Shown here: in pieces, positions 1 to 64,000 of the stretch
How the letters are laid out: each line of letters begins with the position of its first letter
How positions within the stretch are numbered: the first letter of the stretch is position 1
Assembly: GCA_003152105.1 (NCBI GenBank)
Contig: PLZJ01000002.1
Location: 597,682-661,681, forward strand
Length of the DNA stretch: 64,000 bases
Source: Candidatus Levyibacteriota bacterium
GTDB lineage: Bacteria > Patescibacteriota > Microgenomatia > Levybacterales > UBA12049
Direction of reading: 5' to 3'
Translations under genes and position numbers: made by a program
Notes under the pieces: model-generated
The model's database searches: none
The model's input: only the letters and a program-made list of their open reading frames with translations
Told to the model about the DNA's origin: nothing

Positions 1-2
1 TT

Positions 3-617
3 GAAATAGGGGCTCTACACACTCCACTAGCACTGTTTAATAAAGCAAAAGCTATTTATATCGATCGATTAGACAATAAAGGGCTTCGTAATCATTATCC
101 AGAACTTAATAAATTTTCTTTTGTACCTGTTGGTTTTGTTGAGGATGGTGAAGTGCTTAAAAGTATAAAATCAAATAGTCAGGACTTTTTAATAGCTAAT
201 CATTTTATTGAGCATTGCGAAAATCCTATTGCAACGATTAAAAATCATTTGCGGGTATTAAAAATTGGTGGGATCCTATATTATGCCGTACCTGACAAAA
301 GATATACTTTTGACACAGTGCGAGAACTTACAACATTTATTCATTTAAAACATGATTATGAAAAAGGAATTATACAATCAAGGAAGAATCATTATAATGA
401 ATGGGCAAAAGAAATATTACAACTTACTGGTCAAGATGCGCTTCAAAAAGCGCGCGTTTTACAAAAAACTAAATATAGTATTCATTTTCATGTTTGGACT
501 ATGGATTCATTTAAATCAATGCTCAAAAATATAAAATCTACCTATCATTTTCCATTTGAAATTGTTACAATTATTCCTAATATTAATGAATTTATTGTAA
601 TATTAAAAAAAGTCTAG
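3..617 (+). CDS. class I SAM-dependent methyltransferase, 5' end outside window
   Basis: Reading frame open from window start (no stop before 617); Methyltransf_11-like motifs FLIANHFIEHCENP and LRVLKIGGILYYAVPD. Confidence 0.6.
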   Translation, partial: EIGALHTPLALFNKAKAIYIDRLDNKGLRNHYPELNKFSFVPVGFVEDGEVLKSIKSNSQDFLIANHFIEHCENPIATIKNHLRVLKIGGILYYAVPDKRYTFDTVRELTTFIHLKHDYEKGIIQSRKNHYNEWAKEILQLTGQDALQKARVLQKTKYSIHFHVWTMDSFKSMLKNIKSTYHFPFEIVTIIPNINEFIVILKKV

Positions 618-641
618 TAGAGCGCAATTTAGGCAAAAAAT

Positions 642-1658
642 ATGAAGTATAAACGAGTATTAGTAACTGGCGGAGCAGGTTTTATAGGATCACATATTGT
701 TGATAAATTAGTTTTGGACAATTATCAAGTCCACGTAATAGATGATTATTCCGGAGGAAGCACAAGAAATACTAACAAAAAAGCGCACTATTATACATGT
801 GATCTAAGAAATGAAAAAAAGGCTGATAAAATTATATCTTTGATTAAACCCGAGCTTGTATTTCACTTAGCAGCAAACGCAGCAGAAAATAAAGCGCAAT
901 TCTCTCCTATTGATATTACATCGAGAAATTATAGTACATTTATTAATACGCTTGTTCCTTCAGTTAGAAATGGTATGAAACGCATAGTGGTAACCTCAAG
1001 TATTGCGGTGTATGGAAAACTTCAAACTCCATTTAAAGAAAATGACAAACCTGAACCAGAAGATCTTTACGGAATAAGCAAGTTAATGATGGAAGAGTCC
1101 CTAAAGGTACTAAGCGAAGTGCATGGTTTTGAATATGTAGTGACAAGGCCTCATAATTGCTATGGCCCAAGACAGAATATGACAGACCCCTATAGAAATG
1201 TAGTAACAATTTTTATGAACTCTCTTATGAAAAATAAACCTTATTATATTTATGGAGATGGTAAGCAGAGAAGATGTTTTTCCTATATTGATGATGTGGT
1301 AGATGCATTATATAAATGCGGTTTTGCAAACGTACACGGTAAAATATTTAATATAGGTGCTGATAAAGATTACAGTTTAAATGAGCTATCTGATGCAATC
1401 CAAAATGTAACTAGCATTACCATACCGCCTATTCATATCGCTGATAGGCCACAAGAAGTTAAAATTGCAATATCTGATCATAAACAATCTAAAAAATATT
1501 TAGGGTATAAAGATAAAACATCGCTTAAAGATGGGTTGTTGAAAACGTGGAAATATGCAAAAAAACTAGGACCTCAAAATGAAATATTTACAAAAATTGA
1601 GCTAGATAATAGTAAACTGCCCGCAAATTGGAGGAATGGATTTGCAAACAAAAAATAA
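642..1658 (+). CDS. NAD-dependent epimerase/dehydratase (UDP-sugar 4-epimerase / 4,6-dehydratase family)
   Basis: N-terminal Rossmann motif VTGGAGFIGSH, catalytic YGISK region, 338 aa. Confidence 0.8.
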   Translation: MKYKRVLVTGGAGFIGSHIVDKLVLDNYQVHVIDDYSGGSTRNTNKKAHYYTCDLRNEKKADKIISLIKPELVFHLAANAAENKAQFSPIDITSRNYSTFINTLVPSVRNGMKRIVVTSSIAVYGKLQTPFKENDKPEPEDLYGISKLMMEESLKVLSEVHGFEYVVTRPHNCYGPRQNMTDPYRNVVTIFMNSLMKNKPYYIYGDGKQRRCFSYIDDVVDALYKCGFANVHGKIFNIGADKDYSLNELSDAIQNVTSITIPPIHIADRPQEVKIAISDHKQSKKYLGYKDKTSLKDGLLKTWKYAKKLGPQNEIFTKIELDNSKLPANWRNGFANKK

Positions 1659-2673
1659 AAAGACCCCCAAAGTTTCAGTTGTAATGTCAAATTACAATGG
1701 ACACACGCTAAAACTAATTGACAATTCACTCAGTTCCATTTTAAAAAACAATTACAAAAATTTAGAAGTAATAGTTATAGATAACGCTTCTACGGATGAT
1801 AGCGTGTCATTTATTAAGAAAAAATATGGTAAAAACAAACGCTTAAAATTAATAGAAAATAAAATAAATATGTATAGTTTGGGACTTAATTTGGGCATTA
1901 AAAATGCTAATGGCAAATATATAGCTTTTTTTAACAATGATGCAACAGTAGATAATGGATATTTTCAAACATTTATATCATTTTTAGAAAAAAATAAACA
2001 CATTGGACTTGCTCAGGGTAAGTTATTAGCTGCTAATAATCATGCTTTGATAGATTGTGTTGGAGAGACTATGGATATATTTGGAAACCCAACAAGTATT
2101 GGTCATGGAGAAAAAGCCTTGGGAAATTTTACTACCCAAACAGATATTCTTTCAGTAAGCGGCTCTTGTTCGATGCTTCGAAAATCAATAGTTGATGATA
2201 TCGGATATTTTGATGAAGACTTTGGAATAGGATATGAAGATATGGATTTATCTCTACGAGCAAGGAAATTTGGTTATGATATTGTATATTTCCCAAACAT
2301 CTACGTATATCATAAACGAGGAGCTACTGATTTGGCAGATATTGTTAGAATAAAAGTAAGATGGCATTTTAATAAAAATAGAATTATGACTATTATTAAA
2401 AACTATCCTCTTCATTTAATTATTACAACCCTTCCGGTAGTAGTGCTCATTTATTCGCTTGCTGGGTTTTGGGAAATTATGTTTCAAAATAAAATATCAC
2501 TTGGCTTAACTCGTTTTACATCAATGTTTTGGGTACTTACGCATCTATCAATTATTTTACAAAAACGAAAACAAATAGAACAAATACCCACAAAAAATAA
2601 TTGGAGTACCATTTATCAGTTAATGTATAAAACACAAATGCTTCAAAAAGCAAAAGAGTCACTCCATATATGA
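1636..2673 (+). CDS. glycosyltransferase family 2 with C-terminal membrane segments
   Basis: VSVVMSNYNG, IVIDNASTDDS, FFNNDAT (DxD-like) and ED acceptor motif; hydrophobic C-terminus; 23-nt overlap with upstream gene. Confidence 0.75.
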   Translation: MDLQTKNKKTPKVSVVMSNYNGHTLKLIDNSLSSILKNNYKNLEVIVIDNASTDDSVSFIKKKYGKNKRLKLIENKINMYSLGLNLGIKNANGKYIAFFNNDATVDNGYFQTFISFLEKNKHIGLAQGKLLAANNHALIDCVGETMDIFGNPTSIGHGEKALGNFTTQTDILSVSGSCSMLRKSIVDDIGYFDEDFGIGYEDMDLSLRARKFGYDIVYFPNIYVYHKRGATDLADIVRIKVRWHFNKNRIMTIIKNYPLHLIITTLPVVVLIYSLAGFWEIMFQNKISLGLTRFTSMFWVLTHLSIILQKRKQIEQIPTKNNWSTIYQLMYKTQMLQKAKESLHI

Positions 2674-3335
2674 ATGCAATTCGTTATATACCATTTACCT
2701 ATCCGTGGATTTTAGATCGTGCAATTGGAAATAATATAGCCACTATTTTGGACATAGGTTGTGGAAATGGTGAATTAATGAAGAAATTAAGCATCGGTAA
2801 AGAGTGGGATATTACGGGTGTTGATATTTATAAACCCACAATTAAAGAGGCAGAAAAAACTAAAGCTTATAAAAACTTATATGTATCAAATATCGTAAAG
2901 CTGCCAAAAAGTATTAAAAAAAACAAATATGACTTAGTTTTTAGTTCACAGGTTATTGAACATTTATCCAAAAAAGATGCAAGACTGCTTATTGCACAAA
3001 TGGAGAAGCTAGCTGTAAAACGGATTGTTGTGACAACGACAGTTGGTTTTATGCGTTTCTCGCCGCTTGAACAAGTACATCATCATAAGCACGACGATAA
3101 TCCATATCAAGAACATAGATCGTCATGGGATCCTAAGGAATTTATTAAAAAAGGATATACTTCTAGAGGACAAGGCTTATATCTAATTTATAGAGAAGGA
3201 TATTTGGCACATTCATTGCATCATATTTTTCATCCGATTCTTTTTATGATTTCATTACTTTTTTCACCGATTGTATATTTTCGACCTTCAATTGGCACTT
3301 ACCAAATTAATTGGAAAAATAGTAAAAGAAAGTAG
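2670..3335 (+). CDS. class I SAM-dependent methyltransferase
   Basis: ILDIGCGNGE glycine-rich SAM motif; ATGA overlap with preceding GT2. Confidence 0.7.
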   Translation: MNAIRYIPFTYPWILDRAIGNNIATILDIGCGNGELMKKLSIGKEWDITGVDIYKPTIKEAEKTKAYKNLYVSNIVKLPKSIKKNKYDLVFSSQVIEHLSKKDARLLIAQMEKLAVKRIVVTTTVGFMRFSPLEQVHHHKHDDNPYQEHRSSWDPKEFIKKGYTSRGQGLYLIYREGYLAHSLHHIFHPILFMISLLFSPIVYFRPSIGTYQINWKNSKRK

Positions 3336-3338
3336 TAT

Positions 3339-6300
3339 ATGAAAAAATATTTCTTGTTTGGCATTCTTTCTATTATTCTCACTACAATTTGGTTTCATAA
3401 AGGATTACTGATTGGACTTGGTGAATCTGGAGTTTCTTTTTATAATGTCAAAAATCAGTTAGCTATCACATCACATACATGGTCTCCTTTTGCTCTTGGC
3501 ATATTTCCAGGATTAACTATTTGTACTTTGCCATTATTTTATTTTGCAAATTTACTTTCACAAATAGGCATATCTGATGTGGGGACACAAGCTATTATAT
3601 TTGGATTATGTTTATTTTCGTCATTTATCGGCACAACGCTTTTGACGAATTATTTATTTGTCAAATCTAAAAATAAAGAAGTTATTAGTATATTTACTGG
3701 TTTATTTTATGGTTTAAATTTAGTATCTTTAGTTACAGCATGGAATAGATTGCAATATCCTTTCCTTTTTTTCTATATAGTAATTCCCTTTGCGCTCTAC
3801 ACGTTTATAAAAGCATGTGATCAAAAAAAATATGCTTATGCAATTCTCCTCAATGTAATCTTTTTAGTATTTTCTTCAGCATTCGCAGCCATTCCTTTTA
3901 TTGAACTAATATGGGGATTACTGCTGGCTTACTCTTTTTTTATTGTTTTAGTTAATTGGAAAAAAGATCCTTCAAAAGCGTTGTTTGCAATACTATTTTA
4001 TATACTTTCAGTTACTATCTGGGCATTATTTAATTCCTGGTGGTTACTTCAGATGATCAAAGCCATAGAAAGTGTTCTTGGTGAAAATGTGTACAGTATC
4101 AAAGGAGATATTGGAACACTGAATATTTTAAGTCAAGAACAAGGCAATTTATCTTTTGTATATAGATTAATGAATCAACAATTTTTTGATTCAATGAAAA
4201 CTGTATGGGGTAATTTTTATAATACGCCTCCATTTATAGTGATAAGTTATATTATTCCGTTTTTAGCATTTTCCCCCTTAATTATAAAAAAAAAGCCAGG
4301 TTTTATATATTTTTTCTTAGGACTTTCTCTTCTCGTAATTTATTTTATTAAAGGTTCAAATCCACCCTTTGGAGGAATATATCTATTTCTATTTTCACAT
4401 TTAAAAATATTTGAAGTGTTCTGTTCTTCATTTGAAAAATATGGCTTGGTTCTTCCGCTTGCATACGCTCCCTTAATTGGGTTTACGTTGTTACTACTAT
4501 TTACCACTTTAAAAAATAGTATTTCTGTTAGAAAGACTTATTTTATTTTTACATCTCTTGGTCTTTTACTTTTCGTAGTACTTGTTTACCCCTTTTGGAA
4601 TAATTTAATATTTACGTACAACTTACCGCCTGAAAATAACCCTTCAATAGGGGACTATGTTTCGGTTCCTATAGATTATCAAAGTGCAAATACTTTTTTA
4701 CACAAAGATACTGATATTTACCGGGGTATGGCATTACCAATAGATGGTGAAGGCATGACATATGAATGGAAATATGGATTTAATGGTGTTGAATATTTAA
4801 ATGATATGTTTGGTATACCTTTTCTTTCTTTAGGAACAAGTACAATTCCTAATCTACAAAATATTACCGATCAATTTAATTACACACTATTTAAGTACCC
4901 CTTCTCGTTTACAAAAATGATGACATTATTAAATGTAAAATATTTATTAGTTAGATCTGATATTGATTACAAAAATAGAAATACTACAAATCCACATATT
5001 CTTACCGACTATATTAATGGCAGGTCGATAGCTAACTTATCTTTTGAAAAGCAGTTTGGAAAACTCGCATTTTATAAAAATATGTCATTTATACCCAAAA
5101 TATATACTGCTAAAAATTTATTTGCAGCACCACAATCACTTTACTTTACCGATATATTTACATTAAATAACTTTCAAAACAAAGATGTTGTTGTAAATAC
5201 GAATGAAAATGAGTTTGGAGACAAATTGGCACAAAGTGCTTTATCTGAAACTATTTTACCCAAGAACGTTATAAATTCTGATCAAGTTCCAAAAATTACC
5301 CTAACACAAGCTGAACTTCAAATTCCCATGTCGAGGTATGGTGCTGATTCTCGATTTTTTCCACTAATTAGATTTAAAGAAAATCTCAGTAGATGGGGTA
5401 TTGTAGACAGCCAAGACAAATTATTATATGACATTAATATTTCATATAAGAGACTAGGAGAATTACAACGAATTGCATTAGCAAATAATCTAGTTGGAAT
5501 AGGTCCTGCTGAAAATGAATATATTTCCAGTTTAGGAATAATCGAAAAAACTATTAATTCTCAAGATAGTGCTACCTTGAGTGAAAACATCGACTCAATT
5601 AGAGCGCAATTTCTTGCTGAACAGGTTATATTAAATAATTTAATAAATTCTCTACATCCTGGAGGCATTAGATCTTCTTTGCAATCTACAAGAAGTGTAT
5701 TTACGGAATTTGAAAAACATATATATGTTATTTCTTTATACCCATCACAAATTAAAAATTCTATACAAAGTGAAAATATCTATCGGTTTATGGCCCCTTT
5801 GGATGGTAATTATCAAGTCTTACTAAGACAACTCAACTACCAGCAGTATTACAAAACGCAAAACCAAGTTACTATTCAAATTAACAACAAGATTATTATC
5901 GTTACTCCAACGTATAAGAACGGATTCATTTCATATGGGACATTTATGCTTGACAAAGGATTAAATGAATTCCATATTTTAACTCCGATAACACTAAATT
6001 TAATAAAGGAAAATTCTTCTTTGCCTCTTACACTTATTGCAACTTCCCAAAAAACTGAAATTAGAAAAACCTTTCATCTAAAAAATTTTGATCCATACTC
6101 ACAGTATGTTGCTTCGTTTGATTATAAAATCACAAACGGCGGAGGTGCAACAATCGAGGCAGAAAGCGATGTAGATGCGGTAAAAGATGGAAAAAATGTT
6201 CCCGAATGGAGTCAAGGAATAAGTGGTTCAGTTGGAAATTTTAATTGGCAACATGTCGCTTATAGAGTTTATCCATATCACACAGCCACAACGCAATCAA

Positions 6301-6839
6301 TCTCATTTGTTGTTAATGCAACTAACTCTTGCATTGCAGATAATCAACAAGATATGCGTTTGGTTAAAATGTGTAGTACAAATAAATCATTTTATACCAA
6401 ATATACTCATAATACTGAATTTATATTTAAAAATGTCAAACTTGAAAAAATCTTCCCATCTGACTTAATGCTTTTTAAACAAAATATGAAAACTACTGTA
6501 ATAAAAAACCCGACAATTACGTTTAATGAAATTAATGGTTCAACATATATAGTGCATATTAAAAATGCAATAAATCCTTATAATCTTGTTTTTTCAGAAA
6601 ATTTCAATCCAGATTGGCAAGTTATTTATAATAATGCGCAAATAGCCACCTCAAAACATTTCATGGTTAATTCATTTGCGAATGCATGGCAAATTGATAA
6701 AACTGGCACGTATAATATAACAGTTAGATTTCAAGATGAAAATCTATTTTTGTTTGGAAAGGTACTATCATTACTTTCTATAATTTGTTCAGTTAGCATT
6801 TTTACAGTCTATAAAATTTGGAAAAAGAAAAAAACATAA
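3339..6839 (+). CDS. YfhO-like polytopic membrane protein (GT-C-like architecture), 1166 aa
   Basis: About 12 N-terminal TM helices, roughly 700-aa extracytoplasmic region, C-terminal module FSENFNPDWQVIYNN...GTYNITVRF followed by a terminal TM helix. This topology and C-terminal motif are typical of the YfhO family. Confidence 0.45.
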   Translation: MKKYFLFGILSIILTTIWFHKGLLIGLGESGVSFYNVKNQLAITSHTWSPFALGIFPGLTICTLPLFYFANLLSQIGISDVGTQAIIFGLCLFSSFIGTTLLTNYLFVKSKNKEVISIFTGLFYGLNLVSLVTAWNRLQYPFLFFYIVIPFALYTFIKACDQKKYAYAILLNVIFLVFSSAFAAIPFIELIWGLLLAYSFFIVLVNWKKDPSKALFAILFYILSVTIWALFNSWWLLQMIKAIESVLGENVYSIKGDIGTLNILSQEQGNLSFVYRLMNQQFFDSMKTVWGNFYNTPPFIVISYIIPFLAFSPLIIKKKPGFIYFFLGLSLLVIYFIKGSNPPFGGIYLFLFSHLKIFEVFCSSFEKYGLVLPLAYAPLIGFTLLLLFTTLKNSISVRKTYFIFTSLGLLLFVVLVYPFWNNLIFTYNLPPENNPSIGDYVSVPIDYQSANTFLHKDTDIYRGMALPIDGEGMTYEWKYGFNGVEYLNDMFGIPFLSLGTSTIPNLQNITDQFNYTLFKYPFSFTKMMTLLNVKYLLVRSDIDYKNRNTTNPHILTDYINGRSIANLSFEKQFGKLAFYKNMSFIPKIYTAKNLFAAPQSLYFTDIFTLNNFQNKDVVVNTNENEFGDKLAQSALSETILPKNVINSDQVPKITLTQAELQIPMSRYGADSRFFPLIRFKENLSRWGIVDSQDKLLYDINISYKRLGELQRIALANNLVGIGPAENEYISSLGIIEKTINSQDSATLSENIDSIRAQFLAEQVILNNLINSLHPGGIRSSLQSTRSVFTEFEKHIYVISLYPSQIKNSIQSENIYRFMAPLDGNYQVLLRQLNYQQYYKTQNQVTIQINNKIIIVTPTYKNGFISYGTFMLDKGLNEFHILTPITLNLIKENSSLPLTLIATSQKTEIRKTFHLKNFDPYSQYVASFDYKITNGGGATIEAESDVDAVKDGKNVPEWSQGISGSVGNFNWQHVAYRVYPYHTATTQSISFVVNATNSCIADNQQDMRLVKMCSTNKSFYTKYTHNTEFIFKNVKLEKIFPSDLMLFKQNMKTTVIKNPTITFNEINGSTYIVHIKNAINPYNLVFSENFNPDWQVIYNNAQIATSKHFMVNSFANAWQIDKTGTYNITVRFQDENLFLFGKVLSLLSIICSVSIFTVYKIWKKKKT

Positions 6840-6841
6840 AC

Positions 6842-7183
6842 ATGAATTTTACAAACACATTTGGATCTGTTTTAGAAAAAATACATAGCAAGCTCTTAAT
6901 ATTTCTTTATAAATATGTATTTTTCTATACGTATCTGCAATATTTTTCCAATGATATTTTTCAACTTGTAATTTTAGCACTATATGTTTTTGCGATTTTT
7001 AAATTACATATTTCAGGGAAAACCACTGCGATTATTGGATTTGTATTATTAATTGTGACAATGATGTTAAATATTTTTGGAGAAGATGATTATGCTGGAA
7101 TTGTATCGCAATATGTATTTTTGTTCTTTGTCATTGCATTTTTGCAACAATTCTACCATTATATTAAGTATGAAAATAAATAA
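6842..7183 (+). CDS. small hypothetical membrane protein
   Basis: About 3 hydrophobic segments. ATG 6842 is preferred over track ATG 6818, which overlaps the upstream gene; no recognisable domain. Confidence 0.3.
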   Translation: MNFTNTFGSVLEKIHSKLLIFLYKYVFFYTYLQYFSNDIFQLVILALYVFAIFKLHISGKTTAIIGFVLLIVTMMLNIFGEDDYAGIVSQYVFLFFVIAFLQQFYHYIKYENK

Positions 7184-8360
7184 GTACTTTTTTATTTTCA
7201 TACTATTATTTCTCATTGTAACCGTATTTAATATACTACTTAGTTCTTCTTTATTGCAGGGTGGTGATTATAATCCTCCTATTCCACAAATAGTGACTAT
7301 AGGTACGAGTATGTTTGGGTGGTGTGATTATCTCAATCTAGGTAACAATTGCGTTGCAATTAATCTTCATGCACTTCCGATGTGGAATATAATGGCGTTT
7401 ACGAGCACATTTTTCTTTTTCTCACCAGTTATTTTAGAAAGATTATTTTGGTGGTTTCCTTTTATCGTTTTAGCTTATTTTTCATCAGCATATTTGTTTA
7501 TAAAAATATTTCCAAATAATCAGTATTATGTATTAAGTTCAGTGCTTTACACGGTGAATACATATATATTAATGGTTATAGGAGGGGGACAGATAGCGGG
7601 GATTGGATTAGCGTATGCATTATTGCCTTTACTTTTAGTTTCTGTTCTTCAAGCATTTGAAAAAAGAACAATACTCTCATCATTAAATGTAGGAATTTTA
7701 TTCTCAATCTGCGTATTGCTTGATCTTCGTATTGCCTACATCAGCGCAGTTGTATGTTTTTGTTTATTTCTATGGAAATGTTTGTTTATTAAACAGAAAA
7801 TGCAAATATTAAAACATGGAATAGTACTATGTATAACCATATTCACTGTTGTATTTTTAATGCATGCTTATTGGATTCTTCCAGCATTACTATTACATAA
7901 AGACCCCATTACGCAACTTGGCGCTGCTTATAGTTCCACAAATGCCGTTTCCTATTATAGCTTTGCAACTTTCGAAAATACAATTAGTTTACTACACCCA
8001 AATTGGCCGGAAAATATTTTTGGAAAAACGTATTTTATGAAACCTGAATTCTTACTATTACCATTTTTTGCCTTTCTTTCTCTCATTTTTGCAAATAAAT
8101 CGCAATCTGAAAATAATAACAGAAAATCTACGATGTATATATTATTTTTTGCACTACTTGCGTTACTTGGTGCATTTTTAAGTAAAGGAACTAATGAGCC
8201 TTTTGGACAGATATATTCTTGGATGTTTTCCCATTTTCCAGGTTTTAATGCCTTTCGAGATAGCACTAAGTGGTATGTATTAATATCCTTAAGTTACGCT
8301 ATGTTAATTCCTTACACTATTTCGCAGTTATGTGAAAAGATTATGGGTAAGTTAAAATAA
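7170..8360 (+). CDS. polytopic membrane protein, paralog of the N-terminal TM domain of the 3339..6839 protein
   Basis: 10-12 TM helices. PFGQIYSWMFSHFPGFNAFRDSTKWYVLISLSYAMLIPYT aligns with PFGGIYLFLFSHLKIFEVFCSSFEKYGLVLPLAYAPLIGFT of the 1166-aa protein. Start taken at in-frame ATG 7170 (MKINKYFF) rather than 7077. Confidence 0.5.
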   Translation: MKINKYFFIFILLFLIVTVFNILLSSSLLQGGDYNPPIPQIVTIGTSMFGWCDYLNLGNNCVAINLHALPMWNIMAFTSTFFFFSPVILERLFWWFPFIVLAYFSSAYLFIKIFPNNQYYVLSSVLYTVNTYILMVIGGGQIAGIGLAYALLPLLLVSVLQAFEKRTILSSLNVGILFSICVLLDLRIAYISAVVCFCLFLWKCLFIKQKMQILKHGIVLCITIFTVVFLMHAYWILPALLLHKDPITQLGAAYSSTNAVSYYSFATFENTISLLHPNWPENIFGKTYFMKPEFLLLPFFAFLSLIFANKSQSENNNRKSTMYILFFALLALLGAFLSKGTNEPFGQIYSWMFSHFPGFNAFRDSTKWYVLISLSYAMLIPYTISQLCEKIMGKLK

Positions 8361-8368
8361 AATAAATT

Positions 8369-9268
8369 ATGAAAACAACACCAATTATTATATTGCATGG
8401 ACTTGGAGATAATTTGCTTCTATTTCCTGTACTTCTTGATTATTCATTGCAACATAAATCAAAACTAAATTTAGTAGTAGCGAAAAATTATGGATCAAAA
8501 TCATTTTGGGAAAATATACGTTTTGTAAATTCAGTAAGAGAAATAACTTTGGATGCACACCCAAGATTTTGGAATATTTTTTATTTTTATCTTATTGATT
8601 ATGCTAAAAATATACAAAAAGCTAAAAAGATAACTCATGATCAGCATTTTATATTTTTGAAAATATCAGTGCTACCACTATTTGTAGAAAATATATTATC
8701 TTCAATTTTTAATCGTCATAAGTTAACCCTTGCATATAATGAGTTGCATATAACTCCTAAAAATACAATAAATACAATTAGTCTTGAAGATTATTTTAAA
8801 ATTCCAAAATTCAGTACAGTTCTCCGATGGCTAAAGGCAAGAGAATTAAAAAAATTTGAGTATATTTGTATACATTACAAAACTTTTTCAGAAAGTAAAT
8901 CTATTGACAAACAACTTATTAATTTATTTATTGCAACATATCCTAAAATAAGCTTTATCATAATAATGACAAAGCAAATGCAAGATAATGAGGAAAATAA
9001 TGGTGGATTAATAGAGCAAAAAAATGCCTATTATGCAACAGAGTTTGATGTCGTGGAATTATATTATGTATTAAAGTTTGCCAAAAAAAATATTGTGATC
9101 GATTCTTCTATTATGCATCTTGCTTGTTATACGAAAACTCCTACTTTAGCCATTTTTAAAGTAAAGAAAATTAAACCAAAGCTTATACTACCAGAGGCAA
9201 AAAATATCACCGTTAAACAAATGTATACAAGTCATGGTATCAAACAAGCGATGAGTGCATTTATATAA
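8369..9268 (+). CDS. glycosyltransferase family 9-like (heptosyltransferase fold)
   Basis: N-terminus IILHGLGDNLLLFPVL resembles GT9 RLSSLGDVILTTPVL; C-terminal IVIDSSIMHLACYTKTPTLAIF resembles GNDSGxMHLAAAxGxPxVALFG. Confidence 0.5.
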   Translation: MKTTPIIILHGLGDNLLLFPVLLDYSLQHKSKLNLVVAKNYGSKSFWENIRFVNSVREITLDAHPRFWNIFYFYLIDYAKNIQKAKKITHDQHFIFLKISVLPLFVENILSSIFNRHKLTLAYNELHITPKNTINTISLEDYFKIPKFSTVLRWLKARELKKFEYICIHYKTFSESKSIDKQLINLFIATYPKISFIIIMTKQMQDNEENNGGLIEQKNAYYATEFDVVELYYVLKFAKKNIVIDSSIMHLACYTKTPTLAIFKVKKIKPKLILPEAKNITVKQMYTSHGIKQAMSAFI

Positions 9269-9271
9269 TAT

Positions 9272-10120
9272 ATGAGACAACTAATAAACCGAATATATAG
9301 ATATATTAAAATTGATCTAGATTATTTATTCTTACCATATCCGTTACAGACAAAAATAGTAACTATTTGTCGTACAAACATAGCTGTAATCAAAAACATT
9401 ATAACCAAAAAAGATCAAGGGAATATTACTATACATAATCAAGTAATTACATATGAAACTGTGTTTGCTACAAAAACTTTTCTTGCCGCATGCTATGATT
9501 TTTATGTCACAACACAAAAGTTAACAATTTTTTCCAAAAATCCGGTAATATTGGATATTGGAGCAAATATTGGACAATTTGCATTTGCAGTAAAGTCATT
9601 TTATCCAGACGCTTCTCTTTACTCTGTAGAACCAGATGTGGATATATTTGCCATTCTTAAGAAAAACTTTTCTCATAGTAAAAATATGAAGTTATTTAAT
9701 GTTGCGATAGCTAGTAATAATAATTCCAGGACATTTTACAAAAGTAAAAAGTTTTCAGAATGGTCCACACTCGAGACCCCGAAAGACCATGAAAACTATA
9801 TTACTACAAAGGTAGATACTACTACAGGTGATACCCTTTTTAAGGAGCTTTTGAATATCGATTTATTAAAAATTGACGTTGAAGGAGCTGAACGAGAAGC
9901 AATTGTTGGAATGAGTAAAACGCTTTCGAAGGCAAAATATGTGCTTATTGAAGTTTCTCTTCAGCGTGACCCAATTGATAAGAACACGAGTTTATTATTG
10001 AAACATTTATTACAGAGCGGATTTTCATTATTTAGAATAGGTAGGATATTTACATATGCATCGGGGCAAGAGCAGGGAGCAGCAGATTTATTATTTAAAA
10101 ATAAATTGCTAAAAAAGTAA
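9272..10120 (+). CDS. FkbM family methyltransferase
   Basis: ILDIGANIGQFAF motif typical of Methyltransf_21 / FkbM. Confidence 0.7.
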   Translation: MRQLINRIYRYIKIDLDYLFLPYPLQTKIVTICRTNIAVIKNIITKKDQGNITIHNQVITYETVFATKTFLAACYDFYVTTQKLTIFSKNPVILDIGANIGQFAFAVKSFYPDASLYSVEPDVDIFAILKKNFSHSKNMKLFNVAIASNNNSRTFYKSKKFSEWSTLETPKDHENYITTKVDTTTGDTLFKELLNIDLLKIDVEGAEREAIVGMSKTLSKAKYVLIEVSLQRDPIDKNTSLLLKHLLQSGFSLFRIGRIFTYASGQEQGAADLLFKNKLLKK

Positions 10121-10121
10121 T

Positions 10122-10982
10122 ATGAAAAACATCATCAGATATTTTTGCATCACAGTCTTTTTACTTTATTTTTTTTGGCTTATTCGTTCTGCAATCTTAG
10201 GTCAATTAACTGGCATTTTTGTATCTCGTCCCGTACCTCGGGATTATACAGATTTAAATAATTATTTGATTTCTCAACATGTATTTTATAGAACCTTATG
10301 GATACCAACAATTCAACGATTTGCCTACTATTCTTCAGACCACCCAGCAATAGATGGGTATACTTTTTTTCAAGCTTATGATCCAATAAGTGAAGTCAGA
10401 AAATTACAACTTTCAAATTCAGAAAATGCTTTGAGAAATGCTTCAGTTAAATATGTTATTGTCCCAGTAGATACTGAAGGTGAACTATTTTTACAAAATA
10501 GAAAATATTCAAGCGCACTTTATAGTAAAACCAAAAATGCAGTATCTACTATTTCATATTTAGTGCCAGTACAAAGATTTGGTTCTTTAGGTGTGTTTGA
10601 AGTAAAAAACTACCATAATCATTTTTGGTCTACTAACAAAAAGTTACTCGTCTCATTTACGCAGTTTAATCCAACAAAATATACTGTTTCACTAACTAAT
10701 GCACATGTTGGAGACAGGATTATATTCTCTGAAGCATTTGACCAAAATTGGATTGCAAATATAGGTAACACATCTATCAGCCCTATAAAATATCAGGGAT
10801 TATATAATGAGTATGTTCTACCAAAAGGGGGTAATTTTCACTTTACAGTTGTATATAAAATACAACAATGGGTACAAATAGGGCAAGTTGTATCTATGAG
10901 CACAGTTTTTGTTTTATTATTGTTTTATCTCTATATACTCAGATTTAAAATAGGTACGTTTATAAGATATATTAGAAAATAA
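10122..10982 (+). CDS. membrane protein carrying a YfhO-like C-terminal module
   Basis: N-terminal TM helix. C-terminal IFSEAFDQNWIANIGN...GGNFHFTVVYK plus a terminal TM helix matches the C-terminus of the 3339..6839 protein (VFSENFNPDWQVIYNN...GTYNITVRF + TM). Confidence 0.45.
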   Translation: MKNIIRYFCITVFLLYFFWLIRSAILGQLTGIFVSRPVPRDYTDLNNYLISQHVFYRTLWIPTIQRFAYYSSDHPAIDGYTFFQAYDPISEVRKLQLSNSENALRNASVKYVIVPVDTEGELFLQNRKYSSALYSKTKNAVSTISYLVPVQRFGSLGVFEVKNYHNHFWSTNKKLLVSFTQFNPTKYTVSLTNAHVGDRIIFSEAFDQNWIANIGNTSISPIKYQGLYNEYVLPKGGNFHFTVVYKIQQWVQIGQVVSMSTVFVLLLFYLYILRFKIGTFIRYIRK

Positions 10983-11009
10983 AAATAAGCAGAGGTTATA
11001 CCCATAGTC

Positions 11010-11039
11010 TTGTAATGAATTTGTTTGAAATGATACAAT
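11010..11039 (+). promoter_or_regulatory. sigma70-like promoter TTGTAA-18-TACAAT upstream of GT2 gene at 11065
   Basis: Hexamers read at 11010-11015 and 11034-11039 in the only sizeable intergenic gap of the locus. Confidence 0.35.
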
Positions 11040-11064
11040 ACGGAGATACTACTGCCCCAACTAT

Positions 11065-12006
11065 ATGATTAGTTACGTAATCCCAGTTATGAATGAAGAA
11101 GAAAGCATAGATGCTTTTTATGCTGAATTATATAAAGTAATTTTACAAATAATAGAAAAGTATGAAATTATCTTTATAGATGATGGATCTACAGACAATT
11201 CATTGGTACTACTTAAAAAACTTGTAAAATCCAACAAATCAGTTCGAGTATTTTCGTTCCGCAGAAATTTAGGAAAAGCTGAGGCATTAACATTTGGATT
11301 CGCAAAAGCTAGTGGCGATTATATTGTGACACTTGACGCAGATTTACAAGATATACCTTCTGAAATTCCAAAACTTTTAGCACTTGGCAAAACAGGCGTA
11401 GAGGTTGTAACGGGATGGCGTAAAAAGAGAAAAGATAAAAAATATATGGTATATATTTCTCGATTATTTAATTTATTTGTAAATAAATTATTTAATACTG
11501 GAATTCATGATTATAATTGTGGTTTAAAATTATACACACGTGATGCGGCAAAGAGTTTACAATTATACGGTGGTTTATATAGATTTATCCCCTTTTTAGT
11601 TTACCAACAAGGATTTACCATTGGAGAAGTAGCAGTTGAGCACCAGCCAAGAAAATTTGGAAAATCAAAATACGGTTTTTACAAATGGAGAGATTTACCA
11701 GATATTATCACTATATTATTTTTAGCTAAATATAGTAAGCGACCTTTACATTTTTTTGGCATAATTGGGATCTTTATGAGTAGTATTGGTGTAATTGTTC
11801 TATTATATTTAACATACGTTCATTATTTTATGCATCAACCAGTTGGAACAAGGCCTTTACTTTTTATGGGTATTTTGTTTGTAATTGCAGGACTACAAAT
11901 ACTTTTTACTGGGTTTCTTGCAGATTTAATGCTTAACATTGCACAAGGGCCAAAATATTTAGATGAATCCAAAATGCATTTTCCTCTAAAATTTTCGACT
12001 GATTAA
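11065..12006 (+). CDS. GT2 polyprenol-phosphate glycosyltransferase (DPM-synthase / GtrB / ArnC-like)
   Basis: VIPVMNEEESI, DDGSTDNS and DADLQD motifs plus two C-terminal TM helices. Confidence 0.8.
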   Translation: MISYVIPVMNEEESIDAFYAELYKVILQIIEKYEIIFIDDGSTDNSLVLLKKLVKSNKSVRVFSFRRNLGKAEALTFGFAKASGDYIVTLDADLQDIPSEIPKLLALGKTGVEVVTGWRKKRKDKKYMVYISRLFNLFVNKLFNTGIHDYNCGLKLYTRDAAKSLQLYGGLYRFIPFLVYQQGFTIGEVAVEHQPRKFGKSKYGFYKWRDLPDIITILFLAKYSKRPLHFFGIIGIFMSSIGVIVLLYLTYVHYFMHQPVGTRPLLFMGILFVIAGLQILFTGFLADLMLNIAQGPKYLDESKMHFPLKFSTD

Positions 12007-12007
12007 G

Positions 12008-12235
12008 ATGAAAATTCAGGATATTGGTTTTTTTCTTATATTAATTATAATAGTTTGGAAAAGAAATAGTACGTCTGCAGTCATCCTTGGTTTGTTTTCT
12101 TTATTAATTGCAGTTCCTCTTTTTGAAGAAAAGATTTTTTTTACTGCTGAAAGATTAACGTGGTATGCTGCTGGGTTTTTCTTATTGGCTATTATAGTAA
12201 TTTTGTATACACTAATAAGAGATAAGAAAAATTAA
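12008..12235 (+). CDS. small membrane protein (75 aa)
   Basis: 2-3 TM segments, immediately downstream of the GtrB-like GT2, a position typical of small membrane partners such as DUF2304/GtrA-like proteins. Confidence 0.35.
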   Translation: MKIQDIGFFLILIIIVWKRNSTSAVILGLFSLLIAVPLFEEKIFFTAERLTWYAAGFFLLAIIVILYTLIRDKKN

Positions 12236-12778
12236 ATGAAAATTGGAATAGATATTTCCCAAACAGCATATCAAAATACTGGAGTAGCCAACTATTTATC
12301 AAAATTAATTCATTCTCTGCTCGAAACAGATAAATCTAATGACTATGTATTCTTTTTTTCTTCCTTACGAAAAAAAATACCAAAACAGCTAAGAGAATTT
12401 ATAGTAACTACAGGGGGTAACCGAGTAACTATTAAGTCATATCCATTTCCTCCGCTTTTTTATGAATTTTTCTGGAACAAATTACACATTTTAAGCATAG
12501 AACGATTTATCGGAAATACAGATATATTCATTACTTCTGATTGGAGTGAGCCCCCGGTTCTAAAAACTAAAAAAGCTACTATAATATATGATTTAATAGT
12601 TTATAAATATCCCCATGAAACAGATCAAAGAATTGTTAAAGCACAAAGAAGAAAACTTTACTGGGTAAAAAAAGAAAGCGATCTAATATTTTGTATATCC
12701 AAATCTACTATGCAGGATGTTATTAAGCTGCTCCATATAGATAATAATAAGCTAAAAGTTATTTATCCCGGATTATGA
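12236..12778 (+). CDS. GT4 N-terminal (Glyco_trans_4-like) domain only, possible remnant of a tandem duplicate
   Basis: MKIGIDISQTAYQNTGVANY... parallels the N-terminus MIIGIDGNEANVTNRVGIGEY of the next gene. It stops after the linker (VIYPGL*) with no Glycos_transf_1 catalytic domain. Confidence 0.4.
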   Translation: MKIGIDISQTAYQNTGVANYLSKLIHSLLETDKSNDYVFFFSSLRKKIPKQLREFIVTTGGNRVTIKSYPFPPLFYEFFWNKLHILSIERFIGNTDIFITSDWSEPPVLKTKKATIIYDLIVYKYPHETDQRIVKAQRRKLYWVKKESDLIFCISKSTMQDVIKLLHIDNNKLKVIYPGL

Positions 12779-13908
12779 TTATTGGTATAGATGGAAATGA
12801 AGCAAATGTTACAAATAGAGTGGGTATTGGTGAATATGCATACCAATTACTCCTTTCTTTTTATGAGAAGGCAACCAAAGATATAAGTTTTCGGATATAT
12901 CTTAAAAATAAGCCTGAGTTTGACATGCCGAAACAAACAGATTTTTTTAAGTATGAAATAGTGGGACCTTCTAAAGCATGGACACAAATTGCTTTACCAA
13001 TCGCACTATATTTTTCTAAAAACCGACCAGATATTATCTTTACTCCTGGTCATTATGCTCCACGTTTTTCTCCTGTTCCGAGAGTTATTTCAATTATGGA
13101 TGTAGCATATCTTCGATTTCCTGATTTATACAATAAGGATGATTTGTATCAATTGAAGCATTGGACAAAGTACTCTGCTTTAAAAGCAAAAAGGATATTT
13201 ACTATTTCTCAGTCGAGCAAAAATGATATAATTAAGTACTACAATGTTGTGCCAAAAAACGTGGATGTAACGTTTTTAGGAATTAATGAAAACAAGCACA
13301 CAATAACTACCACTATGAAAGAAATTGAACAAAAATTTGGAATAAGCGGGAAATATATTTTATTTGTTGGCACGCTTCAGCCAAGGAAAAATATCGTCAA
13401 GCTAATTGAAGCATTTTCACTTGTTAAAAAAAATAAAGAAGCAGAGAGAGTAATTGATAATGTAAATATGGTTATTGTTGGCAAAAAAGGATGGAAGTAT
13501 GAGGAAATTTTAGAGGCTCCAAGCGTTTATGGAGTTAAAGAATGTGTATCCTTTTTAGAATTTGTTGATGATGATGAACTGACTACATTGTATAAAAATG
13601 CGTTGTGTTTTATTTTACCAAGTTTATATGAAGGATTTGGGCTTCCCATTCTTGAAGCAATGCGAAATGATTGTCCTGTAATAACAAGCAATATAAGTTC
13701 TTTGCCAGAAGCGGGAGGAGATGCAGCATTATATGTTGACCCAAATAGTAGCGAGGACATTGCAAAAACGCTAACTCGTGTTATTTCAGACGAAAAACTC
13801 AGAAAAAGCATGATAGAAAAAGGGAAAACGCAAGTTAAAAAATTTAGTTGGAATAAAACAGCAAGTGAAACACTAGAAGGATTAGAGGAGGTAGTTCATG
13901 CGAGATAA
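12775..13908 (+). CDS. glycosyltransferase family 4 (Glycos_transf_1)
   Basis: Full two-domain GT-B; C-terminal EGFGLPILEAM motif. Confidence 0.8.
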   Translation: MIIGIDGNEANVTNRVGIGEYAYQLLLSFYEKATKDISFRIYLKNKPEFDMPKQTDFFKYEIVGPSKAWTQIALPIALYFSKNRPDIIFTPGHYAPRFSPVPRVISIMDVAYLRFPDLYNKDDLYQLKHWTKYSALKAKRIFTISQSSKNDIIKYYNVVPKNVDVTFLGINENKHTITTTMKEIEQKFGISGKYILFVGTLQPRKNIVKLIEAFSLVKKNKEAERVIDNVNMVIVGKKGWKYEEILEAPSVYGVKECVSFLEFVDDDELTTLYKNALCFILPSLYEGFGLPILEAMRNDCPVITSNISSLPEAGGDAALYVDPNSSEDIAKTLTRVISDEKLRKSMIEKGKTQVKKFSWNKTASETLEGLEEVVHAR

Positions 13909-14491
13909 GTCAGGTAAAAAACTCAGTTCAAAAGAAATTACGTCAAAATCAATACTAAGAGTAGGAAATATTGCTTTGGAATTTCATATTATGTTGCTTC
14001 GCTGGGTTGGTCATATCCCATTTCATAGAATCAGGAGATTCTTTTATCGATTGAGTGGCATTAAAATTGGAAAAGGATCAACAATTCATATGTTTGCTAA
14101 TTTTTTTGATCCAGAACACATTTCGATAGGTATTGATTCAATTATTGGAGAAAATGTAATGCTCGATGGACGAGAGAAATTAACTATTGGAGATCATGTA
14201 GATATCGCTTCAGAAGTTATGATTTACAATTCAGAACATGATGTTTACAGTAGTAATTTTACACCGCTTACTGCACCTGTTGTTATTGAAGATTATGTAT
14301 TCATAGGCCCAAGAGTTATAATTTTGCCCGGAGTAATAATTGGAAAAGGAGCTGTAATTGGTGCAGGAGCAGTTGTGACAAAAAATGTAGAAACATTAAC
14401 TATTGTTGGTGGTGTTCCTGCAAAAGAAATAGGAAAGAGAAGCGTTGAAGATCTTCACTATACGTTAGGACGAGCTAGATGGTTTCGATAA
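13898..14491 (+). CDS. hexapeptide-repeat sugar O-acetyltransferase (WcaF / maltose acetyltransferase-like)
   Basis: Left-handed beta-helix repeats IGENVMLDG...IGPRVIILPGVIIGKGAVIGAGAVV. Confidence 0.7.
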   Translation: MRDKSGKKLSSKEITSKSILRVGNIALEFHIMLLRWVGHIPFHRIRRFFYRLSGIKIGKGSTIHMFANFFDPEHISIGIDSIIGENVMLDGREKLTIGDHVDIASEVMIYNSEHDVYSSNFTPLTAPVVIEDYVFIGPRVIILPGVIIGKGAVIGAGAVVTKNVETLTIVGGVPAKEIGKRSVEDLHYTLGRARWFR

Positions 14492-15330
14492 TAATACTTT
14501 CATATAACACAAAAGACTTGCTAACATCATGTCTTGACTCAATTAAAAATCATTTACATAAAGGTGATTTTGAAATAATTGTAGTAGATAATGCATCTTC
14601 AGACGATACTTCGTTAATGATCAAAAAAGAGTTTAAAGAAGTAATGTTAATTGAAAGTAAGGAAAATTTAGGCTACGCAAAAGGCATGAACTTAGGAGTC
14701 TCAAAAGCAAAAGGAGAATATTTACTACTTCTAAATTCAGACACGAAATTAAAAGATGATATTTTACCTCTTTTTTTGAATAACTATTCAACTTTTGAAA
14801 AACTTGCCGTAATTGGTCCAAGACTTGAGAATAGCTTAGGAAATAACGACGGTTCATATGGTAGCTTTTATACGATTTTTTCTGTATTTTATTTGTTATT
14901 TGGATCTCATTTTGTATCAAATAAAAATGAAGCAAGTCATAAGGCAAGATATGTTGATTGGGTCAGTGGTGGGTGTATGTTTATAAAAAGAGAATTGTAT
15001 GATCAAAATAATGGATTTGATCCACGTTTATTTATGTATGGCGAGGATGTCGAATTTTGTTACCGTTTGCATAAAAAAGGATTTAACGTTCTTTATGACC
15101 CATCGATTGTAGTATTTCATGTTGGCCAAGGAAGTTCAAATAGATCCTTTGCCATAATACAGATCTACAAAGGCATATTGTATTTCTTTAGAAAACATAA
15201 ACCAAAATGGCAATATGCGCTAATTTATTTCATGTTGAAATCAAAAGCAATTATACTTTTATCTATAGGAAAAATGTATAATAATGAATATCTCATACAT
15301 ACATATGGGCAAGCTCTTGCGATATCTTGA
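14479..15330 (+). CDS. glycosyltransferase family 2
   Basis: VSIIILSYNTKDLL...IIVVDNASSDDT, LLLNSDT (DxD). Confidence 0.75.
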   Translation: MVSIIILSYNTKDLLTSCLDSIKNHLHKGDFEIIVVDNASSDDTSLMIKKEFKEVMLIESKENLGYAKGMNLGVSKAKGEYLLLLNSDTKLKDDILPLFLNNYSTFEKLAVIGPRLENSLGNNDGSYGSFYTIFSVFYLLFGSHFVSNKNEASHKARYVDWVSGGCMFIKRELYDQNNGFDPRLFMYGEDVEFCYRLHKKGFNVLYDPSIVVFHVGQGSSNRSFAIIQIYKGILYFFRKHKPKWQYALIYFMLKSKAIILLSIGKMYNNEYLIHTYGQALAIS

Positions 15331-18300
15331 CAATAACATTGTTAAAATTGGAATTTGCTTTCTAATTCTTTTTGTCGCGCTTTATCCAAAGCTACCTAGC
15401 GTTCATATTATTCGTACGTATGTATATATTCGACTTGAAGATTTTGGAATAGCTGCGGTTGCTATAATTTGGTTCATTCAACTTCTTAGAAGAAAAGTTG
15501 GGCTGCCTCCAAAGTTGCTGGCTTTTCCTATAGTTTTATATTGGATAATTGGACTTGCATCCCTTATTGCCTCACTTTTATATTTCGGACCTCCCACGTT
15601 AAATTTTTTCCCACACATAGCATTTCTTGAATATCTAAGAAGAATAGAGTACATGATTTTATTTTTTATCGCGTTTTCAACAATTAAGAACAAAAAAGAT
15701 GTTAGAGATTATTTTTTTATTCTATGCACTACAGTACTTTTTGTTTGCCTATATGGAATTGGGCAAAAGTTCTATGGAATATTATGGTTACATTTCCCCG
15801 CGTTAAAGAGTGCAAATTTTTGTTTTCCTTCCTTTCAAACAGGTAACGAGCAATTTGCAAAAGGATATGCGCTTTGTTTGCCATCTGATGGAAGAATGAC
15901 TTCAACATTTGGAGGCCATTACGATTTAGCAGCATATATGGTATTTATTATTCCTATTTTAATCACTGTATTTCTTGTTGTTAAAAAAAGGAGAACACAA
16001 ATATTACTTGCTATTTTATCAGTACTATCTTTAACAATGTTAATTTTTACTTCTTCCCGCGTGTCGTTTATTGCTTATTTAGTTGGTGTTGTATCAGCGC
16101 TTATTTTCTTTAAGAAAAAATGGTTTATATTACCTGTTTGTATTGTAAGCATTGTTCTTCTTTTTGTGTTTAGTAGTTCTACGATAAAACGATTTGAACA
16201 AACAATCAGGTTTACCTCTGTTGTAACTGATAGTGAAGGAGACATTGTAGGGGAAGTTTCTAATGTGAATACAAATGGTAAAAAAGTGGTAAAAGGAAAT
16301 ATTCCATCGCAAGCACTTCCAGAAGGTTCAGTTATAATTGGACTTCCTACTAAATCTATATCTACTTCGTCTGCAACGGTACAAAATAGTCTTACTCCTG
16401 AGCAGGCAAGATTGCTTAGGCTACAAAATGGAGGCTATCAACTTTCCTCAGTTAAAGGAAGCTTCCTTATACAAAAAGTATTAACGCTTGATATTTCATT
16501 TACAACACGCTTCCAAGCTGAATGGCCTAGGGCTTGGAATTCATTTTTGACTGATCCGCCTCTTGGAACAGGGTTTTCAACATTAACTCTGGCAACTGAC
16601 GGTGATTATTTACGAATGCTTGGTGAATCAGGATTCTTAGGCGCAATTTCTTATTTGTTTGTATTTTTAATGTTAGGAATTGCACTTGCTTCTATATATA
16701 AAGATATTTCGTCTCCATTTAATAAATCGTTTATTATTGGAATTGCAGGAGGAATGATTGGGATATTTATAAATGCAATATTTATTGATGTTTTTGAAGC
16801 GTCAAAAGTTGCTGAAAGTATGTGGATGATTTTGGGAATTGGACTAGGTACACTACTTCTGTATCAGAAAAAGCCTATTCCATATGCGCTGCAGCTTAAA
16901 AATGTGTTGCTTACAAAAACTTTCTACTGCGTATATCTTCTAGCAATCGTTGCTGTAGTTTTTTCATCTTATATCTCCTCTTTCTTTGTTGCGGATGATT
17001 TTACATGGTTACATTGGGTAGCGACTTCTTCTTCATCAGATATTCTTCGTTTCTTTACTAACTCAAGCGGATTTTTTTACAGACCACTTGATAAAACTAT
17101 TATGTATTTTCTCTATACCTTATTTTCATTTAATCCTCAAGGATATCACCTATTTACACTCATTAGTCATCTTATTGCAGCAATAGGGGTATTTTTCCTT
17201 GCTCGAAAATTCTTGAAATATACATTTTTTAGTTTTATTGCAGGTGCTATATTTATACTTTTACCATCACAATCTGAAAATATCTATTGGATTTCAACTA
17301 TTTCAACTACAATTGCTACCTGTTTTATTTTTTACGGGTTATTAGCATGGATTAATTACTTAGAGAGTGAGAAGCAGAAATTTTACATACTATCCTTATT
17401 TCTTGGAATATGTTCATTTTTCTCTTATGAAATTGCAATTACTTATCCATTCCTGATCATATTAGTAACCCTATTTTTCAAAGGTAAGTCAATTCGTAAA
17501 AATGCTTACGCAGTATTTATTCCATTTGTAGCTCTTATTCCAATTTATTATATTATTAGAATCGTTACTCACGCTTTTTCTGGAGGAGGAGATTACTCTT
17601 ATAGTGTTATCCATTTATTGCCAAATATCATTGGAAATTATATAGGGTATCTTGGATTATATATTGTTGGAGAGCGCTTTATTTCACTATACAATCCACT
17701 TCGGTTGGTCTTTAAGAGTCAAATGCCACTTGTTATGATCCTGATTGTATTATTTATTCTTTTAATTGCATACGTTTGGTACTTTTATAAGAAACAAATT
17801 CAAAAAATTGTAGTTACGCAAACTGGTAAATTGTTTATTTTTGGCATGCTATTTATTGCAATTTCTTTACTATTATATTTAGGTCTTGGAAATATATCGC
17901 AACGATATGGATATTTAGGAGCATTTGGTTATTCACTTATAATAGCCTTATTTTTACAAAAAATTAGTCTGTTATTAAAAAATCCTTGGAAAATAATTAT
18001 TATGGCAATACTTCTCATATCTTTATTTACCTTTTATTACAATGAACAAAAAAGCGTTGAAGCTGAATGGTTAAAGGCAGCAAGTATTACAGAAGATACA
18101 TTAGCATTTTTCAGACTTGATTATTTCACTTTAAACAATTCTGACTCCGTTTATTTAGTGAATGTTCCAATTAAATATCAAAATGCCTGGGTGTTTCCAC
18201 TGGGCGTTTCAGATGCACTCTGGTTTTTATACAAAGATAACGAACCTAAATTAATAGAAGTAACTACAATTGCACAAGCGCAAAAAGATGCTAAAAACTT

Positions 18301-18373
18301 TTATAATACAAAATTATCTAAAGCATATATTTTCAGTTTTGGTGATGACGGCTATATCTACAAAGTCAAATAA
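15284..18373 (+). CDS. fusion membrane protein: O-antigen ligase/polymerase-like (Wzy_C) N-terminal half + GT-C-like polytopic C-terminal half, 1029 aa
   Basis: Wzy_C signature NSFLTDPPLGTGFSTLTLATDGDYLRMLGESGFLGAISYLFVFL at about aa 430-480. The second half has more than 10 TM helices with an ADDFTWLHW loop motif reminiscent of GT-C enzymes. Confidence 0.55.
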   Translation: MNISYIHMGKLLRYLDNNIVKIGICFLILFVALYPKLPSVHIIRTYVYIRLEDFGIAAVAIIWFIQLLRRKVGLPPKLLAFPIVLYWIIGLASLIASLLYFGPPTLNFFPHIAFLEYLRRIEYMILFFIAFSTIKNKKDVRDYFFILCTTVLFVCLYGIGQKFYGILWLHFPALKSANFCFPSFQTGNEQFAKGYALCLPSDGRMTSTFGGHYDLAAYMVFIIPILITVFLVVKKRRTQILLAILSVLSLTMLIFTSSRVSFIAYLVGVVSALIFFKKKWFILPVCIVSIVLLFVFSSSTIKRFEQTIRFTSVVTDSEGDIVGEVSNVNTNGKKVVKGNIPSQALPEGSVIIGLPTKSISTSSATVQNSLTPEQARLLRLQNGGYQLSSVKGSFLIQKVLTLDISFTTRFQAEWPRAWNSFLTDPPLGTGFSTLTLATDGDYLRMLGESGFLGAISYLFVFLMLGIALASIYKDISSPFNKSFIIGIAGGMIGIFINAIFIDVFEASKVAESMWMILGIGLGTLLLYQKKPIPYALQLKNVLLTKTFYCVYLLAIVAVVFSSYISSFFVADDFTWLHWVATSSSSDILRFFTNSSGFFYRPLDKTIMYFLYTLFSFNPQGYHLFTLISHLIAAIGVFFLARKFLKYTFFSFIAGAIFILLPSQSENIYWISTISTTIATCFIFYGLLAWINYLESEKQKFYILSLFLGICSFFSYEIAITYPFLIILVTLFFKGKSIRKNAYAVFIPFVALIPIYYIIRIVTHAFSGGGDYSYSVIHLLPNIIGNYIGYLGLYIVGERFISLYNPLRLVFKSQMPLVMILIVLFILLIAYVWYFYKKQIQKIVVTQTGKLFIFGMLFIAISLLLYLGLGNISQRYGYLGAFGYSLIIALFLQKISLLLKNPWKIIIMAILLISLFTFYYNEQKSVEAEWLKAASITEDTLAFFRLDYFTLNNSDSVYLVNVPIKYQNAWVFPLGVSDALWFLYKDNEPKLIEVTTIAQAQKDAKNFYNTKLSKAYIFSFGDDGYIYKVK

Positions 18374-19820
18374 AATTACAACTGTACTTCTAATTGCAAT
18401 TCTTTTAGGAGGTTTTTTAGCTCGTTTATATCGATTTAACGGTCCAGTTGCTGATTGGCATTCATGGCGACAAGCAGACACGTCTGCGGTTTCGCGTAAC
18501 TTTGTTGCTCATGGATTTGATGTGTTGCATCCAAAATTTGAAGACTTATCAAATGTACCTTCTGGGCTTGACAATCCACAAGGATACAGATTTGTAGAAT
18601 TTCCTATATATAATGTTGCACAAGCAGGACTCTATGATCTGTTCCATATATTAACACTTGAAGAATGGGGAAGGATTGTTAGTATTATTTCTTCACTTTT
18701 TGCCTCACTCTTTTTATTTTTATTATTAAAAAGTAGAGCCAGTACTCGTATTGCATTATTTGCAGCATTTTTTAATACGTTTATACCATTTAATATTTAT
18801 TATAGTAGAACGATTTTACCTGATCCCTCTATGATAATGGCAGTACTTGGAAGTATTTATTTTTTTAATAAATTTCTGCTAATAAAGCAAAAAAAATCTG
18901 ATAAGGTTTTACCATATGTATGGTATCTGCTTGCCATTCTTTTTTCAATAACTTCTCTGCTGTTAAAACCATATGCAATATTTTTTATCTTGCCAATCGT
19001 TGTACTTGTGTATTATGAATATAAGCTCAAGATGTTTTGGAATTGGCAACTTTGGGTATATGGCATTGTTTCGGTCATACCGCTACTACTATGGAGACAT
19101 TATATTGCGAGTTATCCAGAAGGAATACCTGCGAATGCATGGTTGTTAAATGGTAATGGTATACGTTTTCGACCATCTTTCTTTCGGTGGATGTTATATG
19201 AAAGATTGACGCGACTGATATCGGGATATATTGGTATAGCGCTTTTTGGATTAGGGGTATTTATTGGGAAAAAGCAAAAAAATAAATTATTTTTATATTC
19301 ATTTCTTGTTTCTTCAATAATATATATTTGTGTTTTTGCAACGGGAAACGTACAGCATGATTATTATCAAATATTGATTATTCCCTCCATTGCCATATTT
19401 TACGGGATTGGTGCAAATTACTTATATGAATTACCTTGGAAAAAATCTTCCCTTCCCGTATTTAAAATACTTCTTCTACTTATTACTATTTTAATGCTAT
19501 ATTTTGGTTGGGCGATTGTTAAGGATTATTTCAATATAAATAACCCTTCAATAATAGTTGCAGGAAAAGCTGTAGATGAGTTAACTCCGAAAAACGCTAA
19601 GGTCATCGCAAATTATAATGGGGATACGTCATTTTTATATCAAACAAATCGAAATGGGTGGGCCAGTTATGAACGTGACTTACCTGGCATGATCAAATTA
19701 GGTGCTGATTACCTAGTAATAGCAAATCCACTGCCATCTGATTTTTCATTTGCGAGAGCATATAGAATTGTTAAGAGAACAAACCAGTATGTTATATTTA
19801 ACTTACGAGCATCACCATGA
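18270..19820 (+). CDS. GT-C fold glycosyltransferase, PMT_2 / ArnT-like (GT39/GT83-type)
   Basis: LLGGFLARLYRFNG...WHSWRQADTSAVSRNF first-loop motif and more than 10 TM helices. The true start may be a downstream in-frame ATG (18288 or 18342) because 18270 overlaps the upstream gene by 104 nt. Confidence 0.6.
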   Translation: MHKRKKMLKTFIIQNYLKHIFSVLVMTAISTKSNKITTVLLIAILLGGFLARLYRFNGPVADWHSWRQADTSAVSRNFVAHGFDVLHPKFEDLSNVPSGLDNPQGYRFVEFPIYNVAQAGLYDLFHILTLEEWGRIVSIISSLFASLFLFLLLKSRASTRIALFAAFFNTFIPFNIYYSRTILPDPSMIMAVLGSIYFFNKFLLIKQKKSDKVLPYVWYLLAILFSITSLLLKPYAIFFILPIVVLVYYEYKLKMFWNWQLWVYGIVSVIPLLLWRHYIASYPEGIPANAWLLNGNGIRFRPSFFRWMLYERLTRLISGYIGIALFGLGVFIGKKQKNKLFLYSFLVSSIIYICVFATGNVQHDYYQILIIPSIAIFYGIGANYLYELPWKKSSLPVFKILLLLITILMLYFGWAIVKDYFNINNPSIIVAGKAVDELTPKNAKVIANYNGDTSFLYQTNRNGWASYERDLPGMIKLGADYLVIANPLPSDFSFARAYRIVKRTNQYVIFNLRASP

Positions 19821-20998
19821 AAATATTACTCGTTTCATCCTACCTTCCATATCCACTTTATTCTGGGGGACATATACGTCTTTATAACTTATTGCAAGAA
19901 CTATCAAAAAACAATGAAATTACCCTCGTTTGCGAAGCAAGAAAAGATCAAACCGCAAGCGACATTGAAGTAGTTAAAAAACTAGTCAAGGAACTACATG
20001 TTTTTCCAAGAAAAAAGCAATGGTCATTAGAAACAATTACTAAAACAGGAATAAGTGAAAACGCTTTTTTAATTACTGGACACAATTTACCAGAAATGAA
20101 GGCATTAGTAACTCGTTTACTTATCAAAGAAGCATTTGATGTAATACATGTTGAAACTTCATATGTCTTACAAAATGTCCCAAAAACGAATATTCCTATA
20201 ATATTAACTGAACATAACCTTGAGTATAAAGTATATGAAAAATATGTAAATGCTGCACCGTTTATAATTCGTCCAATTTTACGAATTGATGTAAAAAAGC
20301 TAAAAAAACAAGAAGAAATATATTGGAAGCAAGTAAGTTTTGTTGTGGCAGTTTCAGAACATGAGAAAAATAGTATTGCGCAATTTACAAATAAAGTTGG
20401 TGTTGTGCCAAACGGGGTAGATATACATGCATTTAAATTAAAAAAGTATAAAGATACAGGAAATCATAAACAAGTACTTTTTATCGGAGATTTTAGGTGG
20501 ATACAAAATAGAGATACAGCAGTATATATTCTTGAACATATATGGCCAAAAATTATTCAAAAAATACCAAGTGCTACACTTCGCATAGTTGGAAAGAATA
20601 TTCCTGATGCGTTAATCAGATTGCATAATAAAAGTAGCGTTATATTTTCTAAAAATACAAACGAAAATACCCAGGATATATTTTCCGGTGCAAATATGTT
20701 GCTTTCCCCAATTAGAGTTGGAGGAGGAACGCAGTATAAAATTTTAGAAGCAATGGCAGTTGGAACTCCGGTTGTGACAAACACTTTAGGATCTGTGGGA
20801 CTATTGGTTTCTCATAACAAGAACATTCTAATTGGAAATACAACAGAAGAGCTTGCAAATTTAACTGCAGAAGTTTTAGAAAGTAATGCACTTGCCATGA
20901 AAATTGGAGTAAACTCTCGAAAACTAATTGAAAAGGAATACAGCTGGAAAACAATTGCAAAATCGCTTGAGCAAATATACAAAAACGTACGACTATAA
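19817..20998 (+). CDS. glycosyltransferase family 4
   Basis: GT-B fold with GGGTQYKILEAMAVGTPVV C-terminal motif. Confidence 0.8.
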   Translation: MKILLVSSYLPYPLYSGGHIRLYNLLQELSKNNEITLVCEARKDQTASDIEVVKKLVKELHVFPRKKQWSLETITKTGISENAFLITGHNLPEMKALVTRLLIKEAFDVIHVETSYVLQNVPKTNIPIILTEHNLEYKVYEKYVNAAPFIIRPILRIDVKKLKKQEEIYWKQVSFVVAVSEHEKNSIAQFTNKVGVVPNGVDIHAFKLKKYKDTGNHKQVLFIGDFRWIQNRDTAVYILEHIWPKIIQKIPSATLRIVGKNIPDALIRLHNKSSVIFSKNTNENTQDIFSGANMLLSPIRVGGGTQYKILEAMAVGTPVVTNTLGSVGLLVSHNKNILIGNTTEELANLTAEVLESNALAMKIGVNSRKLIEKEYSWKTIAKSLEQIYKNVRL

Positions 20999-20999
20999 T

Positions 21000-21890
21000 A
21001 TGAAATTATCAATAATAATAGTGAGTTTTAATGCCAAAAAATATTTGCAGGAATGCTTAGAATCAATTAATAAAAATGTTTCAAGTAGTATTTCGTACGA
21101 GATAATTGTTGTAGATAATGCCTCATCTGATGGAAGTGCAGAAATGGTGAAAAAAGTTTTTCCAAAAATCACCCTTGTTGAAAACGAAAATGAAGGATTT
21201 GCAAAAGCCAATAATAAAGGTGTTTCTATTGCAAAAGGAGAATATCTATTATTCTTAAATCCAGATACAATCGTATATAAAAAAACCATTGAGGGAATGT
21301 ATGATTTTATGCAAGATCATAAAGATTGTGGTGCAGCAACTTGTAGGGTAGTAATGGCAAATGGACAATTAGATTATGCATCACATCGTGGTTTCCCAAC
21401 GCCATGGAATTCTTTTTGTTACTTTAGTGGTCTTACTAAGTTGTTTCCACATACCCGTTTTTTTAGTGGCTATACAATGGGATATAAAGACGTGCATACT
21501 ATTCATAAAATTGATGCCTTGGCAGGCGCTTTTATGTTTACCAGAAGAGAAGCAGGAGAAGCGGTTAACTGGTGGGATGCGGATTATTTTTTTAATGGAG
21601 AAGATATTGATTTCTGTTATAGATTAACAGAAAAAAAGTGGAGGATTTATTATGTTCCAACATATAGTATATTACATTATGCAGGCATTTCTGGCGGTAC
21701 AAAGGAACATAGTCAAGAATTAACAACTGCCAATAGAGAGACCAAAATACGAACACAAAAAACAAGGTTTAATGCAATGAGATTATTTTATACAAAGCAC
21801 TATAAGAAAAAATATCCATTATTTTTAACATGGCTTGTTTTTAAAGCAATCGATTATAAAGAAAAAAAAGTACTACAACAGTTTATATAA
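21000..21890 (+). CDS. glycosyltransferase family 2
   Basis: MKLSIIIVSFN...IVVDNASSDGS, LFLNPDT; start moved to in-frame ATG 21000 (track 20928 overlaps the upstream gene). Confidence 0.75.
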   Translation: MKLSIIIVSFNAKKYLQECLESINKNVSSSISYEIIVVDNASSDGSAEMVKKVFPKITLVENENEGFAKANNKGVSIAKGEYLLFLNPDTIVYKKTIEGMYDFMQDHKDCGAATCRVVMANGQLDYASHRGFPTPWNSFCYFSGLTKLFPHTRFFSGYTMGYKDVHTIHKIDALAGAFMFTRREAGEAVNWWDADYFFNGEDIDFCYRLTEKKWRIYYVPTYSILHYAGISGGTKEHSQELTTANRETKIRTQKTRFNAMRLFYTKHYKKKYPLFLTWLVFKAIDYKEKKVLQQFI

Positions 21891-21897
21891 CAAAATT

Positions 21898-23022
21898 ATG
21901 AAAATAGGAATTGATGCAAGATTGTGGAATGAATCGGGAGTAGGAAGATATATTAGAAATTTAGTTTTTGAGCTAAGCGTAATTGACAAAGACAACGATT
22001 ATGTTTTGTTTTTTAGAAAAGAAGAATTTAATCAAGTTGAAATCCGAGCTAAAAACTTTACTAAAAAATTAGCAGATATACCATGGCATACGCTAAGTGA
22101 GCAGTTAAAATTTCCTGCAGTGATTGCAGAAGAGGAAGTTGATATAATGCATTTCCCCTATTTCTCTGTACCAATTTTTTACAATAGACCATTTATCGTT
22201 ACCATTCATGATCTTATTTTACATCATTTTCCAACCGGTAAAGCATCAACGCTTCCTCGATTTGTCTATAGTGCCAAATATTTTGGCTATAAACTTATAT
22301 TACAAGCAGCGGCAGACAAATCTAGCAAAATAATAACTGTATCCAGTGCTACAAAATCAGAAATACGTGACCATCTACAAATCAGAGATGAAAAAATTGT
22401 TGTTATCCACGAAGGTATTGCAAAGCTTAAGGCAAGTCAAAAATTGGAAAACAACATTAAAAAATTTTCTTCATTTGAAAATGGACAATATATATTATAT
22501 GTGGGGAATGCATATCCTCATAAAAATTTACAACTTTTAATTCATGCTTTTTTGGAAGCTCGAAAAACTAATGAAACCTCTCAGCTAATATTAGTTGGTA
22601 CAAGAGATTATTTTTATGCAAGACTTGAAAAATCATTTAAAGATGCAGTAGATGCCAATGCAATAGTTTTTTTTGGTAAAGCGACTGATGATGAACTGGC
22701 ATTATTATATGAAAATGCTAAGGCCACGATTGTTCCTTCTTTAATGGAGGGCTTTGGTCTTCCAGTACTTGAAGCAATGTCTTGTGGAAGTTTGGTAATC
22801 GCATCAAATATACCTGCCTTAAAAGAAATCGGTGGAGATGTGCCTATTTATTTCAACTCAAATAGTCTTGACGAATTAGAAACCATAATACAAGAGGTGC
22901 TAGGGAAAAGTAGTGCTACTTATAAAGAAAGAATTGAAAAAGGAAAAGCATTAGTTAAAAAATACTCATGGCAAAAGATGGCAAAGGAAACATTAAAAAT
23001 ATACACACAAGCTGCGTACTAA
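21898..23022 (+). CDS. glycosyltransferase family 4
   Basis: MKIGIDARLW N-terminus, EGFGLPVLEAMSCG motif; start moved to in-frame ATG 21898. Confidence 0.8.
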   Translation: MKIGIDARLWNESGVGRYIRNLVFELSVIDKDNDYVLFFRKEEFNQVEIRAKNFTKKLADIPWHTLSEQLKFPAVIAEEEVDIMHFPYFSVPIFYNRPFIVTIHDLILHHFPTGKASTLPRFVYSAKYFGYKLILQAAADKSSKIITVSSATKSEIRDHLQIRDEKIVVIHEGIAKLKASQKLENNIKKFSSFENGQYILYVGNAYPHKNLQLLIHAFLEARKTNETSQLILVGTRDYFYARLEKSFKDAVDANAIVFFGKATDDELALLYENAKATIVPSLMEGFGLPVLEAMSCGSLVIASNIPALKEIGGDVPIYFNSNSLDELETIIQEVLGKSSATYKERIEKGKALVKKYSWQKMAKETLKIYTQAAY

Positions 23023-23052
23023 ACACGACTGCACTCTGATATAATCTGATGA

Positions 23053-24138
23053 GTGAAAGTAGCAATCGTTTATGATAGAGTGAATAAATGGGGAGGCGCA
23101 GAAAGAGTATTGCTTGCCTTACATAAACTATTTCCAAATGCCCCTCTTTACACATCTGTTCATAACAATACTAGCGCACCCTGGTCAAAAGTATTTACAG
23201 TAATTCCTTCTTTTTTACAAAACTTCCCTTTTGCAAAAAATAGTCATGAATTATATCCGCTGCTTATGCCAATAGCTTTTGAATCTTTTTCATTTGATAA
23301 ATATGATCTTGTGATATCTGTAACAAGTGAATCAGCAAAAGGTATAATAACAAAACCTCACACAAAACATATTTGCTACTTACTAACCCCAACAAGATAT
23401 TTGTGGAGTGGCTATAAAAACTATTTTAAAAATGAGTATGTAAGATTTCTTAGTTACCCATTGATATGGTATTTAAGAACGTGGGATATTATTGCATCTA
23501 AAAGACCAGATGCATATATTGCTATTTCAAAAGAAGTACAAAAGCGTATTAAAAAATATTACAATGAAGAATCATTGCTCTTGTATCCTCCAGTCTATTC
23601 AAATTTAGCAAAAATGAAAAACAAAATAAAAGGAGTAGAAAGTCAAAAGCCTTATTTTTTAATTGTATCAAGACTTGTGGATTATAAAAGAATAGATATT
23701 GCAATAGAAGCATGCAATGAACTTGCTCTTCCTCTTAAAATAGTAGGGATTGGTAGTTCTGAACAAGCACTTAGAAATATAGCTGGCTCAACAATAGAAT
23801 TTTTAGGTAGCTTGACTGACGATGAGCTTATTAGGTATTATAAGGGGTGCAAAGCACTGTTATTTCCTGGACATGAAGATTTTGGATTAACAGTAATTGA
23901 GGCTCATTTATTTGGAAAGCCAGTTATAGCATACAAAAAAGGTGGAGCTCTTGAAACCATCAATGAGGGTAAAACAGGAGAATTTTTTTACCCGCAGACA
24001 AAATCAGCTCTTATTGATACAATAAGATACTTTATGAGCAAGACTTACGATGCTCAAAGTTGCAAAAAACAAGCATCGCTATTTAATGAAAAAAAATTTA
24101 ATTCAGAACTTTTGCGCATAATTGGAGAATTTATATGA
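23053..24138 (+). CDS. glycosyltransferase family 4
   Basis: GTG start immediately after an in-frame TGA; KVAIVYDRVNKWGGAERVLLALHKLFPNAPLYT N-terminus; EDFGLTVIEAHLFG motif. Confidence 0.75.
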   Translation: MKVAIVYDRVNKWGGAERVLLALHKLFPNAPLYTSVHNNTSAPWSKVFTVIPSFLQNFPFAKNSHELYPLLMPIAFESFSFDKYDLVISVTSESAKGIITKPHTKHICYLLTPTRYLWSGYKNYFKNEYVRFLSYPLIWYLRTWDIIASKRPDAYIAISKEVQKRIKKYYNEESLLLYPPVYSNLAKMKNKIKGVESQKPYFLIVSRLVDYKRIDIAIEACNELALPLKIVGIGSSEQALRNIAGSTIEFLGSLTDDELIRYYKGCKALLFPGHEDFGLTVIEAHLFGKPVIAYKKGGALETINEGKTGEFFYPQTKSALIDTIRYFMSKTYDAQSCKKQASLFNEKKFNSELLRIIGEFI

Positions 24139-25217
24139 AAATAATTGTATTTGCAGGTGGTGTCGGAACAAGACTTTGGCCATTATCTAGAAAAAATACA
24201 CCAAAACAGTTTGAGAAAATTATTGGAGAAAGATCAACACTTCAAGAAGCGGTCTTTCGTCTTCAACCTACGTTTAAACCTGATGAAATTATTGTCGCAA
24301 CGGGAATAAGATATAAAGATATAGTCGAACGACAACTTCCAGAACTTCCAAAAGAAAACTTTTTATACGAACCTGAAATGAGAGACGTGGGTCCTGCAAT
24401 TGGAATGGCGACAATGATACTAAATAAAATGGATCCAGATGAACCAATGGCAATTATATGGAGTGATCATATGGTCAAAAATGTTGAAGCATTTCAAAAG
24501 GCGCTGGAATTAGCAAAGGAAAAAGTATTAGACAGTACAGCTAAGTTTATATTTATCGGTCAAAAGCCTAGATTTGCAAATCAAAATATTGGTTGGATTC
24601 ATTGTGGTGATAAAGTAGAGGAAGAAAATAATATTGCTTTATATAAATTTAAAAAACTAAAATACAGGCCAAAACTCTCACAGGCAGAAGATTTCTTCAA
24701 AGATGAAAGTTATGTTTGGAATTTTGGTTATTTTGTCACCACGCCTCGTTTTTTGAGTGAACTATATGAAGTGTATGTTCCAGAAATGTACGCTAAATTA
24801 TCTAAAATTCAAAGCGCCTATGATACTCCTTCGTTTGAAGAAACAGTTGCAAAAATATATCCAACGCTTGAAAAATTAAGTTTTGATGACGCAATTTTGG
24901 AAAAGCTTACTCCGAAGAATATTTACGTAATCTCTGTCGATGTAGGATGGAGTGATATAGGTGCTTGGGAAGCTTTAAAGGAAGCATTAAGTACCTCATC
25001 TGATGAAAATGTAACAAAAGGAAAAGTTATGGTTGAAGATAGTAAAGATACATTAGTATTTAATTATACTAATCAACTTCTGGTTGGCATTGATCTTTCT
25101 GAAATGCTTGTTATTGCAACTGATGATGTAGTACTTGTTTGCCCAAAAACTGCAGTACCAAAAATTAAAAAATTAGTTGAAAGTTTATCCGGTACCGAAA
25201 ATGAACATTTAACTTAG
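24135..25217 (+). CDS. mannose-1-phosphate guanylyltransferase (GDP-mannose pyrophosphorylase)
   Basis: MKIIVFAGGVGTRLWPLSRKNTPKQF nucleotidyltransferase N-terminus, 360 aa. Confidence 0.8.
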   Translation: MKIIVFAGGVGTRLWPLSRKNTPKQFEKIIGERSTLQEAVFRLQPTFKPDEIIVATGIRYKDIVERQLPELPKENFLYEPEMRDVGPAIGMATMILNKMDPDEPMAIIWSDHMVKNVEAFQKALELAKEKVLDSTAKFIFIGQKPRFANQNIGWIHCGDKVEEENNIALYKFKKLKYRPKLSQAEDFFKDESYVWNFGYFVTTPRFLSELYEVYVPEMYAKLSKIQSAYDTPSFEETVAKIYPTLEKLSFDDAILEKLTPKNIYVISVDVGWSDIGAWEALKEALSTSSDENVTKGKVMVEDSKDTLVFNYTNQLLVGIDLSEMLVIATDDVVLVCPKTAVPKIKKLVESLSGTENEHLT

Positions 25218-25230
25218 ATCTCTACTTTTT

Positions 25231-25896
25231 ATGCCCAACACTGACGTTAAAAAAAGCTTACCTTACGAATTAGCTAAGCGATTGTTTGATATTATTGCTT
25301 CAATTATTTTACTCATTATTTTTTTTCCAATAATTTTAGTTGTGGCAATACTTATAAAACTTGATTCACCAGGCCCTGTTTTTGCAGATACACCTGAAAG
25401 AGTTGGCAATAAAGGGGAACTGTTTAAAATGTATAAATTCCGATCAATGATACAAAATGCACATCAATTACTTCGCGAAGATCCACAATTTTCAACTCTT
25501 TATTCTGATTATAAAACGGGTAGCTACAAATTAAAAGAAGACCCACGTATTACAAAAGTGGGTAGCTTTTTGCGAAAACATTCACTCGATGAAGTGCCGC
25601 AGTTTATAAATGTGCTATTTGGTGATATGAGTTTAGTGGGCCCAAGAGCATATTATCCTGATGAGCTTCGAGATCAACAAAAAAAATACCCAAACACCAA
25701 GGAAGCAGTCAAAATTGTGTTATCAGTCAGGCCAGGAATAACAGGATACTGGCAAGTTAATGGAAGAAGTCAAATTAATTTTGATAAAAGAATTGAAATG
25801 GATGCAACGTATGTGAGAAAACGATCAATGATTTATGACTTGTATATTATCTTACAAACACCGTGGGCTATGATATCTGGCAAAGGGGCACTTTAA
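25231..25896 (+). CDS. initiating polyprenyl-phosphate hexose-1-phosphate transferase (bacterial sugar transferase domain, WbaP/PssY type)
   Basis: Single TM helix then LFKMYKFRSM and DEVPQFINVLFGDMSLVGPR motifs. Confidence 0.85.
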   Translation: MPNTDVKKSLPYELAKRLFDIIASIILLIIFFPIILVVAILIKLDSPGPVFADTPERVGNKGELFKMYKFRSMIQNAHQLLREDPQFSTLYSDYKTGSYKLKEDPRITKVGSFLRKHSLDEVPQFINVLFGDMSLVGPRAYYPDELRDQQKKYPNTKEAVKIVLSVRPGITGYWQVNGRSQINFDKRIEMDATYVRKRSMIYDLYIILQTPWAMISGKGAL

Positions 25897-25906
25897 GGTC
25901 TTTTAT

Positions 25907-25936
25907 TTGACAAAATATATATACTTTAGCTATTAT
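25907..25936 (+). promoter_or_regulatory. promoter TTGACA-18-TATTAT ending 6 nt before ATG 25943
   Basis: Consensus -35 at 25907-25912, -10 at 25931-25936; no SD; implies a leaderless transcript. Confidence 0.4.
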
Positions 25937-25942
25937 TATTTC

Positions 25943-27925
25943 ATGTCAACTTTTGAAAAAATCGATTTTGCAAATTATGTAGGTAAAGAAAAAGCCCAAC
26001 CAACAGAAACAATGACTATGTCCAGAAGAAGATCAAAAAGAAAATTTGAAATACTAAAATCCAAAAAACTAGGAATTGCTCTTGGTATATTTCTTGTCAT
26101 TGTTGTGATTTTAGTTTTTGCGATCGTACTTCCTGCTAAAAAACTGTACAGCTCAGTAAAAGTCACTGAAGCTGATGCTAAACTCGCTGCATCTGCAATG
26201 AAGATGGAAAACATTGAACTTGCATCAACGTATCTTGGTACTACAAGAACAGATCTTATGCAAACGCAAGCAGATTTACATAAGATGTCATATTTACACT
26301 TTATACCAATTGCAAGTTGGTATTATAGTGATGGAGATCATTTAGTGAATGCAGGGTTTGATGGTTTAGATGCTGTTGATACTATTGTAAATGCAATTAA
26401 ACCAAATGCGGATCTTCTTGGATTAAAAGGAAAAGGAAGTTTTGTAGGTGGATCTGCTGAGCAGCGAATTTCTACAGCTGTTGCAACACTTGGAACAGTC
26501 ACACCCAAAATAGATGATATAGCTAAATCTCTTGAAGCAGCTAAAGTTGAAATAGATGCCGTAGACCTAGGGCATTACCCAACAATCTTAGGTGGAGGGA
26601 AAATAAATACACAGCTTACGAGCGCAAAGAAACTATTAGACGAAGGATCTGTATTTATATCAGATGCACAACCACTTATTAAAGTTTTGCCTTCTCTTCT
26701 TGGTGAACCTGATCAAAAAAAGTATTTAGTTATATTCCAAAACGACAAAGAACTTAGACCTACTGGAGGTTTTATTACTGCTTACGCAGTGTTTGATATA
26801 AATAAGGGAGTTATAAGCGTTGAGCAATCAAGTGATATTTATGAACTTGATGCCACAATTTCAAATAAACCTCAGGCACCTACGCCAATATTAAAATATT
26901 TACCAAATGTATATGTATGGAATTTAAGAGATACAAACCTATCTCCTGATTTTATAGTTTCAATGCAAGAATTTAAGAAATTATATGCATTAAGTAGTGG
27001 TCCAAAAGTGGATGGAATTATTGCTCTTGATACGAGTATGCTCGTCTCAACAATGGATATTTTAGGCGATATTCAAACAGAAGGAACTACCTTTACTACC
27101 CAAACTGATGCAAGATGTGAATGTCCACAAGTAATTTATGCACTTGAGCAGGCAGACCAGCCAGTAAATTATATTAAGTCAAATAGAAAAGGATTAATAG
27201 GAGATTTAATGTACTCCATTTTGCACAAAGCGCTTTCATCTTCTCCAAAGTTATATTGGGGACCATTATTTCAAAGTGCAATTGCACAAATTGGACAAAA
27301 ACATTTATTATTTGATTTAAACGATCCAAACGCGCAACAAGGGCTTGAAGCACTAAACACAGCTGGTCAAATAATACCATTTAATGGTGATTATCTACAC
27401 GTAAATGATACAAATTTTGCCAGTGGTAAAGCAAACTTATATGTCCAAGAAGCAGTTACGCAAGATTATCAGTTACAAAGTGATGGATCAATTAACAAAA
27501 CAATTACGATTAAATATACAAATAATCATCCACCTTCAGATTGTAGTTTGGCATCAGGCGGTTTATGTTTAAATACTACGTATCGGGATTGGAATAGAAT
27601 ATATGTTCCAGAAGGAAGTCAACTACTCAGTAGTACTGGATCAGAAGTAAAAGTTACCTCTTATAATGATCTTGGTAAAACTGTTTTCGAGAGTTTTTTC
27701 TCTGTAAGACCTCTTGGAGAAAAAACATTTACAGTTTCATATAAATTACCATTTAAATTAAAAGACAAATCAGACTTGCCACTACTTATTCAAAAACAGC
27801 CGGGAACAAATGGTAATATTAATGCCATAACAATAAATGGAAGTCCATTTACTGCCGGAGTAAATAATCAGAACGTACAAACTTTTCCTCTTCAAACCGA
27901 TCAACAAATTCAAGTTAAATTCTAA
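25943..27925 (+). CDS. DUF4012 domain membrane-anchored protein
   Basis: N-terminal TM helix. Core YLVIFQNDKELRPTGGFITAYAVFDINKG resembles DUF4012. Start taken at ATG 25943 (track uses TTG 25907, which lies in the promoter). Confidence 0.55.
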   Translation: MSTFEKIDFANYVGKEKAQPTETMTMSRRRSKRKFEILKSKKLGIALGIFLVIVVILVFAIVLPAKKLYSSVKVTEADAKLAASAMKMENIELASTYLGTTRTDLMQTQADLHKMSYLHFIPIASWYYSDGDHLVNAGFDGLDAVDTIVNAIKPNADLLGLKGKGSFVGGSAEQRISTAVATLGTVTPKIDDIAKSLEAAKVEIDAVDLGHYPTILGGGKINTQLTSAKKLLDEGSVFISDAQPLIKVLPSLLGEPDQKKYLVIFQNDKELRPTGGFITAYAVFDINKGVISVEQSSDIYELDATISNKPQAPTPILKYLPNVYVWNLRDTNLSPDFIVSMQEFKKLYALSSGPKVDGIIALDTSMLVSTMDILGDIQTEGTTFTTQTDARCECPQVIYALEQADQPVNYIKSNRKGLIGDLMYSILHKALSSSPKLYWGPLFQSAIAQIGQKHLLFDLNDPNAQQGLEALNTAGQIIPFNGDYLHVNDTNFASGKANLYVQEAVTQDYQLQSDGSINKTITIKYTNNHPPSDCSLASGGLCLNTTYRDWNRIYVPEGSQLLSSTGSEVKVTSYNDLGKTVFESFFSVRPLGEKTFTVSYKLPFKLKDKSDLPLLIQKQPGTNGNINAITINGSPFTAGVNNQNVQTFPLQTDQQIQVKF

Positions 27926-27928
27926 TTT

Positions 27929-27957
27929 TTGTAACTTACCCATAAATTGTATATACT
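27929..27957 (+). promoter_or_regulatory. promoter TTGTAA-17-TATACT ending 6 nt before recO ATG
   Basis: Hexamers at 27929-27934 and 27952-27957. Confidence 0.45.
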
Positions 27958-27963
27958 AATACT

Positions 27964-28533
27964 ATGCGTTCTGTCAAAACTGAAGGAATTGTTATAAAAC
28001 GCAAAAACTACGGAGAAGCTGATAGATTAGTAACTGTTTTTACAAAAGATTTTGGCAAAATTACGGTTAAGGCAGGTGGAGTAAGACGAATAACAAGCAG
28101 AAGGTCCTCACATATTGAACTTCTTAATTTATCTGAAATTTATTTATATAAAGGTCGATCATATTTTACTTTAACAGAAGCGATTGTAATGAAAAACTTC
28201 TTAGCTATTAAAGATAACTTAGTAACTATTGGTTTTGCATATCATATTTGTGAGCTTATTGACGGATTATGCGCAGAGAACCAAGAAAATGAAAAAGTAT
28301 TTCATCTGCTAAAGAATACGCTTTCAAAACTCGTTGCAATAACTGAAAGTGGAAAAGAAGACGATTTAGTTTCGACAGTTCATGCATTCGAAGTAGATTT
28401 ATTAATAATGCTTGGATTTTGGCATGTACCGGAAGGGATTCCAACGAAGCGTGTAAATATACACTCAATTATCGAAAATTTATTAGAAAGAAAATTAAAA
28501 AGCAAACAAATAATTCTACAAATAAAAAATTAA
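27964..28533 (+). CDS. recO: DNA repair protein RecO (short form, 189 aa)
   Basis: N-terminus MRSVKTEGIVIKRKNYGEADRLVTVFTKDFGKI typical of the RecO OB-fold domain. Confidence 0.6.
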   Translation: MRSVKTEGIVIKRKNYGEADRLVTVFTKDFGKITVKAGGVRRITSRRSSHIELLNLSEIYLYKGRSYFTLTEAIVMKNFLAIKDNLVTIGFAYHICELIDGLCAENQENEKVFHLLKNTLSKLVAITESGKEDDLVSTVHAFEVDLLIMLGFWHVPEGIPTKRVNIHSIIENLLERKLKSKQIILQIKN

Positions 28534-28578
28534 ACCCAACTTTTTTAGAAATTTGCGTTGTGTAGTATACTATAGTCT

Positions 28579-29826
28579 ATGAAAAATAAACGAATTGCAG
28601 TTATTGCGTACCATACCTGTCCGCTTTCTGATGAAGGTCAAGAAATTGGTGGGATGAATATTTATGTCTTAGAAATGTCTAAAATGCTCGCCAAAAAAGG
28701 CTTTATCATTGATATTTTTACAAGATGTCAGGACAATAAGAGTGAAAAAATAGTTGAAGTTTGTCCAAATCTTCGTGTTATTCATCTTGTTGCAGGAAAG
28801 TCCGCACCAATTGAGAAACGTAAATTACGTCCTTTGATTCCTGCATTTATTGTAAGTTTTGATAAATTTGTAAATGAGGAAAAACTTCATTACGATATTG
28901 TTGATTGTCACTATTACCTTTCGGGTATTATAGGGCTTGCTATCAAAGCTACATATAAAATACCACTTTTTATGAAATATCATACGCTTGGCATTATGAA
29001 GAATTTAGTGGCAAGAGATGAAGATGAGACTGAAGATATTTATCGAATTAAAACTGAAATGCATCTTGCAAGACAATCTGATAAGATTTTTGCAAATAGT
29101 CGAACTGAAGAAGCATATATTGAGTCACTTTATGGGGCACGTAAAGATGCGATTATTATTCTATCCCCAGGAGTGAATGTTGAATTATTTCATCCATATG
29201 ATAAGGTTACTGCAAAAAAAGAAGTAGGGGCACCACTAGAGAAGAAAATGATTTTATTCGTAGGACGACCTGAGCCATTAAAAGGAATTGATACGCTGAT
29301 GTATGCAGTAAAGATACTTATTGAAAAAGATCCTTTGCTCTCATTATCTCTTTGGATCGTTGGTGGAATTGTGGGTAAGAATATCGATACTTGGTCAAAA
29401 GAACTTAAAAAACTTGAGAGTTTACGCAGAACATTGTCAATTAGCTCGAACGTGCATTTTATAGGTAGAAAAAGTCAGGAAGAATTGCCAAGTTTTTATA
29501 ATGCAGCTGATATTGTTGTGTTGCCTTCACACTATGAATCCTTTGGTATTACTGCGCTTGAAGCAATGGCATGCGGTACACCTGTTGTAACAACTGATGT
29601 AACGGGAGTAGCTGATTTATTTGATAAAAAACACTCTCCACTTATCACTTCTGCACACAATCCTATTCGACTTGCGCAAAAACTACATAATTTGTTAACT
29701 GACAAAAAGATGTATGAAAAATCTAGTAAAGAGGTTTTTGAAAAAGTACAAGATTTAAGTTGGAGTAAAATTGCGGACAAATATATATCGGTTGTAAATA
29801 AATGTACAACGCGTAGTGTTTTGTAG
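28579..29826 (+). CDS. glycosyltransferase family 4 (MshA / glycogen-synthase-like)
   Basis: MKNKRIAVIAYHTCPLSDEGQEIGGMNIYV N-terminus; ESFGITALEAMACGTPVV motif. Confidence 0.75.
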   Translation: MKNKRIAVIAYHTCPLSDEGQEIGGMNIYVLEMSKMLAKKGFIIDIFTRCQDNKSEKIVEVCPNLRVIHLVAGKSAPIEKRKLRPLIPAFIVSFDKFVNEEKLHYDIVDCHYYLSGIIGLAIKATYKIPLFMKYHTLGIMKNLVARDEDETEDIYRIKTEMHLARQSDKIFANSRTEEAYIESLYGARKDAIIILSPGVNVELFHPYDKVTAKKEVGAPLEKKMILFVGRPEPLKGIDTLMYAVKILIEKDPLLSLSLWIVGGIVGKNIDTWSKELKKLESLRRTLSISSNVHFIGRKSQEELPSFYNAADIVVLPSHYESFGITALEAMACGTPVVTTDVTGVADLFDKKHSPLITSAHNPIRLAQKLHNLLTDKKMYEKSSKEVFEKVQDLSWSKIADKYISVVNKCTTRSVL

Positions 29827-29847
29827 TTACACAAAGGCTATATAGGA

Positions 29848-30015
29848 TTATTTCCTCATTTTATCAGCAACTACGGCAATTACCATTATTAAAACGCCAA
29901 GCCACCATATCGTTAGAGCTGGAATTAAATAAGCGAGAAAGAGTCCAAGTCCTAAACCAAATAAGCTGTGCATGAAGACATGGCCAGTAAAGCAAGCTTT
30001 CATTTTACTATTCAT
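29848..30015 (-). CDS. small membrane protein (55 aa), not in ORF track
   Basis: ATG at 30015-30013 preceded by a strong SD GGAGGTGAT 7 nt upstream. Product MNSKMKACFTGHVFMHSLFGLGLGLFLAYLIPALTIWWLGVLIMVIAVVADKMRK is hydrophobic. Confidence 0.4.
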   Translation of the reverse strand: MNSKMKACFTGHVFMHSLFGLGLGLFLAYLIPALTIWWLGVLIMVIAVVADKMRK

Positions 30016-30127
30016 TGATTATCACCTCCTTTCATTTTTAGCATGACACGTACAGTTTATCTATGCAAGAGGTATTTGGATTCTAATACCCATGCGTATT
30101 TGCTTTCATTTTTGCTATAATACTTTT

Positions 30128-31498
30128 ATGAACGAAGATGCTAATTTATTAGATAAAGTTGTTGCACTTGCGAAGCGAAGAGGTTTTGCTTACCCTTCCT
30201 CAGAAATTTACGGCGGCCTTGCAAATTCATGGGATTTTGGTCCGTTAGGAACGCTTCTTAAAAATAATATTCGAGATGCATGGTGGAATGATTTTGTGCT
30301 TAAAAGAGATGATATGGTTGGTATTGATGCATCAATTTTTTTAAGTCCTGACGTGTGGAATGCATCAGGTCATGTGGCAGGGTTTACAGATGCGCTTATT
30401 GAATGTAAACAGTGCCATACTCGTACTAGAGCAGATCATCTAATTGAAGATGCTTTGCCAGATATTAAAGTTGAAGGTTTAGAAGTAGATGAGCTTGAAA
30501 AAATTATCAATGAGAAGGAAATTCATTGTCCGAATTGTGGCAAGTTTGATTGGACAACAATTAGAAAATTTAACTTATTATTTGAAACAAGTATTGGCAT
30601 TGTAGAAGAAAATAAATCAAAAGCATATTTGAGGGGTGAAATTGCACAAGGTATTTTTCTTAATTTTAAAAATGTATTAAATACTACTCGTGTTAAAATT
30701 CCTTTTGGTATAGCACAGCAAGGGAAAGCATTTAGAAACGAAATTACGATGGGACAATTTGTTCACAGGACGCTTGAGTTTGATTTAATGGAATTTGAAT
30801 ATTTTATACACCCTGATAATTGGGAAAAGGTGTATGCGTATTGGAAAGAAGAAATGATGCAATGGGCGCTGTCTCTTGGTGTAAAAAAAGAACATTTGCG
30901 ATGGAGAGAACATGAAGAACATGAAAGATCTCATTATTCGAAAAAAACAATGGATATTGAATATAAATATTCCTTTGGGTGGAAAGAAATTTTTGGTTTG
31001 GCATATAGAACGGACTTTGATTTAGCTAATCATTCAAAACATTCGGGCAAAGACTTGAAATATTCAGACCTACTCACGGGAGAAACATATATGCCACACG
31101 TTATTGAGCCAACATTTGGATTATCTCGATTAGTAGGTATAGTGCTCATGGATGCCTATAATGAAGAAGAAAACAGAACTGTTCTTAAGATTTCTCCGAA
31201 ACTTGCGCCTTATAAAGTTGCTGTATTTCCTCTGCTTTCAAATAAGGAAGAATTGGTAAGTAAAGCAAAAAGTGTGTACGAGCAAATAAGACAAGAATTT
31301 GTTAGTTATTATGATGATAGAGGCAATATTGGAAAGCGATATTTATATCAAGATGAAATAGGAACACCATATTGTGTGACAGTAGATTTCCAAACACTAG
31401 AAGATAATTGCGTTACGATAAGAGATAGAGATACGACACAACAAGAAAGAGTCCCAATTGATCAGCTAATAAATATAATCAAAAAGAAACTGCTATAG
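30128..31498 (+). CDS. glyQS: glycine--tRNA ligase, alpha2 (dimeric) type
   Basis: VVALAKRRGFAYPSSEIYGGLANSWDFGPLG and class II synthetase motifs. Start at ATG 30128, 6 nt after TATAAT 30116-30121. Confidence 0.85.
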   Translation: MNEDANLLDKVVALAKRRGFAYPSSEIYGGLANSWDFGPLGTLLKNNIRDAWWNDFVLKRDDMVGIDASIFLSPDVWNASGHVAGFTDALIECKQCHTRTRADHLIEDALPDIKVEGLEVDELEKIINEKEIHCPNCGKFDWTTIRKFNLLFETSIGIVEENKSKAYLRGEIAQGIFLNFKNVLNTTRVKIPFGIAQQGKAFRNEITMGQFVHRTLEFDLMEFEYFIHPDNWEKVYAYWKEEMMQWALSLGVKKEHLRWREHEEHERSHYSKKTMDIEYKYSFGWKEIFGLAYRTDFDLANHSKHSGKDLKYSDLLTGETYMPHVIEPTFGLSRLVGIVLMDAYNEEENRTVLKISPKLAPYKVAVFPLLSNKEELVSKAKSVYEQIRQEFVSYYDDRGNIGKRYLYQDEIGTPYCVTVDFQTLEDNCVTIRDRDTTQQERVPIDQLINIIKKKLL

Positions 31499-31540
31499 AT
31501 TCTTGACAAAGCATACCTCTATATGAGTATAATTTAGCCA

Positions 31541-32095
31541 GTGAATAAATTATTACAAGACAAGAAGCTTTTAGGATTAGTTGGCGTAGCAGTTGTCTTA
31601 ATTTTAGGAGGCGCATATTTTATTATCGCAAATGGAAAAGCGAAGCAAGAAGAATCTTCACCATCAGCGCAAATCGAAGTAATTCATAATCTTAATCCTT
31701 CAGATCTTGGGCTTTCAATAACACCTCATATTGGCAATAAATGTAGTACGACTCCAACACCGTATAATGAAGTAAAGTTTAGTATGGCAAAAACACAAGA
31801 TATTAAACATGTGTCATGGCAATTTACGTATAATGCAGACATTCCTGCAACTGAGCAGATTGCTGACAGTGGTAATGGTCAAGTTACTCAACAATTAGGA
31901 TCCGATGAAGGTCAGGATGTTAGTAGTGGGAAGCCATATGACTCACGATATGAGTTTTTAGGAACATGCTCAAAAAATGTGTGTCGATGTGATACGGGGG
32001 TCAAAGCAATTGATCTTGTATTAAAAATAACAAAGAATGACAATTCAGTTTATGAAGCGAAAGATTCTGTAGATCTAAGCACTTACACTCAATAA
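31541..32095 (+). CDS. hypothetical membrane-anchored / secreted protein
   Basis: GTG start 7 nt after TATAAT (31528-31533, with TTGACA at 31503-31508); N-terminal TM helix; Cys-containing C-terminal region; no recognisable domain. Confidence 0.4.
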   Translation: MNKLLQDKKLLGLVGVAVVLILGGAYFIIANGKAKQEESSPSAQIEVIHNLNPSDLGLSITPHIGNKCSTTPTPYNEVKFSMAKTQDIKHVSWQFTYNADIPATEQIADSGNGQVTQQLGSDEGQDVSSGKPYDSRYEFLGTCSKNVCRCDTGVKAIDLVLKITKNDNSVYEAKDSVDLSTYTQ

Positions 32096-32135
32096 TCTCC
32101 ACCCATTTTTCTAAAAAAAATCGAAATTCTACCTA

Positions 32136-32164
32136 TTGACACATTGTGAAATTTCTGTGAAAAT
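32136..32164 (+). promoter_or_regulatory. mraZ promoter TTGACA-17-(TGt)GAAAAT
   Basis: Consensus -35 at 32136-32141 and an extended but weak -10 at 32156-32164. Confidence 0.45.
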
Positions 32165-32170
32165 ACTATC

Positions 32171-32200
32171 ACGTGGTTTAAAGTGGTGAAAAGTGGTGAA
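32171..32200 (+). promoter_or_regulatory. MraZ operator-like direct repeats (3 x GTGGT at 10-bp spacing)
   Basis: acGTGGTtta / aaGTGGTgaa / aaGTGGTgaa lie immediately downstream of the -10 and upstream of mraZ, which has SD GGAG. Confidence 0.55.
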
Positions 32201-32220
32201 AACAAATAAACGGAGATATT

Positions 32221-32658
32221 ATGCTACTTGGGCAATACGAAGGAAGAATAGAGCAAAAACATAGAATTGCGTTTCCTAAGAAATTCAGACAATTTATCGG
32301 AAAAGAGCTGCTAATTACAAAGGGAATTGATCAACATTTATTAATACTATCTGCACATGATTCGAATACGTTACTTGAAGGAACGGAAGGTAAGCCATTT
32401 ACTGATAAATCAACTAGAGAAGTACAAAGATATTTATTTGGAAACGCAAGCTCAGTAAGTTTAGATTCGCAGGGGCGATTTCTTTTGCCTGATTATTTGC
32501 GTCAATACGCTAAATTAGAAAAAGAAGTCATGTTTGTTGGGGTTCGTTCATATATTGAAGTGTGGGATAAAAAACTTTGGGAAGCACATCAAAAAAACTT
32601 ATCAGAGCATATTGTAACAATTACTGAAACATTACAAGGGAGAAATGGAAACGAATAG
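32221..32658 (+). CDS. mraZ: transcriptional regulator MraZ
   Basis: First gene of the dcw cluster. 145 aa, duplicated MraZ half-domains (MLLGQYEGRIEQKHRIAFPKKFRQ... / ...GRFLLPDYLRQYAKLEKEVMFVG). Confidence 0.85.
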   Translation: MLLGQYEGRIEQKHRIAFPKKFRQFIGKELLITKGIDQHLLILSAHDSNTLLEGTEGKPFTDKSTREVQRYLFGNASSVSLDSQGRFLLPDYLRQYAKLEKEVMFVGVRSYIEVWDKKLWEAHQKNLSEHIVTITETLQGRNGNE

Positions 32659-33529
32659 GTACCACGAACCTGTCTTAAAACAAGAAGTGAATACGCTACT
32701 TGGTGTGGAAACAGGACAGGTTTATATAGACGCAACACTTGGAGGCGGAGGTCATACTAAAGAAATACTTGCAAAAGGCGGAAAAGTACTAGGAATCGAT
32801 CAAGACAATGATTCGGTGCAGTTTGTATCGAATGAGTTTAAACTTGATATTGAAAGAGGAAACTTGATCGTTTCACTAGGTAATTTTAGAAACATAAAAA
32901 CAATAGCACATTTACATGATTATTCAAGAGTTGATGGAATATTATTTGACTTAGGTGTCTCAAGTCATCAATTAGATGCAGGGGAAAAAGGACTGAGTTT
33001 TCAGAGAAATGCTGATCTTGATATGCGTTTAGATGAAGAGCTTGGAGTTAAAGCTTCTGATCTAATAAATGGATTAGGATTAAAAGAATTGACATTGTTG
33101 TTTACAAAATATGGAGAAGAACCATTCGCATATAAGATAGCAAAGAAAATTGTTGAAGTACGAAAAACTAGATCACTTGTAACAACATACGATTTATCAG
33201 ATCTTATCCTACACACCGTTCGAACAAAAGGACACATGCATCCTGCTACTCGAGTATTTCAAGCACTTCGAATTGCAGTAAATGATGAGTTAGTGAATTT
33301 GGAAAGAGCATTACCGGATGCCTTAAGTTTATTAAAGCCAAAAGGAAGATTGGTTGTTATTTCGTTTCATTCTCTTGAAGATCGAATTGTAAAACAAACA
33401 TTTGCTAAATTTAAAGAAAGAAAACTCGGAGAAATAATAACAAAAAAGCCTTTGCAAGCAACAGAAAAAGAAGTACTTACTAATATAAGAAGCAGAAGTG
33501 CAAAGCTTCGAGCTTTTGAGAAACTATGA
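32645..33529 (+). CDS. rsmH: 16S rRNA (cytosine1402-N4)-methyltransferase RsmH (MraW)
   Basis: YHEPVLKQEVNTLL...YIDATLGGGGHTKEIL. Confidence 0.85.
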   Translation: METNRYHEPVLKQEVNTLLGVETGQVYIDATLGGGGHTKEILAKGGKVLGIDQDNDSVQFVSNEFKLDIERGNLIVSLGNFRNIKTIAHLHDYSRVDGILFDLGVSSHQLDAGEKGLSFQRNADLDMRLDEELGVKASDLINGLGLKELTLLFTKYGEEPFAYKIAKKIVEVRKTRSLVTTYDLSDLILHTVRTKGHMHPATRVFQALRIAVNDELVNLERALPDALSLLKPKGRLVVISFHSLEDRIVKQTFAKFKERKLGEIITKKPLQATEKEVLTNIRSRSAKLRAFEKL

Positions 33530-33810
33530 AAAGACCAGTGCATTTATTACTATTTTTATTTATACTAATTATTGTGCTTGCTGTTTTGAAAATAGCGATA
33601 ACAAATACTATTGCAACAACCGGTATTACGCTTGGTCAAATGCAAAAACAAATAAGCGTACTTAATACTCAAAATTATATAATTGCTCAGAAATATTTAG
33701 CTGCAGCATCTCTTGTGACTATTTCTCAAAAAGCACAAAAGCTTGGATTTCAAAGTAATACCAATGATTATTTTGTAACGCAGGTAGAACAAACAGCTAC
33801 CACACAATGA
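33526..33810 (+). CDS. ftsL: cell division protein FtsL-like
   Basis: 94 aa, single N-terminal TM helix then coiled region; between rsmH and ftsI as in canonical dcw clusters. Confidence 0.45.
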   Translation: MKRPVHLLLFLFILIIVLAVLKIAITNTIATTGITLGQMQKQISVLNTQNYIIAQKYLAAASLVTISQKAQKLGFQSNTNDYFVTQVEQTATTQ

Positions 33811-35498
33811 ATTGGAGGTATAGATTTACATTAGGTACTCTTGTTATTCTGTTTTGTTTTGTAATTGTTAGATTATTATATTGGCAAGTAGTAAAAGCAG
33901 CAGAATTAACAACGCTTGGTAAGTCGCAATACGGTGCATTAATAACTGTTTCCCCTAAACGTGGCGAAATACTCGCAAATGACGGTTTTCCACTTGTCGC
34001 AAATAAAGTCTCTTATTTAGTATTTGCAAATCCAAAAGAAATTGAAAACAAAGATGAGATTTCAAAAATACTTGGAAACGATTTGCAAGTTGATCCAGCA
34101 TCTATTAGTGCTCAGTTATCCTTAAATCGATTTTGGGTACCACTGTATTATAACGCCGATTTTTCCATTAAAGCAAAAATCGATCAAGAAAAAGTAAACG
34201 GTATTGGTTATGAAGAACAATATTCTCGTTTTTACCCAGAAGCATCAATGGCTGCGCAATTAATTGGTTTTTTAGGTAAAGATGAACTTGGACAGGATAA
34301 AGGATATTTTGGATTAGAAGGGTATTATGACAGATTATTAAAAGGGAAAGCTGGACAATCAGTTGAAATACATGATGCGTTTGGCAGACCAATACTTGCA
34401 CAAGCAACAACGCAAACTGGTGTACAAAATGGTCAGACTATTAAACTTAGTATTGATCGTGCTATTCAATACGATGTAGAAAGTAAATTAAAAGACGGAG
34501 TTGAGAAATACGGTGCTAAACAAGGCATGGCAATTATTATGGATCCTAAGACAGGGAGTATTCTTGCAATGGCTGTCTACCCTAAATTTGATCCACAAAC
34601 ATTTTGGCAATATCCTCCTCAAACATACATTAACCCTATTATTTCGGATTTTTATGAGCCTGGTTCAACCTTTAAGTCAATAGTTATGGCCTCAGCAATT
34701 GATGCAGGCGTCGTCACTCCTGATACAAAATGTGATATTTGCTCTGGTCCTGTTTCACTTGGTGGCTTTGATATTAGAACGTGGGATAATAATTATTTTC
34801 CAAATACCTCAATGACAGATGTAATTATTCATTCAGATAATACTGGAATGGTTTTTGTGTCTAAAAAAATGGGTTTAAATAGATTATATTCTTATTTAAA
34901 TGCGTTTGGCATAGGTCATCAAACTGATATTGATTTACAAGGCGAAGCAGTGCCGGAGCTTAGATCTGTAGATCAATGGAGATCCATAGACGTTGCAACG
35001 GCAAGTTTTGGTCAAGGAATTGATGTTACCCCAATTGAGCTTTTGGAAGCCTTCTCTGCACTTGCAAATGGTGGCAAGCGAATGCAGCCTCATGTTGTTT
35101 CACAAATTCAGTCTGATGATGGAGAGGTAGTGACAATACCACCAAGAGAAATAAATCAACCAATTTCGGCTGAGACAGCACAAGTTATCACTGAAATTTT
35201 AGTTGATGCAGTTAATAAAGGAGAAGCGCAATTTGCAAGATTACATGGATATAGAATAGCGGGAAAAACAGGTACTGCTCAAATTCCAATTTCAGGACAC
35301 TATGATCCTAGTAAAACGGTTGCTTCTTTTATTGGTTTTGCCCCTGCTGATAACCCAAAATTCTCAATGCTTGTTATTTATGATGAGCCTTCAAGCTCAA
35401 TTTATGGTTCTGAAACAGCAGCACCAACTTTTTTTACAATTGCGAAAGATTTGTTAAATTACTACAATATTCCACCCTCAGTTCCAAATGACCCATAA
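33807..35498 (+). CDS. ftsI: penicillin-binding protein 2 / FtsI (peptidoglycan D,D-transpeptidase)
   Basis: N-terminal TM helix; STFK, HSDN and KTGT active-site motifs. Confidence 0.85.
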   Translation: MNWRYRFTLGTLVILFCFVIVRLLYWQVVKAAELTTLGKSQYGALITVSPKRGEILANDGFPLVANKVSYLVFANPKEIENKDEISKILGNDLQVDPASISAQLSLNRFWVPLYYNADFSIKAKIDQEKVNGIGYEEQYSRFYPEASMAAQLIGFLGKDELGQDKGYFGLEGYYDRLLKGKAGQSVEIHDAFGRPILAQATTQTGVQNGQTIKLSIDRAIQYDVESKLKDGVEKYGAKQGMAIIMDPKTGSILAMAVYPKFDPQTFWQYPPQTYINPIISDFYEPGSTFKSIVMASAIDAGVVTPDTKCDICSGPVSLGGFDIRTWDNNYFPNTSMTDVIIHSDNTGMVFVSKKMGLNRLYSYLNAFGIGHQTDIDLQGEAVPELRSVDQWRSIDVATASFGQGIDVTPIELLEAFSALANGGKRMQPHVVSQIQSDDGEVVTIPPREINQPISAETAQVITEILVDAVNKGEAQFARLHGYRIAGKTGTAQIPISGHYDPSKTVASFIGFAPADNPKFSMLVIYDEPSSSIYGSETAAPTFFTIAKDLLNYYNIPPSVPNDP

Positions 35499-35499
35499 T

Positions 35500-35829
35500 T
35501 TATCTAATAGAAGACCCGTTAGGAACAGAAGACGCGGGTATTAGAGGAATAGGTAATGATTCACCATCAACAGCAAGCATCATTCCTTGTGATTCCTCAT
35601 CCATCATTTTCCGTGTTTTTAAATTGAAGAGAAAAACGAGTTGTTTATGTAAAAAAAATGAAGGTTCATAGAGTGGGTATAGAGCAGTAAAAATTGTTCT
35701 TTTTTCAATACCGAAATCAACCGTTAATCGTATGAGTTTTTCAGAATTTTCCTTACGAATACTTTCAATTACCGTTCCAATCCTAATGTCTAGCTTTGCG
35801 AAGTCATCAATTGAAATTTCCTCTTTCAT
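35500..35829 (-). CDS. tRNA-binding domain protein (CsaA / Myf-type)
   Basis: KLDIRIGTVIES...KLIRLTVDFGIEKRTIFT...QGMMLAVDGE pattern of tRNA_bind OB-fold proteins. Confidence 0.6.
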   Translation of the reverse strand: MKEEISIDDFAKLDIRIGTVIESIRKENSEKLIRLTVDFGIEKRTIFTALYPLYEPSFFLHKQLVFLFNLKTRKMMDEESQGMMLAVDGESLPIPLIPASSVPNGSSIR

Positions 35830-36161
35830 ATAATCGTAATTATATCATTTATGGTAGTTTTTGATAATGTTATTGCTTTGTTTGGAAGTTCTATTACCTG
35901 CTTATATTTGGGATTCCACATAAAAATTCTATTTGGATGTAATGCTTTTTTAAGCACAACAACTTCATTTTTATTATTTAATATAATCACATCTATTGGG
36001 AATCGTAAACCAAATGTATGAATGCCAAAACGTGTTGTTAATACAATGGCTTTTGCCTTCTTCTGCCCTATGAGACCGACAGATTTTGCAAGCAGTGAAT
36101 ATGAATAAGAAGCATGTTTATTAAGAACAGTTTTTTTGCTTTTATTTTTAATTATCATCAA
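35826..36161 (-). CDS. DUF192 domain protein
   Basis: LTTRFGIHTFGLRFPIDVIILNNKNEVVVL resembles the DUF192 core (HTFWMxNTxIPLDIIFID). Confidence 0.5.
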   Translation of the reverse strand: MMIIKNKSKKTVLNKHASYSYSLLAKSVGLIGQKKAKAIVLTTRFGIHTFGLRFPIDVIILNNKNEVVVLKKALHPNRIFMWNPKYKQVIELPNKAITLSKTTINDIITII

Positions 36162-36163
36162 AA

Positions 36164-36607
36164 TTAGGATAGTGTTTCTTTATTAATTTTTTGCTTTAGC
36201 AGTTGTAGATCATAGTCTGTGACAATAGTTAGTCGTAATTTTTCAGCGTCTTCAATTGAAAACCATCCTATTTCTTTACATTTTTCTGGTTCTAAGATGC
36301 GAGGCGTCCCTTTTACGATCCTGCAAATATACGTTGGTGATACCCAATGTTGTTTTTCGTTTGGAATAATATGGTCACAAATACCAAGTAGTGTAATGAT
36401 TTTTATATCTACCCCATGTTCTTCTTTAATTTCGCGTTTTAACGCACGTTCAATAGTTTCTCCAAACTCCACAGTTCCTCCAGGAAGCTCCCATTTATTT
36501 TGCTCGTTTTTGGCTTTCTCTCCACGTAAAGTAAGAAAAATCTGTCCTTGTTCATTTAATATGGCAGCACCAACGCCTACTCCTATATAATCTTTGCCTA
36601 TTCGCAT
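36164..36607 (-). CDS. NUDIX hydrolase
   Basis: Nudix box GGTVEFGETIERALKREIKEEHGV; ATG preceded by TATAAT (36620-36615, minus strand) 7 nt upstream. Confidence 0.8.
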   Translation of the reverse strand: MRIGKDYIGVGVGAAILNEQGQIFLTLRGEKAKNEQNKWELPGGTVEFGETIERALKREIKEEHGVDIKIITLLGICDHIIPNEKQHWVSPTYICRIVKGTPRILEPEKCKEIGWFSIEDAEKLRLTIVTDYDLQLLKQKINKETLS

Positions 36608-36665
36608 AAAGTGTATTATATATCATTTGTAGAGAAAACGTAGGAAAAACGGTATAATACGTTGT

Positions 36666-37859
36666 ATGCAGAGAGTAAAAAATTACTACCATTTACTCCG
36701 GGCAATTGTTGCAAATTTATCTCATGGGTTTCCATCGAAAAAGTTAACGGTTATAGGCGTGACAGGTTCAGATGGCAAGACTACTACAACTTCTCTTATT
36801 TATCACATTTTAAATACTGCACAAAAAAAAGTGTCTATGGTTTCAACAGTTGGTGCGATAATAAATGGCACAACCTATGATGTTGGATTTCACGTTACTA
36901 ATCCAGCCCCATCACAACTACAAAAATTTATAAAAAAAGCATTAGTAAGTGGCAATGATACTGAAAAAAAATATATGGTCATTGAAGCGACATCTCATGG
37001 AATTGATCAATATAGAGTATGGGGAATTCCTTTTACAATTGGTGTAATAACAAATGTATCAGATGAGCATTTGGATTATCACAAAACCTACGAAAAATAT
37101 GTTACGACAAAAGCTAAGCTTCTCCTATCATCGAAACAAAGTATTATCAACAAAGACGATCGATCTTATTCATATATTAGTGCATTTTTAACCAAAAAAA
37201 AATACAAAGGTAACATTCTGACTTACGGACTTTCTGATGCTGATATAACGCCTGAGCTTTTTCCATTTAAAACGACACTTCTTGGAAACTATAATACGTA
37301 TAATGTACTTGCAGGAATAAGTACTTGCTTACAACTTGGTATTGAAAAAGAAACCATACTTTCAGCAATTGATTCGTTTCAAGCGCCTATTGGTAGAGCA
37401 CAAATTGTATATCAAAAAGACTTTCGTGTAATGATTGATTTTGCACATACGTCAAATTCATTTGAACAAATACTTTCTTCAGTTCGTCCACAAGTAAAAG
37501 GTAGAATTATCCATGTGTTCGGTAGTGCAGGAAAAAGAGATGTAGCAAAGCGAAAAGTTATGGGTGAAAATTCATCAAAGTATGCAGATGTTATTATTCT
37601 AACGGCTGAAGATCCTCGATCAGAAGATGTAAATCATATCATTGATCAAATTGCGCAAGGTATATCCAAAAAAAGAAAAATTGAAGTGCTTAAAATTCCT
37701 GATAGAACTAGGGCAATTACTACTGCAATTGCCATGGCAAAACGAAATGATATGGTTATCTGTACAGGAAAAGCGCATGAAAAATCTATGAATCTAGGAC
37801 ATGGTGAGGAGTCATGGGATGAGTTTGCGGTTGTCAAAAAAGCGCTCGAGCAACGCTAG
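36666..37859 (+). CDS. murE: UDP-N-acetylmuramoyl-L-alanyl-D-glutamate--2,6-diaminopimelate (or L-Lys) ligase MurE, short form lacking N-terminal domain
   Basis: VIGVTGSDGKTTTTSLIYHIL P-loop, DFAHTSNSFEQIL, TAEDPRSEDVNHII (TSDNPRxE-like, MurE-specific). TATAAT 36653-36658 lies 7 nt before the ATG. Confidence 0.7.
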   Translation: MQRVKNYYHLLRAIVANLSHGFPSKKLTVIGVTGSDGKTTTTSLIYHILNTAQKKVSMVSTVGAIINGTTYDVGFHVTNPAPSQLQKFIKKALVSGNDTEKKYMVIEATSHGIDQYRVWGIPFTIGVITNVSDEHLDYHKTYEKYVTTKAKLLLSSKQSIINKDDRSYSYISAFLTKKKYKGNILTYGLSDADITPELFPFKTTLLGNYNTYNVLAGISTCLQLGIEKETILSAIDSFQAPIGRAQIVYQKDFRVMIDFAHTSNSFEQILSSVRPQVKGRIIHVFGSAGKRDVAKRKVMGENSSKYADVIILTAEDPRSEDVNHIIDQIAQGISKKRKIEVLKIPDRTRAITTAIAMAKRNDMVICTGKAHEKSMNLGHGEESWDEFAVVKKALEQR

Positions 37860-37867
37860 AATAATAT

Positions 37868-39292
37868 ATGAATATATATAAACACATTCATTTTGTTGGC
37901 ATAAAAGGAGTTGGTATGACACCACTTGCCATTATTGCAAAAGAAAGTGGCGCTAAAGTTACTGGTTCTGATCTTGACCAGTCATTTATTACAGACGAAC
38001 CTTTAGCAAAAGCAGGCATCGAAATTTTTAACGGTTTTTTAAAAGATAATGTTATTGGTGCAAATCTAATCATTTTTACAGGAGCGCATGGTGGAGCGGA
38101 TAATATCGAAGTTATAGAAGGAAAGAAAATAGGTACTCCTGTTTTAACCCAAGGTCAAGCGGTAGGAGTATTTATGAAAGGGGATTTATTTAAAAGAAAA
38201 TTTAAAGGGATAGCAGTTTCGGGAACTCACGGCAAAACGACAACAACAGCGATTATTGCAACTATTTTGTCTCAAAACAAACTAGACCCGAGTTATATTA
38301 TTGGAACAAGCATGATTTCTTCATTGCCATTTCCTGGTCATTTTGGAAAAGGTGAATACTTTATTGCAGAAGCTGATGAGTATGTCTCAGACCCAAGACA
38401 TGATAAAACACCAAAGCTTTTATTGCAAAGCCCACAAATTGCAGTAATTGCAAATATTGAACTTGATCACACGGATATATATAGTTCAATTGATGAGATT
38501 AGAACGGTATTTTTACAGTTTGCAAATAAGTTGCCAAAAGAGGGGACTTTGGTAGCAAATTTTGATGATGAACAGACAAAGATGCTACTAAAAGAATATA
38601 CCGGAAACGTAATAACTTTTGGACAATCTGCGCAAAGTGATGTGGTAATTACAAGAATTACTCCTTCTTCTGAAAAAACTTTTTTTACACTCGAAAGAGG
38701 GGGTATATCGCTTGGAGACTTTTCTATTCCACTTTTTGGTACCCATAATATTTCAAATGCAACAGCAGCATATATTGTTGCAACAGAGGCTGGACTTTCA
38801 AGCGAGCAAATTAAACTAGCTTTGAGTACGTTTAAAGGAAGCAAAAGAAGACTTGAATATTTAGGAAATCTTCCAAGTGGCGCGAAGTGGTATGATGATT
38901 ACGCTCATCATCCAACTGAAATCCAAAAATCCTTAAAAGCATTAAAAGACGCTAATTCCTCGTCTCATATAGTTTGTATATTTCAACCTCATACCTATTC
39001 TCGAACAAAAGATCTTTTTACCAAATTTTCTACGTGTTTTTCTAAGGCTGACACGGTTATTTTTACTGAAATATTTCCTTCAGAACGAGAAGACATAGAC
39101 ACATCATTTTCTGCAAGTCATTTAGCTTCAGAGGTGAGAAAAACACATAAAAGTGTCATTTTCTTAAAATCAAGTGCTGATGTGGTAGAATATATATCCA
39201 AACAGGACTATAGTTATAGTACAATAGTCGTCACTATGGGTGCAGGAGATGTATATAAAATAGCAGAACAGTTTTCATTACATAAAACATGA
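37868..39292 (+). CDS. murC: UDP-N-acetylmuramate--L-alanine ligase MurC
   Basis: HIHFVGIKGVGMTPLAIIAKESGAKVTGSD N-terminus, GTHGKTTTTAIIATIL P-loop. Confidence 0.85.
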   Translation: MNIYKHIHFVGIKGVGMTPLAIIAKESGAKVTGSDLDQSFITDEPLAKAGIEIFNGFLKDNVIGANLIIFTGAHGGADNIEVIEGKKIGTPVLTQGQAVGVFMKGDLFKRKFKGIAVSGTHGKTTTTAIIATILSQNKLDPSYIIGTSMISSLPFPGHFGKGEYFIAEADEYVSDPRHDKTPKLLLQSPQIAVIANIELDHTDIYSSIDEIRTVFLQFANKLPKEGTLVANFDDEQTKMLLKEYTGNVITFGQSAQSDVVITRITPSSEKTFFTLERGGISLGDFSIPLFGTHNISNATAAYIVATEAGLSSEQIKLALSTFKGSKRRLEYLGNLPSGAKWYDDYAHHPTEIQKSLKALKDANSSSHIVCIFQPHTYSRTKDLFTKFSTCFSKADTVIFTEIFPSEREDIDTSFSASHLASEVRKTHKSVIFLKSSADVVEYISKQDYSYSTIVVTMGAGDVYKIAEQFSLHKT

Positions 39293-40281
39293 AGCAAGAT
39301 TCAATACTAAAAGAATTAAAGCAAGAACTTGGTGCTCATAGAGTTAAAAGTAACGAGCCAATGAGAAATCACACCTCATGTAAAATTGGTGGAATGGCTA
39401 TTTATTATTTTGAAGCCGAAACTGCTACTGATCTAATGAAGGCATTCTTACTTTCCTATAAACTACATATTCCAGTTTATATATTAGGCGGAGGATCTAC
39501 CGTCTTATTTTCAGATAAAGGTTTCAACGGCTTTGTTATAAAAAATAATACAAGAAAATTTGATATTTTCGGCATGAGTGGAAAAATTGCAAACAGAAAA
39601 CTTAGTGTTGATAAAACAATTTTATATGCTGAATCAGGAGTTTTAACAAATCAGGTAGTACGTTTTAGCATTGAACATGGATTTTCAGGGCTTGAATATC
39701 AGCTAGGTTTACCTGGTACAATTGGAGGAGCAATAGTTATGAACGCAGGGTACTTCCCAAGAAATGTTTACTTAAAAGATGCATTATTTAAAATAAAAAT
39801 ACTTAATTGTCAGGGTGAACTTAAGGAGGTTGATACTACTTATTTAGCAACCACAATTGGCAAAAGTAAGCTTGCAAGTTGTGAGGAAATTATTGTTTCA
39901 GTAACGTTTATACTTGAGGCAAAAGATAAAGCACAACTATGGGAAAGAGGCAATGAGGCAAGTGCATATAGAGCAACATATTATCCAAATGGTATGTCAT
40001 TGGGACTTGCTTTTGGAGATATTTCAATTGCAGATGCTATGAAAATTCCAACTCCTCAAAGTATTACATCAGCAGATTTTTTAATAAAAAATGCCGGAAT
40101 TAAAAAGAAGCAGATTGGGGATGCGATGATATCATCTCTTCATAGCAATTTTATTACAAACAACGGAAATGCAACTGCTTTAGATGTCATGAATTTATTT
40201 GAAGAAATAAAACAAAGTGTCAAAACAAAGTTTGGAGTTTCGTTACCGATTCAAAGTAACGTAATAGGATTTAATGAATAA
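39289..40281 (+). CDS. murB: UDP-N-acetylenolpyruvoylglucosamine reductase MurB
   Basis: FAD-binding N-terminal region with IPVYILGGGSTVLFSDKGFNGFVIK. Confidence 0.8.
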   Translation: MKQDSILKELKQELGAHRVKSNEPMRNHTSCKIGGMAIYYFEAETATDLMKAFLLSYKLHIPVYILGGGSTVLFSDKGFNGFVIKNNTRKFDIFGMSGKIANRKLSVDKTILYAESGVLTNQVVRFSIEHGFSGLEYQLGLPGTIGGAIVMNAGYFPRNVYLKDALFKIKILNCQGELKEVDTTYLATTIGKSKLASCEEIIVSVTFILEAKDKAQLWERGNEASAYRATYYPNGMSLGLAFGDISIADAMKIPTPQSITSADFLIKNAGIKKKQIGDAMISSLHSNFITNNGNATALDVMNLFEEIKQSVKTKFGVSLPIQSNVIGFNE

Positions 40282-41608
40282 ATTTATTGTTCAAGGTGGT
40301 AAAGTATTAAATGGAACAACAAATGTATCCGGTGCTAAAAACGTGGCATTAAAAACTCTTGTTGCAGCATGTCTTACCTCTGAAAAGGTAACTATTGAAA
40401 ACATTCCTCTTATTTCAGATTTTTTTGTAATGGTAGATATTATGAAAGATTTGGGAATATCTGTTGTAATAACTGATCATGGGGTTGAAATAGAGGCAAA
40501 AGAAATAAAGAAACATCAAATTCCATTAGATAAAGCAGCGCTTGCTAGAACATCTTCTATGTTTATTTCTCCACTACTTGCGCGAGTTGGCGAAGCGATT
40601 ATACCTAATCCAGGTGGTTGTAGACTTGGTGCACGTCCAATAGATAGAACAATAGAAGGAGTAAAACAACTCTCTGCTACAATTTCATATTTTAGTGATG
40701 ATGGGTATTTCCATGCAAAAACGACTGGATTAAAAGGTGCCACCTACAGATTTGAGAAAAACACACATACTGGTACAGAAACACTTATCCTAACTGCGGT
40801 TTTGGCAAAAGGTACGACAATTTTAGAAAACGCAGCTGAAGAACCGGAAATTGATGAATTAATAGATTTATTAAACAAAATGGGAGCAAAAGTAAAAAGA
40901 ACAAGTAAAAGAAAAATAGAAATTATTGGTGTAGATAAACTTCATGGAACACACTTTCGTATACAACCAGATAGAAATGAAATAATAACATTTGCCATTG
41001 CAGCTATCATCACCAAAGGCGATGTTTTTATAAAAGATGCAAACCCGCTTGCGATAAAAGATTTTCTTGAACAGCTAGACCAAGCGCATGGAGGATATGA
41101 AGTTAAAAAAGACGGAATACGTTTTTATTATAAAGATCAGTTAGTTGCAACTGATACTACTACAAGTATTTTTCCTGGATTTATGACTGATTGGCAAGCT
41201 CCATGGGCAGTATTAATGACACAAGCTACAGGAGTGTCACTTGTCCATGAAACGGTATTTGAAAATAAGTTTGGCTATGTTAAAGATTTAAAGAGAATGG
41301 GAGCAAAAATTGAACTATTTAATCCTTCTGTTGAAAAACCAGAAGAACTGTATAATTTTAACTTAGCAGATGATAAAAAAACGTATTTTCATGCAATTCG
41401 CGTATATGGACCAACACAGCTTCATGATGCAGTTGTTTCGACAATTGACATACGAGCAGGAGCTGCAATAGTACTTGCAGCGCTGGTTGCAAAAGGAAGA
41501 ACAACAATATTTGGCATTGAGAAGTTAGATCGTGGATATGAAGATTTCGAAAAGAGATTAACTAATATTGGAGCTAGTATAAAGCGTTTAAAGGAGGAAG
41601 ATGAATAA
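40274..41608 (+). CDS. murA: UDP-N-acetylglucosamine 1-carboxyvinyltransferase MurA
   Basis: MNKFIVQGGKVLNGTTNVSGAKNVALKTLVAACL; EPSP-synthase-like fold, 444 aa. Confidence 0.9.
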   Translation: MNKFIVQGGKVLNGTTNVSGAKNVALKTLVAACLTSEKVTIENIPLISDFFVMVDIMKDLGISVVITDHGVEIEAKEIKKHQIPLDKAALARTSSMFISPLLARVGEAIIPNPGGCRLGARPIDRTIEGVKQLSATISYFSDDGYFHAKTTGLKGATYRFEKNTHTGTETLILTAVLAKGTTILENAAEEPEIDELIDLLNKMGAKVKRTSKRKIEIIGVDKLHGTHFRIQPDRNEIITFAIAAIITKGDVFIKDANPLAIKDFLEQLDQAHGGYEVKKDGIRFYYKDQLVATDTTTSIFPGFMTDWQAPWAVLMTQATGVSLVHETVFENKFGYVKDLKRMGAKIELFNPSVEKPEELYNFNLADDKKTYFHAIRVYGPTQLHDAVVSTIDIRAGAAIVLAALVAKGRTTIFGIEKLDRGYEDFEKRLTNIGASIKRLKEEDE

Positions 41609-42359
41609 CAAAAATCAGGTATTTGGTTCAATTATACTTGCTGCTGGAAAAGGGAGACGAATGCAATCTGAGACATTTAACAAGGTAAGTTTGCATTTAG
41701 CAAATAAGCCAATGATTTTACATATTATTCATTTTATGCAAAAACTACCTATCCAAAGCATAGTCGTAGTAGTCGGGTATGCGAAAGAATCAGTCATGAA
41801 TGCGTTAAAAAATGAAAACGTATTATTTGCAGAACAAGAAGAACAATTGGGTACCTCACATGCGGTAAGAGTTGGGCTTGGTAAATTACCAAAAACAATT
41901 ACTGACGTTTTAATTGTGTATGGTGATGACGCTGTTTTATATATTGAGAAGCAATTACATCTTATTCAAAAGCTCTTTTCAACACATCAGGAAAGTGATG
42001 CTGTCGTAACATTTCTAACTATTGATCAAGAAAATCCGTTTGGTTTAGGAAGAATTATTCGAAATAATGAAGGAGAAGCTGTAGCAATAATTGAAGAAAA
42101 AGATGCTACTGAAGAACAAAAGAAAATTAAAGAAATTAATCCAGGCTGCTACTTATTTCAAGTAGATTTTTTAAATGAATATTTACCAATAGTAAAAAAA
42201 AGTCCAGTTACTGGAGAATATTATTTAACTGATTTGGTTGACATAGCAATAGAAAATAATAAGATTGTTAAAACCGTTCAGGGAGGAATGGTGCTCTGGA
42301 GGGGCGTAAATACACCAGAAGAGTTAGAAGAAGCGCATAAATTAATGGAGCTACAGTAA
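41601..42359 (+). CDS. GlmU-like sugar-1-phosphate uridylyltransferase, N-terminal domain only (no LbH acetyltransferase domain)
   Basis: IILAAGKGRRMQSETFNKVSLHLANKPMILHII matches the GlmU N-terminus (ILAAGKGTRMKSxLPKVLHPLAGKPM); 252 aa. Confidence 0.65.
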   Translation: MNNKNQVFGSIILAAGKGRRMQSETFNKVSLHLANKPMILHIIHFMQKLPIQSIVVVVGYAKESVMNALKNENVLFAEQEEQLGTSHAVRVGLGKLPKTITDVLIVYGDDAVLYIEKQLHLIQKLFSTHQESDAVVTFLTIDQENPFGLGRIIRNNEGEAVAIIEEKDATEEQKKIKEINPGCYLFQVDFLNEYLPIVKKSPVTGEYYLTDLVDIAIENNKIVKTVQGGMVLWRGVNTPEELEEAHKLMELQ

Positions 42360-42360
42360 T

Positions 42361-42816
42361 ATGGATCAAGAAATATATGTTAAAGAAGTAAAAAATGTTA
42401 CCGAAGAAGTCGTTTCCTCAATCTCATCACTAATCAAAGAACTTGGAACGACCTTTGAACCATTTACAAAAGAAACACTTGAAAAGATACTTCGCAGTGA
42501 AAATACCTTTTTGTATATTGCCATAGATCAAATGACAAATAAAATTGCAGGCATGATTACGCTTTGTGTATTTACCATACCATACAGAACCAAAGGTTGG
42601 TTGGAGGATTTAGTAGTAGATAAATCTTTTAGAGGTAGAGGTGTGGGTTCAATGCTTTTAGAACACGCTATTGAAAAAGCCAAAAGCCAAAAAGTTACTT
42701 CACTTAATTTAAGTTCTTCAATTTCTCGAAATCAAGCCTCCAAACATTTATACGAAAAACACGGATTTGTTATAAGAGATTCTCATATTTATCGCTTGCT
42801 TCTTTCCTATGAATAA
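42361..42816 (+). CDS. GNAT family N-acetyltransferase
   Basis: Acetyl-CoA motif LVVDKSFRGRGVGSMLLEHAIEKAK, 151 aa. Confidence 0.75.
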   Translation: MDQEIYVKEVKNVTEEVVSSISSLIKELGTTFEPFTKETLEKILRSENTFLYIAIDQMTNKIAGMITLCVFTIPYRTKGWLEDLVVDKSFRGRGVGSMLLEHAIEKAKSQKVTSLNLSSSISRNQASKHLYEKHGFVIRDSHIYRLLLSYE

Positions 42817-43468
42817 TTGGTTTGATACAGTTATTCTGCTCGATATTGACGGTACGTTATTTCATACGGAAATTTTTAGAAATAATATTTTTAATAAACT
42901 CTACTCTTATCATACATCTGGTTCAAAAGAAGCATTTTTACAACAAGTAAGGAGTATATATAAAAACGAAAGAGATAAAAAAATTACAAATCCCAAGACA
43001 ATACTTAAAACAATTAATACACAATTGCAACTTAACATTCCTGAGGAAAAATTAATGGAATTGATAATTGAAGGAGATAACTTTTTCGATGGTATGTATG
43101 ATGAAGTGGAGAAAACGATCCAAGACCTTTCAAAAAAAGGGATAACGCTTGGTATTTTATCAACGGGAGAAACACAAATTCAAAAAACAAAGATTTCATC
43201 TATTCAAAACTTTATTAATGAAGAAAATATTCATATCTATAATTTAAAAGATACAGAAATAGACCAAGTATTTGCCAAATATAAAGACATGCGTATATAT
43301 GTAATTGATGATTTCTTAGATTTCTTACTCCTCATTAAGAAAAAAAACAATGTGGTAAAAACTGTTTGGATTAACAGAAAAAATAGTGCTTTACCAAATG
43401 ATATAGAAGATGATTATTTACCAGATTATCAAATAAAAACACTTGATGAGCTATTAACGATTATATAA
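42809..43468 (+). CDS. HAD superfamily hydrolase / phosphomutase-like
   Basis: Motif I VILLDIDGTLF (DxDGT), motif IV YVIDDFLDF. Confidence 0.6.
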   Translation: MNNWFDTVILLDIDGTLFHTEIFRNNIFNKLYSYHTSGSKEAFLQQVRSIYKNERDKKITNPKTILKTINTQLQLNIPEEKLMELIIEGDNFFDGMYDEVEKTIQDLSKKGITLGILSTGETQIQKTKISSIQNFINEENIHIYNLKDTEIDQVFAKYKDMRIYVIDDFLDFLLLIKKKNNVVKTVWINRKNSALPNDIEDDYLPDYQIKTLDELLTII

Positions 43469-43471
43469 CAT

Positions 43472-45235
43472 ATGTGCGGAATTTTTGGATATATTGGTAA
43501 AAAAGATACTGCTGCACCAATTATTCTTGAAGGATTGAAATTACTTGAATATAGAGGATATGATTCGTGGGGAATTGCTGTTGTTACAAATGGTCACATA
43601 GAAATCCAGAAACAAATTGGCAAAATTGAAGGAGTGCAAACATCCCTTCCTAAAAGTAGTATTGGTATAGGTCATACAAGATGGGCAACGCATGGGGGAA
43701 TTACAAAAATAAACGCGCATCCTCATTTTGATTGTACAAAGCAAATAGCCTTACTCCATAACGGTATAATAGAAAATTTTCTAGATCTTAAAAAGGAATT
43801 ATTAAAAAAGGGTCATGTCTTTCTATCAGAAACAGATACAGAAGTCGCTGTGCATTTAATTGAAGAATATGCAAAAACTACCTCACTTTCAAATGCAGTT
43901 GAGAAGTGTTTCAAAAGGTTAAAAGGATTAAATGCACTTGTTGTACTCTCACTTCTTACAAATGAAATTATTGCAATTAAAGTTGGCTCACCACTCATTG
44001 TAGGAATTGGAAAAGAAGAATATTTTATTTCGTCTGATCCAATAGGAATTGCAAGTCACACAAAAAATGTATATTTTGTACAAGATAATCAATTAATACA
44101 GCTTGGAAAGACATTTGAAATAAGAGATTGTAGTTCAGGGCTATATATTACTCCAACTATAACAGTTATTGACTGGGATTATAAATCTTCATTAAAAGGA
44201 AAATATAAACACTTTGTACTAAAGGAAATATATGAACAACCAGTAATTATTACTCAAATTGCAAAGTATGGGAAAGAAGATGTGCAAAAATTAACAAATG
44301 AAATTGAACGTGCCTACGGTACTTTTATTGTTGGATGTGGTAGTGCTTCTTACGCAGCATTATATGGTACTTATTTATTTTCAAAAGTTGCGAAAAAACA
44401 CATAAACTTTTCAATTGGTTCAGAATTTAATTACTTAGAAGATTATTTAACTAAGAAATCATTGGTAATTGGAATTTCTCAAAGTGGTGAAACAATTGAT
44501 GTAGTTGAGCCACTTTCTAAAGCGCTTAAAAAAGGTTCACAAATTGCCGTAATTACCAATGGTCTTGGTTCGACTATGTACCGGTTAGCTGATACGAAAC
44601 TATTTCTTAATGCAGGAGTAGAAAAAGCAGTTATGTCCACAAAAGCATTAATCGCAATGCTGTCGGTTCTACTTCTTTGTGCATATTCATTTGAAAAAAA
44701 ACAAAATGAAGGAAGTCTATTACTAGAAGCGGCTGCAAAAGATGTGAAGCGAATTCTATCAGTAACTGAAGTTAATAAGATAAAAAAATTAGCAAAGAAA
44801 TTAGCACCGCGTCAACATATTTATTTAATCGGAAGAGGTCTTTCTTATGCCGCAGTACTTGAAATAACATTAAAGTTAAAAGAAGCGGCGTATATACACG
44901 CAGAAGGATTTGCCGGGGGAGAACTCAAGCATGGAAGCTTAGCCTTAATTGAGAAAGGTTCGGTTTGTATTGTTGTTGCACCAAATGACGAGACATATGC
45001 CTCAATTATTTCAAATGCCCAAGAAGTTAAAGCAAGAGGTGGATATATTATCGGATTCTCACCAATCGATAATCAAGTATTTGACTACTTTTTAAAAACA
45101 GCAGATCTAAAAGAAGCAACTATTATTCCACAAGTCGTCATAGGACAGCTTCTTGCATATTATCTTGCAATAGAAAAAGGAGTAAAAGATCCTGATAAGC
45201 CAAGAAATCTTGCAAAAAGCGTCACGGTGAAGTAA
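43472..45235 (+). CDS. glmS: glutamine--fructose-6-phosphate aminotransferase GlmS
   Basis: MCGIFGYIG Ntn amidotransferase start, two SIS domains, 587 aa. Confidence 0.9.
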   Translation: MCGIFGYIGKKDTAAPIILEGLKLLEYRGYDSWGIAVVTNGHIEIQKQIGKIEGVQTSLPKSSIGIGHTRWATHGGITKINAHPHFDCTKQIALLHNGIIENFLDLKKELLKKGHVFLSETDTEVAVHLIEEYAKTTSLSNAVEKCFKRLKGLNALVVLSLLTNEIIAIKVGSPLIVGIGKEEYFISSDPIGIASHTKNVYFVQDNQLIQLGKTFEIRDCSSGLYITPTITVIDWDYKSSLKGKYKHFVLKEIYEQPVIITQIAKYGKEDVQKLTNEIERAYGTFIVGCGSASYAALYGTYLFSKVAKKHINFSIGSEFNYLEDYLTKKSLVIGISQSGETIDVVEPLSKALKKGSQIAVITNGLGSTMYRLADTKLFLNAGVEKAVMSTKALIAMLSVLLLCAYSFEKKQNEGSLLLEAAAKDVKRILSVTEVNKIKKLAKKLAPRQHIYLIGRGLSYAAVLEITLKLKEAAYIHAEGFAGGELKHGSLALIEKGSVCIVVAPNDETYASIISNAQEVKARGGYIIGFSPIDNQVFDYFLKTADLKEATIIPQVVIGQLLAYYLAIEKGVKDPDKPRNLAKSVTVK

Positions 45236-45260
45236 AGTATACATCACTGAAAATAATGTT

Positions 45261-46859
45261 TTGTTTATGAGTATTTTATATCTTGTTGTTAGTACAGGAT
45301 TTTTTTTATGGATTACTAGAAATATATTTTTCTGGGTTTATTTGTGGCAACATAATGACTATAGCTATACGAGAATGTATACACATTTAAAGGAAACGAC
45401 GCAGGGAAGATATATTCTATTTTCTCCTGTGGCATTTCTTAAGTTACTCCTTATCTTTCTTTTTGCATATATTGTCTTAAATCCAGATTTTTTAGCAGGC
45501 TATCAATTTTTAATAGGTGTTTTATTTGTTGTGCAAGGGTTTTCAGTTATAAAAGAATATTATTTACACACACTTTATTTGCCAAAATTTACTATTAAAG
45601 CTATGGTGTTTTGTATAAGTGCACTTTTTATTGCAGTTGCTCTTTACACAATTCCGTTGACACAAGACAGATATTTTTGGTTATTAATCATTGATAAAGG
45701 TGTCTTATTTTTTATAACGTTTCTCGTATTTATTTTAAGTTTACCAACAAATTTATACAAAGATTGGTATACAGATGCGGCAATGAGAAAATTAAATAAA
45801 AATAAAAATATTACTGTTATTGGTGTTACGGGGAGTTATGGGAAAACTACTACCAAAGAATTTATTGCACAAATTTTAAAAAATAAATTCAATGTAGTTA
45901 AAACACAAAATCAACATAACACTTCTTTTGGCATAGCAAAAACAATTACTGATAAAGTTAATCCTAAGACACAAATTATTGTTGCTGAAATGGCAATGCA
46001 TAAAAGAGGAGATGTGAGGGAAATGGCTGAAATTGTATCACCAAAATTTGGTGTAATAACAGGTATTAGTTCACAGCACGCTTCATTGTCAGGTGATATA
46101 TCAAAAACAATGGACGCAAAGTATGAGCTTATTCAATCACTACCAAAAGATGGGTTGGGTTTATTTAATGGAAATAATGAAAATGTCTATAAATTATATA
46201 AAAAAACTAAGAAAAGAAAAGTATTATATGGGTATCAAAACGGATTTCCATATGATGTGAAAGCAACAAATATCCATATCCAAAAATCTTATATTGAATT
46301 TGAAGTTGAGCTGCGTGGCAAAAAAATGCACTTTAAATCACCACTTATTGGACCTCAGAATATTGAAAACATATTGCCGGGAATAATACTTGCAGACACA
46401 CTTGGTATGAAACCTGAAGAAATCAAAAAGGCAGTACTTTCACTTTCCTCATTACCAAAAACTATGCGAAAAAGAAATACGGTTTCAGGAGCCACTATTA
46501 TTGATGACACGATTAATACAGATACACATGCGGTGCTTGCTGCTTTGGAATATATGAAACTTTTTAAAAATAAACGCATCTTTGTACTTCAGCCAATGAT
46601 TGAACTAGGTAAAAGGGCAAGTAGTGAGCACTATGAAATCGCAAAAAAGATATCAGTTGTATGTGATTATCTTTTTTTAACTAATAAAAATTTCTATAAA
46701 TCAATACTTAAAGGTATAGTAGATGGTGATGGGGAATGTTTTGTAAAAGTAGATAGTAGTAAAAATATTGCCAAATTTTTAAGAGAAAATTGTTCTTCCC
46801 ATGATGTCGTTGTTTTCGAAGGAAAAGAAGCAGAAATTGTACTCGAGGAAATTTTGTGA
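45261..46859 (+). CDS. murF: Mur ligase, MurF-like (UDP-MurNAc-tripeptide--D-Ala-D-Ala ligase) with a roughly 170-aa N-terminal multi-TM extension
   Basis: ITVIGVTGSYGKTTTKEFIAQIL P-loop and TIIDDTINTDTHAVLAALEYM (DDSYNANP-like). The first 170 aa form 4-5 hydrophobic helices. Confidence 0.65.
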   Translation: MFMSILYLVVSTGFFLWITRNIFFWVYLWQHNDYSYTRMYTHLKETTQGRYILFSPVAFLKLLLIFLFAYIVLNPDFLAGYQFLIGVLFVVQGFSVIKEYYLHTLYLPKFTIKAMVFCISALFIAVALYTIPLTQDRYFWLLIIDKGVLFFITFLVFILSLPTNLYKDWYTDAAMRKLNKNKNITVIGVTGSYGKTTTKEFIAQILKNKFNVVKTQNQHNTSFGIAKTITDKVNPKTQIIVAEMAMHKRGDVREMAEIVSPKFGVITGISSQHASLSGDISKTMDAKYELIQSLPKDGLGLFNGNNENVYKLYKKTKKRKVLYGYQNGFPYDVKATNIHIQKSYIEFEVELRGKKMHFKSPLIGPQNIENILPGIILADTLGMKPEEIKKAVLSLSSLPKTMRKRNTVSGATIIDDTINTDTHAVLAALEYMKLFKNKRIFVLQPMIELGKRASSEHYEIAKKISVVCDYLFLTNKNFYKSILKGIVDGDGECFVKVDSSKNIAKFLRENCSSHDVVVFEGKEAEIVLEEIL

Positions 46860-46890
46860 TCATTTAAGCTTGCCTCTTGCATAAAATTGG

Positions 46891-46919
46891 TTGAACTTAT
46901 ACGATCATAAAGGTATAAT
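46891..46919 (+). promoter_or_regulatory. promoter TTGAAC-17-TATAAT ending 8 nt before mraY ATG
   Basis: Hexamers at 46891-46896 and 46914-46919. Confidence 0.45.
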
Positions 46920-46927
46920 AAAAAAAT

Positions 46928-47938
46928 ATGGCGCAACTCTTAGGACTTATAATTTTATCTGCATTTATTACGATAATACTGCTTATTCCCTTTATTGATT
47001 TTCTTTATAGAATAAAACTTCGTCGAAAACATCAATTAACAAAAGATTTTCAAAATAACCGTACACATATATTTGATAAATTTAATACGTGGAAAGTTGG
47101 AACCCCTTTTGGAGGAGGAATTTTAATAATCTTAGTGGTTGTCGCAATAACGCTTTGGTCGTATGTAATGCTTGGTATTGTCACCAATCCGTGGGAAAAT
47201 TTTGTCATTATTTTTACGTTCGTTGGGTTTGGTTTACTTGGACTTTATGACGATATAAAGAAGTTAACAAATGTAAAAACAGGGTTTTTTGGACTTCGAA
47301 TAAGATATAAATTAATATTACAATTTATCATAGCGCTTATTGTCTCAGTAGTTTTATTTTATCAACTCGGCTATTCAACAATTTATATTCACGGTATACG
47401 TTCAATTAATTTAAGTTATGTATACATTCCATTTGCAGCGCTTATTATTGTTTCGTTCGCAAATGCTTTTAATATTACCGATGGGTTAGATGGATTGGCT
47501 CCAGGATTATTTTTAATTTGCTTGTTAGCATTTTTGGCAATTACTTCCTCTTCATATTTAGATAAATCACTAGGTATATTTATTGCAGTGCTTATTGGAT
47601 CTGTTGCTGCATTTTTATATTTTAACGTTTATCGAGCAAGAATTTGGTTAGGAGATGTCGGATCAATGTCTCTTGGAGCCTCTCTTGCAATTATAGGGCT
47701 ACTTACTGATAAAACGCTTGCCTTAGCGGTAATTGGAGGGTTTTTCGTATTTGAAGTTGCATCTTCGTTGCTACAGCTACTTTCAAAACGCTTTTTAAAG
47801 AAAAAACTTTTTACTGTTGCCCCTTTACATCTTTATTTATTGCATAGGGGATGGGAGGAACCAAAAATTGTTATGCGAGCTTGGCTCATTGGCTTCTTCT
47901 TTGCAGTACTTGGTTTATATCTTGCTCTTGGTAAATAA
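46928..47938 (+). CDS. mraY: phospho-N-acetylmuramoyl-pentapeptide transferase MraY
   Basis: NAFNITDGLDGLA motif, 10 TM helices. Confidence 0.9.
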   Translation: MAQLLGLIILSAFITIILLIPFIDFLYRIKLRRKHQLTKDFQNNRTHIFDKFNTWKVGTPFGGGILIILVVVAITLWSYVMLGIVTNPWENFVIIFTFVGFGLLGLYDDIKKLTNVKTGFFGLRIRYKLILQFIIALIVSVVLFYQLGYSTIYIHGIRSINLSYVYIPFAALIIVSFANAFNITDGLDGLAPGLFLICLLAFLAITSSSYLDKSLGIFIAVLIGSVAAFLYFNVYRARIWLGDVGSMSLGASLAIIGLLTDKTLALAVIGGFFVFEVASSLLQLLSKRFLKKKLFTVAPLHLYLLHRGWEEPKIVMRAWLIGFFFAVLGLYLALGK

Positions 47939-47988
47939 TCTCCTCATTTTCTATACAAAAACCTCGAATACTGATACTATATTCATAT

Positions 47989-49065
47989 ATGAAAATCAAA
48001 AAAGCTGATTTTTTTCTCCTTGCTCTTGTATTTGGATTAACCCTATTTGGACTACTAATTATTTATGATGCTTCATCATATATTGCATTTAGAGATTTTG
48101 GTGATAAGTATCATTATATTAAAGATCAAGGTATTTGGGTGTGTATTGGTGTAATCGCATTTTTTATTTGCTCAATTATTGATTATCATAAATTTTATAC
48201 GTTTGCACTTCCGCTTCTTATGATTGCGATAGCCTTACTGCTTGCTGTTTTTTTACCTGGTATTGGTACTGGACCTGTTAACGGAGCGCATAGGTGGATA
48301 AATTTAAGAGCATTTATTTTGCAACCTGCAGAGTTTGTAAAATTAACACTTGGTATTTATCTGGCCGCTTGGTTTTCTCATAAAGAAAAACATAGATTTT
48401 TTGCATTCCTGTTACTTATGGGTCTTATATTACTGCTTGTTATCGCAGAGCCTGATTTAGGAACGGCAATTATTATTCTTCTTGAAGCACTTATTGTATA
48501 TTTTTTATCAGGAGGAAATGTTCAGTATCTTCTTGGAAGTATCCCAATTATTGGTATTATTGGGTTTATTCTTGTAAAAATAGAGCCCTACCGCGCAAGT
48601 AGATTAACAACATTCTTAAATCCTAATCAAGCAGCGGTTGGTTCATCATATCAGGTACGCCAAATATTAATAGCGCTTGGAAGTGGTGGGTTAACAGGAG
48701 TTGGGATTGGTAATTCATTGCAAAAATATGGTTTTTTACCAGAAAATACAACAGATTCAATTTTTGCAATAATTGCTGAAGAACTTGGATTTATAGGCGC
48801 ATCGCTTCTTATTTTGTGTTACATATTGTTACTTTGGCGAGGATTTGTGATTGCGTTTCGGGCAAAGGATAATTTTGGAAGATTACTCGCTGCATCTCTT
48901 ACTTCATTTCTGGCAGTACAAGCATTTGTTAATCTAGCCGCACAAACAGCTCTGCTTCCGTTAACCGGAGTTCCTCTTCCCTTTATTTCATATGGAGGAT
49001 CTGCACTTGTTATTGATCTGTGTTCTGTCGGAATTCTATTTAACATCTCAAAACAGAGCAAATAA
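47989..49065 (+). CDS. ftsW: SEDS family peptidoglycan glycosyltransferase FtsW/RodA
   Basis: 10-TM SEDS topology, NGAHRWINL, TDSIFAIIAEELGFIG motifs; position between mraY and murG. Confidence 0.8.
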   Translation: MKIKKADFFLLALVFGLTLFGLLIIYDASSYIAFRDFGDKYHYIKDQGIWVCIGVIAFFICSIIDYHKFYTFALPLLMIAIALLLAVFLPGIGTGPVNGAHRWINLRAFILQPAEFVKLTLGIYLAAWFSHKEKHRFFAFLLLMGLILLLVIAEPDLGTAIIILLEALIVYFLSGGNVQYLLGSIPIIGIIGFILVKIEPYRASRLTTFLNPNQAAVGSSYQVRQILIALGSGGLTGVGIGNSLQKYGFLPENTTDSIFAIIAEELGFIGASLLILCYILLLWRGFVIAFRAKDNFGRLLAASLTSFLAVQAFVNLAAQTALLPLTGVPLPFISYGGSALVIDLCSVGILFNISKQSK

Positions 49066-49091
49066 ATGATACAATATGAAGATAAAAGTCT

Positions 49092-50195
49092 ATGAAAGTG
49101 GCATTAATCGGTGGACATTTTACTCCAGCTTTGGCAGTTATTGAAAAACTACAAGGTAAAGCAGATATTGTTTTTATTGGCAGAAAAAACGCTCTTGAAG
49201 GGGATAAAACTGTATCCTTAGAACACACAACGATTACTGGACTTGGTATTCCATTTTTATCCCTTACAACAGGAAGATTACAGCGACGATTTACAAAGCA
49301 CACCATACCATCACTTCTTAAGCTTCCTTATGGTGTTTCTCAAGCACTTCGCATGTTACATAAAGAAAAAGTAGATGTTGTGCTTGGATTTGGTAGCTAT
49401 TTATCTGTACCTGTTTGTTTTGCTGCAAAACTACTTGGCATTCCAATCGTTATTCACGAACAGACTTTAGAAGCAGGTGCTGCGAATCATACAATTGCAA
49501 AAATTGCTTCAAAAATTTGTATATCTTTTGAAACGTCTCTTAAGTATTTTCCAAAAGAAAAGACAATTGTAACGGGTAATCCAATTAGAGATGCTATTTT
49601 ACATCCCCAAACAAATATGAAACTTCCTTTTTCTGATTCGTTACCTATTGTATTTATAACTGGAGGAAGTTCAGGTTCCCATGCAATAAATGTTTTGATT
49701 AAAGAATCATTGTCATTATTACTTCAGAAATATAATGTTATTCATCAAACAGGGGATGCGAAAGAATTTCATGATTTTTCAGACCTAGAACAGCTCCGAG
49801 ATTCATTTTCCGGAGAGAAGAAAAAGAGATATTGGGTAACCAAATTTATCGCACCACATGAAATAGGATTTTATTTTTCAAAAGCAGACATTTGCATTTC
49901 TCGATCAGGAATCAATACAATAACCGAACTTTTATATTTTGAGAAAAGAGCTATACTTATTCCGCTTCCTTACTCAAGTAAGCAAGAACAATTAAAAAAC
50001 GCAAGATATTTAGCTCATAAATTTGATGGCATAGTGCTAGAACAGCATCTCGCAACAAGATCGACGCTTCTTGATGCGTTGAAAACGCTTTCTAAATTAA
50101 AGGTGCATGAAAGCAATAAACAAAAAGAACTTCATTTGCATGCTGCAGAACATATTACAGATGTAGTAATCGAAGTAGTAAAGCGTCAAAAATGA
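49092..50195 (+). CDS. murG: undecaprenyldiphospho-muramoylpentapeptide beta-N-acetylglucosaminyltransferase MurG
   Basis: MKVALIGGHFTPALAV GT28 N-terminus, GT-B fold, 367 aa. Confidence 0.8.
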   Translation: MKVALIGGHFTPALAVIEKLQGKADIVFIGRKNALEGDKTVSLEHTTITGLGIPFLSLTTGRLQRRFTKHTIPSLLKLPYGVSQALRMLHKEKVDVVLGFGSYLSVPVCFAAKLLGIPIVIHEQTLEAGAANHTIAKIASKICISFETSLKYFPKEKTIVTGNPIRDAILHPQTNMKLPFSDSLPIVFITGGSSGSHAINVLIKESLSLLLQKYNVIHQTGDAKEFHDFSDLEQLRDSFSGEKKKRYWVTKFIAPHEIGFYFSKADICISRSGINTITELLYFEKRAILIPLPYSSKQEQLKNARYLAHKFDGIVLEQHLATRSTLLDALKTLSKLKVHESNKQKELHLHAAEHITDVVIEVVKRQK

Positions 50196-50231
50196 TGCAT
50201 CCCTCATTTAAACAATTTCGTTTTTGATTAT

Positions 50232-50702
50232 ATGGCAAGAAGTAAAAAAGTAAAGGCAATACAAAGCAAAAGAGCAAAAGGAAGATATAAAAAAATCGGA
50301 AAATTTTTTCTTTATTTGGGAAGCTTTTGTATAATAATTTCAGGCATATTATACCCACTTTATGTGTTTGGCGTCATATTTAAAGAGCCCCCCTATACAT
50401 CGCCAATACCATTTGGTGGATCAATAGCAAGTGGGAGTGATGTGTTTAATCCATTGCAGGCATTAAAAAGTTCATTACAAAAATCAGGAGTTAGATATAA
50501 GTCAATAACCTATACTGGAGGTGAATATGTTACAATCCTATCAACTGGTCAAGAGGTTGATTTTGCTGCAAATAAAAATATAGTAGATCAAATAGCCTCT
50601 TTACAACTGATTACAACACGTCTTACAATAGAAGGTAAGCGTTTTTCACGCTTGGATTTTCGTTATGATAAGCCAGTTATGGAAGTTGAAAACACACGAT
50701 GA
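50232..50702 (+). CDS. FtsQ/DivIB-like small membrane-anchored protein (tentative)
   Basis: Basic N-terminus, one TM helix, short extracytoplasmic domain; occupies the ftsQ position between murG and ftsA but is only 156 aa. Confidence 0.3.
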   Translation: MARSKKVKAIQSKRAKGRYKKIGKFFLYLGSFCIIISGILYPLYVFGVIFKEPPYTSPIPFGGSIASGSDVFNPLQALKSSLQKSGVRYKSITYTGGEYVTILSTGQEVDFAANKNIVDQIASLQLITTRLTIEGKRFSRLDFRYDKPVMEVENTR

Positions 50703-52018
50703 ATGATGCGAAAATAGTTGTTGGAATAGATATTGGGACCTCAAAAATTGTAACTCTGATTGCAAAAGTTGATGAGTTTGTAAATGTACTTGGTGTCTCT
50801 GAAGTAAAAGCATCTGGAATAAGAAAAGGGCAAATTGTTGATATAGAAGATGCTGTTATTGCTGTTAATAGTTCCTTAGAGGGAGCTGAAAGAATGGCAG
50901 GTTATTCTGCGTCAAAAGTTATTGTTTCAATTGGCGGCTCACAAATAGAAAGTTTAAACTCAAAAGGAGTTGTCGCTGTTTCAAATCCTGATAAAGAAAT
51001 TTCTGAAACTGATGTAGTTCGGGTTATCGATGCAGCAAAAGCAATATCACTTCCGTCTTCTCGAGAAATTCTCCATGTATTACCAAGAAACTATACTGTT
51101 GATGGGCAGGAAGGAATTAGAGACCCTATAGGAATGACGGGAGTAAGACTAGAAGTCGACACACACATAGTTTCAGCATTAACGACCTCAATAAAGAATT
51201 TAGAAAAAGCTATTTCTGAAGTTGGAGTTGAAGCACAAGGTATTGTTTTTTCAGGGTATGCAAGCTCAATGTCAGTACTCACTGATACAGAAAAGGAGCT
51301 CGGAGTAGTGCTAGTTGATATAGGCTCAGGAACAACAGATATATCAATTTTTGTTGAGGGGTCTGTGGCATATTCCTCAGTGCTTCCTATAGGTGCAAGA
51401 CACATTACAAACGATCTAGCAATTGGACTACGCATATCCCTTGAAAGTGCTGAAAAAATAAAATTATTTCTTTCAAAGGCACCTAGGGATAAGTTTTTAT
51501 CAAGTGTTGAAGAGGAATTAGCAGCAGAAGAAAGACATGAGAGCAGAGAAAAGAAAACAGACGCAATACGTGCTGATGAAATAGATCTTTCAACGCTTGC
51601 ACTTCCAGAAGAGCTTCGTAAAGTTTCCAAAAAAACGCTTGTTGAAGGAATAATTAGGCCAAGACTTAATGAAATTTTTACTATGATCGGACTTGAAATT
51701 AAAAAAAGTGGATTTGGCGGACTTACGCCAGCAGGTATTGTTGTGACCGGTGGAGGTGCAAGAACTGTTGGTACACAAGAATCTGCAAAGAGAATGCTTG
51801 CTATGCCGGTTCGCATAGGCATTCCAACTGGCATGAAGGGAATAATAGACGAAATACAAGACACACCATATGCCACAGCCGTAGGATTATTATTATATGG
51901 TGCAAAAACAGAAAATATTTCCCAAAGCACTCCTTTTGGTTTTTCCGCAATGCCAAAGCTTCCACTTGGTAAGCTGCCTAAAAAAATATTTTCAATTATC
52001 CGTTCCTTTATTCCATAA
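50699..52018 (+). CDS. ftsA: cell division protein FtsA
   Basis: Actin-like ATPase IVVGIDIGTSKIV...LVDIGSGTTDI. Confidence 0.85.
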   Translation: MNDAKIVVGIDIGTSKIVTLIAKVDEFVNVLGVSEVKASGIRKGQIVDIEDAVIAVNSSLEGAERMAGYSASKVIVSIGGSQIESLNSKGVVAVSNPDKEISETDVVRVIDAAKAISLPSSREILHVLPRNYTVDGQEGIRDPIGMTGVRLEVDTHIVSALTTSIKNLEKAISEVGVEAQGIVFSGYASSMSVLTDTEKELGVVLVDIGSGTTDISIFVEGSVAYSSVLPIGARHITNDLAIGLRISLESAEKIKLFLSKAPRDKFLSSVEEELAAEERHESREKKTDAIRADEIDLSTLALPEELRKVSKKTLVEGIIRPRLNEIFTMIGLEIKKSGFGGLTPAGIVVTGGGARTVGTQESAKRMLAMPVRIGIPTGMKGIIDEIQDTPYATAVGLLLYGAKTENISQSTPFGFSAMPKLPLGKLPKKIFSIIRSFIP

Positions 52019-52084
52019 AATCCTATATAATTATGCCTATGAGCTTGCAAAATTACCCATTTTTTGATAGCATACCAAAGCTAT

Positions 52085-53191
52085 ATGTTAATTAGACCAC
52101 AAAGTACAAATTTTGCAAAAATCCGTGTCCTAGGAATAGGGGGAGGCGGAAACAATGCTATTGCCTCAATGATAAATGGAAGCTCTATCCAAGGAGTAGA
52201 TTTTGTTGCAGTTAACACTGACGCACAATCACTGTTATTAAATCCTGCACCTACAAAAATCCAAATCGGAGAAAATTTTACTAAAGGTCTAGGTAGTGGT
52301 GGTAATCCTGAAGTTGGTTCAACTGCTGCTGAGGAAAGTTATGAAAAAATAAAGGATTTGATAGAGGGGTCAGATATGATCTTTTTAACAGCTGGTATGG
52401 GCGGTGGAACAGGTACAGGAGCAACACCAGTTATTGCTAGGGCAGCAAAAGAAGTTGGCGCATTAACTGTTGCTGTTGTTACAAAACCATTTACTTTTGA
52501 AGGAACAAGAAGAACAGTTGCCGGTGAAGAAGGAATTGAAAATTTAAAAGATAAAGTTGATACGCTTATTGTTATACCAAATCAACGAATACTCGATGTA
52601 GTTGATCGAAAATTATCATTACTTGAAGCATTTAAAGTTGCTGATTCAGTGTTAACTCAAGGTGTTCAAGGCATTTCAGATTTAATCACCCTTCCCGGCC
52701 TTATTAATGTCGACTTTGCTGATGTACGAACAATTATGACAAATGCTGGTTCAGCGCTCATGGGAATTGGAACAGGTATTGGTGAAAACAGAGCGCAAAC
52801 TGCAGCAAGAGCAGCAATTGCATCTCCTCTTCTTGAAATTGATATGAACGGAGCTCGTGGTGTGTTGTTTAATATTACCGGAGGGTCAGATTTAACTATG
52901 TCAGAAGTAGATGAAGCAGCAAAAATAATTTCTCAAGCTGCAGATCCTGATGCGAATATTATATTTGGAGCAACCATAGATGAATCAATGCATGACCAAA
53001 TGAAGATTTCTGTCATTGCAACTGGATTTGATCAAAATAGAGCAAGAATGCAACAATTTATAAACACTGCTCCATCAATTGCAAAAATTGAAGAAGAAAA
53101 TAGACACATTGCCGTAACTCCTACTGAAGACAAAAATGAAGAAGATGAATCAGTGTGGGATATTCCCGCATTCCTCAGACAAAAGAATTAA
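52085..53191 (+). CDS. ftsZ: cell division protein FtsZ
   Basis: [15 protein letters not shown] and [11 protein letters not shown] tubulin motifs. Start placed at first in-frame ATG 52085 (track start 52064 is TTG). Confidence 0.9.
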
Positions 53192-53282
53192 TACAGTTTC
53201 TATATACATTTAAACCCTGCAAAATAAATAGGAGTTGCTTTATATAACAAATCTATTTCGTAAATTTTGATATACTTATACT

Positions 53283-54371
53283 ATGGCAGAATCTAAAAGT
53301 GAACAAGGAAGAAGTCCAAGAATAGATATTGTTGGCGGTGGAGTATCAGGATTAAACACAGGTATTGAAGCATTAAAAAGTGGAAAACAAGTAAGAATAT
53401 TTGAAGCTGAACCATACAATCCGACTTTAGCTCAAAATCCCGAGCAACAGAGAATCATCCGTAGGGCATCTGATGCTGGATCTGCACAGTGGTATCCATA
53501 CGTTGAAGGAGGTCTTAATAAAGGAGAGCAAGAAGATCAACTTCAGTGGATGGAGGATGCATTAGATAGTTATTTAGAAAGAGAAATTGTTGAAGGATAC
53601 AGTTCAGCAATGGCAAGACGAAGAAATTTTGAATTAATGAGGGATGCAGAGCCTATGCCAGATTATTTAAGAGGGATGCTCGAAAAGTTTGGCCCTGTAA
53701 AAGAATTTGGAGATGTTCCTAAGAATCCTCTTGAGTATTCTTATGGATATGATTTTACAACTCTTGCAATTAATTCACCTGCTATGCTAACAGCTTTAAG
53801 ACAGGAATTCAATGAGTTAGGAGGAAATTTTGTATCCAAAAAAATAGAATCTGCTGATGAATTTTATGAATTGCCTGGAGATGTATTAGTAAATTGTACA
53901 GGCCTTGGTTCATCTGAATTATTCCCCGATACAGGCTAAGAGGCTGTAAAGGGACATATGCTATTTTATAAAAATCCTGGAATAGATACTATTGTAAGCG
54001 CTGAGGATTTAATAGTTCTTCCTAGATCAGATAATTTGCTAGTTGTAGGAGCTTTATATCTTCATGAAGGAGACTATAGTACTGATGATCCAACTATTCC
54101 AGAAAGACAAGATATTCTTAAACGAATTAATCATATGATAGGAATTGATTTAAAGGAATTTGATCAACTAAAAGAGCAATTAAAAAAAGCAGAATATATG
54201 GGAGAAACTTCTGGTTTTCGTCCGTACAGAAAAGCAGGGACTTTAGTCACTGCAACTTCAGGACCAAATGACAAGATAGTTGTACACAATGTAGGACATG
54301 GGGGAATGGGATGGACACTAGCTGGAACCGGAAAAGCAGCACTTAGAGAGATTAATAAAGCATTGAAATAA
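53283..54371 (+). pseudogene. FAD-dependent oxidoreductase, DAO family (glycine / D-amino-acid oxidase-like), interrupted by in-frame TAA at 53937-53939
   Basis: IDIVGGGVSGLNTG dinucleotide-binding N-terminus in ORF 53283..53939; the C-terminal GHGGMGWTLAGTGKA motif is in the same frame after the stop (53958..54371). Read-through gives PDTG*EAVKGHMLF, matching the conserved PxKGQxL region. Confidence 0.5.
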
Positions 54372-54452
54372 TCTATTAAATACTTCTAATACTTCAATAA
54401 AATATGTAATTATTAGGCAACTCGAAACTGTTGAGTGTATAAATTTATCATA

Positions 54453-54481
54453 TTGACTTTACTTTGATAAAGTAATATAAT
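54453..54481 (+). promoter_or_regulatory. consensus sigma70 promoter TTGACT-17-TATAAT
   Basis: Hexamers at 54453-54458 and 54476-54481, 25 nt upstream of the YerC-like gene. Confidence 0.55.
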
Positions 54482-54506
54482 AAAACGTACTTTATCTAAC
54501 TAAAGT

Positions 54507-54827
54507 ATGAAATATAATAAAAATATAAGTCAACTATATAAAGCAATACTTTCATTAAAAAACGAAGACGAATCAAGGAGATTCTTTCGTGACTTACTTA
54601 CTGAACCTGAAATCAAAGAATTTGCATCCAGATGGCAAGTTGCTAATATGCTTGAAAATAATATTAATTACGATATTATTACTAAAAAAACTGGTATGAG
54701 TTCAACAACGATTGCAAGAATAAGTAAATGGTTAAATAAAGGTTATGGAGGATATAAGCTTATGATAAAGAGATTAAATGAAGAAAAAAATAATCATCAT
54801 AACACCACTAATATGGCGGTGTTTTAA
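54507..54827 (+). CDS. YerC/YecD family TrpR-like DNA-binding protein
   Basis: LLTEPEIKEFASRWQVANMLENNINYDIITKKTGMSSTTIARISKWLNKG matches the YerC/YecD pattern. Confidence 0.55.
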   Translation: MKYNKNISQLYKAILSLKNEDESRRFFRDLLTEPEIKEFASRWQVANMLENNINYDIITKKTGMSSTTIARISKWLNKGYGGYKLMIKRLNEEKNNHHNTTNMAVF

Positions 54828-54853
54828 TTTGTTTACATAGTACATTATTAATA

Positions 54854-54874
54854 CCGCCAATAGGCGGTTTTTTT
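54854..54874 (+). terminator. rho-independent terminator
   Basis: CCGCC-AATA-GGCGG hairpin followed by TTTTTTT immediately after the YerC-like gene. Confidence 0.55.
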
Positions 54875-54891
54875 GTGGCTTAAAAAATAGT

Positions 54892-55707
54892 ATGGAAAAT
54901 ATACAAAATAAATTAACAGTATTAGAACAGGATTTTGATCAGCGGCTATTACAAGACTATCCTGGACTTTATAGAAACAAGTTTGTGCTTGTTGATAACA
55001 AGCAGACAAGACTTGCGATAGATGATGTGTCTTGTAAAACAAGCACTTCTTTATCAGATGGGATTGAGCTCTTGCTTATGTCATGTAAAGGGTGGGTTGA
55101 GGTATATGATGCGGGTCAATTAACACAAACGCTAAGCTTAAAAATGCAATCTTTCTTAAAAGCACTTGATAGGAAAAAAACATTACTAGTTTTTCCTGGA
55201 AATGGTGCAAAGATTGTTGAGGATTTATTACTTGAGGAAATTGATTTAGAAGGTTTTTCTAGAGTTAGTGTTGATGTGCAAAGGAAAGTTTCCGCAAATG
55301 GAAATGTATCTAGAGTTGAAGTATTAGATAAAGTTCCTATAAGAGAAAAAATAAAAGAAATGAAACCTAATATGATAATTGTAATAGATGACGTAATAAT
55401 GAGTGGATCTACTCTAATGTCGCTTAAGGAAGCATTTCCTATCAGGGGTGCAGAATGGTTTGGAGCTTCACTTATGGCACTGTCGCCTACGCAAAATAAA
55501 AAAAACGGAAAACCAAGTGGAGTTGAAGGATATAAATCAATAATAACTCCAATTGTTTATCAAGGTATAAGTGGCATTCCTTCATTGAATAGTATTTCAA
55601 CCCTTATAGGAAATACTGAAAAGTCACAACAAGTTAGAGACACATACTGTCAGAAGTATGTGCAGGATAGAGACGCTTTTTATCAAGCAATAAGATCATT
55701 ACAATAA
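54892..55707 (+). CDS. phosphoribosyltransferase (type I PRTase) domain protein
   Basis: PRPP-binding loop MIIVIDDVIMSGSTLMSL (cf. VLIVDDVLTTGGT); 271 aa with an unassigned N-terminal region. Confidence 0.5.
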   Translation: MENIQNKLTVLEQDFDQRLLQDYPGLYRNKFVLVDNKQTRLAIDDVSCKTSTSLSDGIELLLMSCKGWVEVYDAGQLTQTLSLKMQSFLKALDRKKTLLVFPGNGAKIVEDLLLEEIDLEGFSRVSVDVQRKVSANGNVSRVEVLDKVPIREKIKEMKPNMIIVIDDVIMSGSTLMSLKEAFPIRGAEWFGASLMALSPTQNKKNGKPSGVEGYKSIITPIVYQGISGIPSLNSISTLIGNTEKSQQVRDTYCQKYVQDRDAFYQAIRSLQ

Positions 55708-55723
55708 AATGTATAATACGAGT

Positions 55724-56245
55724 ATGAAAAAGTTACAAATAGGCATAATAGGTTCAGCAGGTGTTGAAGAATATCCATTTTCTAAGCCAAGCAATAAACT
55801 TTATGAACTTGCATATGAAATAGGCACATTAATCGCAAAAAATGGATCTATATTAATTTGTGGAGGAAAAGGGGGAATTATGGAGGAGGCTTGTCGTGGA
55901 GCTAAAGAAAATGGAGGAATTACTGTTGGGGTAATAGGAGGAAATAATAGAGGAGAATCTAATAAGTATGTTGATGTTGAAGTGGTAAGTGGTATAACTA
56001 ATTATGCAGAAGAAGGGTTAATAATATCTATGTCTGACGGCATAATTGCACTTGGTGGTGGAGCCGGTACTTTACAAGAATTAGCCATGGCATACAGGAG
56101 TAATAAAAAAGTAGCAACAATTAAAAATACGAAAGGGTGGTCAATGAATCTTTCAAATCAGTTTTTGGATGAAAGGAATATAACAAAAATTAAATTGTGT
56201 GATTCTCCGAAATCTGCTGTATCATATATCCTAAAAAATATTTGA
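55724..56245 (+). CDS. LOG / TIGR00725 (SLOG) family Rossmann-fold nucleotide-binding protein
   Basis: KKLQIGIIGSAG, GGKGGIMEEACRGA and ALGGGAGTLQELA motifs of LOG-like phosphoribohydrolases. Start placed at ATG 55724, 6 nt after TATAAT 55712-55717. Confidence 0.65.
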   Translation: MKKLQIGIIGSAGVEEYPFSKPSNKLYELAYEIGTLIAKNGSILICGGKGGIMEEACRGAKENGGITVGVIGGNNRGESNKYVDVEVVSGITNYAEEGLIISMSDGIIALGGGAGTLQELAMAYRSNKKVATIKNTKGWSMNLSNQFLDERNITKIKLCDSPKSAVSYILKNI

Positions 56246-56252
56246 TAATTCA

Positions 56253-57482
56253 TTAAATATTAGAGCTGATTTCTTTACTAATGGATATGGCTGTTACCGG
56301 AGACTGTGTAAATCCTCCTGCTGAATGTCCAACAGCAATGATAATTGGTAATTTATTTTTGTGATTCACCACTAGCGTGGGAACTCCTGTTGGAGTAGCT
56401 GGTCTTATGCAATAAGATGTTGCTTTTATCGTTGAATCGGGAAGCCATTGTTTTACTTCTTTAAGCATATCGTCCATTATTGGTTTTGCAAGTAACGAAG
56501 CTTCATTATGAGGTCTACTTCCAACAAATCCATACCCTCCACTAAGAAGAAGACTTGTTTTACTTGGAGTAATATTGATGTAATTAACTGGTTCAGGTCC
56601 ATATATTTTACATGCTACTTTTATACCAGGATTATCCACTTCAACCCAACAACCAATAACACCTGCAAGTAGTACGTTAAACTTGCTTAAAAGTTGAGTA
56701 GTATCCAAAGATACACCACTACAACAAACAAGAGCATCTGCTTTTAGATTCTCGAAGTAATAATCAGAACTTAGCAAGTGTTTATCTGAAATTGTTGTAT
56801 CCCAAATAAAAGTCGTACCCAATTTACTCAAATATTCAACAATGTTATGACATATTGATTTAGCATAATAAGCACTACCAAACAAAGTAAAATATCCAAA
56901 ACCTCCAAGCATTGAGAGCCTATTATTAAATGGTAAAAGTGTGTCTGGTAAAACTTGGTTTTCACATAATCTTACTCTTTTATCAAGAGAATGTTCATAT
57001 GTAAATTCTGAAAGTAAATCATCTTTGCTCCTGCAAATTATCGGCATTACAGTGTCGTGTTTAAAAGGTTGTAGAAAGTCATATTTATTTCCTAATAGTT
57101 CCCACATTCGAATCCCTTCTTTATTTAAATTTATTACTACGGAAGTATTAAGATCATGTGATTTTGTGTCTTGTGATGTTTCCTTAAATTTTGAAATCCA
57201 TTCCACTTCTAGCTTATTTAGTTTGTTTTTTGGTATGCAAAGCCAGCCTTTTTCTGAAGAATTTTTCGTAATTAGTTCGAAGCGGTGACTCGACGTCCAG
57301 GGGGCTGTTTCAGTATAAGAAATGTGTCTTGCATCAAAACCACTATATGTTGCACCGTGTGTATGACTATTATGTTTTGGGTTTGGACCAGCATCAATGA
57401 CCGTAATTTTATATTTTTTTGAGAGTTCTAAGGCTGTCATTAGTCCTGTTATACCTGCTCCAATAATTGCAATGTGTTTCAT
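56253..57482 (-). CDS. FAD-dependent oxidoreductase, DAO family
   Basis: MKHIAIIGAGITGLMTALEL N-terminus and C-terminal IIIAVGHSAGGFTQSPVTA. ATG preceded by TGaTATAAT (57497-57489, minus strand) 6 nt upstream. Confidence 0.6.
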   Translation of the reverse strand: MKHIAIIGAGITGLMTALELSKKYKITVIDAGPNPKHNSHTHGATYSGFDARHISYTETAPWTSSHRFELITKNSSEKGWLCIPKNKLNKLEVEWISKFKETSQDTKSHDLNTSVVINLNKEGIRMWELLGNKYDFLQPFKHDTVMPIICRSKDDLLSEFTYEHSLDKRVRLCENQVLPDTLLPFNNRLSMLGGFGYFTLFGSAYYAKSICHNIVEYLSKLGTTFIWDTTISDKHLLSSDYYFENLKADALVCCSGVSLDTTQLLSKFNVLLAGVIGCWVEVDNPGIKVACKIYGPEPVNYINITPSKTSLLLSGGYGFVGSRPHNEASLLAKPIMDDMLKEVKQWLPDSTIKATSYCIRPATPTGVPTLVVNHKNKLPIIIAVGHSAGGFTQSPVTAISISKEISSNI

Positions 57483-57589
57483 AGTGAGATTATATCAAAT
57501 AACCAATATTTTCCTTTCGTACAATAGTTCTAATTGTCTCGAAAAGCACAGAATAGATCTCCGTACTTTGTTACGATATAATGCAATGT

Positions 57590-58228
57590 ATGGATATAAC
57601 TGAAAAAACAGCAATTCTTAGAAAGTTCTCAATATTTGGATCGTTATCAGATCAAGCCTTTTTAGATGTTGGAAGTAAGACGCACGAGATTGCAATAGAT
57701 GAGGGAAAAGTATTTATTAGACAAGGAGATACTGTAGGTCCTATTTATTTTATTTATAATGGCTTAGCAAAGATTTATAGATTAAATGAAAATGGAATGG
57801 TTGCTAATTTGGGATTTGCAGGAGAATTTGAAATAGTTGGAGATATGGCCTTTATTACTAGCCAAAACAGATCTGCATCGGTTGAGGCAATGCGTAAAGT
57901 TGACGCACTTGTCCTCTCTCCAGAAGATTTTAAAAATATATTATATGCTTATCCGGAAATCTCGATACAATTAATGCAAATTTTTTCTCAAAGACTTCGC
58001 AAAAGTAATGCTTCCTCTGAAGAAATGATGTTTCAAAACCTTACCCATAGAACCTGGATAGCGCTTGAAACATTAAGTAAATATTTTCCAGAAAAAAGCA
58101 TAACGCTTTCTCATGAAGAATTAGCAGAAATAGTCGGAGCAACAAGAGCACGAACAACAGAGGCGCTACATCAGTTACAAAAAGAGAAAAAAATACAGCT
58201 TTCTCATAGAAATATCCACATATTATAA
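57590..58228 (+). CDS. Crp/Fnr family transcriptional regulator
   Basis: cNMP-binding domain (FIRQGDTVGPIYFIYNGLAKIYR) plus C-terminal HTH (LSHEELAEIVGATRARTTEALHQL). Start at ATG 57590, 7 nt after TATAAT 57577-57582. Confidence 0.75.
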   Translation: MDITEKTAILRKFSIFGSLSDQAFLDVGSKTHEIAIDEGKVFIRQGDTVGPIYFIYNGLAKIYRLNENGMVANLGFAGEFEIVGDMAFITSQNRSASVEAMRKVDALVLSPEDFKNILYAYPEISIQLMQIFSQRLRKSNASSEEMMFQNLTHRTWIALETLSKYFPEKSITLSHEELAEIVGATRARTTEALHQLQKEKKIQLSHRNIHIL

Positions 58229-58230
58229 GT

Positions 58231-58244
58231 GTTCTTTAAAGAAC
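58231..58244. promoter_or_regulatory. perfect 14-bp palindrome GTTCTTTAAAGAAC upstream of the HD-domain gene promoter
   Basis: Read directly. Centre about 41.5 nt upstream of the predicted start of transcription (TATACT at 58267-58272). Confidence 0.3.
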
Positions 58245-58280
58245 TGAATAATATCTTTACTCCATTTATACTCTTCTTGT

Positions 58281-59204
58281 ATGATAAGCGAACAATATTT
58301 TTCAACTGAACGAAGTGGAGAAAGTCAACTATATGTTGAGATTGGAATAAACAATGCATTAGCGCATATAGCGGAAAACTTTGAACATAGCTCTAAGGGG
58401 TTAGAAAACTTACCTTTTCATAACACAGATCACACAAGGCAAGTTATGAGAAGAACCCAATTAATTCTCTCAACTATAAGTTCAGCTGATCCTACGCTTG
58501 TTTCTTCACAGGATATGCTTCTTGGTCAACTTGCAGCAGCTTTTCATGATTCAGAACAAAAATGGAAAAATAAAAAAGTGAAAACAGGAAATCAAGATAC
58601 ATTAATAAGAGAGCGCTATGGTGTAGGAAATGAAGTCATAAGCTGTGCTAATGCGGTAAACTATATGGTACATGTAAATGAAACAGAAGGTAAAGATATA
58701 TTTTCAAAAGATGATATTGAAACGGTTGTTGAGGCAATACTGGTTACAATACCTGTATTTGATCTAAGACATCAAACAGTTGCGCAACCAAATTTAAGCA
58801 ATAGGACCTCACTTGTAGCAAGGGCAGTAGCCTTAGCTGATCTTGGGTCTGCTGGGCTTGACGGGCTAGAAATGGTAAAGGAAGATAGTAAAAAATTATT
58901 TCGAGAAGAAAACTTAGATATTACCATACGACTTTCTGAAGATATTCCTTTAACAAAAGATGAGGAAAGCTTCTATAAAGATAGATATCTTAAATGGGTA
59001 AGTACGCAATATCCATTCGCAAAAGGAAGAAAAGACCTCTTAACTACTGAATTGGATGGAATTCCTCAACACGTCTTGCCTTATGTAGAAAGGCTTTTTA
59101 ATAAATTTGATGAAACTCTAGCTGGTTTAGAAAATATAACTGCTTCATATGCAGCACTCGAACCAAAAGAATTACTTGTTGAAGTGGGATATCATTTACA
59201 ATAA
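58281..59204 (+). CDS. putative HD-domain metal-dependent phosphohydrolase
   Basis: FHNTDHTRQV and AAAFHDSEQ His/Asp motifs; weak assignment. Confidence 0.35.
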   Translation: MISEQYFSTERSGESQLYVEIGINNALAHIAENFEHSSKGLENLPFHNTDHTRQVMRRTQLILSTISSADPTLVSSQDMLLGQLAAAFHDSEQKWKNKKVKTGNQDTLIRERYGVGNEVISCANAVNYMVHVNETEGKDIFSKDDIETVVEAILVTIPVFDLRHQTVAQPNLSNRTSLVARAVALADLGSAGLDGLEMVKEDSKKLFREENLDITIRLSEDIPLTKDEESFYKDRYLKWVSTQYPFAKGRKDLLTTELDGIPQHVLPYVERLFNKFDETLAGLENITASYAALEPKELLVEVGYHLQ

Positions 59205-61181
59205 TTTTCTATTTCGCAGTAACAACATCAAGCCACCCCAGATATATTCTGACAACACTACAGGAATTATTAGAAGTGCAATGAAAGTTGAAGGAGTAGT
59301 CAGAAGCAGAAAAATTCTGTTTAACAAGAGTTGTATTATTCCAAGCGGTGAATCATCTTTAATAGCATACGTAATAAAATTAGGTGAAGTACTACTCAGC
59401 AAAACTTGGTCATTACTGCTATCTTTACGCATAGAAAATTCCGTAATATATTCTTTGCCAGCTGACTGTGAAAGCGGAGGAAAATTAAATGTAAATTCTG
59501 GATCCTTAACATTTTCTACCATAACTGCTGAAGTCAAAGAGGTATAAATAATATGATGAGCATTATCGAGTAATTGAAATACTATGACTGCGTGACGACC
59601 ATTATTGCTTTGAATCTTATTGTTATCATACTGCAAGTGAAGCGCAATTGTATTTATATTATTGTTTTTGCCTGTAAAAGGGAATTCAATGGGATTTTTA
59701 CCAAGTGCGTATATTGAAGAAGGAGGAATATGATTTGGTTGAATCGAATACGTATCAACTAGTAATGACGCTGGATAATGCAGTGTATAAATACAAATAA
59801 TTAGCAATAAATAAACAGTCATTGTGAATGCCAGAAATGTAAAGCTTGGTGGTCTTGGTGTTGTGTCAATTTTTTGCTTACTACTTAACATTGTTTCTTT
59901 TGGTAAGCGTTTGTGATATGTAAAGTACAACTTATCGACAATATGATAGAGAAACCATGCAAGAAGAATTGAAAGTACTGTTGCAATGATAATTGTTAAA
60001 CAGAGATAAATTCCAAGAGGAAGATGGATAAGGGATAAGATCGAACTTGTCCAGTTTATTGCCTGCTCATGTGTTAAATATAATGTATAACTAATTACTC
60101 CTAAAAATACAAAAAGTTTTCTGTCAAATATTTTTTGTATAATACTTTTTGGAGTGATTGCCCCAATAATTGTCAATGCAATCACCCAGCTCGCAAACAG
60201 GAAATAATAATTATTTGCAATCTTATCTCCGGCATAAGGAAGGGAAACGTTTGCCCACTGGGTAAAAATAAGGAGTACAAGAGTAATAATTCCAATAATA
60301 TTGTTTTGTGCAAGCTTTTCTAATCTATTCCATAGTTTTCCTTGTTGCTGATAAATTGTGCCAATAGTAACTCCTGCAATAAAGCCACTTGAGTGGGCAA
60401 TATTTAAAACTATTAATGGGCTTTTAAACATTATAAATGCATTGTCTAAATCAAAAACAATTTTTGTAGTAAGCATTATAAGCAGTAGTCCAACAACCCA
60501 TCCCCATTTTTTTCCTACATATATAAGTGGGATTACAAAAAACGGATAAACTATATAAAAAAGTACTTCAACAGGTAAACTCCAGAATACATCATTTACA
60601 TTGAGTATAAATCCTGAAATAGGCCTTGTTACTGTAATATTTGCAAGAAGTGTTAAGACATTATGAAACTGTGTGCCTTCAGGATGTTGTGGCGCAATAG
60701 ATGGAAAAATAAAAACTAAATAGAAAAATACAGTGAGTTGTAGAATAACAAAACCCCAAAAAAGAATTTTCCCTATTTGTTCGTTTTTATCTGAGACTTT
60801 AATATATTGCCAAATAAAACGTATACCAAATGCTAAAACAAGTATTAGTATTATTTGTATTATCCAAGAATTTGCACGGTGTTCGAAGAAGAGAACCCAA
60901 AAAAAGATATTTGCTAATATAAGCATTGGAAATATTCTTGTATATCTTTTTTTAATAAATGATACAGGACTTTTAAGTGTTGGATAGAGAAAAGCCATCA
61001 GAAATCCTGTAAGTACAAAGAGGATTTGTACTGCATTTGAACCCGCAAAAGCAACACCATAAATGCTATAGATAATAGGACCAAATGCAAGAAGTACGAG
61101 GTTGTTATGAAGATGAGATAGCATTACGGAAATTGCTGCTAAGCCTCTTAACCCATCAAGTGCCGAAAGTCTTTTCTTCAT
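59196..61181 (-). CDS. acyltransferase family 3 (AT3, OafA/YrhL-like) membrane protein with a roughly 250-aa C-terminal extracytoplasmic domain and terminal TM helix
   Basis: LDGLRGLAAISVMLSHL AT3 start and 10-TM core. The C-terminal domain has no SGNH (GDS) motif and is unassigned. Confidence 0.7.
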   Translation of the reverse strand: MKKRLSALDGLRGLAAISVMLSHLHNNLVLLAFGPIIYSIYGVAFAGSNAVQILFVLTGFLMAFLYPTLKSPVSFIKKRYTRIFPMLILANIFFWVLFFEHRANSWIIQIILILVLAFGIRFIWQYIKVSDKNEQIGKILFWGFVILQLTVFFYLVFIFPSIAPQHPEGTQFHNVLTLLANITVTRPISGFILNVNDVFWSLPVEVLFYIVYPFFVIPLIYVGKKWGWVVGLLLIMLTTKIVFDLDNAFIMFKSPLIVLNIAHSSGFIAGVTIGTIYQQQGKLWNRLEKLAQNNIIGIITLVLLIFTQWANVSLPYAGDKIANNYYFLFASWVIALTIIGAITPKSIIQKIFDRKLFVFLGVISYTLYLTHEQAINWTSSILSLIHLPLGIYLCLTIIIATVLSILLAWFLYHIVDKLYFTYHKRLPKETMLSSKQKIDTTPRPPSFTFLAFTMTVYLLLIICIYTLHYPASLLVDTYSIQPNHIPPSSIYALGKNPIEFPFTGKNNNINTIALHLQYDNNKIQSNNGRHAVIVFQLLDNAHHIIYTSLTSAVMVENVKDPEFTFNFPPLSQSAGKEYITEFSMRKDSSNDQVLLSSTSPNFITYAIKDDSPLGIIQLLLNRIFLLLTTPSTFIALLIIPVVLSEYIWGGLMLLLRNRKLL

Positions 61182-61270
61182 AAAAACATCACACTATCGT
61201 AACATTCTAGTTTGGATAAATAAATATGCAATATAACTTTCTTTTTTGAAACCAATAAATTGTAGTAACC

Positions 61271-61299
61271 TTGACAATAGTCTCATTTGAGCCTACAAT
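61271..61299 (+). promoter_or_regulatory. consensus promoter TTGACA-17-TACAAT for the hexokinase-CYTH gene
   Basis: Hexamers at 61271-61276 and 61294-61299, 10 nt before ATG 61310 (the track start 61271 is the TTG inside the -35). Confidence 0.5.
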
Positions 61300-61309
61300 A
61301 AGCTCTTCT

Positions 61310-63007
61310 ATGTCTGCACTTCTCGAAAATGAAGCAAGTAGTAGTAGCATGGAGAAATTAGCCCCAGTTCCTTCTTCGTTGTTGTATTCAATAGATGATC
61401 TTAAGCGCTTTTCAGGTAATTTCCGAAATGAATTAGCAAGAGCTTGTAATGGTCAAGAAAGTAGTCTTTCAAATAACGCACATGACATCCCTTCGTTTTC
61501 TCATGTTAAAGAGGGTGAATATTTTCAGGCTTTTGTGGTTGGAGGAACAAATTATAAAACCGCCTTAATGCAAAGAACTGGTGAAGGTGCTAATTTGCTT
61601 GATGTAAGTAGATGTGTAATAGGACCTTCGGCAACTGATGTTGATATTATTACACTTATTACAGCTAGTATTGATCCAAGGTCAACAGTAGTAGGTTTAA
61701 ATTTTGCATTTCCTATGAAGCCGGTTGATAGAGACGGTGTATTAGATGGCATACTACTTGGTGCTACTAAGGAACGAAAGTTTAAAAAATATATTGGCCA
61801 AGAGATAGGAAAAGTAATTGAAGATGAAATAGTTAGGATTCATGGTCGTAAAATCAAAGTTACGGTTGCAAATGATACAGCTTGCCTTGCGATTGCTGGA
61901 ATAGAAGGAGATAATGCGAATAAAATTGCCGCTGGAGTTGTTGGAACTGGTTTAAATTTTGCAATTAGCCATCAAGGTAAAATCATAAATCTTGAATCAG
62001 CAAATTTTGATAAATTTGAACAAACTGAAACGGGTAGGCAAATAAACAGAGAATCAAAAGCAAAAAATAAAGCTCTCTTTGAAAAAGAAGTATCAGCTGG
62101 TTATCTTTATTTACATCTTAAAAAGATCTTAGAATCAGAAGGAGAGGACGCCTCGCATATCACAAGTACTGAAGATGTAAGTATCATCGCCTCAGCGAAT
62201 GATGGAAGTAAGGCATCTGAATACGCAAATACACTTCTTGAGAGATCTGCATCACTTGTTGCTGTTCAGATTGTTGCAATTTACGAATTCATGGAGCAAC
62301 CACAAATAACAATGGTTATGGAAGGCAGTTTATTTACAAAGTCTCCTCGATATAGAAGTCATGTTGAAAGATATCTTAAAGAACTTGGAGTACCAGAAAA
62401 TGGAGTTATGTTCCAAAGTTATCAAGAAAGTGATCTATTAGGTGCTGCCAAACTTGCCGCAATTGAAGAAACTACCATGTCTTTTCCAGAAACAGTTCCA
62501 ATGGAAGAAATTGAGAGTCGATTCTTACTTTCAGATATTCCCGAAGATTTACAAAGTGCAATACGATGTGGAAAAATAGAACAAATGCAGCAAGGATATT
62601 TATCAAGTTCAGAAAGAATTAGAAAAGTAATATATGAAGGGGGATTAACGCTTTACACGATTGTTGATAAAAAACCAGTACCGGGAAAACCAGATTATGT
62701 TAAGGATGATGAACCAATGGTGATTGGAAGAGATGAGTTTATGAGAAAATGGAAATTAATTAAAGGGTATCCAATTTTCAAAACCAGATTTCTTCTCGAT
62801 AATTCCGCGGTTGAGCCTCATAAGGGAAAAATTGTTATTGATAGTTTTGAAGGAAAATTTAATGATATAAATCTAATTGAAGTAGAGTTCGAATCATTAG
62901 AAGATTGTGACAGTTTTGTTCCATTGTCATGGTTTGGACCAGAAGTAACGCAAACTGTCTCAAGTAGTAAACTAGCGCATAACAATGCTCGAGTACCTCA
63001 ATTGTAA
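61310..63007 (+). CDS. eukaryote-type hexokinase (PF00349/PF03727-like) fused to a C-terminal CYTH triphosphate-tunnel domain
   Basis: Hexokinase motifs in order: AFVVGGTNYK, LNFAFPM, AAGVVGTGLNFAI, INLESANFDKF, VMEGSLFTKSPRYRSHVERYL, LLGAAKLAA. C-terminal EEIESRFLL (ExExK/R) and IVIDSFEGKFNDINLIEVEFES are CYTH hallmarks. Confidence 0.75.
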   Translation: MSALLENEASSSSMEKLAPVPSSLLYSIDDLKRFSGNFRNELARACNGQESSLSNNAHDIPSFSHVKEGEYFQAFVVGGTNYKTALMQRTGEGANLLDVSRCVIGPSATDVDIITLITASIDPRSTVVGLNFAFPMKPVDRDGVLDGILLGATKERKFKKYIGQEIGKVIEDEIVRIHGRKIKVTVANDTACLAIAGIEGDNANKIAAGVVGTGLNFAISHQGKIINLESANFDKFEQTETGRQINRESKAKNKALFEKEVSAGYLYLHLKKILESEGEDASHITSTEDVSIIASANDGSKASEYANTLLERSASLVAVQIVAIYEFMEQPQITMVMEGSLFTKSPRYRSHVERYLKELGVPENGVMFQSYQESDLLGAAKLAAIEETTMSFPETVPMEEIESRFLLSDIPEDLQSAIRCGKIEQMQQGYLSSSERIRKVIYEGGLTLYTIVDKKPVPGKPDYVKDDEPMVIGRDEFMRKWKLIKGYPIFKTRFLLDNSAVEPHKGKIVIDSFEGKFNDINLIEVEFESLEDCDSFVPLSWFGPEVTQTVSSSKLAHNNARVPQL

Positions 63008-63103
63008 TGTAATCAAATTGACAATTTCTTGATTAAATTCTAGTGTATAATTAGAATGTATTGATGAGTTCTTATAGATTTTTTATCGTTGTAATATAAG
63101 AAA

Positions 63104-64000
63104 ATGGAACAAAATGCAAAAATACCTCGACTTAAAATGCTTGACGGGATTCGAGGCATTGCAATTTTGCTTGTCGTCTTAACTCATGTAAATCCAACGT
63201 TTATCCTATCTTCTCTACCTTTGTTTATAAAGCCATATGTTGCGTTAGTTTTTACAAGTGGCGTTACAGGAGTTAGTTTACTTTTTATTTTATCTGGATT
63301 TTTTATGGGATATATTTACCCAAATCCAGTAAGTACATTACATTTTCTCCAAAAAAGATACACAAGAATTTTTCCTCTTTTTTTAACAATGTGTGTATTT
63401 ATGTTACTAATTCGTAATTTGCCAAATTTAGCTTGGTACTTGCAGATTAGCTACATTCTTATACTTGCATTAATAACAAATATATTCTGGGTATTTATCA
63501 TTAAGAGAGTTATACAATCAGCTAAGTTTTCTAAAGGTATTTTTATTTCATTTTTAATTATTCAAGCACTCGTTGCTTGTTTCTACGCTATATGGATTAT
63601 GAGACATACACCACTTTACTTTAATCAACAGTTGCCAGTCTATATTCGAGAAGGTACGATCGGACTAGTAAATGCAACGCTTACTCTTGGTTTGGGTAAT
63701 TATGTTCCAATGTTAGATGGGGTTTATTGGAGTTTGGCATCGGAAGTATTGTTTTATATTTTATATCCAATTGTCGCAGTGCCATTAATTGCTCTAACTT
63801 TAACAAAAGGAAAATTTACAAAGCTATTATTTATTGCAACATTTATACCACTTTTTGTAGGAATATATTTAATTTCTCATAGGCTAGCGGTTTTGAGTAT
63901 ATTCCAATTTGAATTATTCTTTTATTTTGTAACGGGAATTAGTCTTGCATATTTTTATCGACTACACACTACTAAATTTGAAAAAGTTACAAGTTTTTTT
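63104..64000 (+). CDS. acyltransferase family 3 (AT3) membrane protein, 3' end outside window
   Basis: MLDGIRGIAILLVVLTHV start, YWSLASEVLFYILYP motif, multiple TM helices; open to window end. Confidence 0.65.
   Translation, partial: MEQNAKIPRLKMLDGIRGIAILLVVLTHVNPTFILSSLPLFIKPYVALVFTSGVTGVSLLFILSGFFMGYIYPNPVSTLHFLQKRYTRIFPLFLTMCVFMLLIRNLPNLAWYLQISYILILALITNIFWVFIIKRVIQSAKFSKGIFISFLIIQALVACFYAIWIMRHTPLYFNQQLPVYIREGTIGLVNATLTLGLGNYVPMLDGVYWSLASEVLFYILYPIVAVPLIALTLTKGKFTKLLFIATFIPLFVGIYLISHRLAVLSIFQFELFFYFVTGISLAYFYRLHTTKFEKVTSFF

Follow-up and report, generated by a model that had tools for sequence, protein, structure and literature searches.

The gene at positions 61310 to 63007 of the analysed stretch of DNA (64,000 nucleotides, in the following called the window) encodes one polypeptide in which a hexokinase-family sugar kinase is followed by a complete CYTH/TTM module. 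This hexokinase-CYTH protein is a new domain architecture built of known parts, and it is a singleton in the collections searched. Probably it represents a genuine, lineage-specific fusion of two self-sufficient catalytic modules in an uncultured bacterium with a small genome, of the Patescibacteria (Microgenomates-like). The gene, its parts and its neighbours are located as follows.

59196..61181, minus strand: AT3 membrane acyltransferase of 661 aa, divergent neighbour (PF01757 at 4.2e-24)
61271..61299, plus strand: sigma-70-type promoter-like site, TTGACA-17 nt-TACAAT, 11 of 12 positions matching
61310..63007, plus strand: fusion ORF, 565 aa and stop codon, uninterrupted from ATG
61349, plus strand: ATG (M14), which may serve as alternative start of the fusion ORF
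61370..62461, plus strand: hexokinase-family (ASKHA) sugar kinase domain, residues ~21-384 (Pfam, homologues, AlphaFold, Foldseek)
61868..61879, plus strand: A-N-D-T block, residues 187-190, with the presumed catalytic base Asp189 (family alignment)
62462..62476, plus strand: junction codons ATT GAA GAA ACT ACC (I385-T389), from the natural C-terminus of the hexokinase to Met390
62477..62980, plus strand: complete CYTH/TTM module, residues 390-557 (sequence, profile, AlphaFold, Foldseek)
62507..62521, plus strand: ExExK-type metal and phosphate motif E400-I-E402-S-R404, with invariant Glu columns and Lys replaced by Arg
63104..64000, plus strand: second AT3 acyltransferase, continuing past the window end, 668 aa in the query's own locus L001 (PF01757 at 1.9e-21)

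The preliminary description of this DNA had claimed that kinase and CYTH are covalently joined, and indeed both lie in a single reading frame. An extended form of the ORF results from a TTG start at 61271. Codon usage is genome-like along the entire length in this frame, and only in the fusion frame do both halves agree with the genome in GC, GC3 and codon-usage scores. A foreign origin or a chimeric assembly of the CYTH half was considered and rejected, as its composition and codon usage fit the genome. The consensus promoter ascribed to the gene is present as a near-consensus, promoter-like sequence, which is the top-scoring site in a 5-kb scan (59000-64000). Its -10 element stops 10 nt 5′ of the ATG, so that the leader would be very short or absent. 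The linker between the two modules has low pLDDT in both AlphaFold models; most likely it is flexible and comprises ~13 residues.

For the kinase half, PF03727 (Hexokinase_2) scored 63.4 bits (cutoff 24, E 2.7e-17), while PF00349 (Hexokinase_1) remained marginally under its cutoff (23.5 vs 24.3 bits, E 5.4e-5). A phmmer search with the kinase matched structures of HK3, HK1 and GCK, the best of them at 5e-8. AlphaFold modelled residues 21-385 with a pLDDT of about 95, and all top 50 Foldseek matches of this model were hexokinases or glucokinases (E about 1e-21 to 1e-18), including rice HXK6, human glucokinase and AtHXK1 (E about 1e-21). Pfam, AlphaFold and the Foldseek matches to plant and human hexokinases thus confirm the hexokinase assignment. 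The signature blocks of eukaryote-type hexokinases occur in the order that had been claimed, but several are looser than stated. GGTN is exact (G78-N81), LNFAFP is the counterpart of FxFxFP, VGTGLN of IGTGxN, INLESANF of INxExGxF, MEGSLF of DGSxY and SDLLGAAKL of GSGxGAA.

In the alignment with human HK1 and HK3, VNDT stands opposite the A-N-D-T block. D189 does not vary among 120 hexokinase family members, and N188 and T190 hardly do; from the established role of this Asp in hexokinases we take D189 to be the catalytic base. Compared with these 120 relatives the kinase retains the family-invariant residues G78, G79, G147, D189, G212, G214, N216, N227, S249, E258, S313, G339 and G378, of which G78/G79 and G212/G214 are presumably the ATP phosphate-loop glycines. 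Furthermore, T153/K154, N188/D189, N216, E229 and E258 align with human HK1/HK3 and are invariant or nearly invariant in the 120 relatives; we assume that they correspond to the glucose-contact positions of the human hexokinases. The kinase module is predicted to be an ATP-dependent hexose (glucose) 6-kinase. It has the same fold as the eukaryotic enzymes (human GCK and HK1-3, AtHXK1, rice HXK6; target-normalised TM 0.65-0.70) and shares with them the Pfam families and the catalytic and glucose-binding residues. In contrast to them, it is ~100 residues shorter, at about 20% identity, and carries the C-terminal CYTH extension.

The CYTH half was less easily detected by standard profiles. PF01928 matched neither the whole protein (E<=1) nor the isolated C-terminal 180 aa (E<=10), and NCBIfam gave no match to this half. 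Nor did these 180 aa by themselves find any homologue in a word-indexed search, whereas an alignment-based search succeeded. In a phmmer search of the PDB, residues 398-549 matched NE1496 (2FBL/3TYP) at E 1e-7, and HMMER, run exhaustively over 1.84 billion proteins, yielded 483 relatives at E<=1e-3. A family alignment was built from the query domain and its 33 top relatives (34 rows). The resulting profile matches NE1496 at E 1e-45, most of the profile matches have a precomputed PF01928 assignment, and PF01928 individually matches 20 of the 34 rows, the query row not being one of them. The AlphaFold model of the module (pLDDT 84.7) comprises eight strands, with the folded core beginning at about residue 398. 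Foldseek retrieved NE1496 as best match (7e-10), with AtTTM3 and ThTPase also among the top matches; Cet1 and the vaccinia capping triphosphatase were matched as well.

According to the preliminary description, the lack of a significant CYTH HMM hit for residues ~390-565 would refute the observation. For Pfam there is indeed no hit, which is overridden by the PDB matches, the family profile and the structure prediction. The CYTH assignment itself therefore holds, on the sequence and profile matches to NE1496, the AlphaFold model and the conserved tunnel residues. The two folded domains that structure prediction was expected to reveal were obtained, each domain being modelled separately, for which reason the AlphaFold interdomain geometry is uninformative.

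Both acidic motifs pointed out earlier were recovered. In the first, EEIESRF (E400, E402, R404), E400 and E402 occupy columns that do not vary in the CYTH family, and the distal acidic strand, IVIDSF...IEVEFES (D511, E524, E526), falls on conserved columns. E400, E402, Q428, Y430, R436, R438, K454, K491, R493, E524 and E526 are invariant in the 34-row CYTH alignment as well as in a larger one of 100 sequences. D511, which the query keeps, is invariant among the 100 sequences and nearly invariant in the 34-row alignment. The Lys position of ExExK is Arg in the query and in 9 of its 33 closest CYTH homologues, as counted by hand. The catalytic dyad of NeuTTM (NE1496) is Tyr28/Lys52 (PMC3440374), to which Y430/K454 of the query correspond.

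Published rules for TTM triphosphatases demand that no HF precedes the ExExK motif, that a small residue stands before RxR, and that both Arg residues and ExE are kept (PMC8233210). In the query there is no HF before ExExK, S434 precedes RxR, and R436/R438, ExE and the Y430/K454 pair are present. By these motif rules the CYTH module is a predicted member of the triphosphatase class, not an adenylyl cyclase or a thiamine triphosphatase. The thiamine triphosphatase candidate was rejected since the aromatic residue of W/YxRxR is replaced by Ser434 (S-E-R-I-R).

'Adenylate cyclase' is the source annotation of many CYTH homologues, and a regulator with cNMP_binding and HTH_Crp_2 domains is encoded at 57581..58228, 3 kb upstream of the fusion gene. 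The protein could accordingly be imagined as a sugar-sensing class IV adenylyl cyclase whose CYTH module makes cAMP, to be read by this Crp-family regulator. Crp/Fnr-type regulators are common, however, and cAMP binding is not obligatory for them. Class IV cyclases (AC-IV) are recognised by HFxxxxExExK, by a small residue in place of the first RxR Arg and by ExA for ExE (PMC8233210), and all three determinants fail in the query: the HF position, four residues before ExExK, is E-T, R436 is kept as the first RxR Arg, and E526 is kept as the second ExE Glu rather than Ala. With CyaB-type AC-IV enzymes (Aeromonas hydrophila AC2, Yersinia pestis AC-IV) the query thus shares the CYTH superfamily and not the cyclase determinants. 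Moreover, the closest relative of solved structure hydrolyses PPPi specifically and has no cyclase activity (PMC3440374). A cyclase function is hence highly improbable.

This relative, NeuTTM from Nitrosomonas europaea, is a specific inorganic triphosphatase and belongs to CYTH cluster 2 together with CthTTM. It is the best sequence and structural match of residues 398-557, at an identity of about 25-30%. Common to both proteins are the acidic residues of ExEx, D and ExE, the basic residues of RxR, K and KxR, and the Tyr/Lys dyad. They differ in that NeuTTM, of about 150 aa, stands alone, whereas the query CYTH module forms the C-terminal portion of a protein of 565 aa, has Arg for the ExExK Lys, does not score with PF01928 and carries an insertion of ~10 residues, PVPGKPDYVKDD, which is also found in the closest metagenomic homologues.

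The preliminary description knew of no hexokinase-CYTH architecture, and no other instance emerged from the collections or the literature searched. Listed hexokinase relatives are all kinase-only proteins of about 355 aa; the best 120 of 261 scored hexokinase matches comprise 343-403 aa, none of them with a CYTH domain. Among the best 150 of the 483 CYTH matches the query alone has CYTH behind a kinase, and the best 120 matches of the CYTH profile, all of 150-217 aa, contained no fusion. Listed CYTH relatives are nearly all stand-alone, and the few longer ones have the CYTH domain elsewhere. No fusion was found in 80 GTDB loci, where the matches stop at residue 405 or before, nor in a scan of JGI metagenomes, which yielded three distant kinase-only loci. 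A literature search for hexokinase and CYTH returned irrelevant co-mentions only. In PMC8233210 the CYTH fusion partners listed after Iyer and Aravind are HD hydrolase, exopolyphosphatase, nucleotidyl kinase and CHAD, and hexokinase is not in that list.

The locus itself is flanked as had been described, PF01757 being detected on the divergent neighbour and on the second AT3 gene. No terminator-like site was found between 63007 and 63104. The fusion gene is monocistronic and adjoins a cluster for cell division and cell wall. A neighbourhood search (hmmsearch against six-frame ORFs of 89 loci and the window) matched the query alone, in the window and in locus L001; a CYTH gene within 5 kb of the hexokinase was present in 0 of 88 related loci. 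Likewise, no link to a sugar kinase was seen near the stand-alone CYTH relatives whose gene context was examined. As no hexokinase-CYTH neighbourhood is conserved in the 88 related loci, comparative genomics gives a functional link no support. An Rfam scan of the window returned nothing. Elsewhere in the window, a DAO-type gene is split by an in-frame TAA at 53937-53939.

Regarding its origin, the fusion most probably arose by loss of a stop codon between adjacent genes. In short hexokinases related to the query, the C-terminal residue is the one that aligns with A384. From M390 onward, the CYTH module can be aligned over its full length with P0122, a stand-alone protein of 169 aa, beginning at Met1 of the latter. 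A CYTH module with its own Met, five codons past the natural end of the kinase, resembles the outcome of stop-codon loss; a hexokinase gene would have lost its stop directly 5′ of an adjacent, complete CYTH gene.

The same layout, with a start Met and a full N-terminus as in stand-alone homologues, would also be expected if there were still two genes, with a stop at codon ~385-389, and a TAA had been read as GAA through a base error or in a minor allele. Codons 386 and 387 (both GAA) are each one substitution away from TAA, and the TAA within the DAO-type gene indicates that single-base stop differences occur in this assembly or genome. Furthermore, the fusion is seen in one metagenome-derived genome only. 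An identical 565-aa product (P0001) is recorded on three contigs of ~1.14-1.15 Mb in NCBI and ENA, which speaks against an error; these contigs apparently derive from one sample (SAMN07125042), so that they do not independently confirm the absence of the stop codon. At the junction the reading frame runs through without a break, and neither a homopolymer nor a sign of a frameshift is seen there. Substitution errors are rare in a deep consensus. Besides, such tight adjacency of hexokinase and CYTH genes would itself be unique among the 88 related loci. On balance we regard an artefact or polymorphism as unlikely, with a small chance left to it. It is more doubtful still that either the kinase or the CYTH half is dead and decays as a relic, which would leave a single activity. 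Recent chance fusions often lose one function, and the Arg at the ExExK Lys departs from the canonical motif. Nevertheless, this Arg is shared by 9 of the 33 closest CYTH homologues, the catalytic and family-invariant residues are intact in both halves, and both folds are predicted with high confidence.

For a genuine fusion of two working modules, the sole certain consequence is that the two predicted activities are necessarily co-expressed and co-localised at a ratio of 1:1. The CYTH module would be of the NeuTTM type, hydrolysing inorganic triphosphate (PPPi) to PPi and Pi and possibly accepting short polyphosphates or NTPs as well. For catalysis it would rely on a divalent metal bound by E400/E402/E524/E526, on the basic wall of the tunnel and on the Tyr430/Lys454 dyad. 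PPPi resembles ATP and chelates Mg2+ strongly; if such cells contain it, it could be cleared locally in the vicinity of the Mg-ATP-dependent kinase, a kind of 'metabolite proofreading'. Such local removal of PPPi appears to be the most plausible benefit of the fusion.

The functional ideas of the preliminary description, tripolyphosphate as phosphoryl donor, a coupled product or a regulatory module, gained no support. A closer coupling has also been considered, in which tripolyphosphate or short polyphosphate bound by the CYTH module donates a phosphoryl group to the sugar or allosterically gates the kinase. The covalent link with its short linker is compatible with this, as are the apparent constraint on both halves, in which every catalytic residue is kept, and the patchy occurrence of hexokinase in CPR with their unconventional upper glycolysis (PMC7304191). 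Fusions of CYTH to a nucleotidyl kinase and an exopolyphosphatase, reported in PMC8233210 after Iyer and Aravind, provide a precedent for CYTH beside phosphotransfer or polyphosphate enzymes on one polypeptide. In Arabidopsis TTM1 and TTM2 a P-loop uridine-kinase-like domain is combined with CYTH, while the partner in the query is an ASKHA sugar kinase. AtTTM1/2 do not have ExExK and ExE and use pyrophosphate as substrate (PMC8233210); unlike them, the query CYTH module has the full triphosphatase motif set. However, TTM enzymes hydrolyse or cyclise and do not hand a group on to another active site (PMC8233210), the kinase has all ATP-site motifs of its family, so that nothing points to an altered donor, and the 88 related loci give no co-evolution or gene-neighbourhood signal. 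We therefore consider a coupled enzyme unlikely, and rather improbable the fuller proposition that the fusion is adaptive and mechanistically coupled, in which case inorganic tri- or polyphosphate would drive or gate the sugar kinase via the triphosphate tunnel.

For the stand-alone CYTH/TTM triphosphatases of bacteria, and for inorganic triphosphate itself, a physiological role has yet to be settled (PMC3440374, PMC8233210). A natural fusion provides a 'Rosetta stone' hint, and this one, provided that it is genuine and adaptive, points to a Mg-ATP-dependent sugar kinase as partner of CYTH. If the coupled enzyme were real, an episymbiont with a minimal genome would tie the entry of glucose into metabolism to its polyphosphate status, and inorganic triphosphate would gain its first defined physiological partner. 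Had the fusion come about by neutral accident, or through an error of assembly, the locus would be an ordinary one with two known enzymes.

The locus also draws attention to the family of the kinase. Hexokinase has been reported as rare and patchy across CPR, whose upper glycolysis is unconventional (PMC7304191). The preliminary statement that this type is uncommon in bacteria agrees with its rarity across the whole CPR but does not apply to Microgenomates-type Patescibacteria, in which a short hexokinase family is well populated, with 261 scored matches and 123 GTDB species loci. Its members (~355 aa) occur in Roizman-, Levy-, Curtiss-, Woese- and Gottesmanbacteria and share about 35-43% identity with the query over residues ~24-384. 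At two of three loci examined, the hexokinase lies among genes for PGI, FBP aldolase, PGK, trehalose-6-P synthase and FBPase, and at the third it adjoins carbamoyl-phosphate synthase and pyrimidine genes. Unlike these three relatives, the hexokinase of the query stands alone between AT3 genes.

An uninterrupted open reading frame of 565 codons in the window (61310..63007, forward strand) joins a predicted hexokinase to a predicted CYTH (triphosphate tunnel metalloenzyme, TTM) domain in one continuous reading frame, as the preliminary description had proposed. The hexokinase-CYTH domain architecture is new, though both families are known, and the one occurrence found is in an uncultured genome of Patescibacteria type. 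The gene lies among the following elements, which include the AT3 genes expected on both sides, one of them divergent.

57581..58228, forward strand: Crp-family regulator (cNMP_binding and HTH_Crp_2)
59196..61181, reverse strand: AT3 acyltransferase, 661 aa (PF01757, 4e-24), upstream of the fusion ORF
61271-61299, forward strand: promoter-like site TTGACA-17-TACAAT, 11 of 12 positions matching, top site of a 5-kb scan
61310..63007, forward strand: fusion ORF
from 63104, past the window end at 64000, forward strand: second AT3 gene, 668 aa, downstream of the fusion ORF and complete in L001 (a fetched locus with the same gene that reaches beyond the window)

Order and substance of the hexokinase motifs described earlier were borne out, but several are looser than stated (LNFAFP, VGTGLN, INLESANF, MEGSLF, SDLLGAAKL). 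Pfam Hexokinase_2 matched the fusion protein with 63.4 bits (cutoff 24), Hexokinase_1 reached 23.5 bits, slightly under its cutoff of 24.3, and human HK3, HK1 and glucokinases were matched in a phmmer search of PDB sequences. All family invariants of a 120-sequence alignment are retained (G78, G79, G147, D189, G212, G214, N216, N227, S249, E258, S313, G339, G378). In the phmmer alignments T153/K154, N188/D189, N216, E229 and E258 fall on human HK1/HK3 positions that serve as glucose contacts in mammalian hexokinases, catalytic Asp included. An AlphaFold2 model from the 120-sequence alignment scored residues ~21-385 at about 95 pLDDT, and its top Foldseek matches in the PDB were all hexokinases or glucokinases (rice HXK6, human GCK and AtHXK1 at E ~1e-21, target-normalised TM 0.65-0.70). 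Judged from sequence and model, a kinase of the hexokinase family makes up the first two thirds of the protein.

Among the scored candidates of a large protein collection were 261 hexokinase relatives; besides the query, the best 119 have 343-403 aa, 35-42% identity, and align with no more than 61-66% of the query. Those named among the matches listed belong to Levy-, Curtiss- and Microgenomates-type Patescibacteria. Scanning one genome per GTDB species gave 123 hexokinase loci. None of the 80 retained, Roizman-, Levy-, Curtiss-, Woese-, Gottesman-, Davies- and Beckwithbacteria among them, matched the query past residue 405. Many GTDB contigs with this hexokinase (e.g. L007, L012, L013) are TPA assemblies titled 'uncultured Gammaproteobacteria', 'Pseudomonadales' or 'Leptospirales bacterium', whereas the titles of the closest relatives name Patescibacteria lineages; the clashing titles are probably placeholder or wrong labels.

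PF01928, the Pfam CYTH model whose failure in the C-terminal part would have counted against the preliminary description, matched neither the whole protein nor the isolated 180 C-terminal residues at E<=10, and NCBIfam returned nothing relevant to this part. This miss is overridden by four independent lines, namely sequence match, family, predicted structure and tunnel residues. NE1496 of Nitrosomonas europaea (2FBL/3TYP) was matched at E 1e-7 over residues 398-549 by phmmer against PDB sequences. When 1.84 billion representative proteins were scanned exhaustively with HMMER, 483 relatives emerged at E<=1e-3. In an alignment of the query domain with its 33 top relatives, 20 of the 34 rows match PF01928 individually, the query's row being unmatched. 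The profile built from these rows finds NE1496 at E 1e-45 and recovers >6000 proteins, mostly PF01928-bearing, with source names such as 'CYTH domain-containing protein' or 'adenylate cyclase'. An AlphaFold2 model from 100 sequences showed eight beta-strands (mean pLDDT 84.7). Its top PDB match was NE1496 (7e-10); AtTTM3, a Bacillus anthracis CYTH protein, human ThTPase, Cet1 and the vaccinia capping triphosphatase were also among the best. The two halves, each modelled apart, both gave the folded domain that had been anticipated. Neither family alignment varies at E400, E402, Q428, Y430, R436, R438, K454, K491, R493, E524 or E526 (C-terminal index + 385); D511 is fixed among the 100 sequences and almost so in the 34-sequence alignment. 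The query retains all of these residues. The sole motif deviation is Arg for the Lys of ExExK (E-I-E-S-R), common to 9 of the 33 closest homologues by manual count in the 34-row alignment. By homology and predicted fold, a complete CYTH/TTM domain forms the last third of the protein, in line with the CYTH assignment made earlier.

Class IV adenylyl cyclases require HF four residues before ExExK, a small residue for the first Arg of RxR, and ExA where others have ExE; thiamine triphosphatases require W/Y two residues ahead of RxR (PMC8233210, Vogt et al.). The query has E-T at the HF position and keeps both R436 and E526, which speaks against a class IV cyclase, and Ser434 at the W/Y position ahead of R436-x-R438 speaks against a thiamine triphosphatase. 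These readings therefore assign it to the 'TTM' triphosphatases, the class of NeuTTM and CthTTM. NE1496 is NeuTTM, characterised as a specific inorganic triphosphatase, in which Tyr28/Lys52 were proposed as catalytic dyad (PMC3440374); the equivalents are Y430/K454. From motif conservation, metal-dependent hydrolysis of inorganic triphosphate (PPPi) is predicted, with short polyphosphates or NTPs possibly as further substrates.

The hexokinase relatives listed terminate at the residue aligned with A384 (...GAAKLVA-stop). In the query five extra codons follow (ATT GAA GAA ACT ACC), then Met390, so that the CYTH gene starts 15 nt past the natural hexokinase end. From Met390 the query aligns end to end with P0122, a stand-alone 169-aa CYTH protein, from its Met1 (E 2e-27; MSFPETVPMEEIESRF against MSPERAESQREYERRF), so the C-terminal part corresponds to a complete CYTH gene, start codon included. 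Each junction GAA is one substitution away from TAA, and loss of a stop codon between two tightly packed neighbour genes would be the simplest history. Both models show low pLDDT over residues ~385-397, which would fit a flexible tether of ~13 residues. A chimeric join or recent foreign origin is countered by composition (GC 0.36 and 0.34, GC3 0.19 and 0.21 for the two halves, as in the genome) and by a codon-usage score resembling other local genes for both halves, in this frame only.

No second hexokinase-CYTH fusion was found among the hexokinase matches listed from the protein collection, the GTDB loci and a JGI metagenome scan, nor among the best 150 of the 483 CYTH matches (nearly all stand-alone, 150-200 aa; the few long proteins carry the domain N-terminally or internally), nor among the best 120 of the >6000 family-profile matches (all 150-217 aa). 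A CYTH HMM run against six-frame ORFs of 89 loci and the window matched only the query itself (window, L001), thus indicating no conserved hexokinase-CYTH neighbourhood there. In two of three relatives examined, hexokinase lies among sugar-metabolism genes (PGI, FBP aldolase, PGK, FBPase, trehalose-6-P synthase) and in the third beside carbamoyl-phosphate synthase and pyrimidine genes, whereas the query's gene is isolated between AT3 genes. No paper linking hexokinase with CYTH was found in the literature searched, in agreement with the earlier impression of an undescribed architecture; the partners known for CYTH are HD hydrolase, exopolyphosphatase, nucleotidyl kinase and CHAD (PMC8233210). 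Eight neighbouring proteins were tested, FtsZ among them, and each forms a singleton 90%-identity cluster among ~15 billion sequences, so the host lineage lacks close relatives among those sampled; it was absent from the loci of the hexokinase-pattern scan of GTDB species representatives. The three contigs with the protein apparently come from one sample (WOOD18-1, SAMN07125042), and the evidence that the fusion is real amounts to one data set.

Fusions seen only once in metagenome-assembled genomes often prove neutral or erroneous. An assembly or allelic artefact that erased a stop codon would agree with the retained Met390, the junction codons and an in-frame TAA that interrupts another gene of the window; we regard it as rather unlikely. 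That the domains are truly coupled in mechanism, PPPi or polyP acting as donor or gating the kinase allosterically, is an attractive idea whose sole support is their covalent link; but the ATP site of the kinase is unchanged, and we hold such coupling to be unlikely. Inactivity of one half is quite improbable, given that the catalytic residues are all present in both. A glucose-linked class IV adenylyl cyclase serving the Crp-family regulator is contradicted by all three cyclase motifs and seems extremely improbable.

Probably, then, this is a genuine lineage-specific fusion in which an ATP-dependent hexose kinase and a NeuTTM-type triphosphatase share one polypeptide, each with an autonomous active site. 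Stoichiometric co-expression and co-localisation would be its sure effect, and local removal of PPPi its likeliest advantage. PPPi chelates divalent cations strongly and, as a polyanion, resembles ATP. A 'metabolite proofreading' role has been proposed for specific PPPases (PMC3440374). The fusion offers an inexpensive experimental handle on the role of CYTH triphosphatases.

The consensus promoter attributed to the gene was recovered as a near-consensus, promoter-like site (TTGACA-17-TACAAT). Since its -10 element ends 10 nt before ATG 61310, the mRNA may be almost leaderless; no Shine-Dalgarno-like sequence was visible in the upstream sequence inspected. A longer, TTG-started form begins at 61271, the first base of the promoter-like site, and in-frame ATG 61349 (M14) is an alternative start candidate. 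The scan revealed no terminator-like site before the downstream AT3 gene. Both AT3 acyltransferases look paralogous, each with a ~250-aa extension beyond the AT3 domain. The SGNH domain is the usual companion in OatA/OafA-type enzymes; Pfam recognised neither extension, which are therefore not SGNH domains.

The remaining window (G+C ~32%) holds a cell-division/cell-wall cluster (PBP transpeptidase, Mur ligases, GlmS, FtsW, FtsA, FtsZ) and a DUF4012 protein, whose family also occurs beside hexokinase in two related loci. No tRNA genes or Rfam matches were found in the window, and two ORFs (3339..6839, forward, 1166 aa; 15284..18373, forward, 1029 aa) had no Pfam match at E<=1e-5. The gene split by TAA (53937-53939) encodes a DAO-family FAD-dependent oxidoreductase (53283..54371, forward), read as two same-frame ORFs of 218 and 137 aa. 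This could be a pseudogene, strain polymorphism or base error, and bears on trust in single stop codons of this assembly. A 307-aa ORF starts 52 nt after the Crp-family regulator, the pair spanning 57581..59204 (forward). It had no Pfam or PDB sequence match; by eye it contains H...HD-like motifs (FHNTDH, AAFHDSEQ) recalling HD phosphohydrolases. The nearness of this putative cyclic-nucleotide or phosphohydrolase module, 2-3 kb from the CYTH domain, would be suggestive.
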